A stretch of 64,000 nt of DNA, taken from positions 7,588-71,587 of the forward strand of contig CAJPGC010000011.1 in assembly GCA_905339405.1 (NCBI GenBank), written 5' to 3'. The DNA is from an uncultured bacterium (GTDB taxonomy: Bacteria > Desulfobacterota > GWC2-55-46). Each line of letters opens with the position of its first letter. Position 1 is the stretch's first letter. Positions 1 through 64,000 of this stretch are shown here, in pieces. A program made the translations under genes and the position numbers. The notes under the pieces were generated by a model. That model was not told the origin of the DNA. It did not search any database and saw only the letters and a list, made by a program, of their open reading frames with translations.

Positions 1-1
1 T

Positions 2-1228
2 GTGCCCCACGGCACGCGTGCGCGGGTGGATAAAACAGGCGGTATGCACTGCCACGGCGTATGAGACGACGGTGGCGATTGCCGCGCCCACTCCGCCGTA
101 CAGCGGTATGAGGAGAAGGTTCATGACCACGTTCAGCACGGCCCCGGCTACGCTGGTCAGGAGGGAGAACCTTGTGAGCCCCTCGTTCACGAGCCATTTA
201 TTTCTCGCCACGCCGAGGAATACGAATACGCTCGCGAGGATATGGATGGAGAGGATGGCCGAGGCTTGCCGGTACGCCTCGCCGTAGAACAGGCTGATTA
301 TCTGAGGCGACAGGAGCATTACCGGTACCGTCACAACGAGAGCCGTCCATACCATGATGTCGTAGAGCCGCTGCATGAGCCTGTTGTAGAGTTCGTCGCC
401 TGCCGTCTTGCTCTTCACTACGGCCGGGAACACGGAAGTGACGATTATCATGGGAATGAAATAGCACCCCTCGGAGAGCCTTGCGGCGGCGGAGTATATG
501 CCGACCTCGGAGACGCCCGTCATCTCCGCCAGCATTATCTGGTCTATTTTCATGTAGACGGAGACGGCGACGCCGGAAAGGATGAGCGGCCACGATTCGC
601 TAAGGAGCTCTTTTGCCCTCCCAAGCTCGAACCTCCACTTCATTACCGACTGCCCTGAGGCCTTGTACGCCATGAGGAGACCCGCGGCAATGAGAAGAGT
701 CTCAAGGGTCACGGCCGCGCCAAAGGCCGCCAATGGGGCCTTCAGGAATATGAGGCTGATTTTAACTGCCGCGCCAGCCAACAGGGCCGCTGAAGTTGCG
801 ACTACCGTATACCGCGACAGTACCTGGGACTGAAACCACAGGTCAATGCTTTCAAACGACTTGAAAACGACCGATGGCGCTATCAGGAAAGCGAGGCCGA
901 GGACGACCGGGTCGCCGGGCCTCATGTAAAGGATCCCGGCAAAGGTCAATGCTATCGCTAGCGCCGCCCCGCAAAGCCTCAAGGCCAGCGCGGTGCCGAG
1001 AGTAGAGGCGGCGCTTTTCCCGAGCACTATGTCGCGCACGACTATGCTTTCGAGTCCGAGAGTCCCGAAAACCAGAAAAAGCATGAAAAAAGCGACTACA
1101 AGATTGAGGGTGCCGAACTGCTCGGGGCCGAGATATCTCGCTATCCACACCTCGACGACAAGGACGATGCCTACGCGCAGCACCTTCTCGGAGAAGAGCC
1201 ATCCGATGTTCTTGATGATGTCAAGCAT
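2..1228 (-). CDS. wzx: Wzx-type polysaccharide flippase (3' end runs off the left edge of the window)
   Basis: Absent from the ORF track because the frame stays open to position 1. Manual translation gives MLDIIKNIGWLFSEKVLRVGIVLVVEVWIARYLGPEQFG...LNVVMNLLLIPLYGGVGAAIATVVSYAV, the typical flippase N- and C-terminal motifs. Alternative TTG start at 1249. Confidence 0.88.
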   Translation of the reverse strand, partial: MLDIIKNIGWLFSEKVLRVGIVLVVEVWIARYLGPEQFGTLNLVVAFFMLFLVFGTLGLESIVVRDIVLGKSAASTLGTALALRLCGAALAIALTFAGILYMRPGDPVVLGLAFLIAPSVVFKSFESIDLWFQSQVLSRYTVVATSAALLAGAAVKISLIFLKAPLAAFGAAVTLETLLIAAGLLMAYKASGQSVMKWRFELGRAKELLSESWPLILSGVAVSVYMKIDQIMLAEMTGVSEVGIYSAAARLSEGCYFIPMIIVTSVFPAVVKSKTAGDELYNRLMQRLYDIMVWTALVVTVPVMLLSPQIISLFYGEAYRQASAILSIHILASVFVFLGVARNKWLVNEGLTRFSLLTSVAGAVLNVVMNLLLIPLYGGVGAAIATVVSYAVAVHTACFIHPRTRAVGH

Positions 1229-1263
1229 GTGTTTGCGCTGAGAGGACAATATCTTTACGGGGC

Positions 1264-2049
1264 TTATCGCTTGGAGTTCTTGCCGGGCACCGCGTAGATC
1301 TCGGTCCCTGCGCCGCCGGCTTCAGTCACCGCCGTCCCGTCGAGCCTGTAGACGCCGTAGCCGGAGTCCTTCAATATCTTGAACGAACGCTCGGTAGCTT
1401 CCCTGCCGTGGAGCGCGATGAACCAGACGGCCTTGCCGGCCTTGAGGAGTTCGCGCGCTCCCTCGAGCACGAGTGCCTCGGCCCCTTCGACGTCCATCTT
1501 GATGAGGTCCGGAACAGGATAGCCCTTGGACTTCAGCTCATCCAGGGCCATCGTGGGGACGTTCAACGTGGAGCCGCCTCCGAGCGAGCCCATGTAATTG
1601 CTCGCCGATATATTAAAGGGCGAGACCCCGTTTTCCTGCGCTATGGCCGTGTTGATGAGCGTCACGTTCTCAAGGCCGTTCATCTTTATGTGCCTCAGAA
1701 GAAAGGCCGCGTTCTCCGGCAGCGGCTCAAAGGCGTAGACGCGCCCCTTGTTCCCGGCAAGCCTGGAGAACAAAAGCGTATAATACCCGGAGTTGGCGCC
1801 GATGTCGTATACCGTCATGCCGGCGCGCATGAACTTTTGCATGACCGCCTGCTTGTCGAGCTCGTATGTCCCCAGCCAGCAGCCGTGCGTCCCTGAGCCA
1901 GCGACCCAGCTCATGCCCTTGCACGGGCCGCTCTTTACCTTCAAAACCGCATTCCTGGGTATAAGCCGGAGAGGAAGACGCAAAAGCCTGCCTAAAAGTG
2001 AATTTACCGGGACGCCAGCCCAGTCCCTCTTGCTAATCGAAAAGGTCAT
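1264..2049 (-). CDS. FkbM family methyltransferase (likely polysaccharide O-methylation)
   Basis: VYDIGANSGYYT SAM-binding motif, VYAFEPLPEN, LIKMDVEGAE; inside the polysaccharide locus. Confidence 0.88.
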   Translation of the reverse strand: MTFSISKRDWAGVPVNSLLGRLLRLPLRLIPRNAVLKVKSGPCKGMSWVAGSGTHGCWLGTYELDKQAVMQKFMRAGMTVYDIGANSGYYTLLFSRLAGNKGRVYAFEPLPENAAFLLRHIKMNGLENVTLINTAIAQENGVSPFNISASNYMGSLGGGSTLNVPTMALDELKSKGYPVPDLIKMDVEGAEALVLEGARELLKAGKAVWFIALHGREATERSFKILKDSGYGVYRLDGTAVTEAGGAGTEIYAVPGKNSKR

Positions 2050-2124
2050 TTTTACACCTTTGCCCCATGCCTGCGGGGGAGTAGTTTGTGATTGTCCTGC
2101 TTCATGCCGTCCGGCCGATACATC

Positions 2125-3288
2125 TTAACGCTTTAAGGCCGCGCCTCGCCTTGCGCTTGAGAACTCCATGGCAAAAGCGAGGAAGACAGAGAACACCGCT
2201 CCGAGCATGGTCGAGATGGCTACTATGCGCCCTATCCTCGGTCGCGATTTCTTCTCGGGGGTCTTCGCGGAATCAAGCACCTGGACGGTCGGGCTGTCCT
2301 TCGCTTCCTGGATACGCGCGATCTCGTATTGTTGCGTGAGGAGCTCCACAAGCGTCTCCTGCACTTTTGCGTCCCTTAAGAGCCTCACGAACTGGAAAGA
2401 GAGGTCAGGTATCCTGTCAGTCGGTATGAATATGTCCTTACCGCCGGAGGAGCGCGCCACGCTTCCGCCCTCAAGCTCCCTCATTTTGACTCTAAGCCCT
2501 TTGACCTCAGCCTCAAGGAGCTGTACCTTAGGGTTCGCGGCTGTAGCGAAATCCATAAGTGTGTCGAGTTCGACCTCTTTCGCCATGAGCTGGCCCTTGA
2601 CAGACCCGATGGCGTCGATTATCGCTTTTGACTGGTCGTCAAGTTTTATGGCCTTATTTCTCTCCTGGAAAGCCCTTATCGCGTCCTCTACTTTGGAGAG
2701 CTCGGTTTTTGCCTCGTCGAGCCTCTTTTCAAGGAATGCCCTTGTCCTCGCGCCGGAAGTCATGACGCTCGACCTGTTCACCCTGTCGAGCTCCTCGATG
2801 AAGGCGTTTGCCATTTTCGCGGCTGTCTCAGGGTCTTCGTCCAGAACAGAGACCTTGATTATCTCTTCCTTGGTCTTTTGAATGACCACCGCGCCGTTCA
2901 GTTCATCCCTGGTGTCCTCTATCGTGCCGGTGCCGTATCTCTCCCGCAGGCCGAACCGCTCGATTATCGCGTCCTTCACGTTCCGGCTCTGCAATACGCC
3001 GACCCACAGGTCAGACGGCGACTTTATGCCTAAAACTCCGCTTGCCAGGCCGCCGATCCCTGAAGCTCCTCCCGCCAGCCCCATCGAAATGGAATCCTCC
3101 GGCTTCGGCGGCATGACGCTGACGGTCGCCTCATACTCCTTCGGCAGCAGCAAGGCCACCAGGATGGAAATGACAAACGCGCACCCGGTTATGGCGAGGA
3201 TTATCTTCCTGCGCCTCAAGATCACGTCGAGATAGGCGGCCAGGTTTATCTCCTCTTCGCCCATGAAAGCTCTTTTATTTTCGTCCAT
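2125..3288 (-). CDS. Wzz/GumC-type polysaccharide co-polymerase (chain-length regulator), no kinase domain
   Basis: EEEINLAAYLDVILRRRK N-terminus, two TM helices flanking a coiled-coil periplasmic region, VQVLDSAKTPEKKSRP GNVR-like motif. Confidence 0.88.
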   Translation of the reverse strand: MDENKRAFMGEEEINLAAYLDVILRRRKIILAITGCAFVISILVALLLPKEYEATVSVMPPKPEDSISMGLAGGASGIGGLASGVLGIKSPSDLWVGVLQSRNVKDAIIERFGLRERYGTGTIEDTRDELNGAVVIQKTKEEIIKVSVLDEDPETAAKMANAFIEELDRVNRSSVMTSGARTRAFLEKRLDEAKTELSKVEDAIRAFQERNKAIKLDDQSKAIIDAIGSVKGQLMAKEVELDTLMDFATAANPKVQLLEAEVKGLRVKMRELEGGSVARSSGGKDIFIPTDRIPDLSFQFVRLLRDAKVQETLVELLTQQYEIARIQEAKDSPTVQVLDSAKTPEKKSRPRIGRIVAISTMLGAVFSVFLAFAMEFSSARRGAALKR

Positions 3289-3319
3289 GTTATCCTCTTA
3301 CTTGTCGAAACGGCGCTTG

Positions 3320-3489
3320 TACTGGCGCGAAAAATGCTAAGGCTTTTAAAATCAGCTGGGGTTCGTGATATTCCCCTGCCCGGGCCGGAAAGGCGGTTCA
3401 CGGGACTAAACTGGTTGGTGCTCTCGCAAGAGGTCAGGAAGTTTGTGCATTGAGGGCCAGTCCCCGGTAGAAAAAACGCGGCGCCAGTA
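3320..3489. ncRNA. Candidate structured RNA or cis-element in the OPX-wzz intergenic region (unclassified)
   Basis: 9-bp closing inverted repeat TACTGGCGC (3320-3328)/GCGCCAGTA (3481-3489) enclosing several nested hairpins, including a GCAA tetraloop; no family recognised. Confidence 0.35.
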
Positions 3490-3506
3490 AAAAAATGGGC
3501 GGAGGT

Positions 3507-5543
3507 TTAGAAAGCGACGATAAGGACGCCTGCAGTGACCGCTATCTGGTAGAGTATCTGCGTTATGTCCTTGACTTCCCTGAGCCAGACGACCTTTTCG
3601 ATCTTTTCAGGCACCATGATGGTGTCTCCTGGGTCGAGGCTCTTCGAGGAGAAGCTGGCGAACCAGCCGGACGAGTTCCTCTTGCTTATGGCCGTGCCGT
3701 TTACCTTCAAAATGTACATCTCGTCTTCGTCGGCGTTCTTGGTGAAGCCGCCGGCCATCTTCAGATACCCGGACACGCTCGTGTCCGGAGAATAAATGAA
3801 GCTGGTCTGGTTGTACACGGACCCTATTACCTGCACCTGAGCGGGGTTCGTAGGGATGTGGAGCTCGTCGCCTTCCTCTAGGGCTATGTCGTATTGAGAA
3901 CCCTTGAAGCTGTCGAAAGGCTCAAGTTCTATGGCGAGCCGTCCTGAGGCCTTTGCGGCCCTTATTTTCGCGATGAGAAGCCTTTTCTGCTCGGTGGCCT
4001 GCTTTAGCTGGAGAGCGGCCTGCGGGTCGAGCGTTGTTTCAGCCGTCTCCGCTGAACTGCCTAAAAGCTCGAATTCGAGCCTTCTTGCCAGGTCCTCTAT
4101 CTGCCGCTGCTGCAGGTCTCTTACGGAGACCCTGGTGAAAAAAGCCCCTTTCAGGTAGGCCTTGTCCGTGAACCCTCCGGCCCTTTCGATGAGGGATTCG
4201 ATCGTCTCGTTCTTTTCTATGGTATAGGTGCCGGGGAACTTGACCTCGCCTTTTATTGTCACGGTCCTGTAAAGCTCCCATTCAGGCACGTTGCGTATGA
4301 ACAGATAATCGTTATCGAGAAGCGCGATGTCATGCGCCGGGTCTCCGGCGAGCGCGCGTTCGAGGTCGATATTGGTTTTTTTCGTCTCAGGGCCTGCCGG
4401 GGTCGGCACCACCCTCGTAAGCTCGGCCTGCTTTTTGTAGGCGTAAGGCTTGAGTCCGCCGGAGAGGGCAATGAGACTGCTTACCGTAAGTTCTTTGCCG
4501 ATGGCGTATGCGCCCCCCCTCTCGACGGCCCCGGAAAGCCTCACGACCTTCCTGTCATAGACAGCCTCGAAGATTGAGACGATATCGCCCGGCCTTATCT
4601 CCATGGAATCAGAGCCCTCGAGCGGCGACTCTGTGGCCACTATCCTCCCGTCTTCCGTTACCCTGTCTATCCTTACCCTGCCCCGGAAGGCGAGATCGCT
4701 TTTTCCTCCGGCCATCTCGACGGCGTCCTTGAGCGTCATGGCGCCCTTGAATTCATAGATGCCCGGGGATTTCACATAACCGGAGACCGCGACCAGCGGC
4801 CCGGCCGGGGGTATGAATATAACGTCGTCCGGCATGAGCCTTATGTCCCCGGACTTGTCTCCCTTGAGCAGGAGGTCGTAGGCGTCGAACACCGTGACGG
4901 TCTTGCCGTTCCTCATTACCCTGATATCGCGCAGCGACCCGTTCCTGTCCGGGCCGCCCGAGATGATGAGCGCATTGAGGAGCGTGGACATCGAGGATAT
5001 GGTGTAGCTTCCGGGAGAAGCGGCCCTGCCCGCAACGAACACCCTGATTGAGGAGAGCGCGCCGAGACTTACGTTCATCCTGACTTCTGACGGTTTGTAA
5101 TACCTGGACAGTTCCTGCAGGAGATAGTCCCTGGCCTCCGCAAAGGTAAGACCTGCCAGATGGAGCGTGCCGAACTCGCCGAGGTTTACCTGGCCGTCCC
5201 TGTCTATGGTGACCGCCACGCTGGAGTTGACCTTGCCCCAGATGTTGACCCTGAGCTCATCTCCTGGGCCCAGAAGGTAGCCGGGGCCCACGGGCATGAG
5301 CTGGGCAGCATCAAAGCCCGACCTGCGGCTGAAAATGTCATAGCCGAATTGCCTTAGAGTTTGAGGCTGTTCGAAGTAATCCAAGACGGTTTCGTTGGCA
5401 TATGCTTCGAATACAGAAAGGCCTGCGGCAGGGGCCGCTTCCGGCTGACCTGTCTCCTGTGTGCGGGCTTCTCGAGGGAGGAAAAGGAAGATGACCAGAA
5501 AAAAAAGATGAAATAAAAAAAAGCTTCTGAGATGCTTCGTCAC
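3507..5543 (-). CDS. Polysaccharide export protein with multiple SLBB domains (OPX; KpsD/OtnA-like)
   Basis: Signal peptide, YLLGPGDELRVNIWG Poly_export motif, repeated SLBB units (GYVKSPGIY, GEVKFPGTY, GSVYNQTSF), C-terminal amphipathic helix. Confidence 0.88.
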   Translation of the reverse strand: MTKHLRSFFLFHLFFLVIFLFLPREARTQETGQPEAAPAAGLSVFEAYANETVLDYFEQPQTLRQFGYDIFSRRSGFDAAQLMPVGPGYLLGPGDELRVNIWGKVNSSVAVTIDRDGQVNLGEFGTLHLAGLTFAEARDYLLQELSRYYKPSEVRMNVSLGALSSIRVFVAGRAASPGSYTISSMSTLLNALIISGGPDRNGSLRDIRVMRNGKTVTVFDAYDLLLKGDKSGDIRLMPDDVIFIPPAGPLVAVSGYVKSPGIYEFKGAMTLKDAVEMAGGKSDLAFRGRVRIDRVTEDGRIVATESPLEGSDSMEIRPGDIVSIFEAVYDRKVVRLSGAVERGGAYAIGKELTVSSLIALSGGLKPYAYKKQAELTRVVPTPAGPETKKTNIDLERALAGDPAHDIALLDNDYLFIRNVPEWELYRTVTIKGEVKFPGTYTIEKNETIESLIERAGGFTDKAYLKGAFFTRVSVRDLQQRQIEDLARRLEFELLGSSAETAETTLDPQAALQLKQATEQKRLLIAKIRAAKASGRLAIELEPFDSFKGSQYDIALEEGDELHIPTNPAQVQVIGSVYNQTSFIYSPDTSVSGYLKMAGGFTKNADEDEMYILKVNGTAISKRNSSGWFASFSSKSLDPGDTIMVPEKIEKVVWLREVKDITQILYQIAVTAGVLIVAF

Positions 5544-5594
5544 GGCTGCGCTTTCATGTCTGCTGGATGGATTTTAGTGAAAGATTTCCATAAT

Positions 5595-5623
5595 TTTATA
5601 AGACGAATCACGAAGATTGTCAA
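5595..5623 (-). promoter_or_regulatory. sigma70-type promoter for the OPX gene
   Basis: TTGACA-17 nt-TATAAA on the minus strand. Confidence 0.65.
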
Positions 5624-5843
5624 ATCAAAAAGAGGGCTTCGGAGCCCGCTTGAGCGCATTCCCTGATGGTGCCGCCGCCGCTGCCCTGAACATGGGCGCC
5701 CTGGAAAGTCTCACGTCAATAACGCGCGCCTCGGCTGCCTGAATAATAAGGGGCTGGCGTATTTATCCTATTACAAGGCGGATTGGCGCGAATTCAGGTG
5801 ATTGTGGAGAGAATTGAAGGACAACGATATGGCGAAACTGCTC

Positions 5844-7532
5844 TTATGAGGGGGTAATTCTTTTTCGAAACAGCGCAATCACTACCAGCGCGGCGGCCAG
5901 CATCAGGAGGAAAGAAGCCTCCGGGGCCTCCACCGGCCGCGGGGTATCAGGCAGGCCTCCGCCACCTGACGATGTGCCGTCGTCCGGGAGGTCCGGGAAG
6001 GGAATTCCTGACCAGTTGACCGTCGTGTTCGATACCGATACGTTGCCGGAAAAAGTCACCTGGGTGGAACTTCCATTTTTCACGATGCCGTAAGAGTTGG
6101 ATTCGGCAGTGTTCCCGCTCACCCTGACATTGCTGTTCCCGGAGTTGATGTCTATGCCATGTACTTTGTTGCCGGACGCGCGATTGCCCTCGATATCTAT
6201 CTCCGAGCCGTTCTGTACGGATATCCCGTGAGTGCCGTTGCCAGATGACGTGTTGTCCTTTATGGTTACATGGCTGTAACCGGCCGAATTTACACCCGCC
6301 TTGGCGTTGCCCTCGACGGTGTTTCCGGCGATTTGCGCGTAATTTGTGCCCGTGCTGGAAAAAAGATGTATCCCGTGGCTGTTCCCGTCTGAAACGATAT
6401 TGCCGCTTATCGTCACGTTCTCAGAGACCATAGCGTATATTCCGGTCTTCTCCGAGTTCAGGACGGTATTTCCTGTAACGTCGTAGTCTGCGCCTATGCC
6501 GGCCGGGTCGCGCAGCGTTATGCCGTACCATTTCGCGTTCTCGACCGTGTTGCCCGTGACAGTCACCTGGCTGGAGCCGGTCACGCCTATTCCACCGGGT
6601 GCGAGCATCTCGTTCGTAGTCCCGTTATTGGTGTTTTCAACGTGATTGTTCGCTATGGTGGTCTGGCGGACCCCCTGGGCATAAATACCGGCCCCATAAT
6701 ATGTGGCGGTCACGTCGCTGATGTCCTTGACGGTATTTCCAATGACCGTGTTGCCTATGACATCAGCGGCCGTCGCGCCGTTGAGCGCGTACAGGACTAT
6801 CCCGTACCTGTCGTGCGCAGTGACGAGATTGTTTTCAATGGCGTTATAGTTCGCGCCGTCCCCGGGCTTTATGGCCTGCACGAGAATACCGGTCCCAGAC
6901 CCGGAGACGCATTTGTTGCCGCTCACCGTGTTGTTGGAAGACGAGTACTTCAGCGCTATATCCGCAGAATCCTGCCTGTAATGGACGAATGAGACCATCT
7001 CGTTTCCGGTTATCTGGCTGTAAGTGGTGTCCTTGAGGTGTATGCCGGTATTCCCGATGTTCTCGAACCTGTTCCCCTCTACGCTCACCCTGCTGCTGCC
7101 CGCCAGATATATGCCGTTCCCGGTTGCGTCAGATAAAGCATCCCCGGGGCCGTATATGTTAAGTCCCGTTAGGCGCACGTCTTTTACGTTCGCCCCGCTT
7201 ATGACGTTTGCGCCAGGTGTAATCTGCCGTATCTGAGAACTCAGGCCGTCTCCCACTATCGATGAGTTGCTCGTGAGGTTCAAGGCCGAGCTTATTTTGT
7301 AAAAGGCCGAAGTGCCTGGAAGATAGACTTTCTTCCCCTCGTTTATGGCCTTCTGGATGGCCGCGGTATCGTCAGCCACGCCGTCCCCGACCGCGCCGAA
7401 AGAGCGGGCGTCTACATAAGTCCCGGAGTCCGTGTTTATCGTTGAGGTGGTTTCTTCGGCTGAACAGGCCGGGACAGCGCAAAGAAAACTGAAGAGGCAG
7501 ACGAAAACAGCAGATATGAGCCGTACGCCCAT
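5844..7532 (-). CDS. Secreted right-handed beta-helix protein (Pectate_lyase_3/NosD-like) with a PEP-CTERM-like C-terminal sorting signal
   Basis: Signal peptide from M25 of the listed ORF (MGVRLISAVF...CSA), VDARSFGAVGDGVADDTAAIQKAI, many PbH1 repeats (ITGN/VSGN), tail GGGG-LPDTPRPVEAPEAS-hydrophobic TM-FRKR. Confidence 0.8.
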   Translation of the reverse strand: MGVRLISAVFVCLFSFLCAVPACSAEETTSTINTDSGTYVDARSFGAVGDGVADDTAAIQKAINEGKKVYLPGTSAFYKISSALNLTSNSSIVGDGLSSQIRQITPGANVISGANVKDVRLTGLNIYGPGDALSDATGNGIYLAGSSRVSVEGNRFENIGNTGIHLKDTTYSQITGNEMVSFVHYRQDSADIALKYSSSNNTVSGNKCVSGSGTGILVQAIKPGDGANYNAIENNLVTAHDRYGIVLYALNGATAADVIGNTVIGNTVKDISDVTATYYGAGIYAQGVRQTTIANNHVENTNNGTTNEMLAPGGIGVTGSSQVTVTGNTVENAKWYGITLRDPAGIGADYDVTGNTVLNSEKTGIYAMVSENVTISGNIVSDGNSHGIHLFSSTGTNYAQIAGNTVEGNAKAGVNSAGYSHVTIKDNTSSGNGTHGISVQNGSEIDIEGNRASGNKVHGIDINSGNSNVRVSGNTAESNSYGIVKNGSSTQVTFSGNVSVSNTTVNWSGIPFPDLPDDGTSSGGGGLPDTPRPVEAPEASFLLMLAAALVVIALFRKRITPS

Positions 7533-7726
7533 GGGTTGGGTCTCCGTGATTTGCGCAGTTTTTACAGACAGGCTGCTTTCATCCCGAGTCTCGACATGAC
7601 ACAAAGCATATCAGAGATTTTTGAAAAGTGAACTGTTCGAGCAGCAAAAATGGAGCTTTCCGGGCCGATGGAAAAATGGGATGAATTTTTCAAGGTTGGG
7701 AAATAAGACGGTGTGACCTGCGGCAG

Positions 7727-9130
7727 CTATACTCCTGTGCCGCGCAGCACCGCCGGGATGGTCTTGAGTATTATCTTGAAGTCCTGCAGGAGGGACCAGT
7801 TGTCGATATATTCCAGGTCGAGCTTCATCCACTGCTCGAACCCGATGTTGTTCCTGCCGCTTACCTGCCAGACGCAGGTAAGGCCGGGGCGCACGGAGAG
7901 TCTCCGGCGCTGCCACATGTCATATTTCTCGACCTCGGCCGGAATGGGCGGCCTCGGGCCCACGAGAGACATATCGCCCTTGAGCACGTTTATGAGCTGC
8001 GGGAGCTCATCAAGGCTGTACTTCCTCAGGAGCTTCCCTATGCCGGTCACTCTCGGGTCGTTCTTGGCCTTGAACACGGGGCCGGACATCTCGTTCAAGT
8101 GCTCGATGCTGGCCTTCATATTGTCGGCGCCTGCGACCATCGTCCTGAACTTCAGCAGGTTGAAGTGCCTGCCGTTCAAGCCTGACCTCTTCTGCTTGAA
8201 GAACACGGGGCCCGGAGAGCCGAGCTTTATGGCAAGGCTAATGACCGCGAAAACAGGGGCGCTCAGCAGGAGCACCGCAGAGGTGAAAGCGATATCGAAG
8301 GCCCTCTTCAAGACGAACCATTCCTCGATGCGCGGGTACGGCGTATAGGCGAGAAGCGGCCAGCCGTGTATCTCCTCGAAAGAACCGCTCGCGAGCTTGT
8401 GCGGGTAGAAATCAGCGGAGATGCTCGCCTTGATGCCTATCTCCTCGCAAAGGAGCACGTGCTTTTCTATCCTGTCGAGCCCGCTCCTGGGGACCACGAA
8501 AACTACCTCGTCGACCTGGTTCGAAATGAGGATGTCGGGGAGCTCGCTCAGGTTGCCGATAAACCGCCTGCAATTGGCCTTCCCCTGGCATATCTCGTTA
8601 TAATCGACGAAGCCGATGATGCGAAGGCCCCATTCCTTGTGCGCGTCCAGAATGTTGGCGAAAGCCTCAGCCCGTTTTCCGGAGCCCACTATGAGGATAG
8701 ACCTGTAGTTGTAGCCTTTTTTTCTGACGAAACGTGAAAAAAGGTAAACGGCCGACCTGATGGACGCGAGCAGGGCGAAGTCCATTACAAGAAACATTAT
8801 TACGAGCGCCCTGCTGATCTGCTCGAGCTTGAAGATGAAGAAGGCAGCCATGAGGATGAAGCCGCCCGAAAGGACAGCCTTCAAAACCGGCGCGAGCGTC
8901 TGAGGGAGGCTCTTGACCCTCAGCGACTGGTAGCAACGGTAGCGCAGCAGGAGGAAAAGCCAGACCGGGATAATGAGATAAAGCAGGAAAAAGTAGGATG
9001 AAAACGGCTTCAGCTGGACGTCGCCGACCATTGAGCGCAGCTTATAGGCGGCGAAAAACGATAAGGCCGTCACGCCCAGGTCTGTCGCTATCTGGGCCTG
9101 CCTTATGAACCTGTTGTTTTCTTTCAGCAT
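7727..9130 (-). CDS. Priming undecaprenyl-phosphate glycosylphosphotransferase (WcaJ/GumD-like sugar transferase)
   Basis: N-terminal TMs, CoA-binding-like ILIVGSG domain, Bac_transf motifs KFRTM, DPRVT, SLDELPQL, MSLVGPRP. Confidence 0.92.
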   Translation of the reverse strand: MLKENNRFIRQAQIATDLGVTALSFFAAYKLRSMVGDVQLKPFSSYFFLLYLIIPVWLFLLLRYRCYQSLRVKSLPQTLAPVLKAVLSGGFILMAAFFIFKLEQISRALVIMFLVMDFALLASIRSAVYLFSRFVRKKGYNYRSILIVGSGKRAEAFANILDAHKEWGLRIIGFVDYNEICQGKANCRRFIGNLSELPDILISNQVDEVVFVVPRSGLDRIEKHVLLCEEIGIKASISADFYPHKLASGSFEEIHGWPLLAYTPYPRIEEWFVLKRAFDIAFTSAVLLLSAPVFAVISLAIKLGSPGPVFFKQKRSGLNGRHFNLLKFRTMVAGADNMKASIEHLNEMSGPVFKAKNDPRVTGIGKLLRKYSLDELPQLINVLKGDMSLVGPRPPIPAEVEKYDMWQRRRLSVRPGLTCVWQVSGRNNIGFEQWMKLDLEYIDNWSLLQDFKIILKTIPAVLRGTGV

Positions 9131-9250
9131 CTCGAGCGTTACTCTCTGGGTGAAGGCGCTGCTGTCATCTCGTTACCTGCTTTGTTAAAAAAAAGGCAAC
9201 GAACGCGGAAAACAGGTCATGCAAGCGTTAAATTTGCAAAAAACGTTAAT

Positions 9251-9279
9251 AAAATAATCATTTGCGTACAGCTTGTCAA
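9251..9279 (-). promoter_or_regulatory. sigma70-type promoter at the head of the polysaccharide locus
   Basis: TTGACA-17-TATTTT in an AT-rich intergenic region. Confidence 0.5.
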
Positions 9280-9506
9280 TAAAAATGTGAGCTGCCGCAC
9301 ACTTGCGTTTCAATCGCCTTAATTTATTATCGGAAGGACCGCCGGAAAACTTGACTCCGGCAATCGGAAAGGTTTTTTCAATGAAAAACGAAGAGGTAAG
9401 GGCCTGACTTGAAACAGAGCAGAACAAAAAACAGGAAAAACCGGGGTGGTTTATAAAGACTGAGGCTTGCCTGGATGGAAAATTTGAGTTAAGTGGTCAA
9501 GGCCGT

Positions 9507-10259
9507 TCAGAAATCGGCCGTTAGCATGACCCCGGCCCCCTCAGGAAAAGGAGATAGCCTGAAAGCGCTCTTGTTGCCCTTGTTTTCTATGACGTCCGCG
9601 CTCAGGTAGGCGAGATACCAGCCGAGAGCAACCTGGGAAAGATAATGCTTCTCGTCGTTGACGCGCGAGAAGCCCGGCAGGACTGAAAGACCGTAGAAAA
9701 GCGACTTCATCGCAAGGCCCTCCTGGCGTTTCGCGGCCGTGATGAATGGGACCGCTCCGGTAAAGGCATGGCCTGAGAGGCCGTTGTTCCCCCTGAATGG
9801 CTTCCATCCAGAGCTGCCCTCCTCTGGCCTCGAGGCCCCTGTCGCGTACTGCAAAAAGAGCCCGGCAGGCGCGCCCACTAAAAAAGCCCTCATCGAATCC
9901 GCCGCCCAGGACTTCACTGCCCCCTCCCCTGAAAGGGCGTAAGTGCCGAAAAGCAAGGGGATTGCCACAAGAACGTCCCCGGTTACGCGGCCCACGTCCG
10001 AGAAGGAATCGGTCGCTCCGCTCCTTAAATTATCCTGAAAATACTCGTGCGCCTCGCGGTCAGCCGAGCTGTTGGCAAGGAGCCCCGCAGCCGCAACCCC
10101 CGCACCGAGCGAAACCATCACTTTGCCGTCGAGGTAAAAGGCCCTGTAGTCGTCCTTGATGATTGACAACGCGCCTTTGACCTCTTCGAGGCCCGCCGCA
10201 AAGGACAAAGAAGGGATGAATGAAAGGATAACGAATATGATCGCCGCGATTCGTGTCAT
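9507..10259 (-). CDS. PAP2 superfamily phosphatase, exported, with variant catalytic motifs
   Basis: Signal peptide; SRP, LSGH and SRVNDEKHYLSQ correspond to PAP2 motifs C1-C3; C-terminal Phe. Confidence 0.75.
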   Translation of the reverse strand: MTRIAAIIFVILSFIPSLSFAAGLEEVKGALSIIKDDYRAFYLDGKVMVSLGAGVAAAGLLANSSADREAHEYFQDNLRSGATDSFSDVGRVTGDVLVAIPLLFGTYALSGEGAVKSWAADSMRAFLVGAPAGLFLQYATGASRPEEGSSGWKPFRGNNGLSGHAFTGAVPFITAAKRQEGLAMKSLFYGLSVLPGFSRVNDEKHYLSQVALGWYLAYLSADVIENKGNKSAFRLSPFPEGAGVMLTADF

Positions 10260-10268
10260 GACCGCTAC

Positions 10269-10297
10269 AATATAAACAAAAAGGGGGCCTTGGGCAA
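10269..10297 (-). promoter_or_regulatory. Near-leaderless sigma70 promoter of the PAP2 gene
   Basis: TTGCCC-17-TATATT, 9 nt before ATG 10259, no SD; overlaps the upstream terminator. Confidence 0.4.
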
Positions 10298-10306
10298 GCC
10301 CCCTTT
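10277..10306 (-). terminator. Intrinsic terminator after the TraF/PorV-like gene
   Basis: AAAGGGGGC-TTGCCCAAG-GCCCCCTTT hairpin running into TTTTTGTTT on the minus strand. Confidence 0.6.
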
Positions 10307-10336
10307 CCGTTCATGAAATTTTAACTGTTGTACTGC

Positions 10337-11851
10337 TTAAAACAGGGCAGAAAGGGCCAGCTCAGCCCTTAGTTCCTTCGGGATGTCGTTCCCGTCTATC
10401 GTCGTGGTCCCAGACGACATGGCGGCCCCGAGGTCTAAGTTGACCGCCCAGAAGTTCAGGCCGAAACCAGCCGTGTAGACCGGGCCGATGTCGTCGTTCG
10501 AGAGGTTCTTGTATATGCCCGCGCGGAGCTGCAGGAAGTTGAAGAGGTTGCCTTCGACGCCTGCGCTCACCAGCCTCGACGTGCCAGCCCCGTCAGCGAT
10601 TGAGGTCTCGTTCTCCGTCAGGTCTATGTCTGCCGCCAGTATGAGCGAACCGAAGGGCCTGTAGGCCACTCCCGCCCTCACCTGGACCTCTTCCTCTATT
10701 GAGTCCTGGCCTCCGGGCACTAGCGGGGTCATCTCGAACGAAGGCGAGTTGACGTTCCTGGCGACCACGCCGACCCTCAGCTTGTCGCCGAACCTGTAGA
10801 GCGCTCCCAAGTCTATCCCGAAGTTGCTGCTGTCGGAATGAGTGTCCGTGGCTTCGTTGAGGGCGTCCCCGAAGTCTTTTCCGGCCACGTCGATTGACAC
10901 ATTGTAGACGCGGGCCCGCATGTACTTCACGTTGCCGCCAACTGCGAAGTCGTCGTTTATCTTCCTGCCGTAGGTAAGAGGCACCTCAGCGACCCCTACG
11001 CCGCGGAAGAGGACCTTCGATTCGTTCTGGTCTATGGTTCCGCCGTTCACTCCGGCTGCGGCGTCAAGCACTGTGGCGGCGTTCTGGACCTGCGCGACAG
11101 CCTCGGATGACGTCGGCTGGTCGGCCAGAGGCTGCGCCGCGATGCCGTTCTCCACGATGTTTATGAAATCGGTGGCGTCCCCGGCTGCCCAGCCGAGGCC
11201 AGTAAGGTAACTCTGAAGCTGGGTCCTCTCAGCGCCGCTGAAAAAGCCCGTTGTCACGCAACCGCCGCCGCAGCCGTACGTCGCCGGGTCGGTCAGCTCG
11301 GTTATGTCGAACGTAGCCGTGCCGTCAGCGGTAGGGCCGATGTTATCAAGGTCAAGATCGCCCTTGGCCGAGATGTCAGCGAACGCGTACCCAGCGAGGC
11401 CGTAGCGGCCGAACTGCGTCCTGACTCCAGAGTTCGCGGAGACCGTAAGCGCGCGGTCAGGGTTGTCGGCGAAGGTCTTGAGCTCGCTGACGCTCTCGAT
11501 GAACTCGGGCACCTGGGCTAGCCCTACCGAGCCGCCCGTGAATATGCCGAAGTCTATATTCGAAAGCACGTCTATCTGCTCACCGAGGTCTTCGTGGACC
11601 TGCGCGCCCGCGCCTGCGTCCACGACCGCGCTCCAGTTTCTACTGCCGTACTCGCCGCCAGTGCTGTCTTTGAAAAAGCCGAAAGCGGCCGGGTTCCAGT
11701 AGCTCGCGGTGGCGTCGTTGGCAACCGCTACTCCGGCGCCTCCCATTCCCAGGGCCCTGGGGCCGACTATCGTCCACTCGCGCGCCTCGGCGAAAGAGGC
11801 GGCTGCGAAAGTGGTTGAAAACAGGACCGAAGCAAGAAGAAGTCTTTTCAT
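10337..11851 (-). CDS. TraF_2/PorV-like outer-membrane beta-barrel protein
   Basis: Signal peptide MKRLLLASVLF; GPRALGMGGAGVAVANDATASYWNPA motif; alternating beta-strand C-terminal half ending in Phe. Confidence 0.75.
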   Translation of the reverse strand: MKRLLLASVLFSTTFAAASFAEAREWTIVGPRALGMGGAGVAVANDATASYWNPAAFGFFKDSTGGEYGSRNWSAVVDAGAGAQVHEDLGEQIDVLSNIDFGIFTGGSVGLAQVPEFIESVSELKTFADNPDRALTVSANSGVRTQFGRYGLAGYAFADISAKGDLDLDNIGPTADGTATFDITELTDPATYGCGGGCVTTGFFSGAERTQLQSYLTGLGWAAGDATDFINIVENGIAAQPLADQPTSSEAVAQVQNAATVLDAAAGVNGGTIDQNESKVLFRGVGVAEVPLTYGRKINDDFAVGGNVKYMRARVYNVSIDVAGKDFGDALNEATDTHSDSSNFGIDLGALYRFGDKLRVGVVARNVNSPSFEMTPLVPGGQDSIEEEVQVRAGVAYRPFGSLILAADIDLTENETSIADGAGTSRLVSAGVEGNLFNFLQLRAGIYKNLSNDDIGPVYTAGFGLNFWAVNLDLGAAMSSGTTTIDGNDIPKELRAELALSALF

Positions 11852-11985
11852 CCTTTTTATCCTCACTTGGATTTTTTTCTATGGCCCAGACTACATATCG
11901 GCAGACTGCGCCGCTCTTTAGCTTAAATTTATGCGCGATTTCCTGCATCCCAAACCGCCCCCGGGGAGAGGCGGGAGGATTTCTA

Positions 11986-12014
11986 TTGAGTATGATTTAC
12001 CAAAAAACTATACT
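11986..12014 (+). promoter_or_regulatory. Leaderless sigma70 promoter of moxR
   Basis: TTGAGT-17-TATACT, 7 nt before ATG 12022, no SD. Confidence 0.65.
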
Positions 12015-12021
12015 GTCGTAC

Positions 12022-12966
12022 ATGGAATTCAACGAGGCATACGCAAAAATAGACGCCCTGAGGACGAACCTCGAGAAGGTCATAAGGGGCAAAAGGGCGG
12101 CCATAGACCTCGCTATCTCCGCCCTGCTGGCCAGAGGCCACCTACTCATAGAGGACGTCCCTGGCGTCGGCAAGACGACCCTTGCCCACGGGCTCGCCAG
12201 GTCAGTGAACTGCTCTTTCCAGAGGATACAGTTCACCAGCGACCTGCTTCCCTCTGACGTCATCGGCGTGACCGTCTACAACCAGGCCGGACATTCCTTC
12301 GAATTCAGGCCGGGGCCGCTGTTCGCCAACATAGTCCTTGCCGACGAGATAAACAGGGCGACCCCCAAGACCCAAAGCGCGCTCCTCGAGGCCATGAACG
12401 ACAGGCAGGTCTCGGTGGACAAAGACACCCACCGGCTGCCGAAACCTTTCATGCTCCTTGCCACCCAGAACCCGCTGGAGTTCTCCGGCACCTTCCCTTT
12501 GCCCGAATCCCAGCTCGACAGGTTCACGATGTGCCTTAAGATGGGCTACCCTCATGAGCAGGACGAGCGGATGATTATCCAGTCGCTCAACTCACCGCAC
12601 GTCATGGAAACGCTATCGCCGGTCCTTACAACAGGCGAGGTGGAGTCCCTCCAGGACCTGACGGAAAAGGTCCGGGTCGACGAAGACCTGGTCGGCTATA
12701 TGATCGCCATCTCAAACGCGACCCGTAACCACAAGACTATAAGGCTCGGAGTAAGCCCCAGGGGCGCCATGACAATCTACAGGGCGGCGCAGGCCTTCGC
12801 GTTGGCCTCAGGCAGAGACTACTGCATACCGGACGACGTCAAGTACCTTTGTCCCCCGGTCTTCGCCCACAGGATAGTCGCGGCCGCCGAGTCCATCGAG
12901 CATGGAATGGAAGCCTCGAAGGCGGTCCTGGAAGATATCCTCAACAGCATAGAGGTCCCGGTATAA
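12022..12966 (+). CDS. moxR: MoxR family AAA+ ATPase
   Basis: LLIEDVPGVGKT Walker A, RIQFTSDLLPSD, VLADEINRATPKTQSALLEAM, ATQNPLE; start is M70 of the listed ORF. Confidence 0.93.
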   Translation: MEFNEAYAKIDALRTNLEKVIRGKRAAIDLAISALLARGHLLIEDVPGVGKTTLAHGLARSVNCSFQRIQFTSDLLPSDVIGVTVYNQAGHSFEFRPGPLFANIVLADEINRATPKTQSALLEAMNDRQVSVDKDTHRLPKPFMLLATQNPLEFSGTFPLPESQLDRFTMCLKMGYPHEQDERMIIQSLNSPHVMETLSPVLTTGEVESLQDLTEKVRVDEDLVGYMIAISNATRNHKTIRLGVSPRGAMTIYRAAQAFALASGRDYCIPDDVKYLCPPVFAHRIVAAAESIEHGMEASKAVLEDILNSIEVPV

Positions 12967-12970
12967 ACAT

Positions 12971-14011
12971 ATGAGTCTCAGGCCGGCAATCTCCGCGCCC
13001 CTGCCCTGGCTCACGATGCTCGCCGGAAAGCTCCTAGGCGGACGTGACTCGAAAGGCAAAAGGCGCGGCCTCCTCAAGCTCCCCAGGACGCTCAAGGCAA
13101 CAAGGGAGGGAAAGTGGTACATGGGCGTCCTCCTCGTCATCGGGGTAGCCGCCATGAACACCGGCAACAACCTCCTCTACCTCGTCGTGGCGACCCTCCT
13201 CTCACTCATCGTCATCTCCGGGATAATGTCTGAATCGACTCTACGGGGAGTACGGGCGCAAAGACGTCTTCCTCCATTGCTGTTCAAGGGCGCGCCAGCG
13301 AGAATCTCACTTAAGGTAACAAACGCAAAAAAGCTCTTCCCTTCCTATTCATTCATTGTCACGGAAATAGACGGCCCGGCTTCAGGGGCGTACGTACTGA
13401 AGCTCGGCCCAGGAAAGTCGGCGGAGGTGTCAGCCGAGTACACATTCATGAAGCGCGGGAAGCACAGGCTTTCAGGGCTCAAGATCGAAACGAGGTTCCC
13501 TTTCGGGCTTTTCACGAAAGGCAAGGAAGAGCTCGTCGAGGAAGACGCGCTCGTGCTGCCGTCAATAAGCGGCCAAAAGCTGCCTGCCTCACTCAGGCAG
13601 CCGCGCTCTGGAAGCGCGAACACGTTTTACGGCAAGGGCGGCAGCGGCGGTCTTTGGGGCCTCAGGGAATATACGCTCGCGGACGACGCGCGCCACATAC
13701 ACTGGAAGTCGGCTGCGCGCACGCGGGGGCTGCATCTCAAAGAGTTCGAGAAAGAGAGGGACGAAAAGGTCGTCGTCCTCTTCGACAACAGGGGCCCGGC
13801 AGGAGAAGAGTTCGAGCGGATGGTCGACGTTGCGGCAGCGACGGTCAACAGGTACATCGAATCGGGCCTTTCAGTGGGATTAAAGACCGCCTCCTCAGAT
13901 ATACCTCCTGCGCCTGGGCGCGTCCAGCTTTTAAGGTTGCTCAAAGAGCTGGCCCTCATAAACCCAGAGAGCGGACAAGGCAGCCCTTCTGTCAAGGTGG
14001 TGAGCCTGTGA
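12971..14011 (+). CDS. DUF58 domain protein
   Basis: N-terminal TM pair (AAMNTGNNLLYL), LREYTLADDARHIHWKSAAR, KEFE; standard partner of MoxR. Confidence 0.85.
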   Translation: MSLRPAISAPLPWLTMLAGKLLGGRDSKGKRRGLLKLPRTLKATREGKWYMGVLLVIGVAAMNTGNNLLYLVVATLLSLIVISGIMSESTLRGVRAQRRLPPLLFKGAPARISLKVTNAKKLFPSYSFIVTEIDGPASGAYVLKLGPGKSAEVSAEYTFMKRGKHRLSGLKIETRFPFGLFTKGKEELVEEDALVLPSISGQKLPASLRQPRSGSANTFYGKGGSGGLWGLREYTLADDARHIHWKSAARTRGLHLKEFEKERDEKVVVLFDNRGPAGEEFERMVDVAAATVNRYIESGLSVGLKTASSDIPPAPGRVQLLRLLKELALINPESGQGSPSVKVVSL

Positions 14012-15975
14012 CAGGACAGATATTCGCCCTCACCTCGTTCATGTCGCTCCTGGGCCTGTGGGCTTTCGGCCTTTCAGGGGCCGCCGGGCCGCTTCTTACA
14101 GGCGTCATGGCCGTCGCGTACGGCGCCGGCCTTTTCCTCAGCTTCAGAGGGAGGCTCCAGCTTCCATCCGCCGTCTGGAACGCCGCCGCCATAGTTGTTT
14201 TCCTGCTTTTCCTTGCCGACTTCCTGGCCATCTCCCGTGAGTTCATGACGTCAGCTTCAAGGCTCATGGCGCTGCTTCTGGCATTGAAGCTCTTCGACCT
14301 CAAAAAAGGCAGGGACCACCTCATCATATCTGCCCTTGTCTTTTTCCAGCTGCTGGGCGCTGCCGTATCCACCGTTAGCCTCTCCTTTTTCGTCCTGCTC
14401 GCGCTTTTTGTGATGGCATCGATATGGGTGATGATAATCCTCAGCACCGCCCGCGACCTTGAAGCCGCACGGCGGAGCGCGGCCCCGGGCCTTTTCGGCA
14501 CCCGCTTTTTAGCGGCAGTGGCGGTGATATCGGCCCTGAGCCTCGTCATCACGCTGATTTTATTCTTTTCCATACCACGGCTCGGCGTCGGCATATTCCA
14601 GAGGAAGGCGCTGAACACGGTCAAGACGACGGGCTTCACCGACACCGTAGACCTGGGCTCGCTCGGCCCTGTAAAGGAAGACTCGACGATAGTCATGCGC
14701 GCGGAGTTTCCGGGCGGCAGGCCGTCTCAGACAGTCTATTTCAAGGGCGCGACCCTCCAGGACTACGACGGCAGGAGCTGGAGCCGGGACAGGGGCCCGA
14801 GCTTCATAAAACGCGCCGGACCTGAAGGCTTCATAATAGGGCCGGGCCAGGGCCGTACAACGGAGATCGCCGTGCTCCTCGAGCCACTGGACACGGAGGT
14901 GCTCTTCACGGCCCCCAACGTCTACAGGCTCGAGGGCTCCGTGCACTCCATCTGGGTCGAACACACAGGCGTGGTAAGGCTCACCAACCTTCCCTTCTCG
15001 AGGGTCGAGTACAGGCTTTGGACAGACCTTTCGAGGGTCAACGGGGATGAGCCCGCCCCGAAAGGCGCAGCCGACGCGGGATATCTCGATTCAAGCCCCG
15101 AAGGGCAAAGGATAAGGGCGCTGGCAATTGAGGCCGCCAAAGGAGAAACAGACCTCGCGAAAGCGGCGAGCATAGAAGAACACCTGAGGACAAATTACAA
15201 ATACACGCTCTCGCCTGAAAGCGGCAAAGGCAGCGGGCCGATGGAGGACTTCCTCTTTTACTCGAAGGAGGGCTACTGCGAGCACTTCGCCACCTCGATG
15301 GTCATGCTCCTGCGGGCTTCAGGCATACACGCCAGGCTCGTCACGGGTTTTCTGGAAGGCGAATGGAACGAGCTCGGCAGCTACTTCATCGTGCGCCAGC
15401 AGGACGCGCACAGCTGGGTCGAAGCGTATATCGAAGGCGCCGGATGGGTGAGGTTCGACCCGACCCCTTCAGCCCCTGCCCCGCAATACAGCCCTTCCGT
15501 CATACTCATGTACCTGGACCTCCTGAGGCTCAAATGGAACAGGCACATAATACAGTTCTCCTTGAGCGACCAGAGAAAGATTGCCCTCACGGCTGAAAGG
15601 AAGGCGGCCGGTTTCCTGGATGAGATAAAAAAATCGTTCAGGACGAAACAGTTGCCTCAATTCGGGAAGGCCGCTCCGGTTGTGGCCGCGCTGGTCTCTG
15701 TCATCCTCGCGGCATGGTTTTTTAAGAGACGCGGCCGCAAGGGAGCGCGGCGCACTGGAAAAGGTTTCTATTTCGATATGCTAAAAACGCTGTCTGCAAA
15801 AGGGTTCGTGAGGAGGCCCGGAGAGACCCCGCTCGAGTTCGCGGAAAGGGTGGGCGACCGGCGGGTCTTTGAGGTGACTGAGGCGTTCCAGAAGGAAAGA
15901 TACGGCCAGGTGAAGGCCCGGGGCGCGGAGCTCGAAAAGATAAGAAAAATCCTCAGGGAGTTGAGGAAGGGGTAG
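14008..15975 (+). CDS. tgpA: TgpA-like membrane transglutaminase (DUF3488-TGase-DUF4129)
   Basis: GTG start overlapping the DUF58 stop; multi-TM N-terminus; GYCEHFA, DAHSWVE, WVRFDPT catalytic triad; ETPLEFA. Confidence 0.88.
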   Translation: MTGQIFALTSFMSLLGLWAFGLSGAAGPLLTGVMAVAYGAGLFLSFRGRLQLPSAVWNAAAIVVFLLFLADFLAISREFMTSASRLMALLLALKLFDLKKGRDHLIISALVFFQLLGAAVSTVSLSFFVLLALFVMASIWVMIILSTARDLEAARRSAAPGLFGTRFLAAVAVISALSLVITLILFFSIPRLGVGIFQRKALNTVKTTGFTDTVDLGSLGPVKEDSTIVMRAEFPGGRPSQTVYFKGATLQDYDGRSWSRDRGPSFIKRAGPEGFIIGPGQGRTTEIAVLLEPLDTEVLFTAPNVYRLEGSVHSIWVEHTGVVRLTNLPFSRVEYRLWTDLSRVNGDEPAPKGAADAGYLDSSPEGQRIRALAIEAAKGETDLAKAASIEEHLRTNYKYTLSPESGKGSGPMEDFLFYSKEGYCEHFATSMVMLLRASGIHARLVTGFLEGEWNELGSYFIVRQQDAHSWVEAYIEGAGWVRFDPTPSAPAPQYSPSVILMYLDLLRLKWNRHIIQFSLSDQRKIALTAERKAAGFLDEIKKSFRTKQLPQFGKAAPVVAALVSVILAAWFFKRRGRKGARRTGKGFYFDMLKTLSAKGFVRRPGETPLEFAERVGDRRVFEVTEAFQKERYGQVKARGAELEKIRKILRELRKG

Positions 15976-16390
15976 AACCCTTTTCCTTTTCATGGGCGGC
16001 TTTCGAGCGATGGAACGCCTGGAGCGAGGCGGCTACGGCCTCGAGGAGCTTTTTCATCTCAATGGGTTTGGCGACGTAGCCGTCAAAGCCCTGGCGGAGG
16101 ATCTTGTCTTCTTCGCCCCTCATGGCCGAGGCGGTAAGGGCCAGCACGGGGATGAACCTGTTCCGCTCGTCGGACTTTATTATCCTCGTCGCCGTTATGC
16201 CGTCCATCCCGGGCAGGTGCAGGTCCATCAGTATGATGTCTGGCCGCTCAGAGGCCAGGGTAGTTATCGCGTCGGTGCCGCTCCCGGCCTCGATGGTCTC
16301 GTACCCGTTCATGGTAAGTATTTCCTTTACGAGGACCATGTTCATATGGTTGTCCTCGACAAGGAGCACCTTTTTCCCGCTTCCCTGCAT
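15953..16390 (-). CDS. Single-domain response regulator (CheY/DivK-like)
   Basis: VLLVEDN, IILMDLHLPGMDG, ALTA, KPI; canonical phospho-Asp; 3' end overlaps tgpA convergently. Confidence 0.9.
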   Translation of the reverse strand: MQGSGKKVLLVEDNHMNMVLVKEILTMNGYETIEAGSGTDAITTLASERPDIILMDLHLPGMDGITATRIIKSDERNRFIPVLALTASAMRGEEDKILRQGFDGYVAKPIEMKKLLEAVAASLQAFHRSKAAHEKEKGSTPSSTP

Positions 16391-16443
16391 GCCTTAAGCC
16401 TCCTCGTTTCGCTCCGGGCCTGACAGCCCGGGGCCACGGCGTA

Positions 16444-18492
16444 TCATTGGACCGGCCCGTCCTTTATCTGGAGCTTGTGGAGAACGCTCAACAGCATCTC
16501 CCTGTTCACCGGCTTTTCCATGTACTCGGCCGCCCCGAGCCTCAACCCCAGTTCCCTGTCGTCGACCGCTGATATTATGACGACCGGGATATCGGCCGTA
16601 TCGGGGTTGGCCTTCAGTTCCTTCAGCACCTCCCAGCCGTCCTTCATGGGCAGCGTAATGCCCATTATTACGACAAACGGCTTCTGGTCCTGCGCCTTGC
16701 GCAGGAGGTCCAGACCGTCGGAAGCGGTGAAGACCTCGAACTCGCCTCCTGCCAGGTATATCTCCAGCAGGTGGTTTATGTCCTGCCCCTCGCTGCCTAC
16801 CAGCACGAGAGGGCGCGCCAGTGCGTCGGTAGAAAGCGGCCTCGTCGTCATGACGGGCACGTCTATCTCGTCGGTGCCCTGCGGGAGCTTCACGCTGAAC
16901 GTCGAGCCGCGGCCTGGCTCGCTGTCGACCCATATCAGGCCGTTGTGCAGCTCGACGAGCCGCTTCGTGAGAACGAGCCCGAGCCCGGTGCCGCCGTACT
17001 CCCTCGTAATGGACGAGTCTATCTGCTCGAACTCCTTGAAGAGCCTTCCCTTGTCCTCGCCCTTTATGCCTATCCCTGTGTCGCTTATGCGGAAGACGAT
17101 GAACCGCTCGACGCTCATGCCCGAGGGCTCCTCCATCGTCTCCCAGTCGACCCTTATAGTCCCGCCGCTTACGTTGAACTTCACGGCGTTGGAAAGGAGG
17201 TTCAACATTATCTGCTTGAACTTGGCCTTGTCCGCCTTGAGCTTGGGAGAGGCGGGCACGGACTTGGATTCGATTACTATGTTCTTTTCGTGTGCAAGCG
17301 GCTTTATTATGCCGAGGAGCTCGCCGAGGACCTCCATGACGGAGAAGTCTTCTTTTACTATCTCCATCCTTCCGGCCTCTATCTTCGAGAGGTCGAGGAT
17401 GTTGTTTATGAGCTGCAGGAGATGGCTGCCGCTACTGTGCACGTACTCGACGTACTGCATCTGGCGTTCGTTCAACGCGCCGAAGGCCTTCTCCTGAAGC
17501 AGCTCGGAGAAGCCTATTATCGAGTTCAAGGGCGTCCTAAGTTCATGGCTCACGTTGGCCAGGAACTGGCTCTTCATGCGGTTCGCCTCCTGCAATTCCA
17601 TGTTGGCGAACTCGAGCTCTATCTTGTTCTTCGACAGCTCGGCGTTGGCGTGCCTCAACGCCTCGGTCCTCTGGGAGACCTTCTTCTCCAGAGTGTTGTA
17701 ATAATTCTCCAGGCTCTCGGCCATCCGGTTGAACTCGGCTGCGAGGTTTCCTATCTCGTCCTCGGCGGTTATGGGAACGCGCTGCCTGAGGTCGCCCTGG
17801 GCTATCTTCTTGGCGGACTCCTCGATGGCCAGAATGGGTTTGACGAGCGAGCGCGTAAGCGTGAGCCACAACCCGCCTGCGACTATTATCGCCACCAGCG
17901 TGAACGCGAAGGTCACTATTATGATGAGCTTCGCGAAAAAGTCGCTTTCCTGATAAGCCGTGTAGGCGGTGTCGCGCTCTTCCTTGAGGAGTTTTTTCAG
18001 CGAGTTGACGGAGTCGGTGAAGCTCTTGTTGCCCTCCATCCTGATGATGCTCAGGGCCGCGTCCCTCTCCCCGAGCCTCGAGATCTCCTCGACCCGCTCG
18101 TGTATGGACCAGTAGCGGTCGAGGTTGGCCAGGAGCTCGTCGTACATCCGCTCATGTCCGCTCGCCACGCCCATCACCTTGTACTCGCCGAGGAGCTTTA
18201 TTATCTTGTTCCTGTGCTCGTCTATCGACCCCTCGAGGTACGACTTCGAGGAAGGGTCGCTTATGATGGTGTGGAGGAACATCTCCTGGCGGGCCGACAG
18301 GAACTCGTTCTCGACCGAGGAGAGCGTCTCTCCCCTTTTGAACGAATCGATGTAAAGACGCTTGGTGACGTTGGCGAGCTGTCCGGCGTTGTACAGGCCC
18401 ACGAGGCCTCCGACCCCCATCATGAAAAGGAGGAACAGGAAGACGACCGCGAGCTTGTTCGATATGCTGAGGCTGTAGAATATCTTCTTCAT
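16444..18492 (-). CDS. Hybrid sensor histidine kinase (four-helix periplasmic sensor, HAMP, HisKA, HATPase_c, degenerate receiver)
   Basis: SHELRTPLNSIIGF H-box, NLLSNAVKF, DTGIG, GTGLGL; receiver has VVIMGITLP where D is expected. Confidence 0.92.
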   Translation of the reverse strand: MKKIFYSLSISNKLAVVFLFLLFMMGVGGLVGLYNAGQLANVTKRLYIDSFKRGETLSSVENEFLSARQEMFLHTIISDPSSKSYLEGSIDEHRNKIIKLLGEYKVMGVASGHERMYDELLANLDRYWSIHERVEEISRLGERDAALSIIRMEGNKSFTDSVNSLKKLLKEERDTAYTAYQESDFFAKLIIIVTFAFTLVAIIVAGGLWLTLTRSLVKPILAIEESAKKIAQGDLRQRVPITAEDEIGNLAAEFNRMAESLENYYNTLEKKVSQRTEALRHANAELSKNKIELEFANMELQEANRMKSQFLANVSHELRTPLNSIIGFSELLQEKAFGALNERQMQYVEYVHSSGSHLLQLINNILDLSKIEAGRMEIVKEDFSVMEVLGELLGIIKPLAHEKNIVIESKSVPASPKLKADKAKFKQIMLNLLSNAVKFNVSGGTIRVDWETMEEPSGMSVERFIVFRISDTGIGIKGEDKGRLFKEFEQIDSSITREYGGTGLGLVLTKRLVELHNGLIWVDSEPGRGSTFSVKLPQGTDEIDVPVMTTRPLSTDALARPLVLVGSEGQDINHLLEIYLAGGEFEVFTASDGLDLLRKAQDQKPFVVIMGITLPMKDGWEVLKELKANPDTADIPVVIISAVDDRELGLRLGAAEYMEKPVNREMLLSVLHKLQIKDGPVQ

Positions 18493-20192
18493 CAGGCCCT
18501 GCCGCCGGCTTCGGCGGTCTCCGTCAGGTCTTCGTACAGAAGAGCAATGTTGGATATCTCTCCCCCGGCGTCATAGAGCGGGAAGCTCCTTATCCTGAGC
18601 TTCACCGGCGCCATCATAAGACCCAGCGCCCTCGAGGACATGGGGCTGTAGTTTATGATGAACTCCGTGGTATAGCCCTCGTATGATTTGCGTATGGTCG
18701 TAAGTATGCCCTGGGAAGCCAGCATCCCGTCCTCGAATACGCAGTAGCCGGACGGCTCCATCGAGGGGTCGGCCCCGAGCATGCGCCTCGCCTGGCCGCT
18801 CATGAGCGAGCACCTGCCGTCGGCGCCGAAGACCGCGAGCCCAACCGGCAGCTGCGCCATGAGCCTTTCGAAGAACTTCCTCGTGGAATGCTCCTTCTGG
18901 AAGAGGTCCGAGTGGCCGGACGCGACGGCTATGGAAGAAGCTACCGCCTCAAAAAACCCGAGCTGCTCGCCGTTGAACCTCGACGGGTCCCTGTACATTA
19001 CAAGGAGAAGGCCCGCGCCGCCGTTGTTGTAAAGGAGCGGGACCGATACCGCGAGGCGCGCCCCGGCGCATAACAAAGTGCTTCTCAAAGGCCCCTCCGC
19101 AGCGGAGGCGTCGCCTATGATTAAAGAGCGCTCCTGCCATCCGTGGAAACCCTTGAGCTCGCCTGCCTCCCTGGTAAACCTATCGTCCAGGCCTGAGGCG
19201 GCCTTGAGCTTGAGCGCGCCGCCTTCCATCATGTATACCGCGCCGGAGTCGGCGGAGGCGGCGGCCGTTGCTTCTCCTAAAGCGAACCCGAAGACCTCGT
19301 TCTGCGACAGGGACCTCCCGGCGAACGTCATTATCGAGGAGACCGCCCCGACCTGTATGGAACGTTCCTGGATCGCTGCGCGGAGCGCCTCGCATTCGAG
19401 CGCCTTGTCCTTCAGGCTCCTGTCGATGGAATCGGCCAGGCAGTTGAGCTCCGCGCCGAAAGCCCCCACTGCCCCGGAGTCCTCCTGGAAGCGCGCCCCG
19501 GCATCCCCGCCGAGCAGTCGCCTGACTATTACAGAGGCCTTCGACAGGGGCGAGATGACCCTTTTGTAATAGACGAGGCTGCCGACGAGCATCAGGAGGA
19601 CGAAGCCTATTATCGTCCTCAAGGCGAGCGACTTTGACTCGTTGAAGACGGCAAGACGCCTTTCGGACAGCGCGGTAAGCAGCCTCTCGGCCTTCTCGGT
19701 CGCCAGGACCGTGTTCATGTCGACGGCGTTGTGAATGAGCATGACCTCGTCCTGGGTAATGGCGTCGTTGAGCCTTTTTATCTCCGCCTTTATCGTGACC
19801 CAGTCGTCGGCTATCGTCTTCATGCCTTCGGTGAGGATGGCGTCCTTTTTCCAAACCTCGCTGTACCTGGGGTTCTCGACGAGACCGTTGATGTTCTCGT
19901 TCATTGCGGCGACGTCGCCCTTTATGAGCTCTATCGTGCCGCTCTCGAACCTGCGGGCTATCGTGAACATGTCGATGAGGTACTCGAGCTTGGTTATTGA
20001 GACCCTGGCCGAAGTGATGCGCGAGCTCATCTCGTCGTAGAGCTCGACTTTCTCAGATTTTTCGAGGAAGGTGCGGTAGTCGATTATCGCGACGATGAAT
20101 ATGAGGGAAAGGGTTATGAAGAACTTCTGGAAGCTGGACAGGCGTTTGAAAGGTGATCTCATATAATCCCCGGCAGGATGGGCCTGGGACAC
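18492..20192 (-). CDS. Membrane sensor protein with periplasmic helical, HAMP-like, GAF and PAS-like domains and no recognisable output domain
   Basis: Two TM helices; GAF motifs (LKLKAASG, AVSVPL, FFEAVASSIA); PAS-like PVGLAVFGADG; stop overlaps the kinase start (TGATG). Confidence 0.7.
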   Translation of the reverse strand: MSQAHPAGDYMRSPFKRLSSFQKFFITLSLIFIVAIIDYRTFLEKSEKVELYDEMSSRITSARVSITKLEYLIDMFTIARRFESGTIELIKGDVAAMNENINGLVENPRYSEVWKKDAILTEGMKTIADDWVTIKAEIKRLNDAITQDEVMLIHNAVDMNTVLATEKAERLLTALSERRLAVFNESKSLALRTIIGFVLLMLVGSLVYYKRVISPLSKASVIVRRLLGGDAGARFQEDSGAVGAFGAELNCLADSIDRSLKDKALECEALRAAIQERSIQVGAVSSIMTFAGRSLSQNEVFGFALGEATAAASADSGAVYMMEGGALKLKAASGLDDRFTREAGELKGFHGWQERSLIIGDASAAEGPLRSTLLCAGARLAVSVPLLYNNGGAGLLLVMYRDPSRFNGEQLGFFEAVASSIAVASGHSDLFQKEHSTRKFFERLMAQLPVGLAVFGADGRCSLMSGQARRMLGADPSMEPSGYCVFEDGMLASQGILTTIRKSYEGYTTEFIINYSPMSSRALGLMMAPVKLRIRSFPLYDAGGEISNIALLYEDLTETAEAGGRA

Positions 20193-20243
20193 ACGGCTTC
20201 CTTGCCTCTATTTGCTCTCAGTCGGCCCCCTGACCCTGGCGGG

Positions 20244-20813
20244 TCATTTCAAGAGCCTGTGTACGTTCTTCTGGAAATCCTTCAGGCGTATCGGCTTGGG
20301 AAGGCAGAAATCGGCCCCGCACTGGATTATCCTCTCGATGTCCTCGGTGCCGTAGGCCGTGACGGCGAGTATCTTGATGTCTTTCGTGCTCTTGTCCTGC
20401 TTGATGCGCCTGCAGACCTCGAAACCGTCTATCTTCGGCATCCTGATGTCCAGGACCATCAGTTCCGGCTTGAAATCGCCGACCTTTATGAGCCCTTCAT
20501 AGCCGTCGCCGGCGGTCTCTATGAGGTAGCCGCCGTCCATCGATTCGAGAGCCCCCTTGACGAACTCGACGACGTCATGCTCGTCGTCGATTATGAGGAC
20601 CTTGTGCCTCTCCGGGAAGACCTCTTCTTTTATCTCCAGCTTGTATTTTTCGAGAAAAACAAGGAAATCTTCCCTGTTGACGCGGAAATGGCCGCCCGGC
20701 GTCCTGAACGCGAGGAGCTTGCCGGAGGCTATCCACTTCTTGACCGCGTTTATGGTCACATGGCAGTATGCCGCTATCTCGCCGGTAGTATAAGGTTTTC
20801 TGTCTTCGTTCAT
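20244..20813 (-). CDS. Response regulator with N-terminal excisionase/MerR-like HTH
   Basis: YTTGEIAAYCHVTINAVKKWI...RTPGGHFR followed by a canonical REC (IDDE, VLDIRMP, PKPI). Confidence 0.88.
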   Translation of the reverse strand: MNEDRKPYTTGEIAAYCHVTINAVKKWIASGKLLAFRTPGGHFRVNREDFLVFLEKYKLEIKEEVFPERHKVLIIDDEHDVVEFVKGALESMDGGYLIETAGDGYEGLIKVGDFKPELMVLDIRMPKIDGFEVCRRIKQDKSTKDIKILAVTAYGTEDIERIIQCGADFCLPKPIRLKDFQKNVHRLLK

Positions 20814-20886
20814 CTCAGTAAAGGCTTATGCCTCTGTGGTGGGTGAGTGAGACGTTTACGGGGAATGCTCAAAAGTTCTAATTTTT

Positions 20887-20915
20887 ATAATAATCTTATC
20901 TTCATTGAATTTCAA
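20887..20915 (-). promoter_or_regulatory. sigma70 promoter of the signalling cluster
   Basis: TTGAAA-17-TATTAT. Confidence 0.55.
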
Positions 20916-20942
20916 GGTCAAGTCTTTTTCTCTGGCCGCCCC

Positions 20943-23570
20943 TTATTCCACGCTGCCCAGGTCCGCCCCGGTCTCCATGTTGACCTTTATCGGGACCTTG
21001 AGCGCTACGACCCCTTCCATCTCCCTTTTAACCATGTCTTTCAGCTCATCGAGCTCATCAATGGCGGCCTCGAAAATGAGCTCGTCGTGTATCTGGAGGA
21101 GCATCCTTGAGCGCATGGGGGCAATCCGGCCGCTTATTTTAATCATCGCGGCCTTTATCATGTCAGCCGCGGAACCCTGAATGGGCGTGTTTATGGCGAG
21201 CCTGGCCCCGAGCCTCTGGGTCGACTCCACAGGGCTCTTGAGCTCCGGAATAAACCGCCTCCTGCCGAAAAGGGTCCTTGTCGAACCCTTTTCCGACGCG
21301 TCAAGGACTGTCCTGTCCATGAATTCCTTCACGAGCCTGTAACGGTCGAAGTACCTGTTTATGTACTCTGTGGCCTCTTTCATCGATATCCCGAGCTCTG
21401 TGGAAAGCCCCCAGGGGCCCATCCCGTAGATGATGCCGAAGTTTATGGCCTTTGCCCTCCTCCTCATCTCCGAGGTGACGAGCCCGGGCATGACGCCGAA
21501 GACCTCGGCGGCGGTCCTTTCGTGTATATCCTCGTCGTTCCTGAACGAGCCGATGAGTATCGGGTCGCCTGACATATGGGCCATTATCCGGAGCTCTATC
21601 TGCGAGTAATCGGCTGAAAGAAAGGTGTACCCCTCTTCGGCGACGAACGCCTGCCTTATTCGCGCCGCAGCCTCCCCCCGTATCGGTATGTTCTGCAGGT
21701 TAGGCCTCGAGCTCGAAAGCCGCCCTGTTGCCGTGACAGTCTGGTTGAAGGAGGTGTGGATCCGCCCGGTATCCGGGTCTATCAGCCCCAGAAGGGCGTC
21801 AACGTAGGTCGATTTGAGCTTCGAGAGCTGGCGGAAGCCGATTATGAGCCTCGGGACGTCGTGGCTGGCGGCGAGCTGGGTCAGCACCTCTTCATCGGTG
21901 GAATAGCCGGTCTTGGTCTTTTTCAAAGGCTTGAGGCCGAGCTTCTCGAAAAGAAGCTCGGCGAGCTGCCTGGGCGAGTTGATGTTGAACTCCATCCCGG
22001 CTGCGGCGTATATCCGGCTTTCCATCGAGACGAGTTCTATCTCGATTTCTTTCGAGAGCGAGGTAAGCTTGTCCCTGTCGACTTTTATGCCCAGTATTTC
22101 CATGGAAGCGAGCACCCTGGCGAGCGGAAGCTCCATGTCGGTATAAAGACCGGCAAGGCCGAATTCATCAAGTTCTTTTTGAAGTATCTCCTTTAACCGT
22201 AAAATAATAGTAGCTTTTTTACATTCTGCCATTGTCTCTACTCCGACGTCGGCGCCGTCCCTTACCTCTTCAGGAGAGACGCCCAGCAGGTCATATCCGA
22301 GAAAGCCCACCGTGTGCTCGGGCCTTGAAGGGTTAATGACGTATGAGGCAAGAGAGACGTCCATGCCGACGCCCCTCACCTCGACCCCGTTCCTCCCCGC
22401 CCAAAGGTAGAGGGCCTTGGAGTTATCGGTATGTTTTTTCCTCGTTTCGTCCTGAAGGAAAGGGGCAAGGCAGTCGAGGAGCTTTTTTTCTGAAAGGCCG
22501 CCCCTGGTCACGACGTACCTGGCTACGTTTTCCCCGAAGCCCATTGCAAGCCCCTTGAGGGAGGCCGAGAAACCCTCGCCCTCAAGCACGAGCGCGATAG
22601 AAGCCTCCTTTATTGAAGAAAGCTCGCCTGAAAGAACCGAGAGGGCCGCCTCGTCCTGCACGCCGAGAAAATCCGCGCCCTCGACCTCGACAGGCGCGCT
22701 GACCTCCGGGACCATCTCCCTTACGAGCTTCCTGAATTCGAGCTCGTTCAAAAGCCGCTCCAGCTCCCTGAAGTCCGGGCCCGTGTAACGGAGGGTATCG
22801 AGGCCGCACTCGACGGGCACGTCCGGATGGAGGGTCGCGAGCTTGCGCGAGAGGAACGCCGTATCTTTATTTACAATGAGACTTTCCTTTAACTTCGGCT
22901 TGGAAATCCTCTCAATATTTGAATAAATATCCTCAAGGCCCTCATATTCCGAGAGGAGCTTGGCCGCGGTCTTGAAGCCTATCCCGGGTACGCCAGGTAT
23001 GCTGTCGGAAGTATCTCCGGCAAGAGCCAGGAGGTCCCTTATCTGTGTGGGGGCGACCCCGTACTTCTCCTTCACCTCGGGCGGGCCGTACTCCTTGCCG
23101 GTGAGATAGTCGAGTATGACGGTATTCTCATCGACCAGCTGGTACATGTCCTTGTCGCCGGTTATGATGGCGGTCTTCAGGCCCTCGCCTTCGCATCGTT
23201 TTACAAGGGTGGCGATGACGTCGTCTGCCTCGAAGCCCGGCATCTCTATTGCCGGTATATTGAAGGCCGCGACCATCTTCCTTATGTACGGCACCTGGAC
23301 CACGAGGAGCTCATCCATCGGCTTTCTCTCGGCCTTGTACCCAGCCATCATCTCGTGCCTGAACGAAGGGCCCTTTACGTCGAAGGCTATGGCGACGTAC
23401 TCGGGCTTGAAGTCGTTGAGGATCTTACGCAAGCTCTGAGTGAAGCCGTAGACCGCGTTCGTCGGCAAACCCTTTGAAGTTACAAAGCTCGGAGGGACCG
23501 CGTGGAAAGCGCGGTACATGACCGAGCTGCCGTCGATTATGAAAAAACTCTTTTTAGGGGCTTTGCCCAT
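20943..23570 (-). CDS. polA: DNA polymerase I
   Basis: 5'-3' exonuclease (IIDGSS, FEADDVI, GDTSDSIPGVPGIG), PolA motifs (SADYSQIELR, AKAINFGIIYG, LQIHDEL). Confidence 0.97.
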   Translation of the reverse strand: MGKAPKKSFFIIDGSSVMYRAFHAVPPSFVTSKGLPTNAVYGFTQSLRKILNDFKPEYVAIAFDVKGPSFRHEMMAGYKAERKPMDELLVVQVPYIRKMVAAFNIPAIEMPGFEADDVIATLVKRCEGEGLKTAIITGDKDMYQLVDENTVILDYLTGKEYGPPEVKEKYGVAPTQIRDLLALAGDTSDSIPGVPGIGFKTAAKLLSEYEGLEDIYSNIERISKPKLKESLIVNKDTAFLSRKLATLHPDVPVECGLDTLRYTGPDFRELERLLNELEFRKLVREMVPEVSAPVEVEGADFLGVQDEAALSVLSGELSSIKEASIALVLEGEGFSASLKGLAMGFGENVARYVVTRGGLSEKKLLDCLAPFLQDETRKKHTDNSKALYLWAGRNGVEVRGVGMDVSLASYVINPSRPEHTVGFLGYDLLGVSPEEVRDGADVGVETMAECKKATIILRLKEILQKELDEFGLAGLYTDMELPLARVLASMEILGIKVDRDKLTSLSKEIEIELVSMESRIYAAAGMEFNINSPRQLAELLFEKLGLKPLKKTKTGYSTDEEVLTQLAASHDVPRLIIGFRQLSKLKSTYVDALLGLIDPDTGRIHTSFNQTVTATGRLSSSRPNLQNIPIRGEAAARIRQAFVAEEGYTFLSADYSQIELRIMAHMSGDPILIGSFRNDEDIHERTAAEVFGVMPGLVTSEMRRRAKAINFGIIYGMGPWGLSTELGISMKEATEYINRYFDRYRLVKEFMDRTVLDASEKGSTRTLFGRRRFIPELKSPVESTQRLGARLAINTPIQGSAADMIKAAMIKISGRIAPMRSRMLLQIHDELIFEAAIDELDELKDMVKREMEGVVALKVPIKVNMETGADLGSVE

Positions 23571-23572
23571 GT

Positions 23573-23601
23573 TTGACCGCCGGTTGACCGGATGTTATAC
23601 T
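23573..23601 (+). promoter_or_regulatory. Leaderless sigma70 promoter (extended -10), divergent from polA
   Basis: TTGACC-17-(TGT)TATACT, 6 nt before ATG 23608. Confidence 0.7.
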
Positions 23602-23607
23602 CGTGAG

Positions 23608-24102
23608 ATGAAAAAAACCGCCTTAGCCCTGCTCATACTGCTCCTGTTGCCCTTGAAGGCATGGTCCACGGAGAGCGTCGGAACGGCATTGAACATTGTA
23701 GAGGATTTCAGCAGGGAAGCAAACATATTAATGGAAAGCCGTGGGCTTTCGACGCTTTCCGGCGAAGACAGGGAAAGAACTGCCGAGGCCTTGAAACAGA
23801 TACGCCTGACAGAAGCGCCCGGAAGGGCACGTTCCGAAAAGATCTACCTGCTGGTCAGCTCATATACGGCTGGCGTACTGGAGTCGGTCAGGGCATCAAA
23901 GGGCAAAAAGGAAGCTATCGAGGAAGCCGCTTCGCGCCTCGATGGGCTGCAGAAAAGCATGCTGAAGGGTCTGAGAGCCGCGGTCGACGCGGAGTCAATC
24001 GAGAAGAAAGAGCCGAGGCCAATGCCTTCTTTCGACCTCTCGCCTCATGACGAGCCGCCTGCCGCCCCGGGCAACGACAAGGAAGGGATACTGTTCAGGT
24101 AG
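23608..24102 (+). CDS. Hypothetical exported helical protein
   Basis: Signal peptide MKKTALALLILLLLPLKAWS, host-like codon use, strong promoter. Confidence 0.7.
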   Translation: MKKTALALLILLLLPLKAWSTESVGTALNIVEDFSREANILMESRGLSTLSGEDRERTAEALKQIRLTEAPGRARSEKIYLLVSSYTAGVLESVRASKGKKEAIEEAASRLDGLQKSMLKGLRAAVDAESIEKKEPRPMPSFDLSPHDEPPAAPGNDKEGILFR

Positions 24103-24465
24103 CTATTCCGCCGCCTCGAAGGCGTTCTTCACGAGCTCGAAGGCAAGCTTCCCGCCGCTCATCTCTATGCCAACCACGTCAAACCTCAAGTCTGTATCAA
24201 AGAGCCTGTTGCTCTCTATGTAGAACTGCGAAGTCAGCAGTATCTTCTTCTGCTTCCTGGCGTCAACGCTGGCAGTAGGGCAGCCGAAGCGGTCAGAGCC
24301 CCTTGTCTTGACCTCCACGAAAACGACGGTCTTCCCGTCCCTCGCGACGATGTCAATTTCGCCGTACCTGCACCTGTAGTTCCTTTCCACTACCTTATAG
24401 CCCTTCGATTCCAGGAACAAGGCGGCCTCGTCTTCCCCTCTCCTGCCGATTGACGCCTTATTCAT
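24103..24465 (-). CDS. yraN: YraN family (UPF0102) putative endonuclease
   Basis: GRRGEDEAALFL, RNYRCRYGEIDIVA, FVEVKTR, LRFDVV. Confidence 0.92.
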   Translation of the reverse strand: MNKASIGRRGEDEAALFLESKGYKVVERNYRCRYGEIDIVARDGKTVVFVEVKTRGSDRFGCPTASVDARKQKKILLTSQFYIESNRLFDTDLRFDVVGIEMSGGKLAFELVKNAFEAAE

Positions 24466-25087
24466 CGGAAGGCCCCTTCAAGTCGGAAAACAGGTCCCTT
24501 ATGACTCCCCTGAAAGTCTTCCTGTGAATTGGCGCGGGGCCGTGGACGCCTATGGCGTCCATGTGGTCTTTGGTGCCGTAGCCCTTGTTGGAAGCGAAGT
24601 CGTATTCGGGGAAGCGGTGGTGATAGGCAGCCATTATGGCGTCCCTCGTGGTCTTGGCAACGATCGAAGCGGCGGCAATCGACACGCTCAATGCGTCTCC
24701 CGAAACTATCGTCTTCTGCTCGATATAAGTGTTCACGGGGAAAGAGCCGTCAATGAGGAGGATGTCCGGGCGCACGTCAAGGCGCGCAACCGCCCTTTCC
24801 ATCGCGCGAAGCGTCGCCTTGTGTATGTTGATGAGGTCTATCTCAGCTGGCCAGACGACTCCGATGCCGATGGCGCGGGCTGACCTGAAGACCTCTTTTA
24901 CGAGAGCTTCCCTCGCCTTTGGCGTGAGCTTTTTGGAGTCTTTGAAGCCTGTTTTTACCGGGGGAGGATATGGAAAGATGACTGCTGCCGCGACGACAGG
25001 CCCGGCCAGAGGGCCGCGCCCGGCCTCGTCGACGCCGGAGATGGCTGTAAAGCCTTTCGAATGTGCTTCCTTTTCGTAGGTATCCAT
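24458..25087 (-). CDS. rnhB: Ribonuclease HII
   Basis: GVDEAGRGPLAGPVVAAA, LLIDG, IAAASIVAK. Confidence 0.96.
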   Translation of the reverse strand: MDTYEKEAHSKGFTAISGVDEAGRGPLAGPVVAAAVIFPYPPPVKTGFKDSKKLTPKAREALVKEVFRSARAIGIGVVWPAEIDLINIHKATLRAMERAVARLDVRPDILLIDGSFPVNTYIEQKTIVSGDALSVSIAAASIVAKTTRDAIMAAYHHRFPEYDFASNKGYGTKDHMDAIGVHGPAPIHRKTFRGVIRDLFSDLKGPSDE

Positions 25088-25099
25088 TAGACGGGGGGT

Positions 25100-25130
25100 A
25101 AAAAAAAGGCCCGGCGTTCAGCCGGGCCTT
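25100..25130 (-). terminator. Intrinsic terminator after rplS
   Basis: AAGGCCCGGC-TGAAC-GCCGGGCCTT followed by a T-tract. Confidence 0.8.
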
Positions 25131-25142
25131 GAGTTAACTGGA

Positions 25143-25484
25143 TTACCTCTTTACCTTTATCCTTGCGGCCTTGCCCTTCAGGTCGCGCAGGTAGTAAAGC
25201 TTCGCCCTTCTTACCTTGCCCTTCGTGAGGACCTTTACCGACTCGAGCGCCGGGGAGTTCGCCGGGAATATCCTCTCGACGCCTACTCCGTAGGAGACCT
25301 TCCTCAAGGTGAAGGTCGCGCGCACGCCGTTTCCGCGCATCTTTATGACGGTGCCTTCGAAAGGCTGCACCCTCTCCTTGTCGCCTTCCTTTATCTTCAC
25401 TCTTACGTGAAGGGTGTCACCCGGATGGAAGACCGGGATGTCAGTCCTTATGAAGTCCTTCTCGATATCCTGAATGATGCCCAT
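25143..25484 (-). CDS. rplS: 50S ribosomal protein L19
   Basis: [35 protein letters not shown]; GGAGG SD before ATG 25484. Confidence 0.97.
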
Positions 25485-25534
25485 TTGATAGCCTCCGCGA
25501 ATTGATTGAATCCATTTGGAAATAATAAACATGA

Positions 25535-25563
25535 ATTATGCAAGAACTCGAAGCGAATTGCAA
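25535..25563 (-). promoter_or_regulatory. Internal sigma70 promoter for rplS
   Basis: TTGCAA-17-CATAAT in an AT-rich spacer. Confidence 0.55.
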
Positions 25564-25643
25564 TAGAAAAATAATAGAAACAGCAAGAAAAATTGAAGCC
25601 TTGAAGACAGTATACAATAGACCAGCCCTGCCCTGCCTGCCGC

Positions 25644-26375
25644 CTAGCTCTTACCCCTTTTGAGCTCCTCGAGGAAAGCCTTGTCCTCGGCCGTGAGGTC
25701 GGCAAATTCAATGAGGTCGGGCCTTTTGTGAAACGTCCTCCTCAGGGATTCTTGCCTGCGCCATTTCTCAATTAACGCGTGGTTCCCGGAGATGAGCACG
25801 TCAGGCACCCGCATTCCCCTGAACTCTTCAGGCCTCGTGTACTGCGGGTACTCTAGCAGACCGGCTGAAAAGGAATCACTCTCGCTCGATTCAGGCTCGC
25901 CGAGGACGCCTGGGATGAGCCTTGCAACGGCGTCGATTATGGCCAGGGCTGGTATCTCGCCGCCTGAAAGGACGTAATCGCCCACAGAGACTTCACGGCC
26001 GGCAAAAGACCTTATGCGCTCGTCGTAACCTTCGTACCTGCCGCAGACGATTATGAGGGAGGACAAAGCGGCAAACTCCGCGGCAGTCTTCTGGGTAAAC
26101 CTCTCGCCCTGCGGCGTCGTCATTACGACCGTAGCGCCGGGCCTTTGCGCCTTCAACGCCTCTATGGCCGCAGCCATAGGCTCGACCTTCATGACCATGC
26201 CGTGGCCGCCGCCGTACGGGTAGTCGTCGGTCGTCTTGTGCTTGTCGAGCGTGAAATCACGGAGGTTATGGGCCTCAACCCGCAGCACTCCCTTGGCTAT
26301 CGCCTTGCCGACTACGCTCTGCCTTAACGGGGAAGAGAAGAATTCAGGAAAAAGGGTGAGGATGTCGAATACCAT
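25644..26375 (-). CDS. trmD: tRNA (guanine-N1)-methyltransferase
   Basis: DDYPYGGGHGMVMK, VCGRYEGYDER, DYVLSGGE, LLEYPQYTRP. Confidence 0.96.
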   Translation of the reverse strand: MVFDILTLFPEFFSSPLRQSVVGKAIAKGVLRVEAHNLRDFTLDKHKTTDDYPYGGGHGMVMKVEPMAAAIEALKAQRPGATVVMTTPQGERFTQKTAAEFAALSSLIIVCGRYEGYDERIRSFAGREVSVGDYVLSGGEIPALAIIDAVARLIPGVLGEPESSESDSFSAGLLEYPQYTRPEEFRGMRVPDVLISGNHALIEKWRRQESLRRTFHKRPDLIEFADLTAEDKAFLEELKRGKS

Positions 26376-26398
26376 TGCGGGGAACAAGGCCTTTCACT

Positions 26399-26908
26399 TC
26401 AATCAGGAAGAAGCCCCTCCATGAGACGGACCGTGATCTTCCTTTTTTCAGGCTCTACCCTGATAATGACGCTCTCTATGGCCGGGATGAGCACGTCTCC
26501 TAAAGGCCCGGAGGTCTCAAGGACGTCGTTGCTGCCGGTGGAGAAGACGTTCTCGACTTTTCCCACGGGCTTGCCCTCTTCGGTGAAGACCTCCATGCCG
26601 ACGAGGTCGGCATAGTAGTACTCGTCCTCTCCGGCTTCCGGGATGCCGGACTTGTGCACGAAGACCTCGCGCCCGGCTAGCGTCTCAGCCGTGTTCCTGT
26701 CGGGCACGCCTTCGAGGAAGACGAGGTAGACGCCCTTGTGGACGCGGCTTGAGAGCACCTTGCGGGGCTCCAGCGCCTTACCGCTGGCGATATAGACGGT
26801 CCCCCACTGGACGTCCTCAAGCGGCCCGTAAGGGGCGAGTTTCACCTCGCCCCTTATGCCGTGTACGCCGGAGATCTTTCCGATGGGGATGAGTTCTTCT
26901 TTACTCAA
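26399..26908 (-). CDS. rimM: Ribosome maturation factor RimM
   Basis: [31 protein letters not shown]; TTG start. Confidence 0.95.
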
Positions 26909-27131
26909 TTATCTCAAGCACAGAGCGCTTCTTGAGCTTCGTGGAAGCCGCGGTCAGGATGGTCCTGATGGCCCGCGCCGTCCTGCCCTGCTTCCCTATT
27001 ATCTTTCCCAAGTCTTCCTTCGCAACAGACAACTCGATTACAGAGGTCTTCTCTCCTACTACCTCAACGACCCTTACATCTTCCGGATGATCGACAAGAG
27101 CCTTCGCGATGTACTCGATTAGGTCCTTCAT
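26901..27131 (-). CDS. khpA: KH-domain RNA-binding protein
   Basis: [17 protein letters not shown]; canonical position between rpsP and rimM. Confidence 0.92.
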
Positions 27132-27201
27132 GCGATACCCTCCGAACGGCCTGTTGTAGGTTCAGGGTGTCTGTATATGGCCCTCCGCCGCGCCTGGAGA
27201 C

Positions 27202-27447
27202 TTAAGCAGCCTTCTGAGCCTTTTTGAGAAGCTGCTTTACGGTATCAGTCGGTACCGCGCCCTGGTTGAGCCAGAATGCGACCCTGTCACCCTTGAGGTC
27301 GACCTTGGCCGGCTCAGTCATGGGGTTGTAGGTGCCGATTACCTCGAGGAAGCTGCCGTCCCTCGGTGATTCGGAATCAGCCACCACGATACGATAAAAG
27401 GGCTTCTTCTTTCCGCCTTGCCTTGTGAGCCTGATCTTTACTGCCAT
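27202..27447 (-). CDS. rpsP: 30S ribosomal protein S16
   Basis: [33 protein letters not shown]. Confidence 0.97.
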
Positions 27448-27499
27448 TGTTCCGTGTTCCTCCGTCTGTTTTGTTAAGCTATTTTGGACCGAACGCTTC

Positions 27500-28831
27500 T
27501 TACATGAACTTCTGGAAAAGACCCTTTATACCCCTCGGACCAGCGCTCTTGAACTTCTTCATCATCTTGCGCATGTCCGAGTACTGTTTTATGAGCTTGT
27601 TGACTTCCTGCACCTTGGTGCCGCTGCCCTTGGCTATCCTCTGGCGCCTGCTGGCGTTAAGGATGGCGGGGTTGTGCCTCTCGGGCCTGGTCATGGAATT
27701 GATTATCGCCTCTATCCTGGACAGTTCCTTCTCGTCTATCTGTATGTCCTTCGCCTTTTTTATGGCGTCGAACCCCGGCACCATCGAGAGTATAGATTCA
27801 ATGGAGCCGAGCTTTTTAATCTGCTGGAGCTGGGCCTTGAAGTCTTCCAGCGTGAACTCGTCCTTCTTGAGCTTCTTCTGGAGCTCCTGGGCCTGCTTCT
27901 CGTCGAACGCGCCCTGCGCCTTTTCAATGAGCGTCAGGACGTCGCCCATGTCGAGGATCCTGCCCGCGAGCCTTCCGGGGTGGAAGACCTCGAGTGCGTC
28001 GACCTTCTCGCCGGTGCCCACGAACTTTATCGGGCTGCCGGTGGTCATCCTCATGGAAAGGGCGGCTCCGCCCCTGGCGTCTCCGTCGAACTTAGTCAGT
28101 ACGACGCCGGTTATGCCTATTGCCTCGTTGAAGCCCTTGGCAGTGTTGACGGCGTCCTGTCCGGTCATGGAGTCAGCTACGAACAGGACCTCAGAGGGCT
28201 TCAGTATCTCTTTCATGCCCTTCAGCTGGGTCATGAGGGTCTCGTCTATATGGAGCCTTCCGGCCGTGTCAACGAGGAGTATGTCGTAGCCCTTGAGGGC
28301 GGCTATCCTTGCGGCCTCGGCGCATATGTCCGCCGGAGAAGTGTAGCCTTCGCTGTCGAAACAGTCGACCTTTATCTCGGCCGCCAGCCTCTTGAGCTGC
28401 AGAACGGCCGCGAGCCTGAAAAGGTCGGCCGGTACTATGTACGGGTTCCTGCCCTTCTTTTTAAGGTGCAGAGCGAGCTTCGCGGTCGTGGTCGTCTTGC
28501 CGGAGCCCTGGAGGCCGACCATCATGATGACGGCAGGCTTGCCCTTGAGCTCAAGGCCCGCGTCCTCGCCGCCCAGGAGCCTGGTGAGCTCGTCATGGAC
28601 TATCTTCGTGAACTGCTGGCCCGGGGAAAGGCTCTCCAGGACTTCCTTGCCGAGCGCCTTTTCCTTGACGGTGGCGACGAAGTCCTTGACGATGGCGAAG
28701 TTTACGTCCGCCTCGAGGAGGGCGAGCCTCACCTCTTTCAAGACGTCCTGGACGTTGGACTCGCTTAAAGTCCCCTGTCCCCTGACGTCTCTAAGTATTT
28801 TTCTGAATTTATCTGAAAGTGACTCTAACAT
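27500..28831 (-). CDS. ffh: Signal recognition particle protein Ffh
   Basis: [26 protein letters not shown] domain ([19 protein letters not shown]). Confidence 0.97.
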
Positions 28832-29075
28832 CGCTCATTCCATGCCGTAGTTGACAACAGGCGCATTACCGTCTTTGTACAATTATACCTTCAAAAATCG
28901 CATCCCGCTTCATGCCGGGCTGAAAAAACACGAATACGACGAGCGCGAAACTGCGCAAATTATTCAATAATAAAGGATTGCAAGGGGGCGTGTCAAGCCA
29001 TTAATTCATATGATTTCCAAATATTTCCGATAAGAAGGCGACGCCTGGAGCGCAAAGTGCCCGTTCCATAACGCA

Positions 29076-29105
29076 TTGACACTAATGCCGGTTTTCTGTT
29101 ATTTT
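29076..29105 (+). promoter_or_regulatory. Near-leaderless sigma70 promoter
   Basis: TTGACA-18-(TGT)TATTTT, 8 nt before ATG 29114. Confidence 0.5.
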
Positions 29106-29113
29106 ATATCCCG

Positions 29114-29380
29114 ATGACAACCTACAGCATAGCGACTCTGGCGATCATGGTTTCAATGGCGGCCCTCATACTGAACCTTCCGTTCGGATATATGAGGATG
29201 AATACCCGCAAGCTCTCGTTCATGTGGTTCGTCTACATACACCTGCCGATACCGGCCATATTTATCCTGCGCAACATGGCCGGCCTCGACTACAAGTTCA
29301 TCCCTCTCATGGTCGCTGGGGCCGTCGCCGGACAGTTCCTGGGAGGCAGGCTCAACAAGAAGGCCTCTCCGAATGGTTGA
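29114..29380 (+). CDS. Small hypothetical membrane protein
   Basis: Hydrophobic 88 aa (LNLPFG, WFVYIHLPIP, GQFLGG), overlaps the next start. Confidence 0.7.
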   Translation: MTTYSIATLAIMVSMAALILNLPFGYMRMNTRKLSFMWFVYIHLPIPAIFILRNMAGLDYKFIPLMVAGAVAGQFLGGRLNKKASPNG

Positions 29381-29840
29381 GCGGGGCGCAAGAACGCGCC
29401 AGCAGTCCCCTTCCCCCATAAGCTCGATCCTGCCGTCTCTGGGCCACCTCAATTTGCCAGCCAAGCTCCGTGAATACAAGATATCAAAGGCATGGAACGA
29501 ATGCGTTGGCGCCGGAATATCCAAAAGGGCCTGCCCCGAGAGGCTCATGGGCACTGTCCTTTACTGCAACGTCACCTCTTCGGCGTGGATGACCGAGATA
29601 AACTACCAGAAGACCAGTATCATCGAACGGCTCAACGAGACGATGGGCTACAAGGCAATCACCGAGATAGTATTGAGGATTGGCCCCGTGAAGACAATCT
29701 TCAAGACAAAGAACGCACCGGCATGGCACCCAAAGGAGCTGACTGCCGAGGACAAGACCTTCATAGAAGGCGTCACCTCCGGCATAAAAGACGAGAAACT
29801 CAAGGCCTTGATAAAAAGAGTAATCGGGAAGTCCCGCTAA
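29373..29840 (+). CDS. dciA: DUF721/DciA family protein (replicative helicase loader-like)
   Basis: WNECVGAGI, LYCNVTSSAWMTEINYQKTSIIERLN, ITEIVLRIG match the DUF721 pattern. Confidence 0.75.
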   Translation: MVERGARTRQQSPSPISSILPSLGHLNLPAKLREYKISKAWNECVGAGISKRACPERLMGTVLYCNVTSSAWMTEINYQKTSIIERLNETMGYKAITEIVLRIGPVKTIFKTKNAPAWHPKELTAEDKTFIEGVTSGIKDEKLKALIKRVIGKSR

Positions 29841-30520
29841 AGGAATAAAGGCTCCTCCATCTCCATCCCCCCGTCAATCCCAAGCTCCACAAGGAAAAAC
29901 CTCGGCTCGGCCCCCTTTCCGGTATGTACGAACCTGAGCCTTCTGGCATTGAGGCCGCATTTTTGCGACTCGATGAGCATCTCCGAAAGCCTCGTTACCG
30001 GAAAGACGTAGAAAATCTTCCCGCTTTTACCAGCCAGATGCTTCGACACCCTGACCAGTTCTGCAAGGCCGCCCTTTACCTCGCTTCTGGCTATGGCCCT
30101 CTCGGCCTTCGGGCTCACCCTGCCTGTCCCAGCCTTTGTGTACGGCGGGTTGCTCACGATCGCGCTGAAAGCACCTTCCGGGTACATGGCGGGCAAATCG
30201 CGATAGTCCGCGTTCAATACGCCGGCCCTGGCCTCCAGGCCGTTCGCCTCGATATTCTTCCCGGCAGTCAACGCGGCTTCCTTGTCTATCTCAACACCAA
30301 TCAACTTCTCCGCCCCAGTCTTCCAGGCTAGAAGAAGCAGCAACGCGCCTGTAGCCGTGCCGAGGTCTATTACTTTATCTTTTTCTGAGATTGATTTGGC
30401 CGCGAAAACGGCCAGGGCTACTGTGTCGCTTGTGAGCCTGTGGCCCGCCTTCCTCTGGATGAGGAAGTACGGGCCGAGGCTCTCTATTGTTTCGTTTTCG
30501 GTTATCGTGGGGCGCTTCAA
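29837..30520 (-). CDS. tRNA1(Val) A37 N6-methyltransferase-like (TrmN6/YfiC)
   Basis: IQRKAGHRLTSDTVALA, VIDLGTATG, IVSNPPY, AIARSE; start uncertain (TTG about 30520); the long N-terminal extension in the ORF track is shadow of DUF1015. Confidence 0.8.
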   Translation of the reverse strand: MKRPTITENETIESLGPYFLIQRKAGHRLTSDTVALAVFAAKSISEKDKVIDLGTATGALLLLLAWKTGAEKLIGVEIDKEAALTAGKNIEANGLEARAGVLNADYRDLPAMYPEGAFSAIVSNPPYTKAGTGRVSPKAERAIARSEVKGGLAELVRVSKHLAGKSGKIFYVFPVTRLSEMLIESQKCGLNARRLRFVHTGKGAEPRFFLVELGIDGGMEMEEPLFL

Positions 30521-30528
30521 GGCCGTTT

Positions 30529-31884
30529 TCAGGCCTTCAAGACGGCTTTCGAGTCGAAGAGGTTCAAGGTAAGCCCCGAGAGGAGCTTGGGGTAGAAGTA
30601 AGTCGACTTCTGGGGCATGACAAAGCCCGCGAGGGCGACCGACTTCACCTGCTCTATCTTCGTCGCGTTCAGCAGGAAGACGAGCTGGTTCTGGTCGTTG
30701 GAGCAGGCGCTTATCGCCTCGTCGTAGCTCTTCACGTAAATGAGGTTCTCCTGCTTCTCCTGCGCCTCCTGGGTCATGCCCAGTATCTTCGCGAAGACGA
30801 GCGAATGGAGGACTGTCACGTCGAGCCCCTTGAAGACCTCCGGGATGGAGTTCCCGAAGACCTTGTCCATGACGTCGGCGGACTTGACCGAAAGGAGGTA
30901 GTAGATGTCCCTTGCCCTTATGTGCAGGCCCAACGATACGGCCTTTTCGCCGGACTTCTCGAGCTCCTTCAAAAACGTCGAGCGCACCTGTGCTTCGCTG
31001 GCGGCGGTGTAGGCGAATTCCCTGACGTCGAAGTGCTCTTTGCATTTGGCGAGGAAGGCGTCTGCCTCGAAACCCTTCAGGCTGTGCACGACCCTGTGGG
31101 TCGGCCATATGGTCATGCCCTCGTCGTCCATGTTCGAAAAATACATCATTATGAAGTTGAAGGGCTCGTTCCCGGTGTAATTACCGGCCTTCTCCCTCAT
31201 CATGTTCCTGTAGTTGAGGGCAGTCTCGTACCTGTGGTGGCCATCGGCTATGAAAAGGGACTTGTCATTCATCGACTCGATGACGCCGCTCAATGTCTGC
31301 TGGTCGTCGACCTTCCATATCATGTTCTCGATGCCGTCGTCGTCAACTACGTCTATTGCGGGGGCCTTACCGGCAATCGCGCCTTCGAGGAGCTTGTTGA
31401 CCCTCAAGACCGGGTCGGAGTAGAGCGTGAATATGCAGCTCATGTTGGCGTCGCAGGCCTGCATCAGCTTCAATCTGTCGGCCTTGGGGCCGGAAAGCGT
31501 CCTCTCGTGCGGGTGTATGCCCTTGCCGAAGTCGACGAGCCTTGAAAGGCCTATGAAGCCCTTCCTCGTGTGCTTCGAGCCGTCCTTGAGGGTATAGGTC
31601 TGCGTGTAGTAGTAAAGCGCGGGCTTCTCGTCGTGGGCAAGGACGCCTTCGCCCATCCATTTATTGAGGTCGGCGGCGGCTCTCGAATACCTGTCGTTGC
31701 CTTCGGTGTCCTGGGCCGTGGTCTTGCCGAGTATTATCCTTATTATGTTGTTAGGATGGCGCTCGTAAAGCTCGTCCTGCTTCTTAGGCGATATGACGTC
31801 ATAAGGCGGGGCCATGACCTTATTGAGGTCTCCCACCTTGGCGGGGTTATAAAGAACGCCCCTGAAAGGTACTATCTCTGCCAT
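30529..31884 (-). CDS. DUF1015 family protein
   Basis: MAEIVPFRG, APPYDVI, PHERT, FIADGHHRYETA, MPQKSTYFYPKLLSGL. Confidence 0.9.
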   Translation of the reverse strand: MAEIVPFRGVLYNPAKVGDLNKVMAPPYDVISPKKQDELYERHPNNIIRIILGKTTAQDTEGNDRYSRAAADLNKWMGEGVLAHDEKPALYYYTQTYTLKDGSKHTRKGFIGLSRLVDFGKGIHPHERTLSGPKADRLKLMQACDANMSCIFTLYSDPVLRVNKLLEGAIAGKAPAIDVVDDDGIENMIWKVDDQQTLSGVIESMNDKSLFIADGHHRYETALNYRNMMREKAGNYTGNEPFNFIMMYFSNMDDEGMTIWPTHRVVHSLKGFEADAFLAKCKEHFDVREFAYTAASEAQVRSTFLKELEKSGEKAVSLGLHIRARDIYYLLSVKSADVMDKVFGNSIPEVFKGLDVTVLHSLVFAKILGMTQEAQEKQENLIYVKSYDEAISACSNDQNQLVFLLNATKIEQVKSVALAGFVMPQKSTYFYPKLLSGLTLNLFDSKAVLKA

Positions 31885-32080
31885 TTACTCGACTCCCGGG
31901 ATTGGATTAATAACACAAGTAGTAAGGTCTTTATGAATTTTTTACTTTACTATTGCGGGCAGCCCCTTGTCAATGGGAAAAGGGCCTGTCAAAAGAAGCG
32001 CGAAGGGCTGGCCGGGGGTTTTAAAAGGAAAATGGAATGGACTATATTTGCCAGTGATTTCAGTATGTTTGGAGGCCAGT

Positions 32081-34474
32081 TCAGCCAATCTCAGCCAGGT
32101 CGAGCTTGCCTGCCCAGCGGGCCTTCAGCACCATCTTCATTATCCCGCCCTCTGCCCCTGCAAGCGAGGGGTTTTTCTCCAGGTACGAGAAAGCCTCCTC
32201 CCTTGCGGCCTTCAGGAGGCTGGCGTCGGTCAGGGCCTCCTCTGTCCTGAAGTCCGGCAAACCTGCCTGGCGCGTGCCGAGAAAATCCCCTGCCCCACGT
32301 ATCTTGAGGTCTTCTTCTGCTATCCTGAAGCCGTCGTTCGTCTCTTCCATCACCTTGAGTCGCCTGTACGTATCTTCCGAATTGGTCCACGAGGCAAGAA
32401 GCAGGCAGATGGACCTTTTGGCGCCCCTGCCTACCCTGCCCCTCAACTGATGGAGCTGCGCAAGGCCGAACCTCTCTGCGTGCTCGATGAGCATGACTGT
32501 GGCGTTCGGCACGTCGACTCCTACCTCTATTACCGTAGTCGACACGAGGATATGGATTCGGCCTTCCTTGAACTCCTTCATGACCGCCTCTTTTTCCTCG
32601 GCCTTCATCCTGCCGTGGAGGAGCCCCACCTTCCATTCCCTGAATATGTCCCTCTCCAGGTGCTCCTTCATGTTGGTGGCATCCCTGAGGTTCATCTCCG
32701 TCGACTCTTCCACGAGCGGGTAGACGATATAGGCCTGACTGCCCCCCTCTAGCTCTTTCCTTATGGCGTCATAGGCGCTCTTCCTGCCGCTCTCGCGGAT
32801 TATCGACGTCTTCACCGGAGTCCTGCCGGGCGGCAGCTCGTCTATGACCGAAACGTCGAGGTCGCCGAAGACCGTCATCGAAAGAGTCCTCGGTATCGGG
32901 GTGGCGGTCATTATGAGCACGTCCGGGGAGAGGCCTTCGGCCACGCCGAAGCCTTTTTTCTTGAGTATCGCCCTCTGGAGGACGCCGAAGCGGTGCTGCT
33001 CGTCAATGACCGCGAGCCCGAGGCGCTTGAACTCGACGTCTTTTTGAATGAGCGCGTGCGTGCCTATGACGAGCTGCGCTTCCCCTGAAGCGACCGCACT
33101 GTACATCGCTTTCTTTTCAGCCTTTGGCGCGCTGCCGGTGAGGAGCAGAGTTTTTATTCCGAGCGACTCGGCGTACTTGTGCGTAAGGAGGTAATGCTGT
33201 TCTGCCAATATCTCGGTGGGGGCCATGAGCGCGGCCTGGTAGCCAGCCTCAAGGGCCTGAAGCGCAGCTATGAGGCTCACGACGGTCTTGCCGGAGCCCA
33301 CGTCGCCCTGCACGAGCCTGTTCATAGGGTGGGGAGAAGCCATATCCATTTTTATCTCGGCTACCACCCTCTCCTGCGCGCCTGTGAGCTTGAACGGCAA
33401 CAGGCAGCGGAGCTTCGCTTCGAGGCCGACCCCGGCCTTGAAAGAGATGCCCCTCTCCTTTTTCATGCGGGCTTTTCTCAAGGCCAACCCGAGCTCGAGC
33501 ATGAATAGCTCGTCAAAGGCGATGCTCCTTCTCGCTCCCCTGGCGCCGCCGGAACTCTTGCCCGGAAGGTGTACCTCTTTTAACGCCTCTGGAAGAGCCG
33601 AGACTTTGTTCCTCGAAAGGATTGAGGCAGGCACTCCGCCGAGCGCAAGGGCCGAATATCTCTCGACCGCGCCCGTGACGATGGCCCTCATGGTCTTCTG
33701 GTGGAGGTTGTCGACAAGCGAATAGACCGGGACAATGCCTTCTGGCGCGCTTTCAGTCTCAAGGCTTTCGTCTACAAGCTCGACATCGGGGTGTATCATC
33801 TCCTTCTGTCCGCCGTAGATCGAAACCTGCCCGAAGACCACGACCTTCTGTCCGTTCTGGAACCTTTTTTTCATCGAGGGGCGGAAATGGAACCACTTGA
33901 GTTTCAGGATGGAGCCGCCGTCGCCTATGGCCATCTCAAAGACCCTGCGCCTGCCGTAGTAGACCTCGCCGGAAGCGAGCACCTCGCCGCTTGCGGACTC
34001 GGACGCCCCGGGGGTAAGCTCCTTTATTTTTTTCATCCTGGAGCGGTCTTCATATCTTATGGGCAGGAAATAAAGCACGTCCTCCACCGTCTTGAGCCCC
34101 TTTTTCGCGAGCCTCTCGGCGAGCTTCGGCCCGACGCCCTTGAGTCCCTGAACGGGAGAAGCCAGAGCCGAAAGCCTTTTCCGTGCCTCTTCGACGCTCA
34201 TTGGTGTAGGTGGTTTTTGTGTGCTGTTATCCAGGCCGGAGATGACTTCGAAAGCGGCGGTTATCTTTTCTTTTTTAACAGGGAGTTCGAGAGAATCGAA
34301 GCCGGTGAAAAGCTTTTTGAGCTCCTTGAAGCAAGCGGAAAGCTCTGGGCGCTCGGAAAGGGAAAGTCCCTCTGAGCACAGTGAATTGACGAGCGGCTCG
34401 AGGGACTTCAACGCGCCGAGGTGTTGGAAGCCGTCCTTCGAGGCGAACCTAAGGGGCTTCAGGACCGCTTCCAT
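32081..34474 (-). CDS. recG: ATP-dependent DNA helicase RecG with N-terminal helical extension
   Basis: QGDVGSGKT, IDEQHRFG, MTATPIPR, QLHQLRGRVGRG, DLKIRGAG. Confidence 0.96.
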   Translation of the reverse strand: MEAVLKPLRFASKDGFQHLGALKSLEPLVNSLCSEGLSLSERPELSACFKELKKLFTGFDSLELPVKKEKITAAFEVISGLDNSTQKPPTPMSVEEARKRLSALASPVQGLKGVGPKLAERLAKKGLKTVEDVLYFLPIRYEDRSRMKKIKELTPGASESASGEVLASGEVYYGRRRVFEMAIGDGGSILKLKWFHFRPSMKKRFQNGQKVVVFGQVSIYGGQKEMIHPDVELVDESLETESAPEGIVPVYSLVDNLHQKTMRAIVTGAVERYSALALGGVPASILSRNKVSALPEALKEVHLPGKSSGGARGARRSIAFDELFMLELGLALRKARMKKERGISFKAGVGLEAKLRCLLPFKLTGAQERVVAEIKMDMASPHPMNRLVQGDVGSGKTVVSLIAALQALEAGYQAALMAPTEILAEQHYLLTHKYAESLGIKTLLLTGSAPKAEKKAMYSAVASGEAQLVIGTHALIQKDVEFKRLGLAVIDEQHRFGVLQRAILKKKGFGVAEGLSPDVLIMTATPIPRTLSMTVFGDLDVSVIDELPPGRTPVKTSIIRESGRKSAYDAIRKELEGGSQAYIVYPLVEESTEMNLRDATNMKEHLERDIFREWKVGLLHGRMKAEEKEAVMKEFKEGRIHILVSTTVIEVGVDVPNATVMLIEHAERFGLAQLHQLRGRVGRGAKRSICLLLASWTNSEDTYRRLKVMEETNDGFRIAEEDLKIRGAGDFLGTRQAGLPDFRTEEALTDASLLKAAREEAFSYLEKNPSLAGAEGGIMKMVLKARWAGKLDLAEIG

Positions 34475-34506
34475 TATCTCGCCGAGGCGTCCGCCGCCGG
34501 TCACGG

Positions 34507-36300
34507 CTACATCTCCACGCGCGTAATGACGCCGTGGAGCTTGTTCGTGGGCATCTTGTAGAATATGAGGAACGTGGGGGTCAGCCTTTTTATGACGGAA
34601 AATATCTTCCAGAATATGTTACTCGTCGTTATCTCCTCGAGGCCGTAGAAGATGGTCTTCTCGTTGACCCCGGCCGACTTCAATAGAGCTTCAACGTCGA
34701 CCACCTCCATGTAGCCGGAGCGTATCTCAAATACACGGAGACCTGCCGCGAGGTCGTCCATGAATTTGTAGCTCGTCCCGAATGAATCGTCGGTCCTTAC
34801 GATCGATACGATTATGTTGTCCTCGTATATGATGTTGTTCTTGAACATCGTATGGACTATGTACGGTGCGATCTCCTTGGCGTCCTTCGCGAAGAAAAGC
34901 GCGGTGCCGGGGATTTTCGGGAGGCTCTTGTATATCTGGTTGTAGCCAATGAGGAAGGCCTCCTGGTTAAGCGGCCGCAAGGACCTGTACAGCTTTTTCT
35001 GACCCTGCGTGTAGATGAGTATCATCGTGAACGGAAGCAGTGCTATGACTATCGACCAGTACCCGCCGTGGGGTATCTTGAAAGTATTCGAAAAGAAATA
35101 GATGAAGTCTGCTACAGTCACCAGCACCGCGATGGCGGTCCTGATGTATTGCTTCCGGCTTAAGAATATCCACGTCATCATTATGCCCGTGACCGACATG
35201 GTGCCGGTGACCGCAAGGCCGTAGGCAGCCGCCAGATTGCTCGACTCCCTGAATTCGAACATTATGAAGATGACGGCGACGAGCAAAAACCAGTTGACGA
35301 ACGGGATGTATATCTGGCTCCTCTGCTCGGTTGAAGTATAGTCCACCTTGAAAAGCGGCATGATGTGCGTAGTGATGCCCTGGTACACGATAGAGAACAT
35401 GCCGCTTATCATGGCCTGCGAGGCTATGACAGTGGCAGAGATGCTGAGGATGAGGAAAGGGACGTAAAGTAACTGTGCGTGGTGGTTCACCATCTCGAAG
35501 AGCACGTTTTTGGCATCCGGATGTGTCAGCAGAAACGCGCCCTGGCCCATGTAGTTCAGGACAAGAACGATAAAGACCATGTACCAGGCCTTTACGATGG
35601 GGGGCCTGCTAAGATGGCCCATATCTGCGTAAAGGGCCTCGGCTCCCGTTGCGCAGAGTATGACCTCTGAGAGGACGAAGAAACCGGCCCAACCGTTGTC
35701 CATCATGAACTTGAAACCGTAATACGGGTTTATGCCCCAGAGGACTTCCGGGTTGTTCGTTATTCCGGCTATACCTGAGACCGCGAGCGCGCCGAACCAT
35801 ATCACCATGATGGGACCGAACGCCCAGGCAACGCGCTCCGTTCCCCTCTTCTGGAAGATGAACAGGAGTATGGCGATGCCGGAAGCTATTATTATTAGTT
35901 TTGTCTGGCTTAGCGTTTCGAAGCCCGGAATGAGAAGGGAGCCTTCAACAGCGGAGAGGATGGATATTGCCGGTGTTATTACACCGTCGCCCACGAGGAG
36001 CGAGATGCCGATGAACGAAAGAAGCGTTACGAAAGCGACCTTCCTGCCGCTCTTGAGGTAAGGGACCAGGAGCTCCCGCAAGACTATGGTGCCGCCCTCG
36101 CCCTTTTTGCCGAGCGTCGTGGCGAGCCACGCGTACTCTACCGTGACGAGGGTAATGAGCGTCCAGACCACAAGGGAAAGCACACCCCTTATGTTATCGA
36201 GCGTTGGCGAAAGTACAAGGAAGATGACCGTCAGCGTATAGATCGGGCTCGTGCCGATGTCCCCGAATACTATGCCGAGGGATTTTATTATGTTACGCAT
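34507..36300 (-). CDS. kup: KUP/HAK/KT potassium transporter
   Basis: [43 protein letters not shown]; start overlaps the carB stop. Confidence 0.93.
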
Positions 36301-39300
36301 CGCTCCTGGCGGCTTCCGGAGAGAGAATTTTATGCGTTGTCTCTGCCGACCCCTGGAACTCGGCATGGTACTCCTGCAGGGGCTTCACGTCAAGCCCTCC
36401 CGTCAAGACGGCCCTTATGCCGAGGGCTGCGGCCTTTGCCCCTGCCACCGTCGTGAAGTGCGGCAGGCCTGAGTCGACCGAAGACCTCCTTATGGAATAC
36501 GAATCGGCGACGCTCTTGGCCCCGAAGGAGGTGTTTATGACCATGTCGACCTTCTTGCTCTTTATCATGTCGACTATGTTCGGCCTGCCCTCGGTGACTT
36601 TGAGGACGCTCTCGACCTTTATGCCCCTCTCGCGCAGATACCTCGCGGTCCCTCCAGTCGCGATTATGTTGAAGCCCGCCTCCTGCAATACTCCGGCCAC
36701 TCCTACTATCTCGGCCTTGTCGTCGTCCCTGACGGAGACGAAAACTGTGCCGGAATGAGGCAGCCTGTTACCTGCTGCAATCTGCGCCTTCGCGAAGGCG
36801 GTGCCGAAGTCTTTAGAGATGCCCATGACCTCGCCCGTTGACTTCATCTCAGGGCCCAGAAGTATGTCGACGCCGGGGAACTTTATGAACGGGAAGACCG
36901 CTTCCTTGACCGATACGTAAGGAGGCGTGACCTCGCTGGTGAAGCCAAGCTCCTTGAGGGTCTTTCCGGCCATTATCTTTGTCGCGAGCTTCGCCAGCGG
37001 CACGCCTATCGCCTTGCTGACGAAAGGTATTGTCCTCGACGCCCTCGGGTTGACCTCCAGGACGTAGACCTCGCCGTCCTTCACGGCATACTGGACGTTC
37101 ATGAGGCCCCTGACCTTCAATTCCTTTGCCATGAGGATGGACTGCGTCCGTATCTTGTCGATGACCGCGGCGTCGAGCGAATAAGGAGGGATTGAGCAGG
37201 CGGAGTCGCCCGAATGCACCCCTGCCTCTTCTATGTGCTCCATTATGCCCGCGACTATTACGGTGTCGCCGTCGCTTATGCAGTCGACGTCGACCTCGGT
37301 TGCGTTCTGAAGGAACCTGTCAATCAATACCGGGTGCTCTGGCGAGGCCTCCACGGCCCTGGTCATGTAATCCATGAGGCTCGTCTCGTCGTATACGGTC
37401 TCCATAGCGCGCCCGCCGAGAACGTAAGACGGCCTGACCATCACCGGGTAGCCGACGGTCCCGGCTATGCGCACGGCCTCATCAATGGAGCGCGCCGTGC
37501 CGCTCGCGGGCTTTTTGATATCGAGTTTCTCGAGGAGCTTGTCGAACCTCTCCCTGTCCTCGGCCATGTCGATGGAATCGGAGGAGGTGCCGAGCACTTT
37601 GACGCCCGCTTTCTCGAGGGCGACCGAGAGCCTCAAAGGCGTCTGGCCGCCGAGCTGGACGATGACGCCGTAGGGCTTCTCCTTCTCCACTATCGCCATT
37701 ACGTCCTCGAAGGTCAAAGGCTCGAAGTAGAGCCTGTCGGAGGTGTCGTAGTCGGTCGATACGGTCTCGGGATTGCAGTTGACCATTATCGACTCTATCC
37801 CCTCTTCGCGAAGGGCGAAGCTGGCGTGCACGCAGCAGTAGTCGAACTCTATGCCCTGGCCTATCCTGTTCGGGCCGCTGCCGAGTATCATTACTTTTTT
37901 TCTGTCAGTGGGGTTCGCTTCGCAGGCCGGGCTTGGGGCCCCGCCGGTCAGCACGTTGAAGAAAGGGCGTTCGTAGCTTGAGTAGAGATATGGTGTGTAG
38001 GCCTCGAACTCGGCGGCGCAGGTGTCGACGGTCTTGAAGACCGGCTCTATGCCTGCCGCTTTGAGGACCGATTTTATCTCAGCCTCAGACTTCCCTGAAA
38101 GCGAGGCGAGGTTCTTCATGGAGAAGCCAGCCTCCTTCGCCTTCCTCAATATCTCCTTTGAGAGCTGGCCCTGGCGGCCCTGCCAGAAGACGCCTTCTTC
38201 TATCTCTATTATCTCCCGTATGTTGTTGAGGAACCAGCGGTCGATGTTGGTGAGCTCGTGAACGTCGTCGACGTGGAGCCCGCCCCTCAAGGCCTCAGCG
38301 ATGTACCAGAGCCGCTCGTTCCTCGGCGTCTTGAGCATCGACTTTATGACGTCCATCTCCGCTTCGTTCGGCCTGAAGACCGGCTCGGGGCGGCCCACGC
38401 GTATCTTGCTCTCGAAGCCGTAGCTGCCGGTCTCGAGCGAGCGCATCGCCTTCAGCAGGGCTTCCTTGAAGGTCCTGCCCATGGCCATTGCCTCGCCAAC
38501 GGACTTCATCTGGGTGGTGAGCGTGGGGTCGGCTTTCTGGAACTTCTCGAAGGCGAACCTCGGTATCTTGACGACGACGTAGTCTATCGTGGGCTCGAAT
38601 GAGGCGGGGGTCTTCTTGGTGATGTCGTTGGCTATCTCGTCGAGCGAGTACCCAACCGCGAGCTTTGCCGCGAACTTGGCTATGGGGAAGCCGGTCGCCT
38701 TGCTGGCAAGGGCCGAGGACCTGGAGACCCTCGGGTTCATCTCTATGACGTATACCTTGCCGTTGGCGGGGTTCATGGAGAACTGTATGTTCGACCCGCC
38801 AGTGTCGACGCCTATCTCCCTTATTATCCTTATTGAAGCGTCGCGGAGAACCTGGTATTCCTTGTCGGTCAATGTCTGCGCCGGGGCGACCGTGATGGAG
38901 TCCCCGGTGTGCACGCCCATGGGGTCTAGGTTCTCTATGGAGCAGATGATGACGACGTTGTCGTTCTTGTCCCTCATCACCTCGAGCTCGAATTCCTTCC
39001 AGCCTATGACCGACTCTTCTATGAGTATCTCGCTGACCGGTGAGCACTCGAGGCCGAACCTCACCATGTCCTCGTACTCTTCCCTGTTGTAGGCGATTCC
39101 TCCGCCCATGCCGCCCAACGTGAAAGAGGGCCTGATGATGACCGGGAAGTTCATGGTCTCGATTATGTCGAGACACTCCTGGAAGTTCCTCGCATTCCCG
39201 CTCCTGGGGACCTCGAGGCCTATCTTGTACATGGCCTGCTTGAAAAGCTCCCTGTCCTCGGCCTTCTTTATTGCCGGGAGCTTCGCCCCTATCATCTCTA

Positions 39301-39637
39301 CATTGTACTTATCGAGCACTCCGGCCTCGGCGAGCTTGACCGAGACGTTAAGGGCGGTCTGCCCTCCCATCGTCGGCAGGAGCGCGTCCGGCCTCTCCTT
39401 CTCGATTATCTTCTCGACCATCTCCGGCGTTATCGGCTCTATGTAGGTCCTGTCGGCGAGCGTGGGGTCGGTCATGATGGTGGCCGGGTTCGAGTTCACG
39501 AGCACGACCTCGTACCCGTCCTCTTTCAAGGCCTTGCAGGCCTGCGTCCCCGAGTAGTCGAACTCGCAGGCTTGTCCTATGACAATCGGCCCCGAGCCGA
39601 TGATGAGTATCTTCTTTATGTCTGTTCTCTTAGGCAA
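36293..39637 (-). CDS. carB: Carbamoyl-phosphate synthase large subunit
   Basis: [30 protein letters not shown], duplicated ATP-grasp domains, MGS domain. Confidence 0.98.
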
Positions 39638-39671
39638 CTGAAGCGACCTCCGGAATGTTTGCGGGAACTTG

Positions 39672-40802
39672 TTATTTCTGTGACTGCATCAAATCTGTGA
39701 ACCTCTTGAACAGGTACTGCGAGTCGTGCGGGCCGGGTGAGGCCTCGGGGTGGTACTGCACCGAAAAGACAGGCTTGTCCTTCAACGCTATGCCTTCGCA
39801 GGTCCTGTCGTTGAGGTTTATGTGCGTGAGCGACGCTTTGTCCTTCAAGGAATCGAGGTCAACGGCGAAGCCGTGGTTCTGAGAGGTTATCTCGACCTTG
39901 CCGGTAGTGAGGTCCTGAACGGGCTGGTTGCCGCCCCTGTGGCCGAACTTCAGTTTGTAGGTCTTGCCGCCGAGCGCAAGGGAGAGTATCTGGTGTCCCA
40001 GACATATCCCGAAGATGGGCTTTTTGCCGATGAGCTCCCTTACGGTCTCCTTGGCGTACTCGACCGCGTCCGGGTCTCCGGGGCCGTTCGAGAGGAATAT
40101 TCCGTCGGGGTTCAGAGCGAGCGCGCCTTTTGCGGGCGTTGAGGCAGGAACGACGGTCACAGAGCAGCCTGCGGCTGAAAGGTTACGTAGGATGTTCTTC
40201 TTGACGCCAAAGTCGTAGGCTACCACCCTGAACTTCTTCGTGCCGTCCTTGCCTGCCTTGGGGTAGCCGCCCTTTTCGAGGTCCCAGAGCTCGCCGTGCC
40301 ATTCGTAAGGCTGGGTGCAGCTCACTTCCTTCACGAGGTCCCTCCCGACGAGAGTCGGGGCGGCCTGGGCCTTTTTCACCAGCTTATGGAAGTCTCCTTC
40401 TACCGTGGATATGACGCCCTGCATGGCGCCCTTGTCCCTTATGATGCGCGTCAGGGCCCTCGTGTCTATTCCGGAGATGCCCACTATCCTGTTCCTCATG
40501 AGGTACCCCATGAGGCTTTCGGTCGAGCGCCAGTTCGACGGGAAAAGGCACGTCTCTTTCACTATGAAGCCTTCGACCCAGGGCTTTACCGATTCAACGT
40601 CCTCCGGGTTTATGCCGTAGTTCCCCTGCTGGCTGTATGTCATCGTTACTATCTGCCCCTTGTACGAGGGGTCTGTCAAGACCTCCTGGTAGCCGGTGAG
40701 TGACGTATTGAATACGACTTCGCCTGTTGTTTCGCCCTCTGCCCCGAACGAGGAACCCTCGAAAACGGTCCCGTCGGCAAGGGCCAGTATCGCTTTTCTC
40801 AA
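39672..40802 (-). CDS. carA: Carbamoyl-phosphate synthase small subunit
   Basis: [34 protein letters not shown]. Confidence 0.98.
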
Positions 40803-40877
40803 CTCTGCTTCCTTTCGGCTGATGGTCTTCTGGATATTATAAAACGCCAGCGGTTGGCGGGCCAGATAAATTTAAGA

Positions 40878-42167
40878 CTAACCCCTGCTGTGGACGATTG
40901 CCCCGCCCTTTATGGTCTTCACGCAGACGCCTTTCAATTCTTTGCCAAGCCAGGGCGAGTTCTTTGACTTCGACTTGAGCTTGCCCGGCTCGACAATCCA
41001 TTTCTTCTCAAGGTCGAAAATGGCGATATCCGCCGGTGTGCCCACAGAGAGCCTGCCGCCTTCGAGCTTGAAGGCCCTGGCTGGCCCATTGCTCATTGCG
41101 CGAACCACCTCAGTGAGGGTCAGCGCTCCTTCTTCGACCAGTCCGTAGAGGACCGAAAAAGCCGTCTCGAGGCCTATGATGCCGTTTGCGGCCTTGTCGA
41201 ACTCGACGTCTTTTTCGATCGACGCGTGGGGCGCATGGTCGGTGGCTATGCAGTCTATCGTGCCGTCCTTAAGGCCCGCGCGGAGCGCCTCGACGTCTTC
41301 CCTGGCCCTCAACGGCGGGTTCATCTTGGCGTTTGTACTGTAGCCGGCGACAGCTTCGTCGGTAAGCGCCAGATGGTGCGGGGTGGCCTCGGCCGTGACC
41401 TTAACTCCCCTTGCTTTCGCGGCCCTTATGAGCTCGACCGCGCCTCTCGTGGAGACGTGGGCCACATGAAGTCGGCATCCGGTAAGTTCTGCCAGAGAGA
41501 TGTCCCTCGCGACCATCGTGTCCTCGGCCGCGTTAGGTATGCCCTTGAGGCCCAGCCTTGTGGCGACAAACCCTTCGTTCATCGATCCCTGCCCGACGAG
41601 GCATTTGTCCTCGGCGTGCGTTATGACCGGCATATTAAAAGAATTCGAATACTCCAGGGCCCTTCTCATAAGGCCGGGGTCCACAACAGGCACGCCGTCG
41701 TCAGAGACGGCAACGCACCCGGCGGCTCTGAGCTCGCCCATCTCCGTGAGTTTCTCGCCCTTTTGCCCCTGCGTCACAGCTCCGACCGGGTAGACCTTCA
41801 CGGGCTGGCCTTCGGCCCTCTTCAAGATGAACTTCGTGACAGACTCATTGTCGTTCACGGGCCTCGTGTTGGCCATGCACATGACGCCAGTGAAGCCGCC
41901 AGCGGCAGCCGCTTTCGAGCCTGTCTCTATGTCTTCCTTGTACTCGTACCCCGGCTCGCGCAGGTGCACGTGCGCGTCAATAAACCCCGGCACAACGAGG
42001 AGCCCGGAGGCGTCGACGACGTCAACACCCTCGCCAACCTCGGAGGTATCGGCCTCTGCCTTCTTTATCGAGGCCACCCGCCCGCCCATGACGTAGATGT
42101 TATAGAACCCGTCCAGGTTCTGCGCCGGGTCGACTACGCGGCCGCCTTTAATAACAAGCCTGTTCAT
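40878..42167 (-). CDS. pyrC: Dihydroorotase (type I)
   Basis: DAHVHLREPG, HAED, HVAHVST, KMNPPLR, IATDHAPH. Confidence 0.96.
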   Translation of the reverse strand: MNRLVIKGGRVVDPAQNLDGFYNIYVMGGRVASIKKAEADTSEVGEGVDVVDASGLLVVPGFIDAHVHLREPGYEYKEDIETGSKAAAAGGFTGVMCMANTRPVNDNESVTKFILKRAEGQPVKVYPVGAVTQGQKGEKLTEMGELRAAGCVAVSDDGVPVVDPGLMRRALEYSNSFNMPVITHAEDKCLVGQGSMNEGFVATRLGLKGIPNAAEDTMVARDISLAELTGCRLHVAHVSTRGAVELIRAAKARGVKVTAEATPHHLALTDEAVAGYSTNAKMNPPLRAREDVEALRAGLKDGTIDCIATDHAPHASIEKDVEFDKAANGIIGLETAFSVLYGLVEEGALTLTEVVRAMSNGPARAFKLEGGRLSVGTPADIAIFDLEKKWIVEPGKLKSKSKNSPWLGKELKGVCVKTIKGGAIVHSRG

Positions 42168-42178
42168 AAATACCTTTC

Positions 42179-43114
42179 CTAAGCCTGCTCTTCCTTTGCC
42201 GCCCCAAGCAGCAGGTAGAATATTGCCATCCTTACGGCGACCCCGTTGGTGACCTGGTCGAGAATGAGCGAATACCGGCCGTCGGCCACTTCAGATGATA
42301 TCTCCACGCCCCTGTTGATCGGGCCTGGGTGGAGAATGATGACGTCCTCTTTCGCCTTCCTGAGCTTTCTTTCGTCGAGGCCGTAGAACCTCGAGTACTC
42401 CCTTACCGTCGGGAAGAACGACTCGCTCTGGCGCTCCATCTGTATCCTCAGCATCATCACAACGTCGGCCCCTGAGATGGCCTCTTCCACGTTCGAAGTG
42501 ACCTTGCAGCCGAGCTTTTCCATGCCTATCGGCAGCATGGTAGGCGGGCCCGCGACGGTAACTGAAGAGCCCATCTTCGTGAAGCCGTATATGTTCGACC
42601 TTGCCACCCTGGAGTGGGCGATGTCGCCGATTATCGCGATTTTAAGCCCCTCGAGAGTGCCCTTCCGTTCCTTCACGGTCAGCATATCGAGGAGCGCCTG
42701 GCTCGGGTGCTCGTGGCTGCCGTCCCCGGCGTTCACTACAGAGCAGCCGACGTACCCGGCGAGCATGTGCGGCGTGCCAGAGGAGGCGTGACGGACGACG
42801 ATGCAGTCGGGCCTCATAGCCTCGAGGTTCCTCGCTGTATCGCGCAGTGTCTCGCCCTTTACGACAGAGCTTGTGGAAACCGAGATGTTAACGGCGTCCG
42901 CGCTCATGCGCTTGGCCGCTATCTCGAAGGAGGTCCTGGTCCTCGTGGAAGGCTCGTAGAAGAGGTTTATGACCGTCTTTCCCCTGAGCGTGGGGACCTT
43001 CTTTATCTCCCTTTCCGAGACCTCCTTGAAAGAGGCCGCGGTCGAAAGTATGAGCTCGAGTTCTTCCCTGCTTAGCTCCTCTATGCCGAGGAGGTCCTTT
43101 CTTTTAAGCCGCAT
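42179..43114 (-). CDS. pyrB: Aspartate carbamoyltransferase
   Basis: [35 protein letters not shown]. Confidence 0.97.
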
Positions 43115-43133
43115 CAGCTACGTCCTTTTGCTT

Positions 43134-43718
<585 letters not shown>

Positions 43719-43751
43719 GAAGTTTTTTCAGAATGGCGCTTCAATCATCTA

Positions 43752-43788
43752 CCCCGTTTTTAATCTCTCAGGATTAAATTAAATGGGA
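43752..43788 (-). promoter_or_regulatory. PyrR-binding RNA hairpin (anti-antiterminator)
   Basis: UUUAA-UU-UAAUCC-UGAGAG-AUUA resembles the established PyrR binding loop (UUUAA...ARUCCNGNGAGGYU). Confidence 0.75.
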
Positions 43789-43801
43789 GTTCTGTTAAGT
43801 T

Positions 43802-44188
43802 TTAAAGGACCCTGCCCTTTTCCTTGAGCGGTCCATTTACGTCTATGTGGTATACGAGTTCTCGGCTGTACCGGTCAAAAAAATCGAGGGTGACCGTGTA
43901 ATCGACAATGATCCTTATGTCGTCGCTGCCCCGGTATATCTGGAGCTCCTGCGGGGAGAGCTCTATCGACCAGGAAGCCGCCTTGCCTGTTATGCGTTTG
44001 GCCAGGACCTCGTCGGTGTACATGTGGGCCACCCTGACCTCTTCCTCCACTTCGGTCTTCAGCATGTAAAAACCGGCGTAAGGAGGGACGAACATGTACG
44101 CCGCGTAAATGCCGGCGGACAGGAACAAAATCCAGAATAAGGCCCTTAATCTGATGAAACCGGCCCCTGTAGCGCGTCTGTCGTTCAC
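43802..44188 (-). CDS. DUF4845-like single-TM protein
   Basis: GAG-F-x-L pilin-like N-terminus, TM helix, IIVDYTVTLDFF. Confidence 0.65.
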   Translation of the reverse strand: MNDRRATGAGFIRLRALFWILFLSAGIYAAYMFVPPYAGFYMLKTEVEEEVRVAHMYTDEVLAKRITGKAASWSIELSPQELQIYRGSDDIRIIVDYTVTLDFFDRYSRELVYHIDVNGPLKEKGRVL

Positions 44189-44239
44189 TGAAACCTACAT
44201 ATACAACGGTTGGAGCGGCGTAGTCAATACAATTCTTGC

Positions 44240-45604
44240 TCAATCGGCCTGAAAAGCCGCCGTCTCGATAGCGTCCCTGAACGGGGACTCGTGTATGCGC
44301 CCGCCCCTGCCCACGCATACGTACTCGAAGCCGAACTTCTTGACGTTCGCCGGGTCGTAGATGTTGCGGAGGTCGATTATCCTGGGGCTTTTCAGCAGGC
44401 CCTTGAGCCTGCCGAGGTCGAGCTTCCTGAACTGGTTCCATTCCGTGAGGATGAGGAGCGCGTCAGACCCGTCAGCAACCTCATAGGCGTCAGAGCAGAA
44501 CTTTACAGGCCCTGACATCGCCTTCCCGGCGTTCTCCATGGCGGCCGGGTCGTAGGCCTTTATGGACGCGCCCTGGGCCATGAGCATATTCGCTATGTCG
44601 ATTGCCGGGGACTCCCTTATGTCGTCGGTATTGGGCTTGAACGCAAGCCCCAGCACGCCTATCTGGGTGCCCTTGAGCTCGCCCGTGAGTCCCTTTATCT
44701 TCTCGAGCATCCTCTCGCGCTGATCATGGTTGACCTCCACTACCGCCTCGACTATCTTGAAGACGTAGTCGTGGTCTCTGGCGATCCTGGTTATGGCCAT
44801 CGTGTCCTTGGGAAAGCAACTGCCGCCGTAGCCTGGGCCAGCGTGAAGGAACTTCGAGCCTATCCTGTTGTCGAGGCCCATGCCCTTGGCGACCATGTGG
44901 ACGTCGGCGCCGACCCTTTCGCAGATGGTGGCGACCTCGTTGATAAACGATATCTTCGTGGCCAGGAACGCATTCGAGGCGTACTTGATGAGCTCGGAAG
45001 TCTCTATGTCGGTTATGACGAAGGGCGTCTCTATGAGGTACAACGGCGAGTACAGGTCCTTCATTATCGCTATCGCCTGCTCGCTCCTGGCGCCGAGCAC
45101 GACCCTGTTGGGCCTCATGAAGTCCTCGACAGCCGAGCCTTCGCGGAGGAACTCGGGGTTTGAGACCACGTCGAACTTATGGTCCTCGCCCTGCTCCTTG
45201 TCTATTATGCTCTCTATGAGCTTGCCTGTGCCGACCGGCACTGTGCTCTTGGTGACGATGACCTTGTAGCCGTTGAGGTTCCTGGCTATTGTCCTTGCTA
45301 CTTCTTCTATGTAGCTGAGGTCGGCGGAGCCGTCCTCCCTGGGGGGCGTGCCCACGGCTATGAAGATGACGAGGGATTTCTTGATCGACTCGCTCAAGTC
45401 GGTGGTAAAAGTCAGCCTGCCCTCGTTTATGTTCTTGTCGACTATCTCCTTCAATCCGGGCTCGTAAATGGGTATCTCGCCCCTGTTGAGCATCTCTATT
45501 TTTGAAGTGTCCTTGTCAACGCAACTGACGTTCACGCCGAAGTCGGCGAAGCACGTGCCAGTGACAAGTCCGACGTAACCGGTGCCGATAACGCAGATAT
45601 TCAT
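44240..45604 (-). CDS. ugd: UDP-glucose 6-dehydrogenase
   Basis: IGTGYVGL, IYEPGL, SNPEFLREG, GYGGSCFPKD, LAFKPNTDDIRES. Confidence 0.95.
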   Translation of the reverse strand: MNICVIGTGYVGLVTGTCFADFGVNVSCVDKDTSKIEMLNRGEIPIYEPGLKEIVDKNINEGRLTFTTDLSESIKKSLVIFIAVGTPPREDGSADLSYIEEVARTIARNLNGYKVIVTKSTVPVGTGKLIESIIDKEQGEDHKFDVVSNPEFLREGSAVEDFMRPNRVVLGARSEQAIAIMKDLYSPLYLIETPFVITDIETSELIKYASNAFLATKISFINEVATICERVGADVHMVAKGMGLDNRIGSKFLHAGPGYGGSCFPKDTMAITRIARDHDYVFKIVEAVVEVNHDQRERMLEKIKGLTGELKGTQIGVLGLAFKPNTDDIRESPAIDIANMLMAQGASIKAYDPAAMENAGKAMSGPVKFCSDAYEVADGSDALLILTEWNQFRKLDLGRLKGLLKSPRIIDLRNIYDPANVKKFGFEYVCVGRGGRIHESPFRDAIETAAFQAD

Positions 45605-45707
45605 GATTGCAGGGTCCTCCAGGTCTTGAAGTATAAAAGGTATTATCGCTGAAACCGGTGAAAACCTTGAGTTTTTATGGGGAGTTTATGAAACTCAGGC
45701 GTACATC

Positions 45708-45736
45708 AGTATAAACGCGCTCTCAACGGGTGTCAA
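45708..45736 (-). promoter_or_regulatory. sigma70 promoter of ugd
   Basis: TTGACA-17-TATACT, near consensus. Confidence 0.8.
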
Positions 45737-45785
45737 GGAAGATAAAAGGCGTAAGGCTCTTTAATTGAAAGGTTTTTCGGCTGGC

Positions 45786-45824
45786 AAAATGAAGCAGGCA
45801 TCGCCTTGAGGAGGCTTTGCCTGC
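45786..45824 (-). terminator. Probable terminator downstream of the radical SAM gene
   Basis: GCAGGCA..GCCT/AGGC..TGCCTGC hairpin followed by TTCATTTT on the minus strand. Confidence 0.5.
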
Positions 45825-45942
45825 AGGAGGAGGTGTTGCGGGGCGGTAGACGCGGGTTGGTCGACGGCGGCTTGCGGAAGGGGCGTAAAAGCGGAATACC
45901 GGAAAGGACCCCTGCTGGCGCTAACTGAAGCCGTTAAAAAGC

Positions 45943-46815
45943 TCAGAGGTTGCAGACGCCTCTGTGCGTGAAGACCTCTGAGGGGCAATAATACTCCCCT
46001 GCTTTCCTTATGGCCGCCCTGAAGCCGAGCGAGCGGCCGTTAGGCCACTTTCTCACACCAAGAAGCCCCCTGCACGGGGCCACATCCCCGGACGGGGAGA
46101 TGACAAAGGAGCGCTCTTCTGAGAGGCACTCATCGACGCCGGTGAAAACAGAGGCGGCAAACGGGCCGCTGAGAGCGGCCCCCTTTCTTTTCAGCACAGA
46201 AAGGTACCTGAGAGCGCCTTCGAGCTCGACGTTGTCCGGGCGGATGGAGCTGAAGCGGGAATTGCCTGCTGAATGGCCGTCTCTCGGAAGCCTCCTGAAC
46301 CGCACGCTGAGGCCGATGGAGGAGCAGTCGGCCAGCATTGCGGGCAGAGCGCTGATGTTCGCCTTCGTAAGGACGATGCTCGCCTCGACGTTCAGCCCGG
46401 CTTTTTTGGCTGTTTCGGCGGCTTTGAGAGACCTTTCATAAAGAGGCTCCCGTTCTGTGGGCCCGTCATCCCAGAAAAGCCTTATAGAAAGGCGGCCTAC
46501 GCAGGCGAGCTCCCGAAGGTACTCTTCCACCAGGACGCCGTTCGTGCTGAGTGCCGTCGCCATGCCCTGCCCGGCGCAGTGGGCCAGCAGCTCTCCGATG
46601 TCCGCCCTCGTAAGCGGCTCACCACCCTCAAAGGTAATGAGGGCCGTGCCGAGGCCCTTGAGCTCGATTGCCATCGCCTTTACTTCAGCGGTCGACAGCT
46701 CTTCTTCCCTGAACCTGCATATGTCGCAGTGCTCGCATACCAGATTGCAGATGTAAGTCGATATGAAACTGACGGAGACCGGAAGCCTGTCGCACCAGAA
46801 GCACGAACGTTCCAT
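45943..46815 (-). CDS. Radical SAM protein with partial SPASM/twitch-like C-terminus
   Basis: CNLVCEHC (CxxxCxxC), FEGGEPL, STNG, VISPSGDVAPC. Confidence 0.85.
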   Translation of the reverse strand: MERSCFWCDRLPVSVSFISTYICNLVCEHCDICRFREEELSTAEVKAMAIELKGLGTALITFEGGEPLTRADIGELLAHCAGQGMATALSTNGVLVEEYLRELACVGRLSIRLFWDDGPTEREPLYERSLKAAETAKKAGLNVEASIVLTKANISALPAMLADCSSIGLSVRFRRLPRDGHSAGNSRFSSIRPDNVELEGALRYLSVLKRKGAALSGPFAASVFTGVDECLSEERSFVISPSGDVAPCRGLLGVRKWPNGRSLGFRAAIRKAGEYYCPSEVFTHRGVCNL

Positions 46816-46887
46816 ACACCTCCCAGGCCGGGAATTGCGATAAACCAGGCCGTAAAGGTCGAAACTCCGGTTTTAAAAGATGAGACG

Positions 46888-46912
46888 AAACAGGGCCGCG
46901 GGGACGGCCCTG
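46888..46912 (-). terminator. Possible terminator after spoVG
   Basis: CAGGGCCG-6-CGGCCCTG hairpin, weak U-tract. Confidence 0.4.
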
Positions 46913-46963
46913 GCATGGTTTTCCGCCGCCCTCTTTGAAAGCAGGGCCGGCAGCATCAGCGGC

Positions 46964-47257
46964 TCAGACTGCGGCGCGCTGCGCGGGGTCTGCCTTGAGC
47001 TCGGACTGCATCTTCCTGAACTCGACAAGGACCTGGTCTTCGAGGTTCTGCCTGGTGGGCTTGTCAAGGGGATGGACGAGGTCTCTGTAGGTGCCGTCCT
47101 TCATTTTCTTGGCGGGCATTGCTACGAAGTAGCCGGTAGTGCCTTTTATAATCTTCATGTCCCTGATAACGAAACAGTCGTCGAGCTTGATGGTAACATA
47201 CGCCTTGAGCTTTTCGTCGCCGTCTACCGGAAGAACCTTGATCTCAGTGATACGCAT
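46964..47257 (-). CDS. spoVG: SpoVG family nucleic-acid-binding regulator
   Basis: MRITEIKV, LKAYVTIKLDDCFVIRDMKII, FVAMP, YRDLVHP. Confidence 0.92.
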   Translation of the reverse strand: MRITEIKVLPVDGDEKLKAYVTIKLDDCFVIRDMKIIKGTTGYFVAMPAKKMKDGTYRDLVHPLDKPTRQNLEDQVLVEFRKMQSELKADPAQRAAV

Positions 47258-47358
47258 TCAATACCTCCTTGGGGGTTTGTTGTTTATGCAGGTTCCGCAT
47301 GGCCGGCCTAATACCGGATAGATGAAAGGCCGTCTGTTTTCGTTTCATTTATTTGTAT

Positions 47359-47375
47359 TGCAACGAAAGTGCCAA
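47359..47375 (-). promoter_or_regulatory. sigma54 (-24/-12) promoter upstream of spoVG
   Basis: TTGGCACTTTCGTTGCA = GG-N10-GC consensus. Confidence 0.8.
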
Positions 47376-47437
47376 CGCTTCTGTTAAAAAAATGTTTATA
47401 AAAATCAAGAAGATGAAAACCAAGCCTTACCTTCATA

Positions 47438-47486
47438 TGTGCATCAGAAGCACAATTCTTTGTGCGTAACGCACATGGAATTGTGC
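47438..47486. promoter_or_regulatory. Tandem palindromic sites (candidate enhancer-binding-protein UAS)
   Basis: GCACA-N6-TGTGC at 47450-47465 and 47471-47486 (21-bp period) plus a half site at 47438. Confidence 0.6.
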
Positions 47487-47609
47487 ATTACGTTCTACGC
47501 GCCAGCTTTCAGCCCAAAAATTTGAGAGCAGGTTTCACACACTGTCCAAAGAGCTGCCTGAAGCCATATGAAAACGCCAGTGAATGCAGGTGAAAAAGCG
47601 CATAATCCG

Positions 47610-47639
47610 TTGACTTTCACCTCGGACTTGCATTAATCT
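47610..47639 (+). promoter_or_regulatory. Leaderless sigma70 promoter of purM
   Basis: TTGACT-18-TAATCT, 6 nt before ATG 47646, no SD. Confidence 0.55.
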
Positions 47640-47645
47640 ACCGGC

Positions 47646-48704
47646 ATGAAAAAACTTACATACTCTGACGCAGGCGTTAACATCGACGAGGGGAACAGGC
47701 TCGTCGGGCTCATAAAACCGGCGGTGCGCTCGAGCTATCGAAAAGAAGTTCTGGGCGACATAGGCGGTTTCGGGGCGTTGTTCTCCGGAAGGTTCAAGGG
47801 GCTCAAAGACCCGGTGCTCGTGTCTTCCACCGACGGCGTGGGCACCAAGCTCGTCGTGGCTTTCATGGCCGACAGGCATGACACGGTCGGAGTAGACCTG
47901 GTGGCGATGTCAGTAAACGACATCCTCGTGAGCGGAGCCGAGCCGCTTTTCTTCCTCGACTACTTCGCCACAGGCAAGCTAGAAGCGGCGAAGGCGGCCC
48001 AGGTTGTAAAAGGCATCGCAAAAGGCTGCAAGGATGCGGGCTGCGCCCTCATAGGCGGCGAGACTGCCGAGATGCCCGGCCTGTACAAGCCGGGTGAATA
48101 CGACCTGGCGGGCTTCGCAGTGGGCGTGGTCGACAGGAAGAAGATAATCGACGGCTCGAAGGTCAAGCCGGGGGACTCCATAATAGGCCTGCCCTCCACG
48201 GGCCTTCACAGCAACGGCTACTCCCTTGCCAGAAAGATAGTATTCGACGTAATGGGCCTCAAGCTCTCCGACAGGCCGGAAGGCCTCGGGAAAAGTGTTG
48301 AGGAAGCCCTCATCTCCCCCACGAAGATATACGTAAAACCAGTCCTTGCCCTCAGGAAGGAGGTCGACGTCCTCGGCATGGCCCACATAACAGGCGGCGG
48401 CTTCACCGACAACATACCCCGCGTGCTCCCGAAGGGCGTGAAGGCGGTCATCGAGAAAGGCTCATGGCCCCTGCCCCCGATATTCAGCCTCCTCAAAAAA
48501 GGAGGCAAGCTAGAAGACGCTGAGATGCTTCGCACGTTCAACTGCGGCATCGGCCTCGTAATGGTAGTCAGGGCGAAGGACAAGGACAAGACGCTCAAGA
48601 AGCTCAAGGCTTTAAAGCAGAAGGCCTATGTAGTGGGCGAGATAAAGAGCCGCAAGGGAAGCGAGCCCCAGGTGGAGTTCACAGGCCGGGAGAATCTGGC
48701 ATAA
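47646..48704 (+). CDS. purM: Phosphoribosylformylglycinamidine cyclo-ligase
   Basis: LTYSDAGV, STDGVGTK, GGETAEMPG, HSNGYS, AHITGGG, TFNCGIG. Confidence 0.97.
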   Translation: MKKLTYSDAGVNIDEGNRLVGLIKPAVRSSYRKEVLGDIGGFGALFSGRFKGLKDPVLVSSTDGVGTKLVVAFMADRHDTVGVDLVAMSVNDILVSGAEPLFFLDYFATGKLEAAKAAQVVKGIAKGCKDAGCALIGGETAEMPGLYKPGEYDLAGFAVGVVDRKKIIDGSKVKPGDSIIGLPSTGLHSNGYSLARKIVFDVMGLKLSDRPEGLGKSVEEALISPTKIYVKPVLALRKEVDVLGMAHITGGGFTDNIPRVLPKGVKAVIEKGSWPLPPIFSLLKKGGKLEDAEMLRTFNCGIGLVMVVRAKDKDKTLKKLKALKQKAYVVGEIKSRKGSEPQVEFTGRENLA

Positions 48705-49357
48705 TGGTCAATATAGGCGTCCTGGTCTCAGGAAGCGGCACAAACCTGCAGTCGATAATAGACGCGGTCGAAAATGGCAGCCTCTCCGCTTCTATCAAGG
48801 TCGTCATAAGCAACAAGGCTGACGCCTTCGCCCTCGAGAGGGCGAAAAAGCACGGCATAGAGACGGTTGTCGTGAGGGTCAAGGACTTCCCATCGCGGGA
48901 GCTGTTCGACGCGGAGGTCTTACGGCTCTTAAAAGAGCGCGGGGTCGAGCTGGTGGTGCTGGCCGGGTTCATGCGCCTCATCTCAAGCGTCCTCCTCGAA
49001 GGCTTCCCGATGAGGATAATAAACATCCACCCCTCCCTACTCCCGTCCTTCCCGGGGCTCGAAGTGCAAAAAGCCGCTCTCGATTACGGCGTCAAGTTCT
49101 CAGGCTGCACAGTCCACTTCGTCGACGGCGGGCTCGACAGCGGCCCCATAATCATACAGGCCGTCGTCCCGGTAAAAGACGAGGACACAATCGAATCACT
49201 TCAAAAGAGGATCCTGGCCGAAGAGCACAGGATTTACCCGCAGGCCATACAGCTTTTCTCGGAAGGCAGGATTCAAGTCAGGGGCAGACGGGTCTTCGTG
49301 AGAGACAGCCAGGCCCCGGAAAAGGCCGTAGAGAACCCGAAAGTCACCATCCTTTAA
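48704..49357 (+). CDS. purN: Phosphoribosylglycinamide formyltransferase
   Basis: VSGSGTNLQ, LAGFMR, INIHPSLLP, DSGPII, AEEH. Confidence 0.97.
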   Translation: MVNIGVLVSGSGTNLQSIIDAVENGSLSASIKVVISNKADAFALERAKKHGIETVVVRVKDFPSRELFDAEVLRLLKERGVELVVLAGFMRLISSVLLEGFPMRIINIHPSLLPSFPGLEVQKAALDYGVKFSGCTVHFVDGGLDSGPIIIQAVVPVKDEDTIESLQKRILAEEHRIYPQAIQLFSEGRIQVRGRRVFVRDSQAPEKAVENPKVTIL

Positions 49358-49367
49358 AATTTTGAAA

Positions 49368-49503
49368 CTGTAAAAAAATTAGATATTTTTTCTGAGGTCG
49401 AGACAGGGTGGAAATAAAAAGCGGAGCATATATATAAATATGTGAGCATTTTTATTTTCGCCCCAACGAAGAGATCAGGAAAAATGGCAATTTTTTAAAC
49501 AAT
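49368..49503. repeat. About 135-bp AT-rich palindromic MITE/REP-like element
   Basis: Inner arms GGGTGGAAATAAAAA (49406-20)/TTTTTATTTTCGCCC (49449-63), 13/15 complementary; imperfect outer arms CTGTAAAAAAATT...TTTTTTCTGA / TCAGGAAAAAT...AATTTTTTAAACAA. Confidence 0.55.
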
Positions 49504-49939
49504 GTATAATGGCCCGGTAATAGTCAGCGCCTGTCTCTTGGGGCTCCGCACCAGGTATGACGGCAAGGACGCCTTCAGCATGGAGGCAATGACCCTGCTC
49601 GAAGGCAGGGCCGTCGTACCGGTCTGCCCTGAGCAGCTCGGCGGCCTCCCGACGCCCAGGCCAAAGGCAGCCATAACGTCCGGCAGCGGGGCGGACGTGC
49701 TCGACGGGGGCGCTGACGTACTGGACGAGAACGGGACCGACGTTACGGAGAAGTTCATGAAGGGCGCAATGGACACCCTGCAGATAGCGCGCCTCTCAGG
49801 GGCCAGGGAAGCGTACCTGAAAGAGAAGAGCCCTTCGTGCGGCTCAACGCTCATTTGCCGCGCTGGCGCGTGCGTAAAGGGCATGGGCGTGACGGCTGCC
49901 CTTCTGTTGAAAGAGGGGCTTAGCGTCAAGGGGTTCTGA
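49502..49939 (+). CDS. DUF523 (2-thiouracil desulfurase-like) protein
   Basis: VSACLLG..RYDG, VCPEQLGGLPTPR, LKEKSPSCG, GMGVTA. Confidence 0.88.
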   Translation: MYNGPVIVSACLLGLRTRYDGKDAFSMEAMTLLEGRAVVPVCPEQLGGLPTPRPKAAITSGSGADVLDGGADVLDENGTDVTEKFMKGAMDTLQIARLSGAREAYLKEKSPSCGSTLICRAGACVKGMGVTAALLLKEGLSVKGF

Positions 49940-49984
49940 CGGGTCTATCCTGATGCTGCGGAAAAATTCGAGCGGAGGCTGTTA

Positions 49985-50656
49985 ATGAAGATCACCTGGC
50001 AGGGCCACTCTTGCTTCATCGTGGAAGCCGAAGGAAAAAGCGTAATCATCGACCCGTTTCTCAACGGGAACCCGACCGCTAAAATAAAGCCCTCTGACGT
50101 GCGGGTCGACGCCGTCCTTGTGACCCACGGCCACGGCGACCACCTCGGGGACGCGGTGGAGATATCGAAAAAGAACGGCGCGCCTGTCATTGGGACCTTC
50201 GAGCTCGTGAACTATTGCACCGCCAAAGGCGCCTCCGGACACGCCATGCACATAGGCGGCAGCTACCGCTTCCCGTTCGGCAGGGTCAAGCTCACGATAG
50301 CCCACCACGGCTCTTCAGCCGACGCCGGAGCCCTCGGAAACCCGTGCGGCTTCATAATCAACATGGGCGGCAAGTCGGTCTACCACGCCGGTGACACCGG
50401 CCTCTTTTCGGACATGGCGCTCATCGGGGAGACCAACAATATAGACGTCGCCATGCTCCCCATCGGCGACAACTTCACCATGGGGATCGAAGACGCCGTG
50501 CTGGCGGTGGGGTTCCTGAAGCCCAGGGCGGTCATCCCGATGCACTACAACACCTTCGATATGATAAAACAGGACCCGGAAGTCTTCAGGAAGAGCCTCC
50601 CCAGGGGGGATGTGAAGGTCGAGATAATGAAGCCGGGCGAAAGCATAGATATATAA
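49985..50656 (+). CDS. Metal-dependent hydrolase, MBL fold (UPF0173)
   Basis: WQGHSCF, IDPFLNGNP, THGHGDH, YHAGDT, LPIGDNFTM, IPMHYNTF. Confidence 0.9.
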   Translation: MKITWQGHSCFIVEAEGKSVIIDPFLNGNPTAKIKPSDVRVDAVLVTHGHGDHLGDAVEISKKNGAPVIGTFELVNYCTAKGASGHAMHIGGSYRFPFGRVKLTIAHHGSSADAGALGNPCGFIINMGGKSVYHAGDTGLFSDMALIGETNNIDVAMLPIGDNFTMGIEDAVLAVGFLKPRAVIPMHYNTFDMIKQDPEVFRKSLPRGDVKVEIMKPGESIDI

Positions 50657-50670
50657 AAGAGATGGTATAG

Positions 50671-50704
50671 AAAAGGCGGCCCCACTGGGCCGCCTTTTTT
50701 ATTT
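50671..50704. terminator. Bidirectional intrinsic terminator
   Basis: AAAAGGCGGCCC-CACT-GGGCCGCCTTTT with T-tracts, between convergent genes. Confidence 0.8.
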
Positions 50705-50724
50705 AACCGGCTCAATGCCGCAGC

Positions 50725-51081
50725 TTATTTCGCTTCCTCGTCGACCTCCCATAGCCCGAAGGTATTGCCCTCAGGGTCGAGGCATATGGCAAAGTATCCC
50801 ATGCCAGGCACGGCCTGTTTCGGCTTTTTGACTCTCCCGCCCAGGTTTTCTACCGCCCTTGCATAGTCGTCTATCGACGGGACATCGACGTAATTTATGA
50901 TGGTCTGCCCGGGGTCCGCTTTTTTCATCATGCCCCCGCCGATGGCCTTTTCGCCTGGCGAAATGAACCAATAATCCATCCCGGGTATCTTTTTTATCTC
51001 CCAGCCGAAAAGCTCCATATAAAACCTTCTGGCCCTCTCGACGTCGTCAGCCGGTATCTCGAAATGGATGATTGTCGGCAT
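50725..51081 (-). CDS. VOC/glyoxalase family protein
   Basis: IIHFEIPADDVERARRFY, GGGMM, YVDVPSID, DPEGNTFGL. Confidence 0.88.
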   Translation of the reverse strand: MPTIIHFEIPADDVERARRFYMELFGWEIKKIPGMDYWFISPGEKAIGGGMMKKADPGQTIINYVDVPSIDDYARAVENLGGRVKKPKQAVPGMGYFAICLDPEGNTFGLWEVDEEAK

Positions 51082-51192
51082 CCTGAACACTCCATGGTAG
51101 AAGGCCCGCGAAATGCGGAACGCCGTTGAGCTGTCTATATTGAATTTACTGGACGTTGAAAGGATGTCAAACGGAAGGATGGGACAGGGATA

Positions 51193-51771
51193 TCAGGCCG
51201 GTACGCCGAAAAACGCGAACCTGGCCATATACCAGTAATATTTGACGAACTCGGCCGCAAGAAGGCCGAAGCTGCCGCCTTCCCACCACCTGCTTTCGTC
51301 GAAGTTCGGGGTGGAGACGCTGTAGGCTTCTATCCTCGTCCACGGCATGACCTTCGTAAAGGTGTAATGGGCCCTCTTTATGTGGTAGCCCGAGGTTATG
51401 AGGACCATCGAGGAAAGCCCCCTCTCCTCCATGAGCCTCCTGACCTCGAGGGCGTTCTCAAAGGTAGACCCCGAGCGCTTCTCAAGGACAATTTTCTCCC
51501 GCTCGACGGTATTTACCCTCTTGAGGAAGATGGAATCGAGGTCGGCGTCCCGGTGCACACCGCTCAAGATAAGGAGCTTTGACCTGCCCTTCCTCAAAAG
51601 GTTAAGGCCCTCTTCGGTACGGCCCCTGCCGCCGGTGAGGACGACGATGGCGTCGGCGCCGGAGCTTGCCGCCCTGCCGTACTCCCTGGTCGTGGCCGCG
51701 AACTCGAAGAACAGGGCGATTACAAGGGCCGCCGCCGCGAGCGGTATTATGTAGGAAAGTTTTTTCAGCAT
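51193..51771 (-). CDS. YdcF/DUF218 family membrane-anchored protein
   Basis: DAIVVLTGG, LILSG, STFENA, LITSGYHIKRA, AEFVKY; start uncertain. Confidence 0.85.
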   Translation of the reverse strand: MLKKLSYIIPLAAAALVIALFFEFAATTREYGRAASSGADAIVVLTGGRGRTEEGLNLLRKGRSKLLILSGVHRDADLDSIFLKRVNTVEREKIVLEKRSGSTFENALEVRRLMEERGLSSMVLITSGYHIKRAHYTFTKVMPWTRIEAYSVSTPNFDESRWWEGGSFGLLAAEFVKYYWYMARFAFFGVPA

Positions 51772-51911
51772 CTGATGTGGGGAACTGTTCGTCTCCTGCA
51801 CCCATAACGGCGCTACTACCATTTTACTTTACTATTTTTTAAAAAAAACTTGCATTAATAATGAACGTATGCTAAAAATATCTCTTTCAAATATTTAGGA
51901 GGATTTTATTC

Positions 51912-52106
51912 ATGGCAGCTACATGTGAGATATGCGGAAAGGGCCCGTCCTTCGGGAACAACGTCAGCCATGCCAACAACAAGACGAAGAGGAGATGGAA
52001 CCCGAACCTCCAGAGCGTCAGGGCGATACAGAAGAACGGCAGCGTCAGGAAAATAAAGGTCTGCAGCAGGTGCATCCGCACAGGGGCCGTTACCAAGGCC
52101 GCCTGA
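51912..52106 (+). CDS. rpmB: 50S ribosomal protein L28 (Zn-ribbon C+ form)
   Basis: [31 protein letters not shown]; AGGAGG SD. Confidence 0.96.
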
Positions 52107-52126
52107 TCCCTTACCCTTTTGGCTTG

Positions 52127-52157
52127 AAGGCCTGCCCGATGGGCAGGCCTTTTTTTT
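52127..52157 (+). terminator. Intrinsic terminator after rpmB
   Basis: AAGGCCTGCCC-GAT-GGGCAGGCCTT then a T-tract. Confidence 0.85.
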
Positions 52158-52191
52158 GTTCAAAATCAGCCTTCCGCCCTTATTTTTCCCA

Positions 52192-52581
52192 CTATTTCTC
52201 ATCGATGACAGCTATCGCGTCTATCTCCACGCCGACGCCTTTTGGCAGTCCGCTCACCTCAACGGTCGCCCTCGCCGGGTATGGAGCTGTAAAGAACTCG
52301 CCGTACACGGCGTTCATCTCGCCGAAGGCCGAAAGGTCCTTCATGTAGACGGTAGTCTTCACCACGTCGTCCATCGACGCCCCGGCCTCTTCGAGTACCC
52401 CCTGGAGGTTCTTCAGCACCTGCCTGGTCTGCTCCTCAATACTTCCCCCCACGGCCTCACCCGTTGCGGGGTCTATGGGTATCTGGCCGGAGAGGAAAAG
52501 CTGCCTGCCCACGGTTACGCCCTGCGAATAAGGGCCTATCGCCTTCGGGGCCTTCCCGGTCTTTATCTCCTTCTTGCCCAT
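52192..52581 (-). CDS. ridA: RidA/YjgF family enamine deaminase
   Basis: [32 protein letters not shown]. Confidence 0.92.
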
Positions 52582-52655
52582 GAAAACTCCTTCACACGGT
52601 TTTATGAGGCGGGAAACTTTCTACAGAAAGTTTCCCCCATAAAGTCAGCGATGCA

Positions 52656-54842
52656 TCAGGAAATTCCTTCGGCCTCGGCGTCCTTGTTGAGGCTCTTGAG
52701 CCTTTCGACCTTTATGACTTTCTTTATCTTCTTTATGGCGGCGATGATGCTCTTCAAGTGGTTGAGGTCGCTGACTTCGACCTCGAAGGTGCACACGGCC
52801 TTGTCGTCCTGGCTCGTCCTTATGTCGGCGCTCGATATGTTGGCGTCGGCGTTGTTTATCGCGTGCGTCATCTCGGCAAGGAGGCCCTTCTCGTTCCTGC
52901 ATACGACCTGTATGTGAACCGGCCTGGTGGTCTTGAGCTTCTTGTCCCAGGCGACTTCAATGCGCCTGTCCCTGTCTATGTGCAGGAGGTTCGGGCAGCC
53001 CACGGCGTGCACCGAGACGCCCTGCCCGTGGGTGATGAAGCCGTCTATCTCGTCTCCGGGGAGCGGGTTGCAGCACTTGGCGAACCTCACCATGACGTCC
53101 TCCACGCCGCGCACGATTATGGCGTTCCTGCCCTTTTCGGCCCCTCCACCTGTGAACTTGTCGAAAACCTTTTTGAATGAGAACTTCTGCTTTTCCTTGA
53201 GCTTCTCCGGCGGCAGGATCTTCCCGAGGACCTGGTTCACCGAGAGCTTTCCGTAGCCGATAGAGGCAAGGAGGCTTTCGGTGCCCTGAACGCCGAACCC
53301 GGCCGCTATCCTGTCCAGGTCGTCGGTCTTCATGAGCTTGCCCGGTTCGAGGTTGTGCTTTGATATCTCTTTTTCGAGTATTTCCCTGCCCAGGGCTATT
53401 GACTTGGCCCGCTCCTCGGTCTTTATCCACTGCCTGACCCTCGCCTTGGCCCTCGAGCTTACTATGAACTTCAGCCAGTCTTTCGAGGGGTGGTGGTTCT
53501 GGGCGGTTATTATCTCGACGATGTCGCCGTTCTTGAGCTTGTATTTGAGCGGCACCATCTTGCCGTTTATCTTCGACCCGGAGCAGGTGTTGCCTATGTC
53601 GGTGTGGATGGAATACGCGAAGTCTACAGGCGTTGCGCCGTTCGGGAACTGCTTTATGTCGCCCTTGGGCGTGAAGACGAAGACTTCCTCCGGGAAGAGG
53701 CCCACCTTGAGGGAGTCCATGAACTCGTCGGAGTCTTTCAGGTCCTTCTGGAACTCGAGCAGCTGGCGGAGCCAGGCGAAGCTCTTCTCGTCCTTGCTCT
53801 CAACCGGCCTGCCTTCCTTGTACTTCCAGTGGGCGGCTATGCCGTACTCCGCCACCTTGTGCATCTCCTCGGTCCTTATCTGTATCTCCATCCTCATGCC
53901 GAACGGGCCCACAACGGTAGTATGGAGCGACTGGTACATGTTAAGCTTGGGTATGGCTATGAAGTCCTTGAACCTGCCGGGGACAGGCTTCCACGTGGAA
54001 TGGACTATGCCCAGGACACCGTAGCAGTCCTTGAGGTTCTTGACGATGACCCTGAAGGCGAGGATGTCGTAGATCCTCTCTATGTCGACGTCCTGGTCGC
54101 GCATCTTCTTGTAGATGCTGTAAAGGTGCTTCGGCCTTCCGGTCACCTCGCCTTCGACCCCGTGCTCTTTCAGCTTCTCGTCTATCTCGGCCTTGACGGT
54201 CTCGATGAAATTTTCTTTTATATCAAGTGCTTTGGCGAGCTTTTCCCTTATTCCGGCGTACTTTTCAGGCTCAAGATACATGAAGGCGAGGTCTTCGAGC
54301 TCGGTCTTAATCCACCCGATACCGAGCCTGTTGGCCAGCGGGGCGTAGATGTCCATCGTCTCCTGGGCAATCTTCCTCTGCTTCACAGGGTCTAGAGAGC
54401 CCAGGGTCCTCATGTTATGGAGCCTGTCGGCGAGCTTTATGAGGATGACCCTTATGTCGCGCCCCATGGCAAGGATCATCTTCCGGAAGTTCTCGGCCTC
54501 ATGGTCGGCCTTCTTGTCGAAGGTCATTTTCGACAGCTTCGTGAGGCCGTCTACAAGGGAGGCTACCTCTTCCCCGAAGAGCTCGGCTATCTTCTCGATT
54601 GTTGTGTGGGTGTCCTCGACCGTGTCATGCAGGAGCCCTGTCGCGACGCTCTGGACGTCCATCTTGAGGCCGGTGAGGATATTTGCGACCTCGAGCGGGT
54701 GGGTAAGGTACGGCTCTCCGGACTGCCTTATCTGCCCCTGATGCACCACCCCGGAGAAGACATAGGCCTTCCTTACGACCTCGAGGTCGGCGTTCGGGCT
54801 GTAGGCAGCCACTTTTTCGAGGATTTCCTCAAGCCTTACCAT
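52656..54842 (-). CDS. rel: Bifunctional (p)ppGpp synthetase/hydrolase (Rel/SpoT)
   Basis: HD domain (GEPYLTHP, LLHDTVEDT), synthetase (YQSLHT, EIQIRT), TGS, ZFD (AKCCNP), ACT. Confidence 0.95.
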   Translation of the reverse strand: MVRLEEILEKVAAYSPNADLEVVRKAYVFSGVVHQGQIRQSGEPYLTHPLEVANILTGLKMDVQSVATGLLHDTVEDTHTTIEKIAELFGEEVASLVDGLTKLSKMTFDKKADHEAENFRKMILAMGRDIRVILIKLADRLHNMRTLGSLDPVKQRKIAQETMDIYAPLANRLGIGWIKTELEDLAFMYLEPEKYAGIREKLAKALDIKENFIETVKAEIDEKLKEHGVEGEVTGRPKHLYSIYKKMRDQDVDIERIYDILAFRVIVKNLKDCYGVLGIVHSTWKPVPGRFKDFIAIPKLNMYQSLHTTVVGPFGMRMEIQIRTEEMHKVAEYGIAAHWKYKEGRPVESKDEKSFAWLRQLLEFQKDLKDSDEFMDSLKVGLFPEEVFVFTPKGDIKQFPNGATPVDFAYSIHTDIGNTCSGSKINGKMVPLKYKLKNGDIVEIITAQNHHPSKDWLKFIVSSRAKARVRQWIKTEERAKSIALGREILEKEISKHNLEPGKLMKTDDLDRIAAGFGVQGTESLLASIGYGKLSVNQVLGKILPPEKLKEKQKFSFKKVFDKFTGGGAEKGRNAIIVRGVEDVMVRFAKCCNPLPGDEIDGFITHGQGVSVHAVGCPNLLHIDRDRRIEVAWDKKLKTTRPVHIQVVCRNEKGLLAEMTHAINNADANISSADIRTSQDDKAVCTFEVEVSDLNHLKSIIAAIKKIKKVIKVERLKSLNKDAEAEGIS

Positions 54843-54850
54843 ATCCAACC

Positions 54851-54879
54851 AATTTAACGCAAACCCCCGGCCTTTTCAA
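54851..54879 (-). promoter_or_regulatory. Near-leaderless sigma70 promoter of rel
   Basis: TTGAAA-17-TAAATT, 8 nt before ATG 54842. Confidence 0.55.
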
Positions 54880-54938
54880 TAGACAACGGGTTATTTATCG
54901 GCGGAAAGGCTTGTTTTTGAAGGCCTGAGGCGTTTGCC

Positions 54939-54968
54939 TTGCTTTGTACGCCCCTTTTCTGTTAAAAT
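54939..54968 (+). promoter_or_regulatory. Leaderless sigma70 promoter of PBP1A
   Basis: TTGCTT-18-(TGT)TAAAAT, 7 nt before ATG 54976. Confidence 0.6.
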
Positions 54969-54975
54969 TTTCACC

Positions 54976-57351
54976 ATGCGCATCATCAAGATAATCCTCG
55001 CCGCGCTCCTCATAATGGTCGCGGCCGGGTTCGGCACCTACTTCTATTTTACCCGCGGCCTTCCCTCGCTCGAGACCCTACACGATTACCACCCTAACCT
55101 GGTGACAAAGGTCTATTCCAACGACGGCAGGATAATCGGGGAGTTCTTCATCGAGCGCCGGATAGTCGTGCCTTTCGAGCGCGTTCCCAAGCACCTCGTC
55201 CAGGCCTTTGTAGCCGCCGAAGACTCGAAGTTCTTCGAGCACGAGGGCATTAGCTACACGAGTATCCTCCGCGCGATGCTCAAGAACGTGACGGCCGGGA
55301 GGGTCGTGCAAGGCGGGTCGACCATAACCCAGCAGGTCGCAAAGAGCTTTTTCCTCACCTCTGAAAGGAAGATATCGAGGAAGATACGCGAGGCCATCAT
55401 GGCCTACAGGATAGAAAAGAACCTCAGCAAGGAAGACATACTCCACCTCTACCTCAACCAGATATACTTCGGCAACGGCGCCTACGGCATCCAGACCGCC
55501 GCGGAGACCTACTTCGGCAAAGACGTCTCCCAGCTTACGGTCGCTGAGGCTGCCCTCCTTGCCGGGCTCCCCAAGGCGCCAAGCAAGTACTCGCCGCACG
55601 AGAACCTCGAGCTTTCAAGGCAGCGCCAGAAGTACGTCCTCGAGCGCATGGCCGAAGAGAAGTTCATAACCGTCGACCAGGCCGGAAGAGAGTTCTCACG
55701 CCCCTTGAACCTCATGCCCAAAAGGAGCGAGAGCCTCTGGGTAGGCCCCTACTTCACAGAAGAAGTAAGAAAGTACCTGGAACTCAAATACGGCGAAGAG
55801 CTCCTTTACAAGAGCGGGCTCGAGGTCTTCACCACGCTCGACGTCGACATGCAGAAGGCCGCCAACAGAGCGGTTGACGAGGGCCTCCGTGAGTACGACA
55901 AGAGGCGCGGCTACAGGGGGCCTGTAAAAGTCCTCAAAGACGGCGAAGAGGCCGCCCAGTTCGCCAAAGAGGCGGACAAGAAGCTCGTCTACGACAAGCC
56001 TTCCTCCGGAAAGGTCTACCTCGGCGCGGTCACGGGCTTCAACGGCAGGAACAACACTCTCGGGGTCGACATAGGCTCCCGCCACGGGGTCATCGCGAAA
56101 GCCGACATGGAATGGGCGCGCCTCTACAACCCCACAACTGAATCTGACGGCGGCAAATATACGGAGCTTTCAAAGCTCTTCAAGCCCGGAGACGTAATAC
56201 AGGTAATGGTCAAGGAGACCCCGGCAAGCGAGGCGACCACCCTTGCCTTGAAGCTCGAACAGGAGCCGCTGGCGCAGGCGTCACTTCTCGCGATGGAACC
56301 TGAGACAGGGGCGATTAAAGCCATGGTCGGCGGGTTCGACTTCGCAAAAAGCCAGTTCAACAGGGCCGTGCAGGCTTTCCGCCAGCCGGGCTCTTCTTTC
56401 AAGCCCATAATCTACACCGCTGCCATAGACGGCAACTTCACCCCGGCGTCGATTGTAATGGACTCCCCCCTGGTCTTCGAGGAGGCACAGCAGGAGGTCG
56501 CGTGGAGGCCGAGGAACTACGACGAGCAGTTCTTCGGGCCCACGACCATCAGGGAGGCCATCGCCCGCTCGAGGAACATCATAACGATAAAGGTATTAAA
56601 AGAGGTCGGCATAGACAAGGCCATCCAGTACGCCAGGCTCCTCGGGATAAACTCTCCGCTCGCGCGCGACCTCTCGCTGGCGCTCGGCTCCTCGGCGGTA
56701 ACGCTACAGGAGATGACGGTCGCGTACTCCACCCTTGCGAACATGGGCACCAAGCCCGAGCCCCTTTACATCACGAGGGTCCAGGACAGGGCCGGGACGG
56801 TCCTGGAGGAGAACGCGCCTTTTTCCACGCAGGTCCTGAGCCCGCAGACTTCGTACATAATGACGAGCCTCCTGCAGAGCGTCGTGGAGTCCGGCACGGG
56901 CATGAGGGCAAGGGCCCTTGGAAGGCCCGCCGCCGGAAAGACCGGCACCACGAACAACCTGAACGACGCGTGGTTCCTCGGGTATATACCCGGGCTTGCG
57001 GCAGGCTCATGGGTGGGTTATGATAATGAAAAGCCACTCGGACGCGGTGAAACCGGGTCGGAAGCCGCCCTGCCCATCTGGCTCAAGTTCATGAAAGGCG
57101 CGGCGTTGAATATGCCCGCCCGGAGCTTCCCGATACCCGACGGGCTGGAGTTCGCGAAGATAGACTCCGAGAACGGGCTGCTGGCGGGCCCTGCCACGGA
57201 AGACGCGGTATTCGAGGTCTTCAGGACCGGCACCGCCCCAACGCAGATATCTTCGCAGAAGTCCCGTTCCCATTCCTCTGACTTCTTCATGATAGACACC
57301 GACGACAAGCCGGTGAAGAAAAAACCGCAGAGCCTTGAATTCGTCGATTGA
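54976..57351 (+). CDS. mrcA: Penicillin-binding protein 1A (bifunctional transglycosylase/transpeptidase)
   Basis: AAEDSKF, QGGSTITQQ, RKIRE, YLNQIYFG; QPGSSFK (SxxK), SRN, KTGT. Confidence 0.93.
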   Translation: MRIIKIILAALLIMVAAGFGTYFYFTRGLPSLETLHDYHPNLVTKVYSNDGRIIGEFFIERRIVVPFERVPKHLVQAFVAAEDSKFFEHEGISYTSILRAMLKNVTAGRVVQGGSTITQQVAKSFFLTSERKISRKIREAIMAYRIEKNLSKEDILHLYLNQIYFGNGAYGIQTAAETYFGKDVSQLTVAEAALLAGLPKAPSKYSPHENLELSRQRQKYVLERMAEEKFITVDQAGREFSRPLNLMPKRSESLWVGPYFTEEVRKYLELKYGEELLYKSGLEVFTTLDVDMQKAANRAVDEGLREYDKRRGYRGPVKVLKDGEEAAQFAKEADKKLVYDKPSSGKVYLGAVTGFNGRNNTLGVDIGSRHGVIAKADMEWARLYNPTTESDGGKYTELSKLFKPGDVIQVMVKETPASEATTLALKLEQEPLAQASLLAMEPETGAIKAMVGGFDFAKSQFNRAVQAFRQPGSSFKPIIYTAAIDGNFTPASIVMDSPLVFEEAQQEVAWRPRNYDEQFFGPTTIREAIARSRNIITIKVLKEVGIDKAIQYARLLGINSPLARDLSLALGSSAVTLQEMTVAYSTLANMGTKPEPLYITRVQDRAGTVLEENAPFSTQVLSPQTSYIMTSLLQSVVESGTGMRARALGRPAAGKTGTTNNLNDAWFLGYIPGLAAGSWVGYDNEKPLGRGETGSEAALPIWLKFMKGAALNMPARSFPIPDGLEFAKIDSENGLLAGPATEDAVFEVFRTGTAPTQISSQKSRSHSSDFFMIDTDDKPVKKKPQSLEFVD

Positions 57352-57358
57352 GGATGAT

Positions 57359-58357
57359 ATGCAGCAGCCGCTTGTAGATGCCTATGAAAGAAAGATAGAT
57401 TACCTCCGAATCTCCGTGACCGACAGGTGCAACCTCCGCTGCGTCTACTGCATGCCCCCGGAGGGCATAGACCTCGCGGAATCGAAGAACATACTGAGGT
57501 ACGAAGAGATAATGCGCCTTGTGCGCCTCTCGGCGGCCCACGGCATATCAAAGATAAGGGTCACTGGCGGCGAGCCACTGGTGCGAAAGGGCATAATAGA
57601 GTTCCTGCATGACGTCGCCTCGACCCCGGGGATAAAAGACCTGAGCCTCACCACGAACGGCGTGCTATTGAAGAGCTACGCTCAGCAGCTGAAAGACGCG
57701 GGGTTGAAGCGCGTGAACGTGAGCCTCGATTCACTCAAGCGCGAGCGCTTCCTCCAGATGACCCGCGGCGACAACCTCAAGGAAGTGCTCGAAGGGCTCG
57801 AAGAGGCCCAGAAGGTCGGCCTCACGCCGGTCAAGCTCAACATGGTCGTCATAAAGGGTTTCAACGACGACGAGATAGTCGATTTCGCCCTGATGTCGAA
57901 GACCAAGCCCTATCACATACGTTATATCGAGTACATGCCCTTCAACACGCAGGAGGGCTGGCAGCGGGACAAGTGCATAACAGCCAAAGAGATAAAAGAA
58001 AGAATTGAACAGGCCGTGGAGCCGCTTGAGCAGGTCACTGACACCAACGGCGCGGCAGGCCCGGCAAGGCGCTTTCGCTTCAAGGACGCGCCCGGAGAGA
58101 TAGGCCTCATAAGCCCTGTCTCAGAGCACTTCTGCGGGTCGTGCAACAGGCTCCGCCTCACCTCCGACGGCAAGCTCCGCACGTGCCTTTTCTCGGACAA
58201 TGAAATCGACCTCAGGACGCCCTTACGCGATGGCTCGGCCGACGAGGTGATTGAGAATATTCTCATGGCCGCCGTCAAGGAGAAGCCAAAGGGCCACACC
58301 ATAAACGAGAACATCTTCAAGAAGTGCAGTAGGACGATGAGCCTTATAGGGGGATAA
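57359..58357 (+). CDS. moaA: GTP 3',8-cyclase MoaA
   Basis: LRISVTDRCNLRCVYC, TGGEPL, FCGSCNRLRLT, C-terminal MSLIGG. Confidence 0.97.
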   Translation: MQQPLVDAYERKIDYLRISVTDRCNLRCVYCMPPEGIDLAESKNILRYEEIMRLVRLSAAHGISKIRVTGGEPLVRKGIIEFLHDVASTPGIKDLSLTTNGVLLKSYAQQLKDAGLKRVNVSLDSLKRERFLQMTRGDNLKEVLEGLEEAQKVGLTPVKLNMVVIKGFNDDEIVDFALMSKTKPYHIRYIEYMPFNTQEGWQRDKCITAKEIKERIEQAVEPLEQVTDTNGAAGPARRFRFKDAPGEIGLISPVSEHFCGSCNRLRLTSDGKLRTCLFSDNEIDLRTPLRDGSADEVIENILMAAVKEKPKGHTINENIFKKCSRTMSLIGG

Positions 58358-58376
58358 AACCCGTTGTCATTCTGAG
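58310..58376 (+). repeat. Copy 1 of an imperfect direct repeat: moaA 3' end plus TTGTCATTCTGAG
   Basis: Matches 59211-59278. Confidence 0.8.
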
Positions 58377-58491
58377 CGCAGCGACTGGTGCACACAACGC
58401 GGCCATAGATTGCTTCCGGATATACCTTGATTTTTGATGTGAAATCACTAAAAATGAAACATACTTTTCGATTCTTGGTTATGGACTGCCT

Positions 58492-58800
58492 ATGAGTAAC
58501 GAAATAAATATAGACATCCCGCATGAAAATATAGCGGAGTTTTGCAGGAAGCACCACATAAGAAAGCTTTCCTTTTTCGGCTCTGTACTCAGAGCGGATT
58601 TCAGCCCGGAAAGTGACGTCGACGTGCTGGTTGACTTCATTCCCGGCAAGGGACCGGGCTTCTTCGGGCTCTCACACATGGAGCTTGAGCTCACAGATAT
58701 CATCGGCAGGAAAGTGGACTTGCGCACCCCTAATGAGCTCAGCAGGTATTTCAGAGACGAGGTCTTATCCAGCGCCAGGACGGAATATGCGGAAGGATGA
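58492..58800 (+). CDS. mntA: Minimal nucleotidyltransferase antitoxin (MNT)
   Basis: FGSVLRADFSPESDVDVLV (GS-x10-DxD), GRKVDL; overlaps the HEPN gene. Confidence 0.9.
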   Translation: MSNEINIDIPHENIAEFCRKHHIRKLSFFGSVLRADFSPESDVDVLVDFIPGKGPGFFGLSHMELELTDIIGRKVDLRTPNELSRYFRDEVLSSARTEYAEG

Positions 58801-59131
58801 TCTCACACGGTTGAGACATATGCTGGATGCGGCAATGGAGGCACGGTCCTTTGCAGCCGGGAGTTCCAGGAGCGATCTCGGCGCCGACAGGAAACTCGCG
58901 CTGGCCATAGTCAAGGATATCGAGATGATTGGAGAAGCCGCCAGCAAAGTCTCTCAGGAAACAAGGGCCAGCTATCCCTCGATACCATGGCCCGATATCA
59001 TCAACATGCGTAATCGCCTGATCCACGCGTACTTCGATATCGATCTCGATGTCGTATGGGATACGGTCACCAAAGACCTGCCGTTCTTCATTGCACTCCT
59101 TGAAAGGACGCTCGCGCCTTACAAGACTTAA
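58787..59131 (+). CDS. hepT: HEPN (DUF86) RNase toxin
   Basis: IGEAASKV, IPWPDIINMRNRLIHAYFDID (R-x4-H), VVWDTV; ATG 58787. Confidence 0.9.
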   Translation: MRKDDLTRLRHMLDAAMEARSFAAGSSRSDLGADRKLALAIVKDIEMIGEAASKVSQETRASYPSIPWPDIINMRNRLIHAYFDIDLDVVWDTVTKDLPFFIALLERTLAPYKT

Positions 59132-59153
59132 AACCAACTCTCCCGACCTGAAT

Positions 59154-59203
59154 AATTTGTGGCGGCACTACAAATTTTGGGTTCAGGTTGCAAACCTGAA
59201 CCC
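59154..59203. repeat. Two adjacent palindromes (REP-like)
   Basis: AATTTGT-9-ACAAATT and perfect GGGTTCAGGTT-GCA-AACCTGAACCC. Confidence 0.7.
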
Positions 59204-59210
59204 GCCAAAG

Positions 59211-59258
59211 AACATATTTAAGAAGAGCTCAAGGACGATGAGCTTGATTGGTGGGTAG
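59211..59258 (+). pseudogene. Orphan second copy of the moaA C-terminal 15 codons plus stop
   Basis: NIFKKSSRTMSLIGG* vs NIFKKCSRTMSLIGG*; 36/48 nt identical, 11 of 12 differences silent. Confidence 0.85.
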
Positions 59259-59266
59259 TCGAGCCT

Positions 59267-59348
59267 TGTCATTCTGAGGAAACGAAGCGACCGAAGAATC
59301 TCGCCTTTGCAGTCATTGCGAGGAGCGGTTTTGCGACGAAGCAATCTC
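59267..59348. repeat. Two GTCATT-type palindromic elements in tandem
   Basis: GTCATTCTGAG...GAAGAATCTC (59267-59302) and GTCATTGCGAG...GAAGCAATCTC (59312-59348). Confidence 0.7.
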
Positions 59349-59365
59349 AATTGTAGCAGAAAATA

Positions 59366-59393
59366 AAAGGCCGGTTCGAATGAACCGGCCTTT
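59366..59393. terminator. Bidirectional terminator
   Basis: AAAGGCCGGTTC-GAAT-GAACCGGCCTTT with A/T-rich flanks. Confidence 0.7.
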
Positions 59394-59416
59394 ATGTTTT
59401 AATGCTTCTATTCAAG

Positions 59417-59462
59417 GGCGGGCAATGCCCGCCAAAAAGAAGGTGGGCGGTGCCAACCCTAC
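59417..59462. repeat. Two short GC-rich REP-like palindromes
   Basis: GGCGGGC-AAT-GCCCGCC and (minus strand) GTAG-GGTTGGC-ACC-GCCCACC with a GTAG foot. Confidence 0.6.
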
Positions 59463-60484
59463 CCGGCTGAATCCGCCAAAGTTTTTACCAGTTCAAGTTT
59501 ATGCGCTTCGTTCACCAAACGAGACTCATGTTTTTGTAAAAGCTCTCGTACATATTTTGCTTTAATCATTTTTCCAAACGGGATTCGCATAGTCACGTTA
59601 GGGGCATTTTCCATTGGGATTAAAGCTTGCCCACTTACAATTCCAACTAATTTTCCATCTTCCACAACTGGTCCTCCGCTATTACCTGGAAAAACGCTCA
59701 TATCAGACCAAAAAAACGGCAGTTCATCGTGCATCATTGACACTTTACCAAAAGAAAAAACCGGCAATGAAAAAATCAAAGAAGACCACTGCACAGCTGC
59801 ATCTGTTTTAGATAATGCACCGATCACTGAAGTGGTTTCAGGAAATCCAACTGTGAACACATCACTTCCCTCTTTAGATGGACTATCAAGAATAAACTCT
59901 GATGGAATTGGCTCATGCCCTACTCTCAAAAGTTCATCCGCAAAACCCTGGATGTGACTTTTCTGATCCAATGAAATAATGGCTAAATCTAATTCAGGCG
60001 TAGAGAACGTATATGGAAGAGTTCCTGATGCGCCGGCGCCAAGATTCATTAAGAATTCAGGAGTGGCATTGGATTTCCTCTTTACTTCATCGAAAGAGGG
60101 CACACGGAAAATTATATCAAAAATGCGATTATCAGCACGCTCGCTTGCCGATTGAATTAATTTAGGTCTTAAATGCTCTGAAAAAGACAAAGCACTTTTC
60201 TTTTCTGCTGCAATTTCACGAGAAGCTGATATTTTATCCCAAACAACGTGCCTAGCTGTAAGTAAATACCTTTTTTGTGCGTGAATAAAAAAAAGAGCAG
60301 TACCACGAAAGCGTATATCTCTGCCTTTTGTTGTTGCAATGCCTTCGGCAAATTCGTCGTGAGTTATTTCTGCTTTTTTTAATTTTTCATTTAACTCTTG
60401 AATGCGTTTGATTCGATCGGAAAAATGCTCACGATCAGTCGCACATTCGAGATGAATCACCGCCTTTTTCCATTTTTCCAACAT
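59459..60484 (-). CDS. Low-GC trypsin-like (S1) serine protease, no signal peptide
   Basis: LLTARH (His), DLAII (Asp), GNSGGP (Ser); spot counts of three 60-nt lines gave 30-45% GC. Confidence 0.82.
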   Translation of the reverse strand: MLEKWKKAVIHLECATDREHFSDRIKRIQELNEKLKKAEITHDEFAEGIATTKGRDIRFRGTALFFIHAQKRYLLTARHVVWDKISASREIAAEKKSALSFSEHLRPKLIQSASERADNRIFDIIFRVPSFDEVKRKSNATPEFLMNLGAGASGTLPYTFSTPELDLAIISLDQKSHIQGFADELLRVGHEPIPSEFILDSPSKEGSDVFTVGFPETTSVIGALSKTDAAVQWSSLIFSLPVFSFGKVSMMHDELPFFWSDMSVFPGNSGGPVVEDGKLVGIVSGQALIPMENAPNVTMRIPFGKMIKAKYVRELLQKHESRLVNEAHKLELVKTLADSAG

Positions 60485-60552
60485 GAATTTCGCTCCCTTT
60501 CTTCATGATAAACACAACACAACCGCTACACCATATAGGTGAATTAACACCC

Positions 60553-61290
60553 TCACCACCCCAGCTTCAATCTCTCCGCGAGCCTCTCCGGGAGGCCTGC
60601 CGCGAGTATCTTTTCTGAAGTCGTATGGATGTCGTACTCGACCCTGTGGAAGGTTATCTGTTTTTTCTTGGTATCGAAGACGAGAAAGGACGCCCTGGGG
60701 TCCCTGTCCCTGGGCTGGCCTATGGAGCCGGGGTTTATGAGGTATTTGACGCCCTTTTCAAGCTTGAAGGGGTTGCCGTTCACGACCGACATCTCTTCGC
60801 CGTTCAAAGCGTAAGCAGCAGGCACGTGCGTGTGGCCGAAAAAACAGAGGCCGAGCGTTGACTTCAGCTCGCTCATGAGGCCGAAGTTCCGCTCGGCGTC
60901 CCTGTGCCCCATGATGTACCTGTCGGTGTCGTTTACCCAGCCGTGTACTGCCAGAAACTTGCTGTTGACGAGGATGTTCCTCGGGAGGCCCTTTAAAAAC
61001 TCCCGGTTCTCCCCGCTTATAGCGTCCCTTGTCCAGTAAACGGCCGCAGCCGCGTGGAAATTGAAGTCGGAAGGCTCCTCGAACCCGGCGACCCTTGAAT
61101 CGTGGTTGCCGAGCAGGCACTGTACCCCCCGCTCGCGTAGCAACCCTATGCACTCGTTCGGGTTGGCGTTGTACCCTACTATGTCGCCGAGGCAGACTGT
61201 CTTGTCTATGTCCAGGTTTTCAGCGGCCTCGAGAAAGGAAGTCAGTGCTTCGAGGTTCGAATGGATGTCGGAGATTACGGCATAGCGCAT
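60553..61290 (-). CDS. Calcineurin-like metallophosphoesterase
   Basis: ISDIHSN, LGDIVGY, LGNHD, FGHTH, NPGSIGQPRD. Confidence 0.9.
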   Translation of the reverse strand: MRYAVISDIHSNLEALTSFLEAAENLDIDKTVCLGDIVGYNANPNECIGLLRERGVQCLLGNHDSRVAGFEEPSDFNFHAAAAVYWTRDAISGENREFLKGLPRNILVNSKFLAVHGWVNDTDRYIMGHRDAERNFGLMSELKSTLGLCFFGHTHVPAAYALNGEEMSVVNGNPFKLEKGVKYLINPGSIGQPRDRDPRASFLVFDTKKKQITFHRVEYDIHTTSEKILAAGLPERLAERLKLGW

Positions 61291-61330
61291 CAGTAAGTGA
61301 CCGTCCGGAGGAAGTGTGGTGCCGAAGCTC

Positions 61331-61672
61331 TCAGTGTATCGTGCCTTTTATGTCCTCCCCCTCGAAAGCCACCTTTCCTGTCTGAAAAGGGTCGCTGGTG
61401 AACCTGTCGCGGCAGCTCTTGCAGAGGATATAGATAAGCTCCTTGGAGACGTCCTCCTCAAGGGCCTTGGGGTCCATGTTCTCCATAGCGTCGAGGAGGT
61501 CGTTTATCCCCTCCTCCACCTCTCCCTGATAGTCCTCGAGGTAGCCGTCGAAATCCGCGAAACTCCTTATTTCCACTATATATTTTAAGTGGCCCTTGGG
61601 AAGTTCCCGGCCACAGCAGTGGCACCTGAGTTTCTGCATTATGAGAGATCCTTTCTTTATTGCTGTCGTCAT
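61331..61672 (-). CDS. Small acidic hypothetical protein with two CxxC pairs (putative Zn-binding)
   Basis: CHCC near the N-terminus and CKSC near the C-terminus; start may be M11. Confidence 0.7.
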   Translation of the reverse strand: MTTAIKKGSLIMQKLRCHCCGRELPKGHLKYIVEIRSFADFDGYLEDYQGEVEEGINDLLDAMENMDPKALEEDVSKELIYILCKSCRDRFTSDPFQTGKVAFEGEDIKGTIH

Positions 61673-61768
61673 TTTTCCAGGGAAAACAAAGGGTTAAGGG
61701 AACATGAAACAGCTGAATACGCTATTCGGGCAGCCGGTTTGAGTAAATCTTAACCCTAAAGATGGCGC

Positions 61769-61798
61769 TTGTCAAACCAATCGTAAACGTGATAAATT
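61769..61798 (+). promoter_or_regulatory. Leaderless sigma70 promoter of ccsA
   Basis: TTGTCA-18-(TGA)TAAATT, 6 nt before ATG 61805. Confidence 0.55.
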
Positions 61799-61804
61799 TC
61801 CAAA

Positions 61805-62686
61805 ATGCCCCTGGATTCAATCCTTTCGAGGGATTCCTTTCTGCTGATGGCCGAACTGAGGCTTTTCTGGCTCGTCGCCGCCTTTTATGCCTTTTCATTG
61901 ATTTTACACCTGTTTCATGTCTTTTCAAGGGGAGAGTCCGCCGGGAAGACGGCCAACACGCTCCTGTGGGTCGGCGCGGTCATTCATGTGGGGCTCATAA
62001 CACTCCGCACTTTTGAGACCGGCAGGGCTCCTTTCCAGACCCTTTACGAGTCCCTCTCCTTTTTCGCCTGCTCGGCCGTCCTCACCTATCTTTTCGTGTC
62101 GAGACGCTGGAAAGGGATTTACCTGCCGGGCACCCTTGTGGCCGCCCTCGCCTTCGGTGCATGCATGTACGCCCTCCTGTCGAGGTCCCCGGCCATAGAG
62201 CCGCTCTCACCGCCTTTGCAGAGCTGGTGGTTCGAGTGGCACGTCGTACTTGCCTTTTTCTCATACGCCGTCTTCATAGTGAGCGCGGCCGTCGAGATAA
62301 GCTATCTCGCGGTAAAGCCTTTGCTCAAATCGGGCGACGGGCAGTACGGCTTCCGCGCTGATATGCTCGAGGACTTTCACGGGACGGCGCTCCGCCTGGT
62401 GCTCTTCGGCTTTCCCCTCCTCACCTTCGCCATATTCTCTGGGGCCGCGTGGGCCAACGTAGCCTGGGGCAGGTACTGGAGCTGGGACCCGAAGGAGACC
62501 TGGTCGCTCATAACATGGACGGTCTTCACCCTCTACCTACATTCGAAAGCCATCCCGTCGATGAGGGGCACGCCCGCCTCCGTCTTCAACATACTCGGCT
62601 TCATCTGCATGCTCATGACCTTTCTCGGGGTAAACTGGCTCGCCAAGCTCCTCGGCATACCGAGCATGCACGTCTACGCGGTCTGA
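61805..62686 (+). CDS. ccsA: Cytochrome c biogenesis protein CcsA/ResC (system II)
   Basis: PFQTLYESL, LQSWWFEWHV, WWD motif WANVAWGRYWSWDPKETWSLITW..YLH. Confidence 0.92.
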   Translation: MPLDSILSRDSFLLMAELRLFWLVAAFYAFSLILHLFHVFSRGESAGKTANTLLWVGAVIHVGLITLRTFETGRAPFQTLYESLSFFACSAVLTYLFVSRRWKGIYLPGTLVAALAFGACMYALLSRSPAIEPLSPPLQSWWFEWHVVLAFFSYAVFIVSAAVEISYLAVKPLLKSGDGQYGFRADMLEDFHGTALRLVLFGFPLLTFAIFSGAAWANVAWGRYWSWDPKETWSLITWTVFTLYLHSKAIPSMRGTPASVFNILGFICMLMTFLGVNWLAKLLGIPSMHVYAV

Positions 62687-62687
62687 C

Positions 62688-64000
62688 ATGGGCCTTGAAT
62701 CGGTAAAAAAATACGCCTGTTCAGCCTGGAATTCTGAAGGCAGAAAAGAGCTCCCCAAATGGGCCTACAGGAAGCTCTCATCCATAAGGACGTCCATCTA
62801 CGTCCTTTGCCTCATGGCGCTCTCTTTCATGGTCGGCACCGTCTTTCCACAGGGCGAAAGCTACGAAGAGTACGAGAAGGCAGGCGGCAAGTTCCTCTTT
62901 TTCGTCTCTGCCTTCGACCTGCTGGAGTTCTTCTCCTCACCGCTTTTTCTCCTCCTCGCTGTAGTATTCAGCCTCAACCTCGCGATATGCGTCCTTGAGC
63001 GGTATAAGGCGCTTTTCGTCAGAAGGACGTTCCCTAAATTATTCAAGCCCACGAAGAGCTTCCTCCTGACGCACGACCGGGGCCACTCCCACGAAGACGT
63101 CAGGGCCGCGTTGAAGAGCATGAAATTCAGGGTGGCCGACAAGGACGGCGACTGGGTCGTCATGGAAAAAGGGCTGCCCTATAAATGGCTTACCTGGGCC
63201 TATCACGCGGGCATCGTTGTATGCCTCTTCGGCGTGCTTTTGACGTTCCTGTTCGCCTTTGAGGAGATGATGACACTGAAGCCCGGCGAGCCTCAGACCA
63301 TCGCGCCGGAGTCCACCGGCCTCGTCCAGTCCATCTGGCAGGACAAGGCCGCCCCGAGCGATTTTCACCTCGTTCTCGACAAGTTCACTACCGAATATAC
63401 CGAAGCCCCCGAGCTCGTCTACCCGGATGACAAAAAGGCCAGGGCCGCAATAGGCCTCGGCTGGCAGGGGCTTTCCCACGAACTCAAGGACGACTCGCTC
63501 TTTGCCAAAGACTGGTGGGCATCTCTGAGGGCGGTTGCCGGGGGCGCGACCATCGCGGAAAAGAAGATCGAGATAAACGACCCGCTAGAGCTTGAAGGCT
63601 ACACCATATACCTTCTCGGCTTTGAGCAGGAATTGAAGCTCATGGTCGACGGCAACCCGCTCCTCATTGACGCGAAGGCAGACAGCGAAGTCATGCTGCC
63701 GAACGCCGCAACCATCTCCTTCGGTACACTCCGCTCTGGCACGGCAACCAGGGTCGACGGTAAAGAAGAGGAGTTCACCCCTTACGTCACAGTGAGGAAA
63801 ACAGACTCAACGGGCGACCCGGCAATCCTACGGCTGGGCGATAGCGTAATCGTCGACAACGTCACCGTGACCCTCGCGGGCTTCACGGAATCGGCCATAC
63901 TCAGCTACAGGTACGACCCCGGGGTCGGCGTGCTTTGGGCGGGCGGCCTGGTCGTCCTCCTCGCCGTTGCCCTTCGCTTTTACGGAGCTTATTACCTTAT
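62688..64000 (+). CDS. resB: Cytochrome c biogenesis protein ResB/CcsB (runs off the right edge)
   Basis: Manual translation: LSSIRTSIYVL..GTVFPQ, FFSSPLF..LNLAIC, YHAG, IEINDPL, YRYDPG..W.G..LRFY; absent from the ORF track because the frame is open at the end; middle only spot-checked. Confidence 0.82.
   Translation, partial: MGLESVKKYACSAWNSEGRKELPKWAYRKLSSIRTSIYVLCLMALSFMVGTVFPQGESYEEYEKAGGKFLFFVSAFDLLEFFSSPLFLLLAVVFSLNLAICVLERYKALFVRRTFPKLFKPTKSFLLTHDRGHSHEDVRAALKSMKFRVADKDGDWVVMEKGLPYKWLTWAYHAGIVVCLFGVLLTFLFAFEEMMTLKPGEPQTIAPESTGLVQSIWQDKAAPSDFHLVLDKFTTEYTEAPELVYPDDKKARAAIGLGWQGLSHELKDDSLFAKDWWASLRAVAGGATIAEKKIEINDPLELEGYTIYLLGFEQELKLMVDGNPLLIDAKADSEVMLPNAATISFGTLRSGTATRVDGKEEEFTPYVTVRKTDSTGDPAILRLGDSVIVDNVTVTLAGFTESAILSYRYDPGVGVLWAGGLVVLLAVALRFYGAYYL

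What the first reader, a model, noticed from the sequence alone, without database searches (positions are those of the whole stretch)
58310..59278. TA module bracketed by two moaA 3' ends that differ almost only at silent sites: moaA as a possible unrecognised integration or recombination target
The last 16 codons of moaA (58310-58357) recur at 59211-59258. Of 12 differences in 48 nt, 11 are silent (including AGT/TCA Ser and TAA/TAG); the one amino-acid change is C to S, and the functionally required terminal GG is kept. Both copies are followed within 6-7 nt by TTGTCATTCTGAG. Mutational decay of a simple duplicate would not be confined to silent sites, so both tails were under selection as real moaA ends, most simply in different genomes. 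This is the signature of an element that recombines into a gene's 3' end and restores it with its own copy, as is established for tRNA, guaA and rlmH targets. I know of no such case for moaA. No integrase is present, so this is either a relic or was mobilised in trans or by homologous recombination.
Basis: partly seen in the sequence, partly recalled or inferred. Interest (0 to 1): 0.72.

Follow-up and report, generated by a model that had tools for sequence, protein, structure and literature searches.

The report
Recombination scar beside moaA hotspot
A toxin-antitoxin gene pair sits between two copies of the end of the moaA gene that came from two different strains; this is most likely a scar of strain-to-strain recombination in a highly variable spot of the genome, not the footprint of an integrase-driven mobile element.

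Summary
The last 16 codons of moaA recur 901 nt downstream with 12/48 differences, 11 of them silent (P<5e-7). The repeat is in fact 78 vs 83 nt. The arrangement is base-identical in independently assembled contigs. Between the copies lies an MNT/HepT toxin-antitoxin pair.

In about 40 related groundwater Desulfobacterota lineages, the gap between convergent moaA and a metallophosphoesterase gene ranges from 5 nt to over 5 kb and holds different cargo, including at least four kinds of addiction-module genes. One distant relative (L021) independently carries a ParE-type pair bracketed by two moaA tails, again differing almost only at silent sites. So moaA's 3' flank is a recombination hotspot.

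An integrase-type attachment site is not supported. None of the gap ORFs I scanned is an integrase. The same pair sits at different positions in relatives, and the flanking repeats differ in place and length. The pair has diverged in step with its flanks, and one relative keeps only a 33-nt scar of it.

Best reading: a recombinase-independent junction of two diverged alleles, formed by illegitimate or short-homology recombination, akin to 'insertion with long target duplication'. The second tail is a dead fragment. Moderately interesting; a new variant of a known kind.

The parts
57335..58357 (+). moaA (GTP 3',8-cyclase). Gene callers start it at ATG 57359. The C-terminus reads ...NENIFKKCSRTMSLIGG*.
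   Evidence: Pfam Radical_SAM plus Mob_synth_C. Homologs are named MoaA by their sources. The last ~200 nt diverge from the closest relative L033 far more than the 5' part does: 97.6% vs 85.7% identity.
58308..58385 (+). Repeat copy 1: functional tail 1 (58310-58357), a 6-nt spacer, and the truncated left part of conserved block a (58364-58385). Junction J1 follows at 58385/58386.
   Evidence: In L087 block a continues as ...CGCAGCGA|AAGAATCTCGCC, whereas in the window it breaks into segment B.
58386..58425 (+). Segment B: a 40-nt leader shared with L092, where it follows the terminator. It looks like a degenerate copy of a GGTGCGC..GCGCACC-type repeat.
   Evidence: blastn L092 3896-4642 against window 58386-59136, 92.8%. 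The repeat resemblance was judged by eye.
58427..58454 (+). Inferred sigma-70-like promoter of the TA pair: TTGATT, 16 nt, TAAAAA. This is the left edge of the unit conserved across unrelated genomes.
   Evidence: Conservation begins at ...ATATACCTTGATTTTTGATG in the window, L001, L092, L097 and L093. The promoter scan did not call it, so this is inference.
58492..58800 (+). MNT-type nucleotidyltransferase, the antitoxin of a type VII HepT/MNT pair. It carries a GSx10DxD motif (GSVLRADFSPESDVD).
   Evidence: Pfam NTP_transf_2/Polbeta; PADLOC PDC-S09; motif read from the translation.
58787..59131 (+). HepT (HEPN) toxin, 114 aa if it starts at ATG 58787, overlapping the end of MNT by 14 nt. It carries an Rx4HxY motif (RNRLIHAY).
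   Evidence: Pfam HepT-like, 4.6e-24. The gene caller placed the start at 58820. The L097 homolog is 114 aa with the same 14-nt overlap.
59137..59208 (+). Segment D', unique to this lineage. It holds a small hairpin (59154-59176) and a strong hairpin c, GGGTTCAGGTTGCAAACCTGAACCC (59179-59203). Junction J2 follows at 59208/59209.
   Evidence: Hairpin c has z = -5.5 and the small hairpin z = -3.1. Hairpin c recurs downstream of moaA in L005, L009, L013, L089 and L091. The rest of D' has no match in any locus.
59209..59291 (+). Repeat copy 2: moaA tail fragment (tail 2, 59211-59258; a pseudogene remnant with no moaA homology upstream), a 7-nt spacer and the start of an intact block a.
   Evidence: Tail 2 matches the L001 tail at 46/48 and the L033 tail at 43/48.
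59266..59393 (+). The usual moaA-downstream block: conserved blocks a (59266-59301) and b (59310-59346), then a bidirectional intrinsic terminator (59366-59393). It is collinear with the sequence that directly follows moaA in L033, L087 and L092.
   Evidence: Alignment A1; blastn at 89% to L033 and 83% to L087; terminator scan with z = -8.3. Blocks a and b do not fold significantly but are dispersed repeats found in both orientations.
59459..60484 (-). Low-GC (about 0.39-0.42) trypsin-like peptidase gene, which fills a second variable cargo slot.
   Evidence: Pfam Trypsin_2; GC profile. Close relatives carry unrelated low-GC orphan ORFs here, of 322, 213, 196, 158 and 155 aa.
60553..61290 (-). 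Metallophosphoesterase gene, convergent with moaA. It is the conserved right border of the hotspot.
   Evidence: Pfam Metallophos. The synteny PBP1A-moaA-[gap]-MPE-ZnR-CcsA holds in most relatives. Divergence from L033 is uniform at about 3% right up to its stop codon.

Best explanation
What it is. The second moaA tail is a dead fragment left where two diverged alleles of a hypervariable locus were joined. The locus is the gap between the convergent genes moaA and a metallophosphoesterase gene (MPE).

The two alleles.
- One allele carried moaA, its tail, a truncated block a, and an MNT/HepT toxin-antitoxin pair. That pair is an old resident of this hotspot.
- The other allele contributed everything from codon 325 of its own moaA onward: the tail, blocks a and b, and the terminator. 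This is inferred; it probably also brought the low-GC trypsin-like gene.

The junction. Junction J2 (59208/59209) shows no moaA homology upstream of the shared AG, and it lies 5 nt after a strong hairpin. I infer it was made without a dedicated recombinase. Three routes are possible:
- (a) Homology-facilitated illegitimate recombination: one end of an incoming strand is anchored by homology in a flanking gene and the other end is joined illegitimately.
- (b) Campbell-type insertion of a circular fragment carrying the TA pair plus about 80 nt of moaA-flank homology.

Any of these gives a TA pair bracketed by a 78-nt direct repeat whose copies come from different strains. That is why the copies differ only at silent sites.

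Afterwards. The whole block then moves between strains by ordinary homologous recombination in the flanking genes. The TA pair probably helps the block persist through post-segregational killing, or acts in defence.

Shown: the anatomy, the two-lineage origin of the tails, the hotspot, the recurrence, the absence of an integrase among the ORFs scanned, and the lack of a common att site.

Inferred: which of the three routes made J2, and the direction of transfer.
For: - Two-lineage origin of the tails: 11 of 12 differences are silent, P<5e-7. Tail 2 matches L001's tail at 46/48, while tail 1 is closest to the distant L005 and L018.
- Copy 2 is collinear with the full moaA-downstream block of L033, L087 and L092. 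Copy 1 breaks off inside block a.
- Hotspot: the moaA-to-MPE gap ranges from 5 nt to 5.6 kb, with different cargo in nearly every lineage. At least four kinds of addiction-module genes occur there: MNT/HepT in the window, L092 and L001; a second MNT/HepT in L089; ParE in L021; and an HI1420-type antidote in L020.
- Variable placement and repeats. L092 reads tail-a-b-Term-[B-TA]. L001 has the TA pair between two terminator copies that match at 32/37. L021 has about 104-nt repeats. L099 keeps only a 33-nt MNT scar.
- The TA pair co-diverges with its flanks.
- The same promoter-plus-two-gene unit occurs at 82-84% nt identity in unrelated contexts with no shared flanks. So it travels as a bare unit.
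- No integrase was found in the gap ORFs scanned, and no viral contig carries the tail.
- Window versus L033: identity drops from about 98% to about 85% at roughly 58140-58200 inside moaA, and is back at about 97% in MPE, uniform right up to its stop codon. The whole block is therefore exchanged by flanking homologous recombination.
Against: - Two independent TA insertions both duplicated the moaA tail, 16 and 25 codons, with repeat ends 24-28 nt past the stop. That is more regular than random illegitimate joining would predict.
- It was the only gene-tail duplication found in the window and in about 100 loci. However, all those loci were chosen around moaA.
- J2 shows only 2-3 nt of microhomology, so homology-facilitated illegitimate recombination is not positively shown.
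- The published target duplications are nearly identical (for example 44/46), whereas these copies are about 77% identical.
- A recombinase encoded elsewhere in the genome cannot be excluded, because only 64 kb of this genome was seen.
- I could not scan metagenomes for more cases, because that scan was lost to a tool error.
Confidence: 0.65

Rival explanations
1. Site-specific integration in trans. The 0.9-kb TA cassette would be a non-autonomous element (like a cis-mobilisable element, CIME) whose attP mimics the last ~16-25 codons of moaA. A tyrosine or serine recombinase encoded elsewhere (by an ICE, a prophage or the chromosome) would insert it into the moaA 3' end and restore the gene.
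For: - The direct repeats bracket the cassette and the gene is restored.
- Single-copy sites that lack this TA pair exist.
- A second, unrelated TA cassette in L021 is also bracketed by moaA tails, with repeat ends a similar distance past the stop.
- The pattern of differences is compatible with a reciprocal crossover near AAGAAG, between codons 6 and 7. This rests on only three sites.
Against: - No integrase was found in the gap ORFs scanned, and no viral contig carries the tail.
- The window's ORF list shows housekeeping genes and nothing that looks like an integrase. That was judged by eye, not by profile search.
- The same TA pair lies at other positions in L092, L001 and L099, and a different pair in L089 has no tail repeat.
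- Repeat boundaries differ between the window and L021.
- The TA pair co-diverges with its flanks.
Confidence: 0.12
2. Mobilisation or breakage by a REP-associated Y1 transposase (RAYT). The small repeats and hairpins that crowd this gap would be substrates of a Y1 transposase, whose cleavage next to hairpins created J1 and J2 and shuffled the blocks.
For: - J1 lies inside dispersed repeat a, and J2 lies 5 nt after the strong hairpin c.
- Repeats a, b and c and the GGGCGGGCATTGCCCGCC hairpin occur in the 64-kb window only at this hotspot.
- A Y1_Tnp-like ORF flanked by such repeats sits in the corresponding region of L013.
- Blocks a and b are dispersed in both orientations.
Against: - The Y1_Tnp hit is weak: E = 1.8e-4, below Pfam's cut-off.
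- No Y1 gene was seen near the window's locus.
- Blocks a and b do not fold better than shuffled sequence.
- RAYT or IS200-type insertion does not duplicate 78 nt of target.
Confidence: 0.06
3. Assembly chimera between two co-occurring strains.
For: The two tails do come from different lineages, and the samples are strain-rich metagenomes.
Against: - There is no shared k-mer at J2 on which an assembler could switch strains.
- The identical structure was recovered in contigs from separate runs, which by their record names come from different assembly pipelines. One is a 190-kb contig.
- An analogous structure exists in the unrelated L021.
Confidence: 0.02

Closest known systems
Insertion with long target duplication of restriction-modification units (Nobusato et al. 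2000, Gene 259:99; Furuta, Abe & Kobayashi 2010, PMC2853133)
   Same: - A small addiction-type gene unit with no mobility genes.
- It is flanked by direct repeats of tens to hundreds of bp that correspond to a single copy in an empty-site genome.
- Repeat length and position vary from case to case.
- Two of the reported repeats overlap the 3' ends of genes.
   Different: - Here the cargo is a toxin-antitoxin pair.
- The two repeat copies are only about 77% identical and differ at silent sites, so they come from two strains. They are not a fill-in duplication of one target.
- The same gene end is involved twice, independently.
Integrative elements that insert into and restore a gene's 3' end, such as e14 and phage 21 in icd, ICESt1/ICESt3 in fda, and their integrase-less CIME derivatives (from my own knowledge, not checked here)
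   Same: The gene's 3' end is duplicated, the working copy is kept intact, and the copies differ at synonymous sites.
   Different: - No integrase is present in this cassette or in the relatives' gap ORFs I scanned.
- There is no fixed att core.
- The cargo has sat at the locus long enough to co-diverge with the host.
Homology-facilitated illegitimate recombination in natural transformation (de Vries & Wackernagel 2002; Prudhomme et al. 2002; from my own knowledge; the term also appears in PMC6382021, listed)
   Same: One homologous anchor in a conserved gene plus one illegitimate joint. This naturally yields the donor's gene end, then the cargo, then a leftover fragment of the recipient's gene.
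   Different: It is not demonstrated here. Microhomology at J2 is only 2-3 nt, and whether these uncultured bacteria are competent is unknown.
HepT/MNT (HEPN/MNT) type VII toxin-antitoxin systems (Yao et al. 2020; Songailiene et al. 2020; from my own knowledge)
   Same: An MNT gene with GSx10DxD is followed by an overlapping HepT gene with Rx4HxY.
   Different: Activity was not tested. This is an ordinary member of the family by sequence.
Cargo and defence hotspots between conserved core genes in bacterial pangenomes (from my own knowledge)
   Same: Conserved flanking genes surround a gap with high turnover of small, low-GC, TA-like or defence-like cargo. Alleles are exchanged by flanking homologous recombination.
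   Different: The hotspot border reaches into the coding end of moaA and leaves diverged tail fragments.

Membership tests
Integrase-mediated integrative element targeting a gene 3' end | Direct repeats (attL/attR) bound the insert, and the gene is restored | tested here: met
   58308-58385 vs 59209-59291; moaA is intact
Integrase-mediated integrative element targeting a gene 3' end | A site-specific recombinase gene lies within or next to the element | tested here: not met
   The insert holds only MNT and HepT. None of the 20 gap ORFs from relatives that I scanned is an integrase. The rest of this genome was not seen.
Integrase-mediated integrative element targeting a gene 3' end | The same att core or crossover position in independent insertions | tested here: not met
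   The repeat starts at codon 325 in the window and at codon 316 in L021. In L001 the repeat is the terminator. L092 and L089 have no repeat.
Integrase-mediated integrative element targeting a gene 3' end | An excised circular form, or a precise empty site produced by excision | not testable with these tools
   This needs reads or PCR. Sites lacking the TA pair exist (L033, L087), but their flanks are diverged, so they are not excision products of this allele.
Insertion with long target duplication (Kobayashi group) | Addiction-type unit, insert under 20 kb, no mobility genes | tested here: met
   The repeat copies start 901 nt apart, and MNT and HepT are the only genes between them
Insertion with long target duplication (Kobayashi group) | Flanking direct repeats over 30 bp that align to one copy in an empty-site genome | tested here: met
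   The 78-nt repeat is present as a single copy in L033, L081/L087 and L092
Insertion with long target duplication (Kobayashi group) | Repeat copies nearly identical, as expected from duplication of one target | tested here: not met
   The tails are 36/48 identical, and the differences are silent and lineage-specific
Homology-facilitated illegitimate recombination | One junction lies in extended homology (a mosaic flanking gene) | tested here: inconclusive
   moaA is mosaic relative to L033 from about 58140-58200. That tract spans the whole variable block, so it may reflect a later allele swap.
Homology-facilitated illegitimate recombination | The other junction lies at a short microhomology (3-10 nt) | tested here: inconclusive
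   J2 shares only AG, or A-AG, with the moaA sequence upstream of the tail
HepT/MNT type VII toxin-antitoxin | MNT nucleotidyltransferase with GSx10DxD, plus an adjacent HepT with Rx4HxY | tested here: met
   Pfam NTP_transf_2 and HepT-like; motifs GSVLRADFSPESDVD and RNRLIHAY read from the translations
HepT/MNT type VII toxin-antitoxin | Toxicity of HepT and its neutralisation by MNT | not testable with these tools
   Needs an expression assay
Integron gene cassette | An attC site at the cassette end and an intI/attI platform | not tested
   I saw no RYYYAAC/GTTRRRY-bounded attC at J1 or J2 by eye, and the window's ORF list shows no obvious intI. No profile search was run.

The most novel reading that the evidence does not exclude
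Small toxin-antitoxin cassettes in this clade may have a recombinase-free 'homing' cycle. They would loop out as circles by recombination between their flanking repeats, carrying one copy of the moaA tail. They would then re-enter related genomes by short-homology (Campbell-type) recombination at the conserved end of moaA. Selection for an intact moaA and post-segregational killing would fix the insert. That would make an essential gene's conserved 3' end a shared landing pad for addiction modules without any integrase.
Probability: 0.15. Interest if true: 0.7.

Novelty: new variant of a known kind. Interest (0 to 1): 0.4.

Why it matters
How chromosomal toxin-antitoxin pairs move without mobility genes of their own is poorly understood. 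This locus offers a natural series of states in closely related genomes:
- an empty site;
- the pair after the terminator;
- the pair between terminator copies;
- the pair between diverged gene tails;
- a deletion scar.

It also offers an independent repeat of the gene-tail architecture in another lineage with another TA family. Together these show that a duplicated gene end with only silent differences does not by itself prove integrase-mediated integration. Exchange of alleles between strains at a hotspot can produce the same signature. If the recurrence at moaA turns out to be systematic, it would extend the 'long target duplication' mode of spread from restriction-modification units to toxin-antitoxin pairs.

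Tried and rejected
- Metagenome-wide search for more moaA tail pairs. So the frequency estimate rests on about 100 loci from genome contigs and exact-protein look-ups.
- Viral contigs. No match to a degenerate tail pattern, and no relative of the MNT protein.
- Rfam, 57000-61000. Only sub-threshold chance hits.
- Native versus foreign tail in L021. No relative is closer than about 77% nt, so this is undecidable.
- Crossover inside the tail. Tail 1 looks 'native' in codons 1-6 and 'foreign' in 7-16, and tail 2 the reverse. This rests on three sites, one of which is polymorphic in L001, so I did not rely on it.
- The break in moaA identity against L033 as evidence for the joining mechanism. Rejected as decisive, because the diverged tract runs from about 58150 to the MPE stop codon and so reflects a swap of the whole block.
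- Tandem duplication in one genome followed by decay. Rejected because decay would not be confined to silent sites and tail 2 still matches a relative's working tail at 46/48.
- Blocks a and b as hairpins. They fold no better than shuffled sequence, so I call them dispersed repeats, not hairpins.
- PADLOC on the cargo ORFs. Only weak or candidate-family hits: PDC-S09 for MNT, PDC-S15 for the 155-aa ORF of L092, and a protease domain for the trypsin-like gene.
- Literature. No paper in the library holds moaA together with 'integration site' and attB.
Full report
**1. The observation**

Reading 57000-60200 confirms moaA at 57335-58357. Pfam finds Radical_SAM plus Mob_synth_C. The gene ends ...NENIFKKCSRTMSLIGG*.

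Its last 16 codons (58310-58357) recur at 59211-59258 as NIFKKSSRTMSLIGG*. There are 12 nucleotide differences in 48. Eleven are silent, including AGT/TCA and TAA/TAG.

Both copies are followed, after 6 or 7 nt, by TTGTCATTCTGAG. That 13-mer occurs nowhere else in the 64 kb; 0.04 matches are expected by chance.

The homology actually runs 58308-58385 versus 59209-59291, about 22 nt into a conserved block I call 'a', with a 4-nt indel.

In 2,000,000 trials that placed 12 random substitutions on tail 1, none kept the stop codon with at most one amino-acid change.

Contigs from ENA ERZ22157287 (190 kb) and from Logan ERR13927214 and ERR12380222 are 100% identical over the entire structure. There is also no shared k-mer at the junction 59208/59209 on which an assembler could switch strains. 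A chimera is therefore very unlikely.

**2. Anatomy**

Between the copies lie:
- a 40-nt leader, segment B (58386-58425);
- a promoter-like TTGATT-16 nt-TAAAAA (58427-58454, inferred);
- an MNT nucleotidyltransferase gene (58492-58800, GSx10DxD motif);
- an overlapping HepT gene (58787-59131, Rx4HxY motif). Together these form a type VII-like toxin-antitoxin (TA) pair;
- 72 nt unique to this lineage, segment D' (59137-59208), containing a strong hairpin GGGTTCAGGTTGCAAACCTGAACCC (z = -5.5) that ends 5 nt before tail 2.

After tail 2 come block a, a related block b and a strong bidirectional terminator (59366-59393, z = -8.3). Next is a low-GC trypsin-like gene on the minus strand (59459-60484). 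Last is a convergent metallophosphoesterase gene, MPE (60553-61290).

**3. Relatives**

A scan of species-representative genomes places the window in groundwater 'Deltaproteobacteria'/Thermodesulfobacteriota MAGs.

The order PBP1A-moaA-[gap]-MPE(-)-ZnR(-)-CcsA is conserved. The gap, however, ranges from 5 nt to 5.6 kb. It holds unrelated cargo in nearly every lineage. Much of it is orphan, low-GC ORFs.

At least four kinds of addiction-module genes occur there:
- the window's MNT/HepT, also in L092 and L001;
- a different MNT/HepT in L089/L090;
- a ParE-type pair in L021;
- an HI1420-type antidote in L020.

None of the gap ORFs I scanned is an integrase.

**4. States of the TA pair in close relatives**

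- L033 (97.6% nt identity in the moaA 5' part) and L081/L087 (94%; contigs of 2.99 Mb and 1.1 Mb) lack the TA pair. In them moaA is followed directly by spacer-a-b-terminator, collinear with the window's copy 2.
- L092 (93%) has moaA-tail-a-b-terminator-[B-TA] with no second tail.
- L001 (86%) has the TA pair between two copies of the terminator, matching at 32/37 nt.
- L099/L100 keep only 33 nt of the MNT start, 97% identical to 58481-58513. This is a deletion scar.

The TA pair is 92.8% identical in L092, where the flanks are 93.0%. It is 87.3% identical in L001, where the flanks are 85.6%. It has therefore sat at this hotspot since before these lineages split.

The same promoter-plus-two-gene unit also occurs at 82-84% nt identity in quite different contexts. 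One is a 38.6%-GC contig next to an AlpA gene and a helicase gene. Another lies next to ParB-like, AbiEii, NUDIX and restriction-helicase genes. No flanking sequence is shared. The pair thus spreads as a bare unit.

**5. A second, independent case**

L021 (73% amino-acid identity in MoaA) has a tail, then a ParE-family toxin with an upstream partner on the minus strand, then a second tail. The repeat is about 104 nt and begins at codon 316.

Over the 78 coding nt the copies show 9 differences. These are one Asn/Asp change, and the rest silent, including TCG/AGT at the same serine codon. The shuffle test gives P of about 3e-6.

A search for any duplicated gene tail in the window and in all fetched loci found only these two. 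Those loci were all chosen around moaA, so that result is biased.

**6. Where the tails come from**

Tail 2 matches L001's working tail at 46/48 and L033's at 43/48. Its two departures from L001 include the single Cys-to-Ser change, as expected for slight decay of a dead fragment.

Tail 1 (AGT ... ATA GGG GGA TAA) differs from all close relatives. It is nearest to the more distant L005 and L018, at 44/48.

Against L033, identity falls from about 98% to about 85% at roughly 58140-58200 inside moaA. It is back at about 97% in MPE, uniform right up to that gene's stop codon. The whole variable block, including the last ~200 nt of moaA, is therefore swapped between strains by homologous recombination in the flanking genes. 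For the same reason, this break does not tell how the duplication itself arose.

**7. Mechanism**

The architecture is [tail 1-a']-[B-TA-D']-[tail 2-a-b-terminator]. That is what one gets by inserting B-TA-D' into an empty site with a 78-nt duplication, or by joining two alleles out of register.

The copies are heterologous, and tail 2 has barely changed from a relative's working tail. In-place duplication followed by decay is therefore excluded.

Three recombinase-independent routes fit:
- homology-facilitated illegitimate recombination, with an anchor in moaA or MPE and an illegitimate joint at 59208/59209;
- Campbell-type entry of a circular fragment carrying the TA pair plus moaA-flank homology;

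The variable repeats in the window (78 nt), L001 (37 nt) and L021 (about 104 nt) resemble a published pattern. [quoted passage not shown]

The gap is also crowded with small dispersed repeats and hairpins. Within this 64 kb, they occur only here. Junction J1 lies inside repeat a, and J2 lies just after hairpin c. Such structures may promote breakage. A weak Y1-transposase-like ORF lies in the corresponding region of L013, but I could not test a role for it.

**8. Why not an integrase-type att site**

- No recombinase lies in the cassette or in the gap ORFs I scanned.
- No viral contig carries the tail.
- The same TA pair sits at three different positions.
- A different pair in L089 has no repeat.
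- The repeat boundaries differ between the two tail-duplication cases.
- The TA pair co-diverges with its host.
- The shared TTGTCATTCTGAG is the left end of repeat a. It follows moaA in L033, L087, L092, L001 and L099 after a strain-specific spacer, and it also occurs elsewhere in both orientations.

A recombinase acting in trans is not excluded; I put it at about 0.12.

**9. Verdict**

The two-lineage origin of the tails is confirmed. The view of the moaA flank as a recombination hotspot is supported by variable cargo, by sites lacking the TA pair and by a second duplicated tail.

Site-specific integration that restores the gene is not supported. The structure is best read as a recombination scar that carries an old, selfish TA pair.

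It is a new variant of a known kind of event. It is of moderate interest, mainly because the gene-tail architecture recurs with a different TA family.

Noticed in passing
window 59459-60484 (-); L033 795-1763; L081 5210-5851; L001 7942-8532; L089 5886-6362; L092 5064-5531: There is a second variable slot between the moaA terminator and MPE. Each close relative carries a different low-GC orphan ORF there. The window's is a trypsin-like peptidase; L092's 155-aa ORF hits the candidate defence family PDC-S15; the others have no Pfam or PADLOC hit.
   Followed up: partly
L097 1000-1707; L093 3917-4320: The window's TA promoter and genes recur at 82-84% nt identity in unrelated contexts. One is a 38.6%-GC contig beside an AlpA gene and a DEAD-helicase gene. 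The other has the MNT gene alone, followed by an AbiEii-like gene, a NUDIX gene and a restriction/helicase gene. No flanking sequence is shared.
   Followed up: partly
L099 5095-5127 (= L100 4728-4760): A 33-nt remnant of the ribosome-binding region and first codons of the MNT gene is all that remains of the TA pair in a relative whose moaA-MPE gap is only 170 nt. It is a clean deletion scar.
   Followed up: yes
L001 7470-7830 (and L101-L107): In the L001 lineage the HepT reading frame shifts shortly after its start, and gene callers report only a 69-aa product. The same gene calls appear in the other contexts shown for this lineage (20 contigs carry this MoaA). The toxin may be inactivated there while the antitoxin is kept.
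   Followed up: partly
window 58364-58385, 59179-59203, 59266-59346, 59416-59434: Several families of small repeats or hairpins occur in this 64-kb window only inside the moaA-MPE gap, although blocks a and b are dispersed at other sites in relatives. The families are GTCATTCTGAG...GAAGAATC, GTCATTGCGAG...GAAGCAATC, GGGTTCAGG...CCTGAACCC and GGGCGGGCATTGCCCGCC.
   Followed up: partly
L013 3568-4107 (-): An IS200-like Y1 transposase-type ORF (Pfam Y1_Tnp, E = 1.8e-4, just under the cut-off) is flanked by GGTGGGC..GCCCACCCTAC-type repeats. It lies downstream of moaA in a relative and may be a REP/RAYT pair.
   Followed up: no
L033 (CAJPFK010000130.1) and protein P0126 (NUN11671.1): Contigs carrying this clade's moaA are filed in public records under Methylophilaceae and Candidatus Micrarchaeota. 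These are probably binning contamination.
   Followed up: no
L020 7270-7656 (-): An HI1420-type addiction-module antidote gene lies about 270 nt downstream of moaA in another relative. It is a fourth kind of addiction-module gene at this hotspot.
   Followed up: no
window 57722-58357 vs L033 1-639: The MoaA proteins are 100% identical over 212 residues although the DNA differs at 41 of 636 positions. All the changes are silent and are concentrated in the last 200 nt, which indicates very strong purifying selection on the C-terminal region.
   Followed up: yes
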